A stretch of DNA of 64,000 bases from positions 29,263,504 to 29,327,503 of the forward strand of contig OZ037765.1 in NCBI GenBank assembly GCA_964035545.1. Direction: 5' to 3'. This DNA is from Bugula neritina. Its lineage: Eukaryota; Animalia; Bryozoa. The translations under genes and the position numbers were made by a program. Each line of letters starts with the position of its first letter. Positions within the stretch are counted from its first letter, which is position 1. The notes below the pieces were generated by a model. That model saw only the letters and a list, made by a program, of their open reading frames with translations, ran no database searches and had not been told where the DNA came from. Positions 1 to 64,000 of this stretch are shown piece by piece.

Positions 1-2907
1 GATGCCAGAAGAATAACTCCCCTTCTGTGTCTACTGGGTTTGTAACAGATACTGCAGTCTTAATGCTTGCTAAATCTACGTTCAGTGTTTTAGTATAACT
101 ACAAGAAATATTGGTATGCATGAGATGTGTTTTAGGACTAGAACAACTTTAATATTGTGTGAAATATAATATTCTATATATGCCCATTTATTTAGCTATA
201 TCTAGCTAAATAAATAGTCGATTCTAATGCTCAAAAGCTAACATATAGAGCTTGTCTTTTTTCTAATAGGATCAAAATATAATTCAAAGTTCAAGGACAA
301 TATTTCACTATCAAATACATCTACTAGTTAGGCACCAGTATAATACACATTGAAGTAGATAAAGCAGGTACTACAGTATCTCATGTACACACTATAAGTG
401 GCTATATTGTTAGATTATATTTGAAGTACTCTACAAGCACACACAAGTACATACTATATCAGTAAACTACTAACTTCATATACTTAGATCCTGATAAGAA
501 TTTCTCTAGACTGTGCTCCATGATTTTAAGTGTCAATTCATCTTCCTTTTTCTCAAGAGTTTCTGCTAAGTAATCTTTTACTCTGAGTAGAAACTCTTCA
601 CTCTTGTTCTGCAGAAAGAAATCTATGGTTTTGGGCATCAATTTAATGATATTGCTATTTCAGGGGCAAGGGTAGTATCTGCCTTAAACAAGATTGCAAA
701 CATGGCTTGAGAGATTTCATTTACTGCTCTGAAGAATACACTTGTTTGTAGCAGGATTAAAACAAAATCACAAGAAGTACCTGAGAACTCAGCTAGTTAA
801 AAGAGAAGATTACCAGCTGTTAAACATTAACCACATAGGAGTGTACAAAACCCATCTAAACAGCTTGGTGAATGCTTTTTAAAATAATTCTGATAAAATG
901 AATTTTTCAAATCTGCTGTAGATTATAATTTCACAGTACCATAATATTGTTATACACATTTAAATACTTAACACTAATGAATGCTTTTTTGGCATTTTAA
1001 AACTGCCTCTAATAAAGTTATTTCAAATTTCAATATCATATCCATTATACACACATTATACTCATATACTAAACACTATCATGTTACTCTCTACTATAGA
1101 CTTGTACACTCATCATTCTAACAATTGACCGTCAGCAGATTCCTTGAAATAAAATGTTATGATACTGAAAATTGATAACATTATGTACTTTAAACTAAGA
1201 TATCTGTAACTGTAGAGGTGTTACTCACAATTCTACGCTGAAAGGCAACATCATTCCACTCTTCTACCAGGTATTGATACTTGTTTATGCCATAGCTGGA
1301 GGCCAAGCTGGGATTCTCTTTTATTTTAAAGTCAAAGAAGTCATTAACAAACTTTAAGACTTCAGTTTGATTCACATTTCGACACTGTATGGTACTTACA
1401 CCTAAATTGAAGCATATAATGATAAGTTTGAAGTTTTATTAATGTTATATAATAGATTATTGTGTATTTTATTCCATCCTATAATGCAATTAACTTGCAT
1501 TGTATAACATGTGGTTGGATGGTGTAGTGCAGTATGATGCATTTCAGTTTTACCGTGAAAGATATATACAGTAACAGTAAAACACTATAATATAATGTGC
1601 ACACTTTAACAGAATGCTTCTTCTTTCCATTGTTTAATGAACAGTCTGTATATTATAATGTACACATCACAATATATTAATCTAGGCCCTGCTAGTAAAT
1701 CAATAAAACTACCATCTAAAATGATGAGTGACCCATATAGTAATTTCGATTCCCCTCAGTCCCAGAACAGCTAGTGGTTAGAGCACTGGCCCATGCAGCT
1801 TTACTTTTGTTATTGTTGTTGGAAAAAACTCCGAAAGGAAACCCTGTGCCACAGCTTACACTGCTCTTGGCCTGAGTACATAAAGATCACTACCACAAAA
1901 AATTTTCACAGAAATAGTCACTTTAAATAATCGATGATTTCTTCTAGCTACAAGACAAAGGGCACCTTGTGACACCCATCAAGTCAATCTGTCATTGCAT
2001 GCTCAGTGTTCACTCTACAGTTTCTCAAATGTTCATGGCAAAGCTTACAGCCATTGCAATGTCCCAAAGTTTTACAGCTTTTTCTTTATTAACAAGTTTA
2101 ACCTCAAACCAAGCAAACTTCTATCACTATCACATCCATTTACTTCACTACTGGCGTCATAAAAAGCGCTACACCTTTTTTCTGTTTCAAAATTTTCTTT
2201 CAAATCAATTAAAATATTTTAACAAATAACACTTTACATCTAAAACTAGATAACATATCTACAAAAGCCTTTAAAAAAATTAAAGAGGCTGAAATGTCAA
2301 GTTATATCTAATTAAAAACTTATCTATATTCATTCAAAATCGATGCTACACTAGCATTTTCAAAAAAGTTTTATAATTAAAATTGAGATTACCCAGTGAC
2401 CCCTGTGGTGTAATGGTAACGGGCATGTTTGCAAGCTGGAGGTCTCAGGTTTGAATCCCAGTGGGGGCAAAAGTTGTATAAGCTATTTTGGCCTTGAGTG
2501 AAGTGTAGTAGTAGTACTTCGAGGCAGTTGAGAGGCCAGGGGAGCCTGAAGACTGAAGGAGTAATAGAGAGGCCAGAGAAGTGGGTGGGATGTAGTGTTG
2601 AGTTTACTCAGTGGCCCCTTTGGTGTAATGGTGGCGTGGTTGCTTGAAAGCTGGAGGTCTCAGGTTCGAATCCCAGTGAGGGGCAAAAGTTTTAAAAAAA
2701 TAATTGTGATATAATTTTTAGATGGTTTGAATCACAGTGAAAACTGCTTAAGCTGCATTAAACATTAAGTTTAACAACAACATTGCTTTATAAACGTATC
2801 AATATAATATATGCTAGTTATAATTCAAGAAAACAGCATTCGTTTAAAGTTGAAGAAGAATGCTTATTTAACTTACAGAGGGCGAGGATGATGATCCTGG
2901 TAATCAT
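1..2907 (-). CDS. Secreted DUF885-family protein, 5' part (continues beyond left edge). Coding exons 2907-2877, 1401-1229, 608-475, 98-<1
   Basis: Phase-consistent GT-AG exons give MITRIIILALCVSTIQC (signal-peptide-like) then RNVNQTEVLKFVNDFFDFKIKENPSLASSYGINKYQYLVEEWNDVAFQRRI..., resembling the DUF885 N-terminus (F..ENP..AS..G...Y...L...S). The family call is from recalled similarity of the N-terminus only. Confidence 0.65.
2394..2690 (+). mobile_element. Two direct copies of a tRNA-derived (SINE-head / tRNA pseudogene) sequence, about 2394-2475 and 2609-2690, separated by a purine-rich spacer
   Basis: Both copies carry an A box TGGTGTAATGG and a B box GGTT(C/T)GAATCC and end GGGGCAAAAGTT. 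The anticodon and T stems pair poorly, so these are not functional tRNAs. Confidence 0.7.
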
Positions 2908-2909
2908 TA

Positions 2910-2970
2910 TCACGTCATGAACTGATCTCTCTGCATGTACGAACGTTAGGTGTACTTGACGCTTTATATT
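2910..2970 (-). promoter_or_regulatory. TATA box (TATAAA, 2969-2964) and minimal uORF ATG-ACG-TGA (2918-2910) upstream of the DUF885 gene
   Basis: TATAAA lies about 60 nt upstream of the ATG at 2907. The uORF stop ends 2 nt before the main ATG. Confidence 0.45.
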
Positions 2971-3183
2971 ATTATGATTGCTAACTGTAAAGTATAGGGC
3001 TGGATGAGTTTATCATAATACCCTGCGCAGCTAGATTTGACCTCTTGAACTTGTTGATCAGAGCAAACCACACGAGTTGTTTACTTTCAACTGATAGCTA
3101 GTAATATCTATACATGTAGGCTATAACAGATGTTATGTGACAGTAATGGAAATAAGCTGTATAAGTTTGGCTATATTACATTC

Positions 3184-3340
3184 AGAAGCAGTAGTGGAGA
3201 AATTGAGATGGCCCAAGCTTTTTAATTTTATTATTAATTTTTTTAGGGCGTAGGTTGAAATTCAGACGAAGGCATAACTTCTTATACTACATTTCTGATC
3301 TAAAACACACAGCTTTTCTCAATTTCTCCATTACCTACCT
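3184..3340. mobile_element. ~160-bp inverted-repeat (MITE-like) element, copy 1
   Basis: GCAGTAGTGGAGAAATTGAGA ... TCTCAATTTCTCCATTAC. The internal sequence is the reverse complement of 54753-54916 and collinear with 61540-61701. Confidence 0.75.
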
Positions 3341-4257
3341 TGTCAGATAGGGAGATGGGGTAGTTATGGGGACTACATCGGCTAAAAACATACTATTTAA
3401 GCAAAGAAGATAATTAAAAGGTTGCTCAAAATTATTCTGCAGATGAATCATTCTCATTAATTATATAAAAGTATCTGCAGTATTGACTTGGTATGATTCT
3501 GATTGAATATAAACTAAGCATCAGAGCAAAAGATATTTTTAGTTTTGTGTCTGACAAATAACACCCGCATAATATAATCTATTACAAGTATAAATTAAAC
3601 TATTAATCTTGGTGGTATACTGATTTATTAATAAGCCTGAATTTGAAAAAAGCAGATGAATGTTATAACAAATAATTTTTATTACTGTGAAGAAAGCGAC
3701 TTGGACGTGGAAATAAAAATGAAGCATAGCATAGCATAGAATTACAAAATAAGTTAACTTATATTATTCAAAACTGTTACATGTTTAAATAAACCGAACT
3801 CTTAATAAAATAAAAATAAACATGACAAAGCAATACTGCACTATTGTATGAGTATAAAATTAGAAGTCCTAGTGTCTTACAGCCTTACATAATAAGCCTC
3901 AAAAAATACTTTCATAGGTTAATAAAAATTGTTTGGTTTGTGATGAAAAATATAAGGCTAAAAAGATCTTCTAAATATTTAGTTAGGCTATTGAAATTTA
4001 GATTCTGCATGCAGGTCATAAAGTCATGCAGACATTGAAGCGCTTATAATGGGAATAATTTATCAGTATGATCTCATCACATAAGAGTATCAACGCAGCT
4101 ATATAACAATTGAAATCACATGCAAAAATATAGTTTAAGAGCTGGGTGAATCATTCACAGCATTTTTCACATCAACAAGAAATTGTGTTTTATATTTTAT
4201 AAAATAAAATCAGCAGCTGTATTGTTTGAGCAATTCCGCACTTGGTTTCAAAGGTCT

Positions 4258-7200
4258 TTATCGTCGTTCAAAATAAACGTCTCGAATACGTCTTTCATGT
4301 TTGTCAACAGCATCTCTACTATAGTGAGGAATAAGTGGGAGCCGCCGTGCAGAGTGGTCTATATCCGGTAGGTAGATGTCATCTGTATGCCGAGTAGATA
4401 GGACCATGCTGCAGCAAAAGAAACATTAAATTTAGTCTTTATGTAAGTAGAACTTATGCATAGCTCATTATATGAAATTAGTAGCATTTCACACAAAATT
4501 CACAAGATATTTGAATTCATAGAATTGAATTTTGCTTACAATTATATTTAATAATACATCACATGGATTATTATGTATTCATTTTATCAATATTTACATT
4601 ATCTTAAAGGCAGAGAGAAATAATACACTGAAATAAAGCAATAAAACATGAAGTAAAGAAACATTTTAAGTTAATATCATAAATACAAGTCAACTAGTCT
4701 TAAACATAGAAAGAATTTCAATAACATTCAACACTCAAATTTAAATGTAGTTTGATAACATGGGTTTTGGTAAAATAAATTGTTTAATTTTGCTATAAAT
4801 TAATTTAAAACAAATGAATCAATCATATAAAAGGATACAGTAACAAAAACATAAAGCAGTAGCATTTCAATTTTTATATTTTAAAACAGTTATAGTTAAA
4901 TTTCAATTTCAAATACAAAGACAAAATACTTCAATGAAACAGATTAACACACAGGTTGCTGTGTATGTGTGTGTGTGCGTGCGTGCGTGTGTGCATGTGT
5001 GTATGTGTGTATAGTATATTTTAGCTGACTATAAAATTCCTATAAAATGTTTATTATGGAGATACACTTACCATGAGTTGGGATTAGAGCAAGAAGAATA
5101 GCAAACAAACTCGTGCTTCAACATCAGAAAGACAGACAGAGCAGTGATGGGTCAACCACAAACAGCAGCACCAGGTTATACCATGTGACGTGTTAGAAAC
5201 AGCACACAACAAGGCAGGGGCATCACAAACGTTGAACATGCAATTCAGCTTTAGCTTTGGTGTTATATAGTATCACTCAACAATTAGACAGTGCATGTGT
5301 GAATTTCTACTTAATATTTTATAAGCTGTGTGGAAATTCAATTGAAATATAAAATTGTATTGGCAGTACTTGACAAAAAAATATTATAACATTCATGCAA
5401 GGCATAGAAAATATATTATATGTTGTTAATGCAGAATATTAATGCAGATATAGGCAGAAGAAAAAAGCATTCAAAAAGTTATCACAAAACAAGCTATGAT
5501 TGAGCGTATGCATGCGAAAAGAATGTATTTTATATGTGTAAGAAAGACACTTCACACAAAAATGTTAGTAGCACATTGATTATAAATTAGACAATTTTTG
5601 TCTAAAATTAAATAAATAGCCTTCAATTTTATTTTGGTTTAATAGTTATGTTATTTGTAAAGAATTTTTATTTCAAGCTTAAAAGAGTTAGTACACATTA
5701 CATTAGATATAATATTGAAGTAGTGTTTTTAGTAGCATTAGTTAAAACACAAAGCAAATTAAAATTTTTGATTATTGATGTCAAATATTGATAAGCTGTT
5801 GAAATTGGTTGAACTCACAAAGGCACATGATCTTTGAATTGATCCTCGGCTCTAGTTGGGACCATAAAAGTCTTTGCTCTTTGTATTGTACCACTTTGGT
5901 CATTATAGAACTCCCTGTGCGACTGGCAGCCCTGCATAAAGCATATCCTCTGTGAAGCAAGCAGTATTTATGTGTATGCCTTTTTAAATTCTGATTTTCA
6001 AGCCACATTATAAAAAATAAGATAAAGCATACAATTATATTTTTCCTAACATTTTGTTTACAATAAATATTTAAAAAAGTTGTTTAAAAAACACAATTGA
6101 TTGTGAAATAATATATGAAAACAATTTTTTTTTCAATAATAAAAAAGTTAACTTGGCTTACAATTTTATGACAATTTTATTTTTAATGCAAACATGCTCA
6201 ATAGAGAGTCTTGCATATTGAAACAATGTCGCTTTTTTAATAATGATCATTTTTACAGTTTCATGTAGACTAATTGTTGATTATTAGAATACTAACGCAT
6301 GACCATAACTAATTTTATAAAGCAATATGATAATAATTATATTCAGGTATTTTGCACCAACTATACTATGACTTCATACCATATTGAAGCTCGTCAGCTC
6401 CCTGGTTCTATCATAATGTTGGTTCATCAGTTGATATTTAGGTTGAGCTAAGAACCTGTCTCTAGTCCTTGAACGGTTGCTAATAACTAGTGTTGGGTCA
6501 TGTGAATAGTTGGTTGGAAAGTCACCTAAAGTCAACCAATAATCAATTGTATTTGTTTTATTAATAAAAAAAATATCTATAACAAATAGGAATGTATATT
6601 TTTTAAAATGAATTGCCACACGTTGGCAATTAGGGAGTTACTCTCGTGTAGTGGTTAGGGTACTGGCCTAGTAAACATGAGGTCAGTGGTTCGAGTCCAC
6701 CAGCAGTGATGTTAGAAAGAGCATCAAAGCATAATTACTTCTGTGCCACATTACAAAAAAGTCTTTAGCCTGCCTAAAAAGACCTTGAATTAAGGGTTTT
6801 CACAGGGGTAGCGACTATAAACACAATTATTCAAGATATCACAATATAATTTGATAATAGTTGTAAAAATAGCAATGTGTTGTCCATAGATGTTCCTGGT
6901 ATATACAGTTAATTAAAGACGTTTAGCATAGGCCCCACATGTAAAAACATATAAAATGAAATCTGTCACTTTTAAAGTCTTAGGTTATAGCCTAACTGTA
7001 AACTACTAGCTATGACTCACCTCCTTTTGACAATGGGTAACTTGATTTGTTTAGGCAGGCACTCCTGTAATCTTGAAAATATTTCCTAGTTTGATGTCCA
7101 TATGTCTCTCCATAGTCATATTTTAAAGAAGGTACACTTCCACGGTAACTATAAAAAATAACGCAGTCTAAAAGTTGCAGAAAACAATACAAAACCTATT

Positions 7201-8139
7201 TGCTAATAAGCATCAACTATAAAAAAGAAATAGATGCATATTGACAAAAAATGCAGAATCTGAAGTTGCATAATATTTTCTCAAATGATAAATTATTTTC
7301 AAACTGCAAAAGTTCAACAGTCTATAACTTCTAGCCACTTTTTGTAATAATTCTTTTTAGATATTATAGTTTCAGCTTTGTATACTGTGGGCATATCTTA
7401 TAAAATATGAAGAGACAAGAAGGCTGAAAACAAAATAAAATTACTAAAGCTAAAATTGAAGCAGTGCTGAGTTTGAATCATTACTAGTAGTTATTACAAC
7501 TAGTTAAAAACATTTTTGTTTATTTTGCATTTTTGCTCAAGTGTTAAATTAATTTAGATTCTAGCATAAAAACTGATAAAAATATTTTTTATTTAAAAGA
7601 AAAAAGTTATTGATAAATAAATTTTAATTGGTATGCTAGGATAATCAAAGTATTGTGCTGTAGCTATTGTTAACAGTGATCATAGTGTAGTATGTGTTAA
7701 ATATTTGTATTTTGATATATATTTTTTTATAATTCAAAATTAGTTTTAATCACGCAGTAGTTTCAACATCAGTGTGAATATATAATATATTTTACTTTTA
7801 CTAGAAATTGAACTATCACTATGTGCTTGATTTTTTCTTTATACAAGTAGGCTGTTGTGAATAGTAAGCTAATCCACAATGTTTTTTTTTATAAATTTAT
7901 TAAAATAATTTGATCCTAGGCAACTTAAGCTATTACTACTACCTATGGGTATAGATAATCATAATGATAATGATTGTGAACTAATTAATCAGTAACTCAA
8001 ACTGTAACACTAACTGTAGGCTTGAGGCCGAATTGAGTCTTACTCTAAATTAAAGTAACTCTTACCCAGGCATTAATGTCGGAGGCACATATGCAGAGTT
8101 ATGTGTGGTAATCAATGTTCCTGCTGATCTAGTCGCCAT
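4258..8139 (-). CDS. CIMIP2C: FAM166C / CIMIP2C (C2orf70) ciliary microtubule inner protein. Exons 8139-8066, 7148-7021, 6525-6380, 5931-5819, 4408-4258
   Basis: Spliced product [53 protein letters not shown]...[32 protein letters not shown]...[13 protein letters not shown] follows human C2orf70 (MASRSAGTL...AYVPPGLMPGYQGHVP...RDCYFEFRA) along its length. All phases are consistent. Confidence 0.92.
4960..5010. repeat. (TG)n/(TGCG)n microsatellite
   Basis: gtgtatgtgtgtgtgtgcgtgcgtgcgtgtgtg. Confidence 0.9.
6641..6820 (+). mobile_element. Degenerate tRNA-derived SINE in CIMIP2C intron 2 (antisense to the gene)
   Basis: A box (GTGTAGTGGTTAG) and B box GGTTCGAGTCC, followed by GTTAGAAAGAGCATC, which is reminiscent of the conserved central domain of MetaSINE-type elements (recalled similarity). 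Confidence 0.6.
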
Positions 8140-8210
8140 TTCTCCTAACTAACTACTAAGGGAAAAAAGGTAAAAAAAATCTACAAGAAAATAATATATA
8201 TTGTAGACGT

Positions 8211-8236
8211 GTTACTAGGGTGTCGTTAAGGGCAAC
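8211..8236. promoter_or_regulatory. RFX X-box-like motifs in the CIMIP2C promoter
   Basis: GTTACTAGGGTGTC (8211-8224) overlaps GTCGTTAAGGGCAAC (8222-8236), 70-100 nt upstream of the ATG of a ciliary gene. Confidence 0.6.
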
Positions 8237-9217
8237 TGAAACCGGATAACAGAAAGAGCTAAGGTATTTATTTTTGTGCCATAAAACAATTTTTGATTAA
8301 AATTTATTTAAAATGATATTTAGTAAAAAATATAATAAAATGCAATTTTTAATTTAAATCATAATAATAATGGTGCAGTTTTAGTTTTGAAGATAAGACA
8401 ACTCTGGTTGAAAAACAACGTCAGCATGAGTACCATGTACTAGACATGAATTAATTAAAATTCAATCATCAGCATAACACTGGTATGATTCATGATCATG
8501 GTTCTAGTTCAATGACAGTAGAAAGTCTAAAATCTTTGCCCTACATAAAAAATTAATAATAAAAGCATAGAAATGCCTCAGTAGCCTTCCTTTTCTTTCG
8601 AACCACTAGGTATATTATTGTATATTTCTAAATAATATTCTATTACATAAATAATTTATTGTGCAATCTTTGTCTGTAACAAAAATAAATTATGGATTCA
8701 GAATGCAGATTGTGTGTTCAGTGTAACAAAAATGATTTAATTAAAATTGTCTCTTGATTATACAATAAATATGAAATGTATTACAAAATATACAGGCACA
8801 TGGTGTACTATTTTTGTAAATACTGCTTAAAATTAAGTTGTGATTAAAATTGACCCAGAAGCAGGGCGAGGTGAACCAGACAAACTAAGTAGATAAATAG
8901 GGCTTGAGTGCAAGCATAGCAAGCATGGTGAAAAGTATAGATAAGTAAAAGTAGCTTAGGAGCATCAATATGATTTACAATCTAAGAAAATCCAAAAAAA
9001 TACTTATACAATAAACAGACGAAATAGCAAAGTCTAAGAACTTCGAAAGATTTGATTTGTTCCGAAAAATAATGAATAAAAAAACTATTTTTAGTAGAAT
9101 TCTATCAACTTGCTTGTTTAGATACATGCGTAGCCTAAAGGTAGAGTAATAGAATACATACATATTACTAACACTATCAGTCTCAAAACACTCGTCCAAA
9201 AAAACAAGAGTATTTTT

Positions 9218-22191
<12,974 letters not shown>

Positions 22192-23809
22192 ATCTGTAGT
22201 CAAGAATAAGGAGTAAACTGTTGATGTACTCAACAGTGATTATCACGAGGCTGACCAGCAGCGAGTCTGTGAAATATAAGACTGCCGCTATATTATCAAC
22301 TTATAAACAATAATAAACTACCATTATAATATCAACATTACATATTACATATTACATTTAAGCAGAGATCTAAATGTCCCTGAACACTTGAGCCTACGTT
22401 ATCACCATGAACACTAACTACACAGGACAAGGCAATACCTGGCATGCAAAAATATATTCTAATAATGGATGCTCAATTTTAAAATCTAGGCATACAAGCC
22501 TAGTTACTATGGTAATACCAGCATTTTATTTACCATTGAAACGTTCCAATATTTCAAAGTGGAGTATGACTATACCAGACAACAGGGCTCAAAAAGTTGA
22601 AAGGTCAAATGAAATTAAATGCTAAACCAAAAGCCAATTAGATAAGACCAAGATTAGCTTCTGAGTTTCAAAAGTGTGACATATCAACTTAACTCAGCTA
22701 TTGATTATTTAAAAAGTATAAAGAGTGGATCATTAAACATAGAATACTGTGTAAACATATGATACTACTAGTAGGATAAACAATGGTTATTGATATTTGC
22801 TCTATAACTGTGAAAAACTACAATTATGCTTAAATATTTTTCATGTATAGTTAAACTAACTCACAAGGTAAAGTAAACATTTACCTGATAACTAAGCTAG
22901 CTAAAAACTTCAAATAAACTTTAAAACTTTAAATAAAAACATAAATAAACTGAGTGGGCTTATATAAATTGCTTGGATGTATTCTGCCAGCTATCACTCT
23001 TAGTATATCATTATAAAGGTTAAGATCTTAAAATCTGAATCAAATAGAAAGTTTTTGCTACGCTGTGGGGATATATTTTACAATAAAAGCAAAATGTATG
23101 TCTTTAAAAAGCATCATTAAAATTTACACAACGCATTCAAATGATACAATTGACCCCCTATAATACAAATTTTACTTCTGATGTACAAATATTTTTAAAG
23201 CAAATTCAGTAAATCTCCATCATGTACTAATTTGAAAAAGTGACAAGATAATAGAGAAAAAGCTAGTTAGAATGTGAATGTCAGAGTTGATCAAAAATTA
23301 AATAAAATGAATGCTGTTTTATCTACCATTTAAACTTTAAATAGTCAAAAAGAATAAAAAGTTTAGCAATCTAATTTTTAATCTTAATGGTTTCAAAAAA
23401 TATCATAAAATGGTGCATTATTTGCTGTCTATGAGTTTGCCCATCGTGCTTTGAATGTTTACACCTAAATTTGAGCAAAAATTAATGAATATGCAAAAGT
23501 TTGCTGCTAAAATTATATGACATACTAAAATACAGTTTACTATTCACAAACACCTAAGCCCAACAAATACCAATAAACATTTCAAACACTATGCAAGGTT
23601 GCCAATCATATTTCAATCACCATAATGTATCACTAATTTAAAATTCAAAGGTACAATATGCACAGTAAATGTAGCGAGTAGCTATGGACTGTAGAATCAT
23701 AATAACAAGACTGTACGAGAAAAAGGAATACCTAAGGTACTATGATGTATATATTTAACTATACTTTTACTTTGCTATATAATTCTATGATGGATTATAA
23801 AAATGAAAA

Positions 23810-25085
23810 TAATAATCTTAAAGTTAAAGTAAATGTTAAGCCTAAGGCTAAAGTTATGACCATGATAATATTATTATAATCATAATGCTGCCAAAATTAA
23901 GAGTTATCATGACTAAATGAGTTACTACTTACTATTACTACTAGTACTAGCACTAGTACTACAGTCCAACTTTATAAGACTATACTAATAGTAATATCTC
24001 ATATTAAATCTGAATCTTAATCAAATAGAGTAATTTCTAAGCAATACTAATGCTTATACTGAAAGTAATAATAAAAATATTAGTACTAATAATATCATTA
24101 ACAGTAAATCAAAATGCAATACTAAGTCAAATAGTATCAGTATGAGTAATAGTAATACGGAACTACTTATACTTCATAATTTAAATTATACTATTAATAA
24201 TAGTATAACTGTAAGTATAAGTAATTTAGTGTTACTAATAATTTAATAATAAGAGTTACTTATTAGTATGAGTATTAAATTCAATATTAAGTAATGGTAT
24301 GAGTATGAATAATAGTACTATAATTATTCAATTTCAAACCCATACTCATACTATAACTATTACTTGATTTTGATACTAAATCTAATAGTAACAGTTTTAG
24401 TTTAACAATGACTAATTAAACTACTACTAATAGTAATACTATAGGCATAGCCTCTAAGTACAACTATAACTATAACTTATAGTTATAAGTATTAGTATAA
24501 CTATAACAGTATAACTATAAGTATAACTATAGCCATAGGCATAGCCTTTGGCTTTAGCCATACTGATACTATATGTACTTATAGTTATAGCCCTAGGGAA
24601 AGGCTATAAGTATAACTATAAGTATAAGTATAGCCATAGGTAAAGCTATAATACTACTACTAGTACTAGTAGGAAAAGTAATATTATTCATAATTAATAA
24701 TTAAATTTAATATAACATTAACTATAAGATTAGGTATAGCCATGCCCATGAGATCCGATTACTATTAGTATCAGGTATAACATTTAGTTTTACTCATTGA
24801 ATTTTATTTGGACTTAGACAGTAACTTAGAGCATCAGTCAGTATAACTATAAGTATAACTATCACTGATAGTTATACTTATAGTATCAGTATTACTATTA
24901 GTATTAGATTTACTTTTAAAATTAGTACATAAGTTCAACTTTAAGTATTGGTATATCACAATAATTATGATTACCTTCACCTTGTCATTATGATTATCAA
25001 ATTGAAATTCAATATTAATATAATTAAAATATTAATAGGCAATTTCAATTTAATCTTTTACTTTTAGTTTTAGTTTTACTTATAG
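23810..25085. repeat. 6-bp-periodic degenerate low-complexity tract (ATAACT/ATAAGT/ATAGCC/TTTAGT units), left flank of the FAM135-TBC1D23 promoter
   Basis: e.g. agtata actata agtata actata agccat aggcat agcctt. Confidence 0.8.
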
Positions 25086-25089
25086 ATTT

Positions 25090-25390
25090 TATCAATCAAT
25101 CATAAAAATATATAAGTCTAATGAGTTGTTTACGTCTACAATATTATTATATTCAAAAAATATTCACGTCAAGTACCCATATGGCAATGAAAAGAAGTCT
25201 CGACACTAAAAGCACTGAAAGTAAATGATCAACTCTTTACGAAACGCTATCAATAATGATCCAAAACTATGCGTATGTAAATGTTGCTCTAAATTATTGT
25301 CCTAAACATACATAAACTTGAATCGCTAACCAAAGATTAACCTTGACATATTACATTTTCACAGCCAAAATTAACTCAACGTCACTTACC
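25090..25390. promoter_or_regulatory. Putative bidirectional promoter for FAM135 (-) and TBC1D23 (+)
   Basis: Divergent genes with the TBC1D23 ATG at 25391. The FAM135 first coding exon has an acceptor at about 22267, implying an upstream non-coding exon (candidate donor near 25133). This is a CpG-richer complex island between two periodic tracts. Confidence 0.55.
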
Positions 25391-36025
<10,635 letters not shown>

Positions 36026-38403
36026 TTGGAATTGTCTGTTGTCGGTTACTATGGCTACAGTTGAGATTCCTTGTTGCTATGGTTACAGTTATGTTTTTAC
36101 TGCTGGGAATAAAGAGTGTGCTTTTCCAACGCTGTTAAATGTTTATTGCGATAAATGTATATAATTTTGAGAACTATGTTTGGCATAAATTCTGTTTTGA
36201 CTGGATCATGATTCCATGTTGCTATTTATAGTATCCTATCCTTTGCTAATGGTACTATGTACTAATATGTGTCTTACTCAGTGGTGCGTGTAGTTATATT
36301 GCTAGTCTCAGCTAGTCTCAGCGTTCTAATTTTCAGTATTTTCATCTCTATAGTGTATTATCGTAGTTTTCTAATTAATTATAATAATTATTGATCAACT
36401 AATGCGATGAAATGCATTGTTTTATATATTTAGCTCGGGAAATATCAGCTATTAACATTAACGCTAGATGCATGTCTTCAATTTAGCACTTACTCATTCA
36501 ATATAGAGCACTAATGATTATCTATCATAGCTAGTACCATTACGTACTAGTCTACCATATGTTATATTTAATATCAAATTCATTAAAACATAATATTTTT
36601 CTCCTGCTTATTTATTTTACCTAATATATTTTGTGCAATTTCAATAACATTTTGAACTTTGGTAATAAAATTAATTTATCCAGCACTGCATCGTTGGAAC
36701 TGAGCAGTCATTTATAGTATTTCCCTACACTCTTCTTACATTTCATTAGTGGCGGTTCTATTTTATCTATGAGGCCAAGAATTTGGGCTTAAATTAGTTT
36801 ATTCAAGCACTAATTCTCTACGGAGGTTATTTTTAATTCTAGGACCCCTAAGATTTAGTGCTGACCTGTGAACGTATGTAGAGGCAACTTTGCTCTATAA
36901 TAATCATTACTCTGTACGGACATATTACTCTAGTTACAAGAGAACTGATGTAAGCTACACCTCTTGTTCAATTATAGTACGTAGCAAATGATATGTGATG
37001 GGTAGTCAACATTGAGCTGCTATTTATTAACCTGATTAGCTTACTTACATAATGATTTTTCTACTTCCCTACAGTTTAAATGCACTGGTTGATGCAAACT
37101 TGTTTAATGAAATGTGCTCGGCATGAGAGATATATACCTGTATAGACCCTATGCATTCCTCCATCAATCTTGTGCTGTGTTATAGCTATGCATTAATTGA
37201 TGACAACTATAAGTAAATCATGAGAGATAAAATATAATTCAAACCACAAGTTATGCATTTATAAAAGTATATTAAAAGTTGATGATCATGCATAATTAAT
37301 ACATATTGCAAAACAATCAGCAAATAAGTTTGTATTGCAGTTGGAGAAGTTAATAAAATAATGCTATATTTACTCACTAAAAAGTAAAATTAGAATAGAC
37401 AGTTTAAGTTCCAGTTTGTACTTATTATATCCAACATCAGCTGGCAATGAAGTTGAACAATTAATTGGTTCACTATTGGATTACATTAGACCTTATCCTC
37501 AATAATTATATTAGTTGGTTATAATTCCTGCACTGAGCACACTCTATAGTAATAGTGTCTGTTGATTGAGCTTCGTGTCATCACGTGCAAGCAAATGCTG
37601 CTTCTGTCAGAAATAATAAAAGCTTTGTTTATTGTTACTTGCTATCTAATTTTTATACTCAGTTTTCTCTTTTATACCAGTCATTCAGGTTTTCAAAATA
37701 CGCTTCTATTTGCATTTGGGCATACATACACTGTGACGAAATCATTTTCAACGATTTCTAAAAAGGAAAAACTCATCTAAAAATATTAAAATAACTTATT
37801 CTATTTTTGCGCAACTTTTTATAGCTATAGCAAATCTGCCAAAAATAGAATTATTGGTAATATCCTAAAGCTACTGTGTACTGTTTAGTGTATAGTATGG
37901 TAGTGTTAAATCTATTAGATCAAAGGCATTTTTTAAATTTCAACTTTGCTATGTTCCAAGCCAAAGTTCTATTCAGTCATATCTAACCGTCATAAATCCT
38001 AGCCTAAAATACTCAATCCAAAATTTTCTGTGGGAACCCTAAAGTGTTTACGAAGATACTTAGGCTATAAACTAGTTTTGACGTGTGATCTGATCCATCA
38101 ATTAACACAACATTATCAGTATAAAGTTTATAGAGCTCGGCAAAGCCCACCCACTTACAGATTTTCAGCCAATAGTATTCTTATGTTTACACTAGGTATT
38201 ATATTAGAGTGGCATACTTAGCATGCCAGTACTAATGCAGTGTTATTAGCTGGTCAGTAAAGTTGCCGTAGCTGATAGCTCTAACTAAGCTCAAATAAAT
38301 TTACTATTTTATATTATTTGTAAGCTTTCTGGAATATACTGTTTTCTTCCATTAGCCAACAGATTGAACACATTGAAAAGGTAGTGTACTAGAAAGACTT
38401 ATC

Positions 38404-41400
38404 ATGGATAAATCCAAGAGGAGACAGCTATATACCAGAGATTCTACAGCACAGCTGATGGCTCTGGGTTGTGAGTAAGATTTCATTACTAACTAATTTA
38501 AACACCCCCCCCCCCTCCCCCCAACAATAAACCTCTTTTAAACTTTGTACCAAAGCAGCTAAAACATGAGAGTAAATACTAGGAGTTTACGAAGTTACTT
38601 TAACCTAGCCTTAATTTCCAAATTGTAGCATTTTGACATGTAATGACAGGCCAGTGGTTGTTTGCTGTATCTTTTGTCTTCAGTTGGCAATGTCTCTTTA
38701 GTTTGGCATGGTTGCTGCAACAGCTTTTCTGGGATTTTCATATCTTTTACTTGAAACTTCAACATTTACATTTTTCCATGGTGAAACAAGAGAATTCATA
38801 CATTTCAGGTTTTAGTCTCAAGTTCAAATTTTAATTGAAACCGAACTTCAATAATAATGTATGTTGGTGGCTTTTTGATGTCGTTAAATACTGAGTTAAA
38901 AGAACTATGTAAATAACTATGAACACTTATATTAATACATCATCACATGTCACCTAGGATTTATACAACTCACCAGTCAATTAGTAGTAAACGCAAACTC
39001 AGATCCTTTTTGAGTCAATTATGGTTGCACTTACATTCAAAGCTGATCTATTTCTAATCTGGCCCTATTCAAACTGCCAAATTAGTAAAAGTTGATTCAT
39101 ATCAAAGTCATGCTGTCCTGAAGTTTTGTGCTCACTATAGATCAAACATTATGCTGGCATGATTTGTTGAATAATGACTAGACTAGCTATAATAAGTGTA
39201 CCAACATGTCTAAAGTGATAAAGAAGAAATAAATGAAAGCTTAGAATGGTGTGAAAGTACCAGTTATATTTTTTTAGCTTCTGGGATAACAGATGAAAGA
39301 AGTGAGATAGGCACAGTCATGTTGCTGAAAGACATCAGTGAAAGTAAATCAACCAGATTTCACTGTGACTGTGAGCATGTGAAGGATAGTGAACAGCTCA
39401 TTCCCAGGTAGTAAAACATAACATTCAATAACACAAATAAAACCACAGCTTATATGCAAATGAGCACACTACGCCATATTTTATACTTTGTTTTCTCTGA
39501 TAAAGGGAAGACAACTTTTTTAGTTACGATCAGCTTCAAAATTTTTCAGTTCATGTTATAAAGGCACAAAAAGCAGAATTTCATAATTTATGAAACCTTT
39601 TTTTATAAATTAAGCTATTAAAATAATGAAATGTTATATTGCTATAACTATTTCAATGCGAATAATACTAATACTGGACTAGTGCCATGATGCCAAAATT
39701 TGACACCAGCAATTTGTTTGCTTTCTAATTATAAGGTACCCATTATAAGGTGGCTGTTTAAAAACTATTTTAGCTCGTCTCAGTTAATTAATTTGCACCT
39801 GCGGACAATGCAGCCAGGGACGATAGTTTTATGGTCTTTCTTGCTATTTAATTTATGTAGTATGCCACTAGTACATAAGTTGTTAATAAAGGAGATTCTC
39901 CATATACTGTATATGGGAAACACTGTATAGACATTGGAGTTGATATACAACATATAATATATGTGTTGCTTTTGGGTTTTGGACATGTATGAGCAATCAA
40001 TGGCACATATTATTATTGTTGTGTTTGATGCATATATATTGTATGAGTGGCCCAATCCCTAGTTGGAAACTTGAGTAACCGGCATTTTATACATTCATTC
40101 TTGTTCATAATAAAATTTCAATTTTCATCATCTCCATACCTTGCTTACCTATTGCATTAGCTGAGGCATTTTTGTATTTAAAACTTTTGTTCAAACACCA
40201 ATTTCCAAGTGTTTTTGAAAGAATATTTACAAGTTTAGTCGGTTATACCCCTAAATGTGTTTAAACTCTACCTGCCAAAATTTTTCACTTCATATGTATG
40301 TTGATTTAGCTACCTTGTGGTAACAGAGAAATACTTGTACGTGCTTCGAATGACCGAGCAAGAAAACAGGTACATTGTCAAGTTGCGGAGACAAATCAGC
40401 ACCATCATGAAGATCACGAAGAAGGCTAGAGCGCCAGACGTAATCAAAATAGAATATGGTTCACGGGACCAGACAGACACACACATAACTGACACAGACA
40501 AGTTCAGAATTCCTAAGAAAGCAGGTAAATTGAGTTCTTATCTATATTATTTACCTGCTTGCTATGTTGTTATGAAGAATAATGGCTGGTAAGGAAGTAA
40601 AATAGTGGGCTCATTACACACTAGATGTTTAAACTGCCTATTGTACAATGAAATAAGCATTTTAAGTTGTGCTTGCACTCTGCAAACTATTAAAGCTATT
40701 TGTGGCAGAGGATTATATATATGTGGCAGATAAATTATATTATGGTAATTTAGCTACATGCTATGTAATATTCATGAAGAAAATGATATGCCAATAACTG
40801 GGTTGGCTGTAACGGTTTAAACTTTACTACCAACTGGCGGACGATTTTTTAATTCTTTTTGTATTCGTTTGCTCATTACATTTCAGTATTTAACTAGGTA
40901 GTTGTGTATGTTGTGTTAGTATTACAGATTAGATATCAGTTGATAGTGTGAGTAGAGTTGGCTACAAAAACTAATATTTATGCACATGGAGTTGTCAGAT
41001 CAATGAAGGTTCTTGATCTAAGCAATTTACTAGATTGGAAGAGACTAGAAAATAGGTTAAACCAAACCAGCACCTACAAATTTACCAGTAGATACTATAA
41101 AGATACACACATGCTTCCAGACATATAGACTCAGAGTTGTAATTCTATCAGATTCCTTCGGTCATGTAGGAAAAGCCGGAAACATAAGTTCTACAATGGT
41201 TTAAGCTTATGCCAGTTTGCTGCTAGTTATGAAATGTAATAGACTATTAGTATAAGCTACCCCACTTTTCTCTTCTGCTGCTATAAAAAGTCACAGGAAC
41301 AGTAGTATGCTTAGGCAACTGACTGCCTACCACCTGGCAGACATATAATATGATAATATTACAGACCATAATATATGTATGTGCTGTGTGTCATATTTTA

Positions 41401-44014
41401 GTTGACTGAATTTATCCATATATACTTTCAAAAATCAAAGTTGAAGTAAACTTTTTATATGATATATAACTCTCTGAAAGTTAGACTGCACAAGTTACGG
41501 AAATGGCATCATGTTACTATAGTTATTATATTTTATTTCCTAAATTGAAAATGACCAAAATCATTCTATTTTATAGTTAGGCAAAATGATTTTTCGAAAA
41601 TAATAAGCTTTAGCTATAGTAAGTATATGTGTAAGGCAATTTATTGGCGCCTTACATGTTTAATGAGTTTATAATATAAAAGTATGGCTTGCAATAATAT
41701 TTTTGTCTAGTCTTTGTGAGAAAATACTGCCTTACTTACTTACCTTTACACTCCGTGTAGCCAATTAAACCTACATTTCCCTAACTATTATTACATATTA
41801 ATTGCAATAGCAAAGCCTCTTAATTGCAAAATACCCTACTGGGTACACACTTCTGTTGTTTTACAACATTTTGCAAGTAGTCATACGTGTTGCAATTGGC
41901 AAAGATAATTTGTATTTCTAAGGGATGATTATTGCATATTGAAATAAAAAAATTATGAGGGTTTTACTGATTTGCATTACTAATCACTGTTTTAGCTTTA
42001 TTGCTTCTGTGCTGCACAGTATAGGCGTAAACTGGGCCATAAAGCTATTAATACAGGCTGCGTGCTATAATATATAAAGTATATAAAATATTCCAGAACT
42101 GTGCACCTAATGATGAACTGAACTTCTAATATTTGCAATAGGAAGTAAAAAACCTCTTGTTAGTCTAAAATCTTGGCAGCTGCTTAATAAAAATGTATTA
42201 CAAAAATCAAAGGTGGTAACTTGTGACTAAACAGTTTGACTGTTATAGCTCTGGTATTTAATTAGGTCACTTATATAGGTTGAATTACTGAGGCAACAGG
42301 TAATACATGCTGATGAGTGACCGTACATTTATGTAGTTTGTATGGTGTGTATATACATGCTGGCTTATAGTAAACTATTTCGGTTAGTTGGGTGGAGTCA
42401 TAGTATACCTACTAGTTCCAAGAACTACCAGTAAAAAGCGGCTAATCATTAAAGTATTTTAGGCATACCTGAGATGATAAATTACCAATTGCCTGATAAA
42501 TTAACCTGGCATAAAGTTTAAAATATGTTTAATATTGTATTGTGATAAACGAGAACTGCAACTGAAGCCTTACTATATTCAGTTCAAAGTGTTTTAGAGC
42601 CACTTGAAGCAAAATTTTGTTGAAAAATCTTGAACAGCAGGGACGGCTGTAGCTATATTTCTAAGAGGGCTGTGTTGAGTGTACATACTACAAAATACTG
42701 CCCTGGCTTACACAATCAGTTTCCTTTACTGTTTTAGCAAATGATAGAGCTGGTAACTACAAGTTATGCTGCTTGGGGTTTCTGGAAATGTTTAACACTG
42801 AAAACCAGCCGAAAGCAGTAGACATCTGTACAATGCTACAATACTATCATAAACTACTATAAAAAATACAAGATGAGTAATTTGACCGAAATGTTTTTCA
42901 AACAAACCAACAGAACTATTGTTCCCTATAAGCTGCATGGAATACAAACCAATACTTATGTCAGAGTGTACTGAGTATGCTTTAATATTTTGCGATCATA
43001 ATAATACCACGGGCGCGGTTATATTTAGCTACTATTGTATCTCAGGGCTATAAAATAGTACGGTGTTAGTACAATGACTGACTTTTCCGTAAAAGCAGAA
43101 AAGCAAAGCCTTGTACGCATTCCTTGACTACTACAGCAAAAATACTACCTTTATGATCTAATCGATAGGCTAGTTTTAGGTTATTTGGTGCAAACTGGTT
43201 TAGACTACTTACTGGAGAAAAATGGTAAAACTATGCTATAGTGCAGTTTATTATTAGTCAAGTAAAGTAAGTAACAGATTAGAGTAAAAACTTAGCATTA
43301 ATTACCACACCATTTTAGAAAATGCACACTATGCATGATGAAATTTATGCTTCCAAATATTAAAGTTTTGCTGGTGAATACAAAACATCTGCCAAGTCAA
43401 TCTAGGCAAACAGTATTATTAGGATAAAAATTACAAAAAAACGTTTAGCTATTATATTATAATTATTTTCAAAAGTTTATTTGAAGCCTATGACCATAGC
43501 AGAATAATTTAGATCCCCATAGACTTGCCTGCATATGAGAGTGGGTGCACAGAATGTATCATTGATATTATTGAAACCAAAACAGTATTTCATGCATATA
43601 CCAACTGTTGGTTAAATAAATATTTGTAGTGATATATTAAATTGCATACTCTGGCTACAGATATTCAGGATTAGTTCGAATTTTGAAATAAAATTTTAAC
43701 AAAGCTGTTTGGTTTAGTTAAACATAACAGTGCAGCTTTAAAACCTATTTTCTTATTGGCTCAAGTGATATTGTTAGAATCTATATATGACTAGACAGTT
43801 ACTGAGCTCTTAAAATTGTGACAAATAATAATTTACACACACTTGCATACTTCTCTGTCAACCTAATATAGTATTTCAGTAAATTATAACCATCAAAACT
43901 TGATGTACATATAAAATTGAACTGAAAATGCTTTGATTTGTTATTTTAGATACGTTCATTCACGTCCTAAAAGGTATAAGAAGTTCTCCCTCTCCAACGA
44001 GAAGCAGTACCTGA
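38404..44014 (+). CDS. Stand-alone paralog of the TBC1D23 C-terminal PH-like domain, 158 aa. Exons 38404-38470, 39278-39407, 40310-40524, 43950-44014
   Basis: Four GT-AG exons (67+130+215+65 = 477 nt) join into an open frame: MDKSKRRQLYTRDSTAQLMALGSSGITDERSEIGTVMLLKDISESKSTRFHCDCEHVKDSEQLIPSYLVVTEKYLYVLRMTEQENRYIVKLRRQISTIMKITKKARAPDVIKIEYGSRDQTDTHITDTDKFRIPKKADTFIHVLKGIRSSPSPTRSST*. Exon 3 is 215 nt, the same as TBC1D23 exon 15, with the same phases. AATAAA at 44073. The first and last exons are less certain. Confidence 0.78.
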
Positions 44015-45977
44015 GGTGAAGTTAATGTCAACCAGATATTATTAGTACATTAATTTTCTTCATGCTGTGTACAATAAAATACATGTGAATACAATTCCAA
44101 AAAATTGAATTATTAAGCATTATTTTACTATGGTATTGATTTAATATTACCAATCTCCATTACAATCATAATCGATGACTTTAAATAAACGTAGCTTATT
44201 TCATTAAAAATTAGAAAAATATAATTTATATACTAGTTTATTATTTTTACAGATTTTATGATATTTTTCTTACCCCAAAATAAATAATGACATAATGCCT
44301 AATTTTAGATAACAAACAATTTTTTTAGGAAGTTTTCATCTTTTGCCCATTATATGATATTAAAATTTTCTGTAGTTATTTCCTGTATAACTATTTTTAG
44401 TTTGTAGAATATTACTAGAATAATATTTTTATAATAAAACAACAGCATGAACTATATTTTTATTAGTCTGATTATTATGTAATTCTTTTCAAACTCACCC
44501 TAGGTCAACAAAATTGTTGCTCTTTCATGTTGCACAAAAACGTTTTGGTACTGCTGTAAATGAAAATGCATTTTTTTTTATAATAATATTATGTAAATCA
44601 AAAAATAAAATTTTCATTAATAAAGCCTATATTGCAACAATCTGATTTTATTTTACTTTTTTGCACATTTTATCATCTGAGCAGAATGTTGAAAATTTAA
44701 AACAGTATTGTAATAATTATTACATCAACGTCTTGAAACAATCATATAGCCACATCTTCTTTACTATAAAATTATTTGACCAGTTTCAAAAATAGCAATG
44801 TTTTTTAAGAGTGGAAGCCGGTGTTTTGGTTTATGTGTATGGCAAAGCTCAACAGCTTTGAACCACAAATATATCGATATACAAAAGCTATATTGTGTGT
44901 TAGCTCGCTGTTTTTTCAAAAATCATACTAGCAGTAACATACAAATTTCCTACAAATATGGCATTTTAAGAATTTTAGTTCTTAGAAGTAATGCATTTCA
45001 TCATAAAGGAGTATTATCATTCTCCAGTATAGACAGAACAGCCCAGAGCATTTTGATGAAAAACATGGTTTTTTGTTGAGTATTTGAATTTAGAGTAAAG
45101 TCTCAAAAAGTCCAGTGATATTACATGGTTAAGGTATAGCCTTTGATAGCTGATGTATATACACATATACTATGCTCAAAGTCTCAGCACAGTATTCAAG
45201 TTCCCAAACTATAAAACTGTGTACACAGATACACAGCTGAGTAACGGTTGAAACTCAAAGCAAAATGTGAATGAATAATTTTTATTTTTATAAAATCATA
45301 TTAATTTACATATAATATTTATCAGGAGTTCACAACCAGTAGCATGTAAATAAGAATCAAACATATGTGATTACCTTCACGCTGACAAAAATACTAAAAC
45401 ATTAAAGTTCAATTATATTAAACTGATTCCCACTAATCAAAATGGAGAAAGACGTAATTCTGATCACATATACAAAACAAGCTACAACATCTTCAACTGT
45501 CTGTAATGATATGAAAAACTGAGGTCTTTGAAACTGTTACACTAGCTTATGCACTGATCAGGAATTTAACCAAGAGTACAAAAATCATGTTATTAGCAAC
45601 ACCATTGGTGGCTATGATGTAAAATCTTCTATGACTCTTGACGGATGAACAGGAAATTAAGTAGCACGACCATCGATAAAGTCATATAATACAGATTTTG
45701 ATTTTGGTTGTATAGCAGCATTTCATGTAAAAACACACATTAAAATGTATAAACATTTAATAAATTTAATAGATAAATAAAAGGTTTTGTTATAAAACTA
45801 AATTTCATCACACAATTATTATAAGTAAAGTATTGACACGTATAGAGAAACTGAGCGGAACATCTACTCAATGATTATACTGAGTATACCAATAGAAAAA
45901 TAATGCAACTAGCAAGAGAACAATTCTGAACTACTATCAGTACTGACAGTCCAAGCTAAACTTGCAGACATGAAATT

Positions 45978-48900
45978 TCAGCAGCACTTCTTCTTAGGCC
46001 GAGTCTCAGTTTTAGGAGGAATGGGCGAGTCATTGGATACTTTATCGTGCAGCTGTATTGAATCTCTAAGTTTCTTAATCCTGTAGTGATCAGACAGAGT
46101 GGAGAGACATTTCTCAAATATACTCTCAAACGTTTCCGCAACTCCTTCTCCTGTTTTACTGGATGTTTCAAAAAATGGAATGGAAACGTTTCCGCCTTGT
46201 GACAATAATTCTGAGTTGATGTCTACAGAAAACTGACGGGCTTCCTGCGCATGAACCGCTCTCTTTTCTTCTCCAGACTCCACGAGATCCAGTTTAGTAC
46301 CGACAACCATTTTTAAACAATTACTTTCTGGAAGCAAGGATAGAAATCGAGACCTACAAGAGCCATTGTAAAATAACAGTAGATAGAAACTGATGGGTGA
46401 CAGCATGTAGGGGAAGAGAATTTCAACATCAAGTGCTACAAAGGATATTTTCTCACTTATCCAATTGTAACCCTGTACAAAAACCTGTACAAGGCAGCTT
46501 AACTGTTATCAGCACATCTTAAAATAACTAGCTTATTTAACCTCAAAAGCATATCAGTTTAAAACTTTTTCATATAAAAAATGTTCTCAGAAAAACTAAT
46601 AGACAGGTTTACCGAAGTTCTTCAAAGCTGTGTCGATCAGATATTTGATAAGCCATAATGGCCGCCCCTGCATCTCTACAGTAAAAAGTACTCAAGCCGG
46701 CAAATCTCTCCTCTCCAGCAGTATCCTAGTACATGCAGATATACTACACAGTATCCTAGTACATGCAGATATACTATACAGTATACTAGTGCATAAAGAT
46801 ATACTATACAGTATACTAGTACATACATATATACTATACAGTATACTATACAGTATAATAGTACATACAGATACAACATATCACAGTGATATGGGCCATC
46901 AGTCTTCAAGTGAAAAGCTTAAAATTAAAAACTCATAACAAAAGTTAATTGATCCCACAGATCAAACCATGACCAAATAAAAGCTAAAATACAACTGCAT
47001 GTAAATTTAACTCCAGTAAATTTTGGCTCAACAAATTTTACTCTTCTCTTAAAAACACAGTGAAGCCAGTGTAGTGGCAACAGACATTACTTAGAAAACA
47101 TTATGGCAAAGATATTTTTCTAAAAATGCATGAACATGTGCCTGTAAAAATGTATGTACCATCCCACTGAACTGGTTTTATGCAATCCTTAGCCTTGCCA
47201 AATTTCTAAAATGAAACCTAGATTTTCCCACAAAATATTCAGCATTGTGTATATGTCATACGCTTAAAACTCATCCCTGCGTTATACATCATAAACACTT
47301 TAGTTTCAAAAATGGCAGACTCAAAAAACAGAAGCCTTTGGTTTTTTGGTCATTAGATTTTACATTGTTACAAAAACAGCAAACACATTATCAGTGTAAT
47401 AATTTTTGCTTAGCCATTATTAACAGTAACTTTAGTTTTTTAAAACCTACTTTACTACCTTTAAATTTGAGTATCATATACTATGCTACAAGACAGTAAA
47501 ACTAGTAGATATATGAATCTGAGCAATAATTCCTAACATTCATCAATAGAAATTAACTGTTGAAAACCCCAAAAAGGGAGACAAATCTAAAAATTGGAAG
47601 ACACTCGACAATAAATAAATTTAACGCTTATATAATATGAACCAATGAATTAAAACTGATATTTCGATATTTCAATGATATTAATTACTTCATAGAACAC
47701 ACAAAATACACCTTAACACTAAACTCCTTGTCTTTGTTAATGTTAAAAGTAGCAAACCGCATAAGTTGTAATTTTTTTACTAAAATACAATTGACATGAG
47801 AATAATATCCTGTGAGGAACTTCAGAAATGCATAGCAATAAACTTACCCAAATGGCGACATTATACGGACCCCATTGCTTCAGGAAGAATGATGCCCCTA
47901 GAGTCTGCACAATAAAAAATCAAGCAAATTTTCACCAAAATATGTAAGAAATGGTTCAAAAAGATATCTGAGCTAAAGGGTATAACCATTTGTGATGACG
48001 CAATGCACTTATATTGCTTAAATTATTCGTATGTCATGCACAGCCTTTATACTAAATGCATTATGAAAAACTATCACTGAAGTTGTGTATGTGTGCTCAA
48101 GTTTGCTTTTAGTGAATTAATAATTCAAGTGTTGAAATAAGTGAAATAGTTTGGAGAATGCATAAAACATGGTGCACAAGATAAGTGAAATTTTACTTAC
48201 AGTAGCGATGTTCGAGTCAAACGAGTCGTTGATATATCGAGTTATAAAACATGTTTTACCAACATCCGCAGATCCTACCAACACTACTTTTAAATCTCTA
48301 CAACAAACAAGGTTCAAGCAACGATAATGAGTGGCGATGAATACTTATGTATTTAAAAATTTGAAAGGTGGTAGATAGACCAAGATAAAAATTACTAACA
48401 ATATTCTTTTATTAAGAGAGCAGTTGAAAAATAATAACTGTACTTTTAAGCTGGGAAGCCTTGCAGTATTCAACTTTGAGTATCACACAATCAATTTGAA
48501 TTAGATGCTTCGAACATTATGACTGTGAGTGACTAGTAGCCAACATTTATAACATTTGTTTGCAATATTGTACTAAAATGAAAAATTATAAATGTTATTC
48601 TCAGTAAAGACTTCATCACTTGTCAGCCAGTTTCAATTTTTATCGTAATATTATTATTGGCGTAAATTATTGAATATTAACAATCCCAACTTTTGAATGT
48701 TTAATATTTTAATAGGCAGTAACTTTAATTCTTGAGATTTGTTGTAAAGTAAGTAAATTTGTTTTCTAACTTAGTGGCTAACAATATTTAGCATCAGCTC
48801 TATAGTGTCTCGGTCACTGAACTTGATGGTATTGTCATCAGCAAGTGAGTTGCTATCTTGAATTGTTCAAGACGCATGTTGAAAATTTATTTTAAAACCA

Positions 48901-49060
48901 ATATGCTTGAGTATACTACTCTGATGTTGTATTTAGCAGATAGCAAAGATATATGTGAATAAATTTATACTGCATAAATCTAATGTGTCACAGTTTTTAA
49001 ACATCTAAAGAAATGTTTCGATACTTACGCCTTTTTCTTTGTTGGTTGATTTTCAGCCAT
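45978..49060 (-). CDS. RAB20: Rab20-like small GTPase. Exons 49060-49029, 48297-48201, 47904-47848, 46725-46613, 46353-45978
   Basis: P-loop GSADVGKT; TLGASFFLKQWGPYNVAIWDTAGEERFAGLSTFYCR (the LKQW..YN..IWDTAG signature is Rab20-type); GTKLD; FFETSSKTG; C-terminal CC prenylation motif. Confidence 0.85.
46719..46875 (-). repeat. 30-bp minisatellite overlapping the Rab20 exon 4 acceptor
   Basis: CAGTATCCTAGTACATGCAGATATACTACA x ~5, decaying away from the exon. Confidence 0.88.
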
Positions 49061-49969
49061 CACTGTAATGTGCTTCAAAACACTGTAGAGATAGTAAAGT
49101 AAAAATAATATAACATGCATACCACATTAAACAAATGCAGATGGCTTTCTTGTAGAGCTATTACCACAAATATTTAACCAATAAGTAATCAGTAAACATT
49201 TGTATATCATTAGTAGAACAATTTATTTTAAACTGAGTTTACAACCCATTGATAATATTAGGCTTCAGAAGCAAATAAGACTGTTTTGAGAATTTAATAA
49301 CTAGAGTGACACACTCGTACACAACAGGAGTAATTAGAATGCATGTCTCTGTTTGCCAGGTAGTTTAGCAAACCTCAAGCTTATAACTCAATCTATAGTA
49401 TCATCACTAGACACTATTTGAAACAAATAATCTCTAACACCAACCAGTTTCAACCATTTATTACAATTCAAGAAACAGCAAGCAGTATTGGTAAAGTTTG
49501 AAGTTTTGCTAAAATTGAACAGTCTTTGCAAAATAGCTAGAGAGCTTGAGATTTGGATTTCTTGTAAAAATGGTGAACATAGATTGGTGTTTTATTCAAA
49601 TTGGGCCAGGTGAAAAGGCTATAGACTGGGTTATAAACTTGAGATTTACTAGACCTACCTGGCACACATAAAATGCATCAAAATTAGTGTTGTCGAGTCT
49701 AGTTTTAATACTGATTTAACTGGAATTTTGACACCAAGGTACTCCTTCACTGAATGCCATGACCCTAAGCAACATATTGTATTTATCTTCACTTACAGTA
49801 CAACAATCAGCATCACTTTGAATATCAATATAAATATCCCACTAGTCGCTTATTCTTAGCTATAACTATCAAATATGAGACTGACTCAGTCAAAGTGACT
49901 AAAATTTCAAATATGAAACAAAGGTTAACTAACTTTTCAATAACTTGCAGCTTACTCGTACAAGTATAG

Positions 49970-51170
49970 CACCAGTATAAGTATAACTCATAGTATAAGC
50001 ATTACAACCTAGAATATAAAAATTAAAATTGTAATAATTAATATTGTTATTATTAGTATTGTTATTATGATTATTATCATTATGATTATTATCATTATGA
50101 TTATGATGATCATCTGACCATTATCACTTCAGTTCAAGTTCAATTTCATTATCAGGATGAGGATTAGCCTGACTTTTAGTTTTAGTTTGGCATTTAGTTT
50201 GCTAAGCCTAATGTATTAATTTCACTTCAACGTTTACTTTAGTTTCAGTCCTGTTTCAACGCAAACTCAAACTGAAACTGGGATAAAATCTGAATCTCAG
50301 AGTCAGTGTCACATTGACTGATTGAGATTGTGATTCAGATCGTACAGTTTCACTTTCATTTTGATTTTGAAATCAGAGATGAGGATAAGCCTGGTGAGTA
50401 TGACAGTCTCATTGTTTTAATAATGTCGTTCATGCTTGTTTTTGATTCCATACAATTACAACAAACTATACAATGATTATCATTGTGGTATCAATAATGC
50501 GTTTATGAAAATGAATGTATGACTTGTGAGTTTCGACAGAAGTAAATGTTTATTGCGATGCCGATCCTATTTTTTAAAAGTTATTATACGTCGTCGTTAA
50601 AATTAGCTTCGAACTCAGACGCGTAAATGCTTACAGTGTGAAAGATTTGCTAAACCACCCGCTTCAATTTACTTTCGTCACCATACTGCATCTCTATTGA
50701 GCAATTACTGTCACATGAGTTAATCACATGACTTGCAACAGACAGCTAGACGCACATTTTCAGTCAACACTAGAATGAAAACGTTTGTTTTTAGAGCCAA
50801 TTACTAATAACATATTTTAATGTTAAACATTGTTATTTAGGAACATTAATTTAATTATCATCATCAAGATAAATTTATATTTTTACAGTTTTGACAGTAA
50901 CACTGACAGTTACTGTTATTCACTTATCGTTGCTGTTACTGTTAGTGTTAGACTTAGTGTTAGTCAATCTGAATCTTCTAGAATGAGAATCTAATACTAC
51001 TACTACTAGTACTGCTACAGACTACTAGTACTAGTGCTAATAATACAAGACCTGTTAGTACAGTTTTAGTTGCAAAGCAGCTTTTGCTATGATTTAGTTG
51101 TTAGTAAGTTAGGGTTCACTAGTTATGCCTATGGGTGCTATAATAGTAACACTAATACTAATAAGATTAA
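49970..51170. promoter_or_regulatory. Putative Rab20 (possibly bidirectional) promoter core at about 50500-50780, flanked by 6-bp-periodic tracts (49970-50410 and 50880-51170), with paired M-box/CLEAR-like E-boxes at 50710-50732
   Basis: The Rab20 first coding exon has an upstream acceptor (about 49083) and there is a candidate donor gtaagc near 50634. The core is CpG-richer and contains GTCACATGAG and ATCACATGAC. Confidence 0.5.
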
Positions 51171-54100
51171 TTGTAATTCAAATTGAATAAAGTTAAATGC
51201 CTTACTTTTATTTTAATTTATGAAACAATTCAAGATTTATACTCTAAATAAAAGTTATCACTAGTATCTTTTTTCAAAATATTGTAATCAATTGTTATAC
51301 TACGTAGTATTTCATATTTATATTATCATTATAATATTTAATACTGACATAATTATTAATACAATTATATTTATATCATATAATATTAACATATGACTAT
51401 TTAATAGTTATTTGTCTTAATATGTAACATTAATTATTGATTCATCTGTACTAATTTAATTTAATGACATTTGATATGTAATAACAATAAAAATAGTTAT
51501 TTTACAAATTACTATATAAAATAGTATGATTTTCTTATTAATGTTAAATATAAACATAGACTTTGATTGCAAACATCTTAAACAACTGAATTAAAGAATG
51601 CTGTTATAAGATAAAAATGATACCTGTAATACCTACATAATCATGGAGTGCTAAATTGTTCAAAGTTTACTCATGATTTCATTCCATTTTATGCCCACGA
51701 TGACTTGATATCTAACCATTGTTTTTTTCATATAAAACATTCCATATGCATTCATTTTGCCCTCATACATATAGATTATTCATAATTACATAATTGCAGA
51801 TTGTGTAAAAGTTTGTCATTACTGAATATATGGCCATACCAGTATTAACTGCTAGTGCAGGATCTACGTAGATTTTTACTTAGATTGGTTGAATAGTTTT
51901 TAGTCTATTTTGTTTTGCTAAAAACTCTCACTCAAACTAGTAAGTAAAGTGAAATTTTCTGACCTAAGAAAAGCATACACAAAGACTACACTGCAGAAAA
52001 GACAAAGCAAAAGTGCATGAACAAGAGAATGTAGGGCATAAACTAGTATTATATACGGGAAAATGTCACCCTCTTACATGTGTGAGGATTTACCATAGTA
52101 GATCCAACATGCTTTCTATATTTTGCTTGATCAATTTTACAAACTTGTTCATTAATAAACATGCGCCTTCAATTTGTTTTTGAATGAAAACTTAATATGA
52201 TAATGCACTCAAATTTCACAAAATATTATATTATGCGGTAATGAGCTTTATTAAATAATAGCTGGATCATGTTTGGTACATACATTAATGTATGCACAAA
52301 ATTAATATACCATAATATGATGCCACCTAAATATTTGTGTTTGTGCACTGCATCTAAGTTATTAGTTTTGTTTAAAAAATAACATAGAAAAAAATAATTT
52401 GTACAGTATCCGCAGAAAAACTTTTCTATAGCTAGAATTTGTTTTTTTAAAGCTTTAGATAATATAAAATTAAAAGCAATCGATCAAAATTAATTAGCAA
52501 AGTATTAACTTATGTATTCAATTTGTTTTTATGGAGCACAGGATTTGTAAAATAAATATGAAGCATTTCATATAAGTTTTTTTCTAAAAAACACTGTCCT
52601 GATTCCTTCAACATATTAAAAAATAATTGTTTATCTTATGCCAATAAATTGTATATGATTAATTTTATGGTGCAACAAACTTGATAAAACATAATGCTTA
52701 TATATGCACACGTTGAAAAAGCATTTGCTGTCCTAACTTATGCATGATGCATTAAATCCCCATTTTTCAAAATGCTACTAATAAAAGATTCAATCCAAAC
52801 AAAAAATAGTTTGCACATGCAGGGTTCTGTGGTAACCAACAGAGTCTTTGATCATACTGGACCATTAAATTGTTGCAGCTAGGTAGAAGATAGCAAGTTA
52901 TGTTTTCATGCAATATTCACTCACATAAATTTTGGGTGTTTGAGTTTTGAAAAAATCTGATTGCTGCATAGTATAATATACTAAGTAAGCAGAGCATTGC
53001 CATTACAATACACAAATTTTAGAAGTTATCTTTTCTCAAAGCTCATAATTTGTGGGGAGACAACCTACTAGTTTATAGATACAACCTATAGCAATAGCGG
53101 ACAAAAAAAATTATTGATCTGTTATGATGTTTAGGTTCCTTTATTAAAGAAATGCATGTCTCGGTATTATCTTTCCAATACAACTTGGATTTGATTTAAT
53201 CTTTTTTTCCTGACAGTTTTTACTAGAATTGATTTAACTTATTCTGCCAACTCAGACTCATCATGTCACTGCATGTTAAATTTGGCCACATTTACTTTTC
53301 CCCCATTGCAGGGCTAACTAGTCATCAATATGCTTCTCAGAAAAGCTGATACGTGTTGTGTATTCATTAGCACTTTTGCTTTACTTCTTATGCGACACAT
53401 ATTAATTAGCTTATTCACGTTTATTTAAATGTCTTTGTTGTTTTTTCTGGTGTAGTTTTTGTGTATATTTTTTCTCTTTTATCTTCAGCTGTGAAGTTCC
53501 CCTGTTTAATTAAAAAAGGATTACTTTTTAGTAAATTGGTTATAAATCATAAAAAACTCTTAATTTGTCTTAAATATTTTGTAAACTTAATTTAATTTTA
53601 TTAAAAGGTTATTATACCTATGTATATATAAGGGTCAGTATTCATCATCTCTTTGATTTTGAGATTGATCATTATATTATGAAATAGAAATTCTTCTTCA
53701 TTTATTTATTAGTAGAAGGCAGTCATGAATTCCACACCAAAAAGTTAAATTTTTGCTGTGCCATAAAGGCATGTTGCCTGAATTTGATACTAATACTGCA
53801 ATTTGGTTGAGCCCTGACATTGGCACAGAGTGCATCAAGTTTATGCTAGGGTATAATTATTGTTAGCATATTCCTGTATTTATCAACTAAAGTCATCAAC
53901 TATGATGAAGCAATAAAAGCTTCATTTTGCAAGTAAAATATTTGCTACTGAAACTGTGTTCCAATACACAAGCATCAAATTACTTACGTATATATTATGT
54001 TTATGAACAATTCTGCTGGTACTAGATTAATATATGTTACATTTATCAGATGACTACATTGCTTCGAGGGTACAATCCTGGTAGGTATCTTTCTATGCGA

Positions 54101-54752
54101 GATATGTAATATCATTATGCATGATAAAAGCATAGATACTTTTGCATCTAACCATTTACGTATAGTATATACCATGTGTCATATAACACATTTTACTAAA
54201 TGTTACTGTAGTTCTGTATAGAACATAAAGTTGCATGCTTTAAAATTGTGTTTTCTACAAGTAACATATAGTTTTCTTTTCATACAGCTGTATAAAAATT
54301 TAATTTAAACTATTTTTTTGTAATAGCTACTAGGTGCGAAGAAAAGTACAGTACTTATAGTTTATGTGAATTGTCTTCTCTTTATTAATACTTTGGAACA
54401 CCTGCACTTGTTTGATGATGAACTTTATTGAAATGACTGCACTCAATCGTGTGGAAGTTAAGCTCTCACTGCCCCTATTCTTATTCACATTAACTAAATT
54501 ATCGCATACAATTACAGCAAATATAACATTAGTTTTCCAAATAAATAGGGATCAAGGATATTACTGTATTTTTAAGACGCCAAACAAAATAATTATGTCA
54601 AAAGGTATGTATAGGTGGAAACTCTCTTTCAAATAAAATAATCATGTCATTAAATAGTGATCACACTCAAAGAAATAAAAAATGTTGTTATATCTACAGT
54701 GAAGTTCTTGTATCTGAAACTTTATATTTTAATGAAAAGCCTTCATATCTAG

Positions 54753-54916
54753 AGGTAGGTGCAGTAACGGAGAAATTGAGAAAAGCCTGTGTTTTAAATT
54801 AAAAATGCAGCAAAAGAAGTTATGTTCTCGCAAGAATTTCAACCCATGCCCCAAACCAAAATTTAATAATGAAATTAATAAACTTAGGCTATCTCAATTT
54901 CTCCGCTACTGCTCCT
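54753..54916. mobile_element. ~160-bp inverted-repeat (MITE-like) element, copy 2 (best preserved, opposite orientation)
   Basis: GCAGTAACGGAGAAATTGAGA ... TCTCAATTTCTCCGCTACTGC, a 21-bp inverted repeat with one mismatch. Confidence 0.8.
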
Positions 54917-57777
54917 AAGTGCATATCTTATGTTGAATTTACCATCCTTTATGACTGCCTTGCAAAACTGGTATAGCTTTGAACAGTGTCTGGTTATGAA
55001 CAGGATTGGTTAATACTTACACATGAACCGACAAGTCACGTAACAAGGTATCTGTTCAAATAGCTTACCACCATAACGGAGCATTGAAAAGTAAATTTAG
55101 ATTTACAGTTGCTATCTATAGCCTAGTTCTAAGTTAACTTCATAGCAAATGAAGTGTAAAGCCTAAGCTATATAGATAGATGTTCATATTTCTGCACTCC
55201 ATAGTCACCAAGTTTACATTGTTTTCAGATAGCTGAGCTGAAGTAGCTTTTCATTTATGTGAATTACCATTAACCGTACTCTCTTCTCATCATGTTAATT
55301 GCAGTACCTCTCCAATAAGTCCCCAAAGAATCCCAATCAATGCTAATGAGTCATATACTAAGTATACAATGGAGTTAGTTTTGTGTGCTTTGATGGAGGT
55401 ATCAGAGTAGTAGCTAAAGTATTGCAAGTAGTATATTAGTGGCAGCAAACAGTTATAGGGCTACCTGCAGGTAAATGCTGTAAATATCGTGTTTCAAATG
55501 CAAAACGGTAGTGGGTTAAAAGCAATACCTTATTGGTGCATGGTGAAATGCTGGGTGATTGCTCTTTTGGGCTAGTTAGAATATATTATTTTATTGGTTT
55601 TCTTGGAATAAATTGTTTTGCGCTGAGATAGGCTTCAATTCTGGAAACTGTATTTCTAGTAGTTTTCATGGCTACATTACTGAAACCATTCAATTTAGAA
55701 CACAATATGCCTGCCCCCAGCACTTGCATACTTCTAATGAACCCTTTCTATATACAACCAGCATAATTTATCTAGCACTATTAGTTATGTGTGTATATAT
55801 TAATGTAGCTAATAATACTCCAGCATTGCTATTGATTTTCATCTGCATTTTATAATGAGCTAGGTTAGTGTCAAGTCTGGGAAGTAGCGTAGAGCATGTG
55901 TAGACTAGCTTTTAGTACAATGAAACAGAAATTCTAGATATTTGTAACTAACCCAAATCGTCACATATCATCACACAGGTAGGAAAGTATCAATTATAGA
56001 AACTTTCACAAATGTATAAGTAGTTTGAGGCAAGAATTCAAAGTAACTGCTTTTATCTTTAGTTGTTTAATTACAGCATCCTTTGATAAAATGGGTTAAT
56101 TTTTTTGCTTGAAAAACAGATTCAGGAAAATAAAATTAGTATAGTTAGAGGCAACTGCCCAATGTGTTGACATTGCCATCTCATATTAATGTAATTAATA
56201 GTGGCTAGGATATTGTGTAGCGGAGTTAAACAAAGCTACTCTGTTTGCTCTGTGTTACGATATACCCATTAATGTTAGCAGCTGGTGCATATAAGTTTCA
56301 CAGCTTTTCACTGTTCTATTGTGGAAGTTTACGTAAAGCTTACAGAATTCAATACTTTTTCAACAGTTTTATTTTGTTGTTATTTTAAGATACTTTTTTC
56401 AACTCCAACAAAGACTTAACTCATGACTTTCACAGCACTTGGACAAAACAGAACTTAACTTTGAATAGTCTGGTTACACTAACGGCAATCTGGGATAGGC
56501 TGCTATTGTAAGTAAGTGTTACTTGTAATAAAACAATGTTGTATAGCTGCTTGACTAACTAGATTACTATTTGGCTGAGTGCATTCTCTTCATTAACTTG
56601 ACTTACTTCATTAGCTGCAAGTATGTTTGATTTTCTAATGTGCTAACAAAAGTAGTGGTAAGTTTTAAAACTAAAAATTAAATCAATGAACAGCTTTCTG
56701 GATATTACGTTGGATTTCAAGTTTACTCATGCTTGTGTATGCCTGGGACAGGGTAAGTGCTGCTCCGTTTGCTTGGGTTCATAATTTTTGATTTGTAGTT
56801 TGGGTTTGAAGTAATTGCTTTATTTTATAGTTGGAGAACTTTTAATGCTACAAAGCATATTTCGAAGAACTAACACTATTAAAACTAGCAACTCAGCACT
56901 GCCAAGAAAAGTGCCCAACTAAAGATTTTTGAAGTAGCACTAGGTTTGGCAGATATTTGTAGCCTAAAATCTTACCTGGCTGTAAACCTAAATAGGAAAT
57001 TAAAAATTAGAAACTCAAGCTAAGCAAATATCTACATCTCTGTACCTCGAAGGTATATATGCTGTGAGTAATTTGTGCTCATCTTTTTAAAGACTCTGTG
57101 GTTTGCTTCTGATAACCCTAACAGGTGCTATGTTCAATCTCCATAGTTTGTTTCAACCTCTAGTTTTGCTAGTTCTTGTTGTGAGTTGTACACCATAAAA
57201 AAGTTTCCCAAAACATGCAGTTCAGAGAAAATCTCTCATTTAAGAAGTTTTTTTAATAATCTCAGTCTCTTTTAAACTGGAAATCCTATGGAAATTAAAA
57301 GAAATTTGTCTGTTACTGCAGGTGAATGTTTCTACCGCAGGTTTGGCAAATGCAACATGATTTCTAGCTGCCGGTAGTATTAGATGAATTGCTGAAGTTC
57401 AAGCCAATTACCACGGTTAAAAATCAGTTGTAATGAAGGCTGATTAATTCATTTTGCATAGCTAAGCATTTTACTTTCCGATGGATTAGCTATGGCTTTG
57501 CATATTTCTCTATTGTTAAGTGGGATTTTATACAGGCCTGTCTTTGTTCTCATTGTATTGACATTGCGGATTGTGACAACAATATCAGCTAATATCATTG
57601 TTGATATCATTGGGCAGAGAAGCAGCTTGGCTGAGTACTATTCACCATCTTTCAAACCGTTAACTGTTTGAACATTGATAATTTACTTTGTTTTGACTTA
57701 TAAAGTACTTCAGATCTTTAATTGTTAAGGCGATCTTTTCGCAATGTGAGTATTATCAAATGTTTGGCATCTTTCTT

Positions 57778-57778
57778 C

Positions 57779-57831
<53 letters not shown>
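57778..57831. repeat. poly-C followed by (CT)~21
   Basis: Directly visible. Confidence 0.95.
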
Positions 57832-57833
<2 letters not shown>

Positions 57834-59793
57834 ATGCACTGTGTCATTTCTGACTGTCACTGTAATGAAATTCATTTGTAAAGCCTGTTATTATAATTAT
57901 GTCAATTACTGAAATAATTGCTGATGGCCAGCATCAGCAGCTTTAAATTGTGTGAAGGGCTAGTGTATAGTATTTACTCTCTCAGCGTTGGTATGCTTTG
58001 AACCATTTAAAAACAGTACACTTGGGACCTTTTGAGCATTTTGTCACTTGGATGTATTCTATAATATAGAATGAACATGGACTGGTTTATTTATTGGTCT
58101 AACAATTTTATCAATTTTCTAACTGCTGCCAGCATCATAATTGTCCCTTGGAGGTTAGTTAGCTTAATTTATCTTTGTTGTGTGCAAATACCATGCTATG
58201 TTATTGTTAGGCTTGGGCCTAAGGCACCGAGTACAGTATTTGCTTGATCATAGAAGTCAACTTCACTTCCTCAAGTTCTATTAACGATATATATTAATGA
58301 TATATATTATTTTACTTATTACAACCTAATTCCGTACATGTACATAATGACACACTACAGTATAGTATGTAGTGGTTGAGGTACTGAAACATGTTATATT
58401 ATATTTCAATGGGTTGAGGCCACTAAGAGTCTGTAGTTTTGTTCATTATATATTATGAGTGACCTTTATAAGTGCAAGCTAAGTTATTACTTCTTGTGAT
58501 CAAAAGATATGCTTGGTTCTAATAGGTAGGAACAAACTACAAAGTTATAGAAATGAAAAATTGCAATCAATTAGTCCATTATCAATGCCAAGAAATAGGC
58601 ATGCAGTTGTAGAGGTTTGGCAGCTTTGAGCATATCTAATGAGGAACTGATCAACGCTGAATCACAAATAGACTATAAATTATTCCAACAATTTACTGTA
58701 ATCTACATATAATCTGTATAATCTATAGCTGAGGATAATATTATAGCTATTTTAAACCAGCTATTTTTATACATTTAAAAAGTAACTAACTTATATTTTG
58801 TCCTCAACTCCCAAAACACACGTGGCATCAATCTGTACTTTGTTCTGACTAATATAACTGCTTTTCCAATCAACATAATATTATATTTCATTATCTTGTG
58901 CAAGCCTAGCTTCTAACGGATATTAAATTAACACAGATGCAGTATATATAATAGCAGCATTATTTATCTTGGGCCAACACTTGCCTCATTCATAAAAAGT
59001 GACAGAGGGATAATTGTGTGGAAACCGTGATGCAACTTACTAGCATATGTTAGCATTTGGGATTCTAGATTCTAAATTTGTAACAGCCAGTAGCGAGTTG
59101 CATTCTGGTCTTTATTAGAGCTCCTGTAGCTAATTTATAGATTGTCTACAATATAAACTCTGGAAACGACCAGGGAAATTAATTTTTTTAGCTATTTATT
59201 TCCTCATTTCTGAAGATATTTTTCAGTATTTAAAAATTAATAATGAAAATTTGAATAATACTATAAAAAAACTTGAGCACCCCAGAAAAAAGTGTGAGTT
59301 AGTAATGACATCACAGCAATTACAGTCAAATGGCTCAGAAACCAGTCAGTGTATTTCACAAATCACTGTCACAAAGTGATTATACTTTCTATGCAACACT
59401 GAAATCAAAGGCTGACATGAATCAACTTTTGTAACTGCTTATTTACGAGTTCATGATTCAGAGGTACTTGTTATGGCAGTTTATGTTTACATTTAACATA
59501 CCCACTGGTTCACTAGTTTTAACCAATTAAAGATAAATAAAAGCTGTAATTGAGCTAATCATAACTCGTGTGCTAAATTTTTACTGGTAGAAGTTATTCT
59601 GGCATCGGTATTGGCATATGGACATTTGCATATATTCATTATTCCCTTTAATTGTTACTTATAAATCAATTTGCCTTAATTATAGCCTGAAGTATAGACA
59701 GTGACTTCTCAAAATAGAGCGAGAACTACATGTAGGAAGTGGCGTTCATCTACACTTACATTATCTCTCAGTCTATATAAGCTGCTCTTGGTT

Positions 59794-59913
59794 ATGGATT
59801 TGCAAAATTCCATGTGCACGTCAATGGAGGTAGAATACGACAGTGACGAGGAACAGGATGTTGGCGCTGAACTGAACACATGGCTTTCTCAGCTTGGCAC
59901 CGCTGCCACCAAG
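59794..59913 (+). CDS. First coding exon of a probable MRL-family adaptor (RAPH1/lamellipodin, APBB1IP/RIAM-like). The gene continues past the right edge
   Basis: MDLQNSMCTSMEVEYDSDEEQDVGAELNTWLSQLGTAATK|gtacag resembles the recalled RAPH1 N-terminus (EEDSDKEDQDLDKMFGAWLGELDKLT). There is an acceptor at 59684-59685 upstream and the composition is coding-like. Only 40 aa are visible. Confidence 0.55.
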
Positions 59914-61539
59914 GTACAGGAAAGTTTTATACTTGGTATATTACTTCTGTTAGTTGATGAATATATGAGAATTTTATTATAGCAAACATTTCAAAGCAAA
60001 CTAATCATTTGATATTCGATATCCCCGAGTGCTTTCTAAAAGATTGGGAGGAAGAGTGCATCTTAGCAGAAAAATAAAATTGTAATTACGAACTCAAATT
60101 CAAACAATCGATAAACTTTTACCACTTTATACTCCTAAGAACCCTGGAATGTGCCGTGGCCCTGAAGGCACATGTTAAACTCACAGCTCTATTGTAATAT
60201 TCTATACAGCACTATTTGTTGGGTATTAGCTTACATCACTGCAGCTACAAGTTATGCACAAAGTTATTAAATCCAATAATTTTATATTTAAAATCAATAA
60301 TTGAGAACTTGTTAAAGTGTGTGTTACTAGGTTAGAGTATGCTGTTGATACCCTGTGTGTGCTACTATATAGACTAGGACTAACTGCTTCAGTTTAGTAT
60401 TTCTGTGCACATCTTATAGGGCTTTCACCTTCTCCATAGTATATCTGTCTGTATATCTGTCTGGTATTTCATAGGTCAATAGGGTAGCTCTCTCAGCTGT
60501 TTATTATAGTTATAGTAAAATGCTCCTTTATCTAAATAAAAAATGATTCTAAGTACTAGCCTAGTCATGTTATGCAACCAGCGTACATTTGATGTTGTTG
60601 TAAACATTTATGATGCAATGATACTTAGGATAATTTTTAGTTTCGTAGCAAAAATTATATAAAAAAGTAACAGGGGAAGTAACTGCTAAAGTCTTTGACT
60701 AAAACCTGAAAAACAATTATATACCATACTGAGTCAAGTAGGTGACAGTCTAAAAAAGCCTTCAATCAGTCTCCCACGAAACTCAGTTATGGTAGACGCT
60801 TCGTTTAGATAGATGCACTAGCACTCACTCAGGGGTATTAGTTGATGTCGATGATTTTAAACATTTGTTTTAAAAACTAGGAATTAGAAGATGCATACAC
60901 TTGTTCCAGTGGCTTTGTGGCCGCCTATGAACCCCATAGCTTAAACTTCATTCTCAAACCTGTACTTAGCTGCTGTCTTAGTATACACTTCATGCTGCTC
61001 ATCAGAATTGGTATCGAGGATAAATGTAATTGTGAATCATGCATCTAGTAAAAAAATAAGACAAATTACTATATAATAGGTAATTGGTTAATAAATGCTA
61101 TTACTCAAAACAGGAAGATAAGCTATCAAGTTCTTCTTTAAGTATTTAGTTGATTTAGTTTGCTTCTTATTAATTTCTCAGTAAGATAAAAGCTGCTTCA
61201 CATTTACTGTGCTATGCAGCAGCTGGCACTAGTAGGTAGTAATCGGCAGCATTGTGTAATAAGCTGACTCATTTAGCTGCCTCATCATCTACCATTTCCT
61301 GTCTGCATGAAAATGGAAATCGGCCAAGTATCATATTATGTATGGCCTACCCCTCCCTATCAGTGGGTGGCTAAGAATTTCCACAGGCAGTCAAAGTTAC
61401 ACACAATTTTTAATCATTTTAAAACAGCCGAGCATGTAAAAGTAAAATTAAAATTGTCTTTTCTTGGTCTGTTGTGAAACTAATAATATTTGATGACAAC
61501 CAATGTACTTTCACTATTTTAGAACAGAGAAATCATTTG

Positions 61540-61701
61540 GGTGCCATAGTGGAAAAATTGCAATAGCCTAAATTCTTTGTTTTCTTAATAAATTTCAGTT
61601 TGGAGGATGGGTTGTAACTCTCATTTGAACATAACTTCGTTTGCTACATTTCTGATTTAGCACTCGAACATTTCTCAATTTCTCTAATACTGCACCTACC
61701 T
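61540..61701. mobile_element. ~160-bp inverted-repeat (MITE-like) element, copy 3 (decayed)
   Basis: TAGTGGAAAAATTGCAATAGCC...CATAACTTC..CTACATTTCTGAT...TCTCAATTTCTCTAATACTGCACCTACCT, collinear with copy 1. Confidence 0.7.
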
Positions 61702-64000
61702 CAGATTGCAGGCAGTATAATTTATTCAGCTCTGATGTTTCCTATAATGCATTTATTTAAAAGCTCATGGATCATTGAATCATGTTTACTGAGGAATAAA
61801 ATCAATAAGTTGACGGCAAATGGTACACAAAAATACCAATAATCCTGATCTTGGTGAGAAGATAAACAATGTTAATGATGATAATTTCACTCTTAAAGTT
61901 TCCTCCTTTTATCAGCCTCATGATCAATGATTTCATAACATATTGGCACTTTGCTTATTGCCCAGTTTGTATGAACATGTAGAGCACAATTAAGTCATTG
62001 TAGAATGTTCACCCAATCAAATATACAATTCCTATAGATTGTTAATTGTCCATCTTAATGAGAATTGACTTTTTAGACAAATGTCTATTGGGTACATTAG
62101 GCCAGCTGGTCTCTCTATACTCAAAGTCATTACATCTTTCCCTCACTGTAGAACATTACATATGATATAACCCAGATTCTTTGATTAGCTGTAAGCATAT
62201 TAAAGGCTATTTAAGTTAATAGGTTTGGATGTAAAGTAGATAATCATGGGTCCAGTTACTAGCATAACAAGCTTTGATATCTGTCTGAAGGGCTACAACA
62301 ATTGGCTGTTATTTGATAACTACCAGCTTTCATTAGTCACATGTTTAGCATACTTTCTATTTAGCTTCCAGACTTTAGATTTAGATTGCTTGGGATTTTT
62401 GGTCTAACGAAGCCCTGACCCTACTGTTTTTTTCAATGAGCTCATTTGATTTTGGTAAGGGTTGTTTGCTCTTGAAATATTTTGCATTCTCAGGGAGTTG
62501 CGTGCTCCTAACCTATATTTGGACTCTAAATACAAGTCTACTATACAAATCATTTAGCTAATGAATTTACGCTAGTTTTTGTTGAAATAGAAAACAACTT
62601 CTGTTTTAGTTAAGCTTATCTAAGAGTTGCTATAGCTATTAGGGCAATAGTTAATTTATATTGTATGAAATCAGACATTGTAAAATGTTTTACTAACAAT
62701 AAACTTTAAATAGCAACTGCTCAAATGTAGAAAGATTAATAACGTTCCTATAACTTCTAAAAATTCCTCAATGAATAAAACATAGCAGGGTGTGACAATA
62801 AACCTTTGGTCATATTTTTATAAAATAGTTGGACTAAATTTTTAATTTCTTCTGAGTCACTTAGTGAAAATGTTTCACAACCCATTATATCTGTTGCAAT
62901 GTGGCAATGATACAAATCAATAGGCGTTCTGTAATGTAATATTAGTAATTTACCCAGTTGCTTGCTGTATATACACGTAAGCGTTATCTGCTTTATATCT
63001 ACCCTGAGCTCATTCCTTGCGTGCCATTCTGTAATTGCATGGTATGGTGTCTATTGAGACAGTGCATAGATTTGTATCTATTGACTTAGGGTGATTCATC
63101 AGAAAACATAAAAATAATCATATTGATTTCTGATATGGAGCTGAGCTAACAATATTATAGGTTGTGTCAACAGACAAGGGTTGGTAACTCCACAATTAGG
63201 TTTAAAACTTAGTAATTAGTCAACATATAATCTATTTGTTTTAAAGTTGATTTTACTTAGAATCTCAGCATTATATTTATGAGTTGGTTGAGGTTTTGGT
63301 ATAATATGTTGATTAACATTGTTACAATTGTTATAATATCCCTGGTAGTAAGGGTGTGTTTTTGGCTGTTAGAGGAAGAAAGACTAAATACCTGGGCAGG
63401 TCAACTATATGTGGTCCATGGCCAATGAGTTCTATTAAAGTTTGCAATCATTTTATAAGACTTTATAGCTTGACCAACGAAGTAGTCTTTGTGCTATTAT
63501 GAATTCTGTTCAGATTGGTTTAGCTTACAATTGACCTTTTCCTAGAAATAGGGCTTAAAGGATTGCTCTATCTTGTCTAATAAATGGCCATTTAGGTCAA
63601 ACACACATAATATTGTGTTTTTCTAAGCATGCATTGACAAAAAGCATTTGACCAAAGGTAGAAAAAGTTAGTTGAAGTTGAGGGTGTAGATTGGTAACAG
63701 CCAAAACGCCGATTTTGAAATGAGCTGGGAAATGTGACGTAACAGCGCCAGCATTCCTGCTGGTCACGTGACTATACAAATGAATAACTATAGAAATATG
63801 ACTGTGAGATGTAATCTTTTAGCTTGTAATTTGTATATTTATAGAAGTGCAAATGTGAATTATCTCAACCTATAGTTTTTTGACATTTTAAATAACATGT
63901 ATGTGATAGCATTAGGCTATATTTTGCTTGTAAACATTAGAAAAAGCCTTGCAAAAACATGCATTCTTTAGGATGAATGCCTGCGATCGATCTAAACTAG

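Follow-up and report, generated by a model that had tools for sequence, protein, structure and literature searches.

A predicted stand-alone gene for a TBC1D23-type PH-like domain lies behind TBC1D23 in Bugula neritina and belongs to a small conserved family

The TBC1D23 locus and the M1 gene

The window considered here, a stretch of 64,000 nucleotides of Bugula neritina DNA, contains on its forward strand a complete TBC1D23 gene with TBC, rhodanese and C-terminal domains, the coding region of which (27332-36025) was traced by tblastn with the orthologues P0015 and P0026. Normally present as a single copy, TBC1D23 encodes a protein that bridges golgins of the Golgi and vesicles arriving from endosomes; defects in the human gene lead to pontocerebellar hypoplasia. 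Direct recognition of cargo motifs by its C-terminal domain has reportedly been demonstrated only recently. The last three exons of the gene lie at 34071-34185, 34867-35081 (215 nt) and 35934-36025; they are preceded by an exon at 33273-33352 with a phase-1 donor and followed, after the gene's own stop codon, by its own AATAAA at 36108-36113. The exons of a second gene, referred to here as M1, follow 2.4 kb further downstream, likewise on the forward strand. The 3' limit of the M1 locus is set by a convergent small GTPase gene of the Ras/Rab-like type on the reverse strand (45978-48317; Pfam Ras, E = 9e-7 and 1.8e-6). Rfam and tRNA scans of the interval from 33 to 49 kb gave no matches.

Exon 1 of M1 (38404-38470, forward strand, as are all its exons) opens with an ATG, nine codons downstream of an in-frame TGA, and comprises 22 codons plus one nucleotide before a phase-1 GTGAGT donor; it encodes the conserved leader motif TRDSTAQLMALG. 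An acceptor-like site near 38353-38361 might receive a trans-spliced leader. The initial strands of the PH-like domain, with the sequence RFHCDCEHVKDSEQLIP, come from exon 2 (39278-39407; 130 nt, phase 1 to 2). The core of the domain is encoded by exon 3 (40310-40524; 215 nt, phase 2 to 1), within which IMKITKKARAPDVIKIEYG constitutes the cargo-peptide-binding strand. Exon 4 (43950-44014) contributes the PH fold's C-terminal helix, followed by a short SPSP tail, and ends with a TGA. The poly(A) signal AATAAA is found at 44073-44078, 59 nt past the stop codon, and was, like each exon with its phases and the upstream in-frame TGA, read directly from the sequence. None of the exons contains a stop codon or frameshift. 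The gene model predicts a real, protein-coding, stand-alone gene of four exons and approximately 158 codons. Its product would comprise a short, conserved leader at the N-terminus, a single PH-like domain of the TBC1D23 type and, at the end, a short SPSP tail. Searches by tblastn with full-length TBC1D23 orthologues found no TBC or rhodanese exons in M1; such exons are present only at 27332-33354, in the upstream gene. The 6-bp-periodic tracts that mark the TBC1D23 promoter are absent 5' of M1, and a search of the window with the tail of M2, a second copy described below, found no alternative, longer last exon. When the 95-amino acid open frame around exon 3 was used in a protein search, the sole match was a fragment from a sibling species, P0001; no annotated or transcript-derived product of Bugula neritina was returned, from databases that may withhold records of this genome. 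Intron 3 of M1 is single-copy.

Relationship of M1 to TBC1D23

Exons 2 to 4 of M1 parallel the last three exons of TBC1D23, with identical intron phases (1, 2, 1) and a central exon of 215 nt in both genes; exon 2 measures 130 nt in M1 versus 115 nt in its TBC1D23 counterpart. The central exons encode identical residues at 27 of 70 positions (39%, BLASTP E = 2e-15), a similarity that, judged on sequence, is far beyond chance. These observations bear out the original prediction in all its coordinates; it had described the mirrored exons with their phases and 215-nt centre, a central-exon identity of about 40%, frames free of stops and frameshifts, a separate phase-1 first exon, an AATAAA, and the conversion of a basic patch from SKKK to KKAR.

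A profile search against the TBC1D23 C-terminal domain had been suggested in the original prediction. The central exon of M1 alone scores 21.9 bits (E = 1.2e-4) against Pfam TBC1D23_C (PF19430), under the cut-off of 26.5 bits, because no more than about 60% of the domain lies in this exon; the parental TBC1D23 exon reaches E = 9.5e-19. The full-length homologue P0008 passes the same cut-off with 58.7 bits (E = 6.6e-16). With PDB 6JM5 as the target, P0008 is matched at E = 1.4e-14 and the M1 central exon at E = 6e-5. Structure prediction, also suggested there, leads for P0008 to the same domain. The AlphaFold model of P0008 has a pLDDT above 93 for residues 59-176, and the best Foldseek matches of this model are the TBC1D23 PH domain structures 8QQF_A and 6JM5_A (TM 0.88-0.89, rmsd 1.3-1.6 Å, E = 2e-12), separated by about seven orders of magnitude from other PH/PTB domains (E = 6e-5 or worse). 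P0008 is therefore predicted to form a PH-like β-sandwich with a C-terminal helix cap, for which the TBC1D23 domain is the nearest solved structure; this fold evidence derives from the homologue, which in its central-exon region shares 42% identity with M1. An ESM Atlas feature search returned only generic PH/TH1-like clusters.

Phylogenetic analysis sets the M clade apart from every TBC1D23 sequence (support 99/97). The combined evidence indicates that M1 arose when part of TBC1D23, its 3' end, was duplicated in tandem. The notion that M1 consists of the C-terminal PH-like domain alone is supported by the conserved ATG exon of M1, the lack of TBC and rhodanese exons, and the existence of a stand-alone paralogue and a stand-alone homologue. 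The TBC1D23 exon at 33273-33352, which has a phase-1 donor like that of M1 exon 1, is a possible ancestor of that exon, a descent that the original prediction had not considered; the two share few matching residues (DK, R, Y), and this similarity is too weak for homology to be claimed.

Conservation and selection

Comparison with a contig from a sibling species (L017) revealed 96.3% nucleotide identity and no indels across M1 exon 3. The changes comprise seven synonymous and one conservative non-synonymous substitution, yielding an omega of 0.034 (binomial probability of at least seven of eight changes being synonymous, 1.2e-4), and the introns flanking this exon are 83-86% identical with many indels. 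Exon 3 is matched by ten protein clusters, and its orthologues are 55-68% identical with unchanged exon boundaries. The other exons are likewise found elsewhere. Counterparts of exon 1 with an ATG and a phase-1 donor are present in L015, L020 and the C2 paralogue (M2), the one in L015 (1897-1954) having 70% identity over 17 amino acids to M1 exon 1. Exon 2 is exactly 130 nt long in each of four genes (M1, the C2 paralogue, L015 and L020), with an identity of 45-54% between M1 and its orthologues and paralogue. Exon 4 can be recognized in L011-L014 and L019 by a phase-1 acceptor (ag|AT), the motif D..I..LK..R.SP and a stop codon at about the same place. In several species in which synonymous sites are saturated, the four M exons are all intact, along with their phases and splice sites. 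When Bugula neritina is compared with the L015 species, the central exon of M has a dN of 0.356 and that of TBC1D23 one of 0.281, and exon 2 evolves faster in M (45% identity) than in its TBC1D23 counterpart (73% for the same species pair).

The arrangement of the two genes is also shared. In L015, the last TBC1D23 exons are followed about 1 kb downstream by an M gene with its own ATG, and both genes have phases 1, 2, 1 and a 215-nt central exon. The TBC1D23 PH exon of the L015 species is only 63% identical to that of Bugula neritina, and the common tandem position therefore supports the view that the M1 copy is old. The low omega relative to the sibling species, together with the retention of every exon in other species, indicates that M1 is under purifying selection. 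Both the age of the copy and its maintenance by selection had been proposed on the basis of the window alone, and both proposals stand.

M2 and the wider M family

Beyond what had been foreseen, the genome of Bugula neritina harbors a second intact copy, M2, on another chromosome (contig C2), and related genes were found in several other species. M2 lies behind a gelsolin-like gene, its only upstream neighbour in the 20 kb around it, and TBC1D23 is absent nearby. It contains one extra phase-0 intron, at the same position as in L018 from another species, and its tail of 114 amino acids is Ser/Arg-rich with four RRxS sites. An ancient whole-genome duplication has been proposed for bryozoans (2026 bioRxiv preprint). 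A tblastx comparison of 100 kb around M2 with the window, as a test for block or whole-genome duplication, revealed no other shared genes, just a repeat.

The homologue P0008 is a complete ORF of 186 amino acids with an upstream in-frame stop, located on an intron-less contig of 998 nt that probably represents a transcript; a protein homology search with P0008 retrieved the query itself only. Several other candidates were discarded. P0037, which had been clustered with P0030, is an alanine-racemase-like protein from bacteria and hence a clustering artefact; P0006 and P0007, which gave long multi-stretch matches, are repetitive proteins unrelated to the M family, and P0012 and P0023 were set aside for their similar multi-stretch pattern. 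The species with M1 and M2 orthologues are apparently fouling marine invertebrates. A survey of the literature on TBC1D23's C-terminal domain and on FAM21 found no paper on a stand-alone paralogue, and among the matches listed for a second search no paper connected paralogues, gene duplication or bryozoans to TBC1D23. By these comparisons, M1, M2 and their relatives in other species appear as a small, conserved and previously undescribed gene family.

Residues of the predicted cargo-binding groove

In human TBC1D23, the acidic TLY (Thr-Leu-Tyr) motif is contacted by V626, K628, I629, K632-K634, I639 and K672 (PMC11093223). Alignment of the M family to these positions places I at V626 and K or R at K628; I629 is kept (L in one member), as is K632, and A is found at K633, K or R at K634, and I or V at I639. 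K672 is kept in the last M exon, as aligned by eye. M1 itself has I, K, I, K-A-R with an extra K at 631, I, and a K in the helix encoded by the last exon; six of the eight TLY-contact residues are conserved or conservatively replaced. The basic patch, SKKK in TBC1D23, is KKAR in M1 and KKAK or TKAR in most relatives, and its middle lysine is lost in nine of the ten family members. Family-wide substitutions on or beside the binding strand comprise K633A, S631K, T640K, F641I/L/V and K642E/Q.

Within the M family, conservation is highest in the binding strand. As the strand and helix residues holding the TLY motif are mostly kept in addition, M1 would most likely have remained able to bind short motifs of acidic/hydrophobic character, either in FAM21 or in the cytoplasmic tails of endosome-to-Golgi cargo. 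Its ligand specificity has probably shifted, since alanine takes the place of the central lysine in the KKK patch, and the family changes K633A, T640K and F641I could reflect a different ligand.

Alternative explanations

The M1 exons might be regarded as an alternative 3' terminal cassette of TBC1D23, in which the exon ending at 33352 would be spliced to 39278, giving rise to an isoform with another cargo-binding domain. The phases of this junction are compatible (phase 1 on both sides), the exons lie close by on the same strand in a tandem order that is kept in L015, and no promoter signature was found 5' of M1. Nevertheless, M1, M2, L015 and L020 all conserve an ATG exon that has a phase-1 donor and is preceded by an in-frame stop, the same architecture exists in M2 away from any TBC1D23 gene, P0008 is a complete stand-alone ORF, and TBC1D23 terminates with its own stop and AATAAA, rendering the cassette explanation improbable. 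Occasional read-through chimeras of TBC1D23 and M1, if any, would be additional to the stand-alone gene and not replace it. That M1 is instead a decaying pseudogene, still open by chance, would be in line with the usual decay of partial duplicates and with the loss of most of the parent gene. This idea is effectively refuted by the omega value, the indel-free exon between indel-rich introns, the intactness of four exons with their splice sites and phases in species at synonymous saturation, and the second intact paralogue.

Also unlikely is the idea that M1, though a real stand-alone gene, encodes a PH-like domain that now serves some other ligand or compartment with no relation to cargo moving from endosomes to the Golgi, such that it neither competes nor cooperates with TBC1D23 (neofunctionalisation). 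The diagnostic substitutions on or beside the binding strand, the faster evolution of M exon 2 relative to its TBC1D23 counterpart, and new conserved elements that TBC1D23 does not have, namely the leader, the SPSP tail of M1 and the RRxS sites in the tail of M2, speak for this idea. Against it, M1 retains the residues of the hydrophobic pocket, the basic residues on its flanks and the lysine of the helix, and the binding strand is the most conserved in the family, which together suggest a similar peptide-in-groove mode. The likely explanation as a whole is that M1 is a stand-alone gene derived by partial duplication of TBC1D23, encoding a cargo-motif binder without a golgin anchor that would act as a competitor or an adaptor.

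Possible function and implications of the M family

Compared to the C-terminal PH-like domain of TBC1D23 (PF19430; PDB 6JM5, 8QQF), M1 is alike in its homologous sequence (39% identity to the adjacent TBC1D23 exon), intron positions and phases, 215-nt central exon, most of the TLY-contact residues and, in the modelled homologue P0008, the fold (TM 0.89). Unlike in TBC1D23, the domain in M1 is joined to neither a TBC nor a rhodanese domain and hence has no golgin-97/245 anchor; further differences are its own start exon with the conserved leader, the longer exon 2 (130 versus 115 nt), and, across the family, KKA(K/R) or TKAR in place of SKKK, T640K and F641I-type changes, and other C-terminal tails. 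Partial gene duplication can give rise to small dominant-negative proteins, in which a single interaction domain competes with the full-length parent. By analogy, M1 has a single interaction domain, a partial-duplication origin and possible competition for ligands; the conserved extra motifs, however, suggest possible separate partners for the M proteins. Engineered constructs limited to the TBC1D23 C-terminal domain indicate that the PH-like domain alone binds cargo tails, and captures vesicles when anchored (PMC11093223). The M proteins resemble these constructs as natural headless domains, whereas the constructs are of human sequence and artificially anchored to mitochondria, and the M proteins are without a known anchor.

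Lacking the golgin-binding TBC/rhodanese part but retaining the cargo-binding PH-like domain, M1 would be predicted to act in one of two ways. It may compete in soluble form and so adjust how TBC1D23 captures vesicles, or serve as an adaptor that joins such cargo to another partner via the conserved leader and phosphorylatable tails. The missing golgin anchor is what points to a competitor or adaptor role, and the retention of most cargo-motif-contact residues makes this functional proposal plausible. A more speculative and rather doubtful extension is that M proteins are lineage-specific “headless tethers” that occupy acidic TLY-type motifs on endosome-derived carriers, thereby setting the rate or selectivity of golgin-97/245-dependent capture, with control by phosphorylation of the SPSP (M1) and RRxS-rich (M2) tails and a leader that recruits its own partner.

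In practical terms, the M family has so far been observed solely in a poorly studied invertebrate lineage. It offers a clean case of a new gene that originated in a partial tandem duplication and later underwent a further duplication, and in which evolution uses the cargo-recognition module alone. The M proteins are ready-made candidate competitors or adaptors for probing cargo-selective tethering, and the natural substitutions around their binding groove can inform on motif specificity. Should M proteins indeed act as headless tethers, they would add a new regulatory layer to a tethering step that has been thought constitutive.

Gene structure of M1 and its parent

With a G+C content of about 32%, the AT-rich window corresponds to G000:C1:29263504-29327503 in an assembly of 216 Mb. 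The sequence clearly belongs to an invertebrate and is not of human origin. Its plus strand carries a complete TBC1D23 gene (about 27332-36025), with exons about 36-76% identical to the proteins of other animals. The last three exons of this gene (plus strand, 34071-34185, 34867-35081 and 35934-36025) are followed by an AATAAA at 36108-36113. Behind it lies M1, a mini-gene coding for a diverged TBC1D23 C-terminal PH-like domain alone. Exon 1 (38404-38470) supplies an ATG, with an in-frame TGA nine codons upstream, and ends at a GTGAGT donor in phase 1. Exon 2 (39278-39407, 130 nt) and exon 3 (40310-40524, 215 nt) follow, and exon 4 (43950-44014) ends in TGA, with an AATAAA at 44073-44078. Direct reading returned exactly the coordinates of the four exons in the original prediction, and the intron phases (1, 2, 1) and the 215-nt central exon that it described as mirrored in TBC1D23 are indeed common to both genes. 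The identity of the two central exons, first put at about 40%, was measured at 39% (E 2e-15).

The region contains several other features. The stretch 23818-26199, which precedes the first coding exon of TBC1D23, contains dense, degenerate 6-, 12- and 18-bp-periodic tracts of units such as AACTAT, TGATAG and ATACTC; no 6-bp-periodic promoter tract of this kind was found upstream of M1. TBC1D23 introns harbor five copies of a 21-bp unit (31284-31388, 85% matches) and (TGCA)n/(CATACA)n microsatellites (30958-31083). About 45 nt upstream of the M1 ATG, a pyrimidine tract leads into an acceptor-like cattag/ccaacag/ (38336-38361); this site, ending near 38353-38361, could be a trans-splice acceptor, if this animal uses spliced-leader trans-splicing, or could mark a hidden 5' non-coding exon. 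M1 intron 1 has a C-rich tract, cccccccctccccccaac, near its start (38506-38530). Convergent to M1, a small GTPase gene (Ras/Rab/Roc-like; 45978-48317, minus strand) has its 3' end toward it and encodes a prenylation-type C-terminus, KKKCC.

Homology and fold

All M1 searches were run exon by exon, and the evidence for the fold comes from a natural homologue, P0008, not from a joined M1 protein. P0008 is a complete 186-codon open reading frame with an in-frame stop upstream, coding for a stand-alone M-family protein on a 998-nt contig that lacks all three conserved introns, and this contig is most simply read as a transcript. Against the Pfam TBC1D23_C model, P0008 scores above the cut-off (58.7 bits); the M1 central exon alone, covering part of the domain, reaches E 1.2e-4 and stays below the cut-off (parental central exon, 9.5e-19). 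Against the TBC1D23 structure PDB 6JM5, P0008 is matched over the whole domain (E 1.4e-14) and M1 exon 3 alone at E 6e-5. The AlphaFold model of P0008, built from a 22-row alignment of M and TBC1D23 sequences, has pLDDT >93 over residues 59-176 and a disordered N-terminus. Foldseek ranked the TBC1D23 PH domain structures 8QQF and 6JM5 first (TM 0.88-0.89, rmsd 1.3-1.6 A, E 2e-12), with other PH or PTB domains at E 6e-5 or worse.

Selection on M1

Over exon 3 plus flanking sequence, the window shares 88% identity with L017, a contig from a JGI metagenome that therefore derives from a sibling species. Inside exon 3 the identity is 96.3% with no indels, whereas the introns on either side match at 83% and 86% and contain 40 and 84 gapped columns. 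Seven of the eight exon differences are synonymous and the other is a conservative Glu-to-Asp change (binomial probability of at least seven, 1.2e-4), giving a Nei-Gojobori omega of 0.034 with no disabling change, as expected of the selected duplicate that the original prediction proposed. In distant comparisons dN is 0.18-0.36 while synonymous sites are saturated. Within the same species pair, dN is 0.356 for the M central exon and 0.281 for that of TBC1D23 (ratio 1.3), and exon 2 evolves faster in M, at 45% identity versus 73% for its TBC1D23 counterpart. The low omega, the indel-free exon between gapped introns and the constrained dN exclude a pseudogene.

A second copy and relatives in other species

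A genome-wide six-frame search located TBC1D23_C-type loci at TBC1D23, at M1 and at a third site on contig C2, which is an intact M1 paralogue, M2 (G000:C2:7933243-7929605, minus strand; loci L003 and L004). M2 has five exons with canonical splice sites throughout. Its 97-nt first exon has an ATG and ends in phase 1; its second, at 130 nt, equals M1 exon 2 in length and shares 45-46% identity with it; an extra phase-0 intron divides the central exon, leaving pieces of 85 nt and 133 nt. The last exon starts with the same helix as in M1, followed here by a Ser/Arg-rich tail of 114 residues that contains four RRxS sites of basophilic-kinase type. In the 20 kb around M2, TBC1D23 C-terminal exon queries matched nothing beyond M2's own exons. 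Upstream, on the minus strand, M2 is adjoined by a gelsolin-repeat gene (C2 about 7938460-7941999; locus L006 4463-9999; Pfam Gelsolin E 7e-6 and 2e-5). The sole other similarity between the surroundings of M1 and M2 is a repeat, presumably a young transposable element, at 63542-64000 of the window and G000:C2:7893169-7893630, about 95% identical across the two chromosomes.

When the central exon was used for an exhaustive HMMER search, ten M-type clusters came up, every one from an unannotated assembly (Logan, ENA or JGI), in addition to ordinary TBC1D23 proteins. L015, a 3.25-kb contig with short introns, contains the final exons of TBC1D23, which share 60-73% identity with those of the window. 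About 1 kb past the stop follows an M gene with its own ATG exon (..MRDSTAQLLALE, phase 1, GTGAGT) and two further exons of 130 nt and 215 nt; the tandem order and the start exon are thus conserved. In L020 and L019, from a third species, all four exons of M1 are present, their phases unchanged and exon 2 again 130 nt long. L011-L014, from marine-biofilm metagenomes (SAMN08714533; PMC6355793), have exon 3 and the last exon with the same ag/AT acceptor, the latter encoding D-AVIKVLKSLRVSPSPLRE-stop against D-TFIHVLKGIRSSPSPTRSST-stop in the window. The M2 orthologue L018 shares the extra intron, at exactly the same site, indicating that the M1/M2 split is older than those species.

Maximum-likelihood analysis of the central exon region sets M apart from all TBC1D23 sequences (support 99/97). 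A tree constrained to join M with the TBC1D23 sequences of this lineage (72 columns) had a slightly higher log-likelihood and was not rejected (AU p 0.6), so a lineage-restricted duplication is compatible with the data.

Cargo-binding residues and possible roles

In human TBC1D23, the domain recognizes cargo tails through an acidic Thr-Leu-Tyr motif that it binds by beta-augmentation, using strand 5; the contacts are V626, K628, I629, I639, the K632-K634 patch and K672, and mutation of these contacts abolishes vesicle capture (Cattin-Ortola et al., PMC11093223). In the alignment, M1 exon-3 position n corresponds to human residue n+594. M1 has I at V626 (invariant in the family), K at K628 (K or R), I at I629 (9/10), K at S631 (6/10), K at K632 (invariant), A at K633 (9/10), R at K634 (K or R) and I at I639 (I or V); alignment by eye also places a K672-equivalent lysine in the last-exon helix. 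Nowhere is the family better conserved than in this strand, and beside it lie the diagnostic changes T640K (invariant), F641 to I/L/V and K642 to E/Q. We therefore infer that M proteins probably continue to recognize short peptide motifs of acidic/hydrophobic character, although with a shift in specificity. Since they lack the golgin-binding half, they would compete in soluble form with TBC1D23 for FAM21 or for the tails of cargo; or they would act as adaptors through a conserved leader ([KR][KR].L..R[DEK]S.A..L..L) and phosphorylatable tails.

That the domain has been re-purposed for an unrelated ligand is a fair possibility. The M1 exons could also be an alternative 3' cassette of TBC1D23, with which the splice phases are compatible; but this is unlikely, given that the ATG exon is conserved, that the M2 copy is unlinked, that P0008 is a stand-alone frame and that TBC1D23 has a stop and a poly(A) signal of its own.

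The TBC1D23_C domain and its parent are already known. A conserved stand-alone family of this domain, comprising two paralogues and bearing a leader and tails of its own, was absent among the annotated proteins matched in the exhaustive HMMER search, and no paper among the literature results listed described one. Lineage-restricted as it is, the M family provides a testable link to cargo-selective vesicle tethering.
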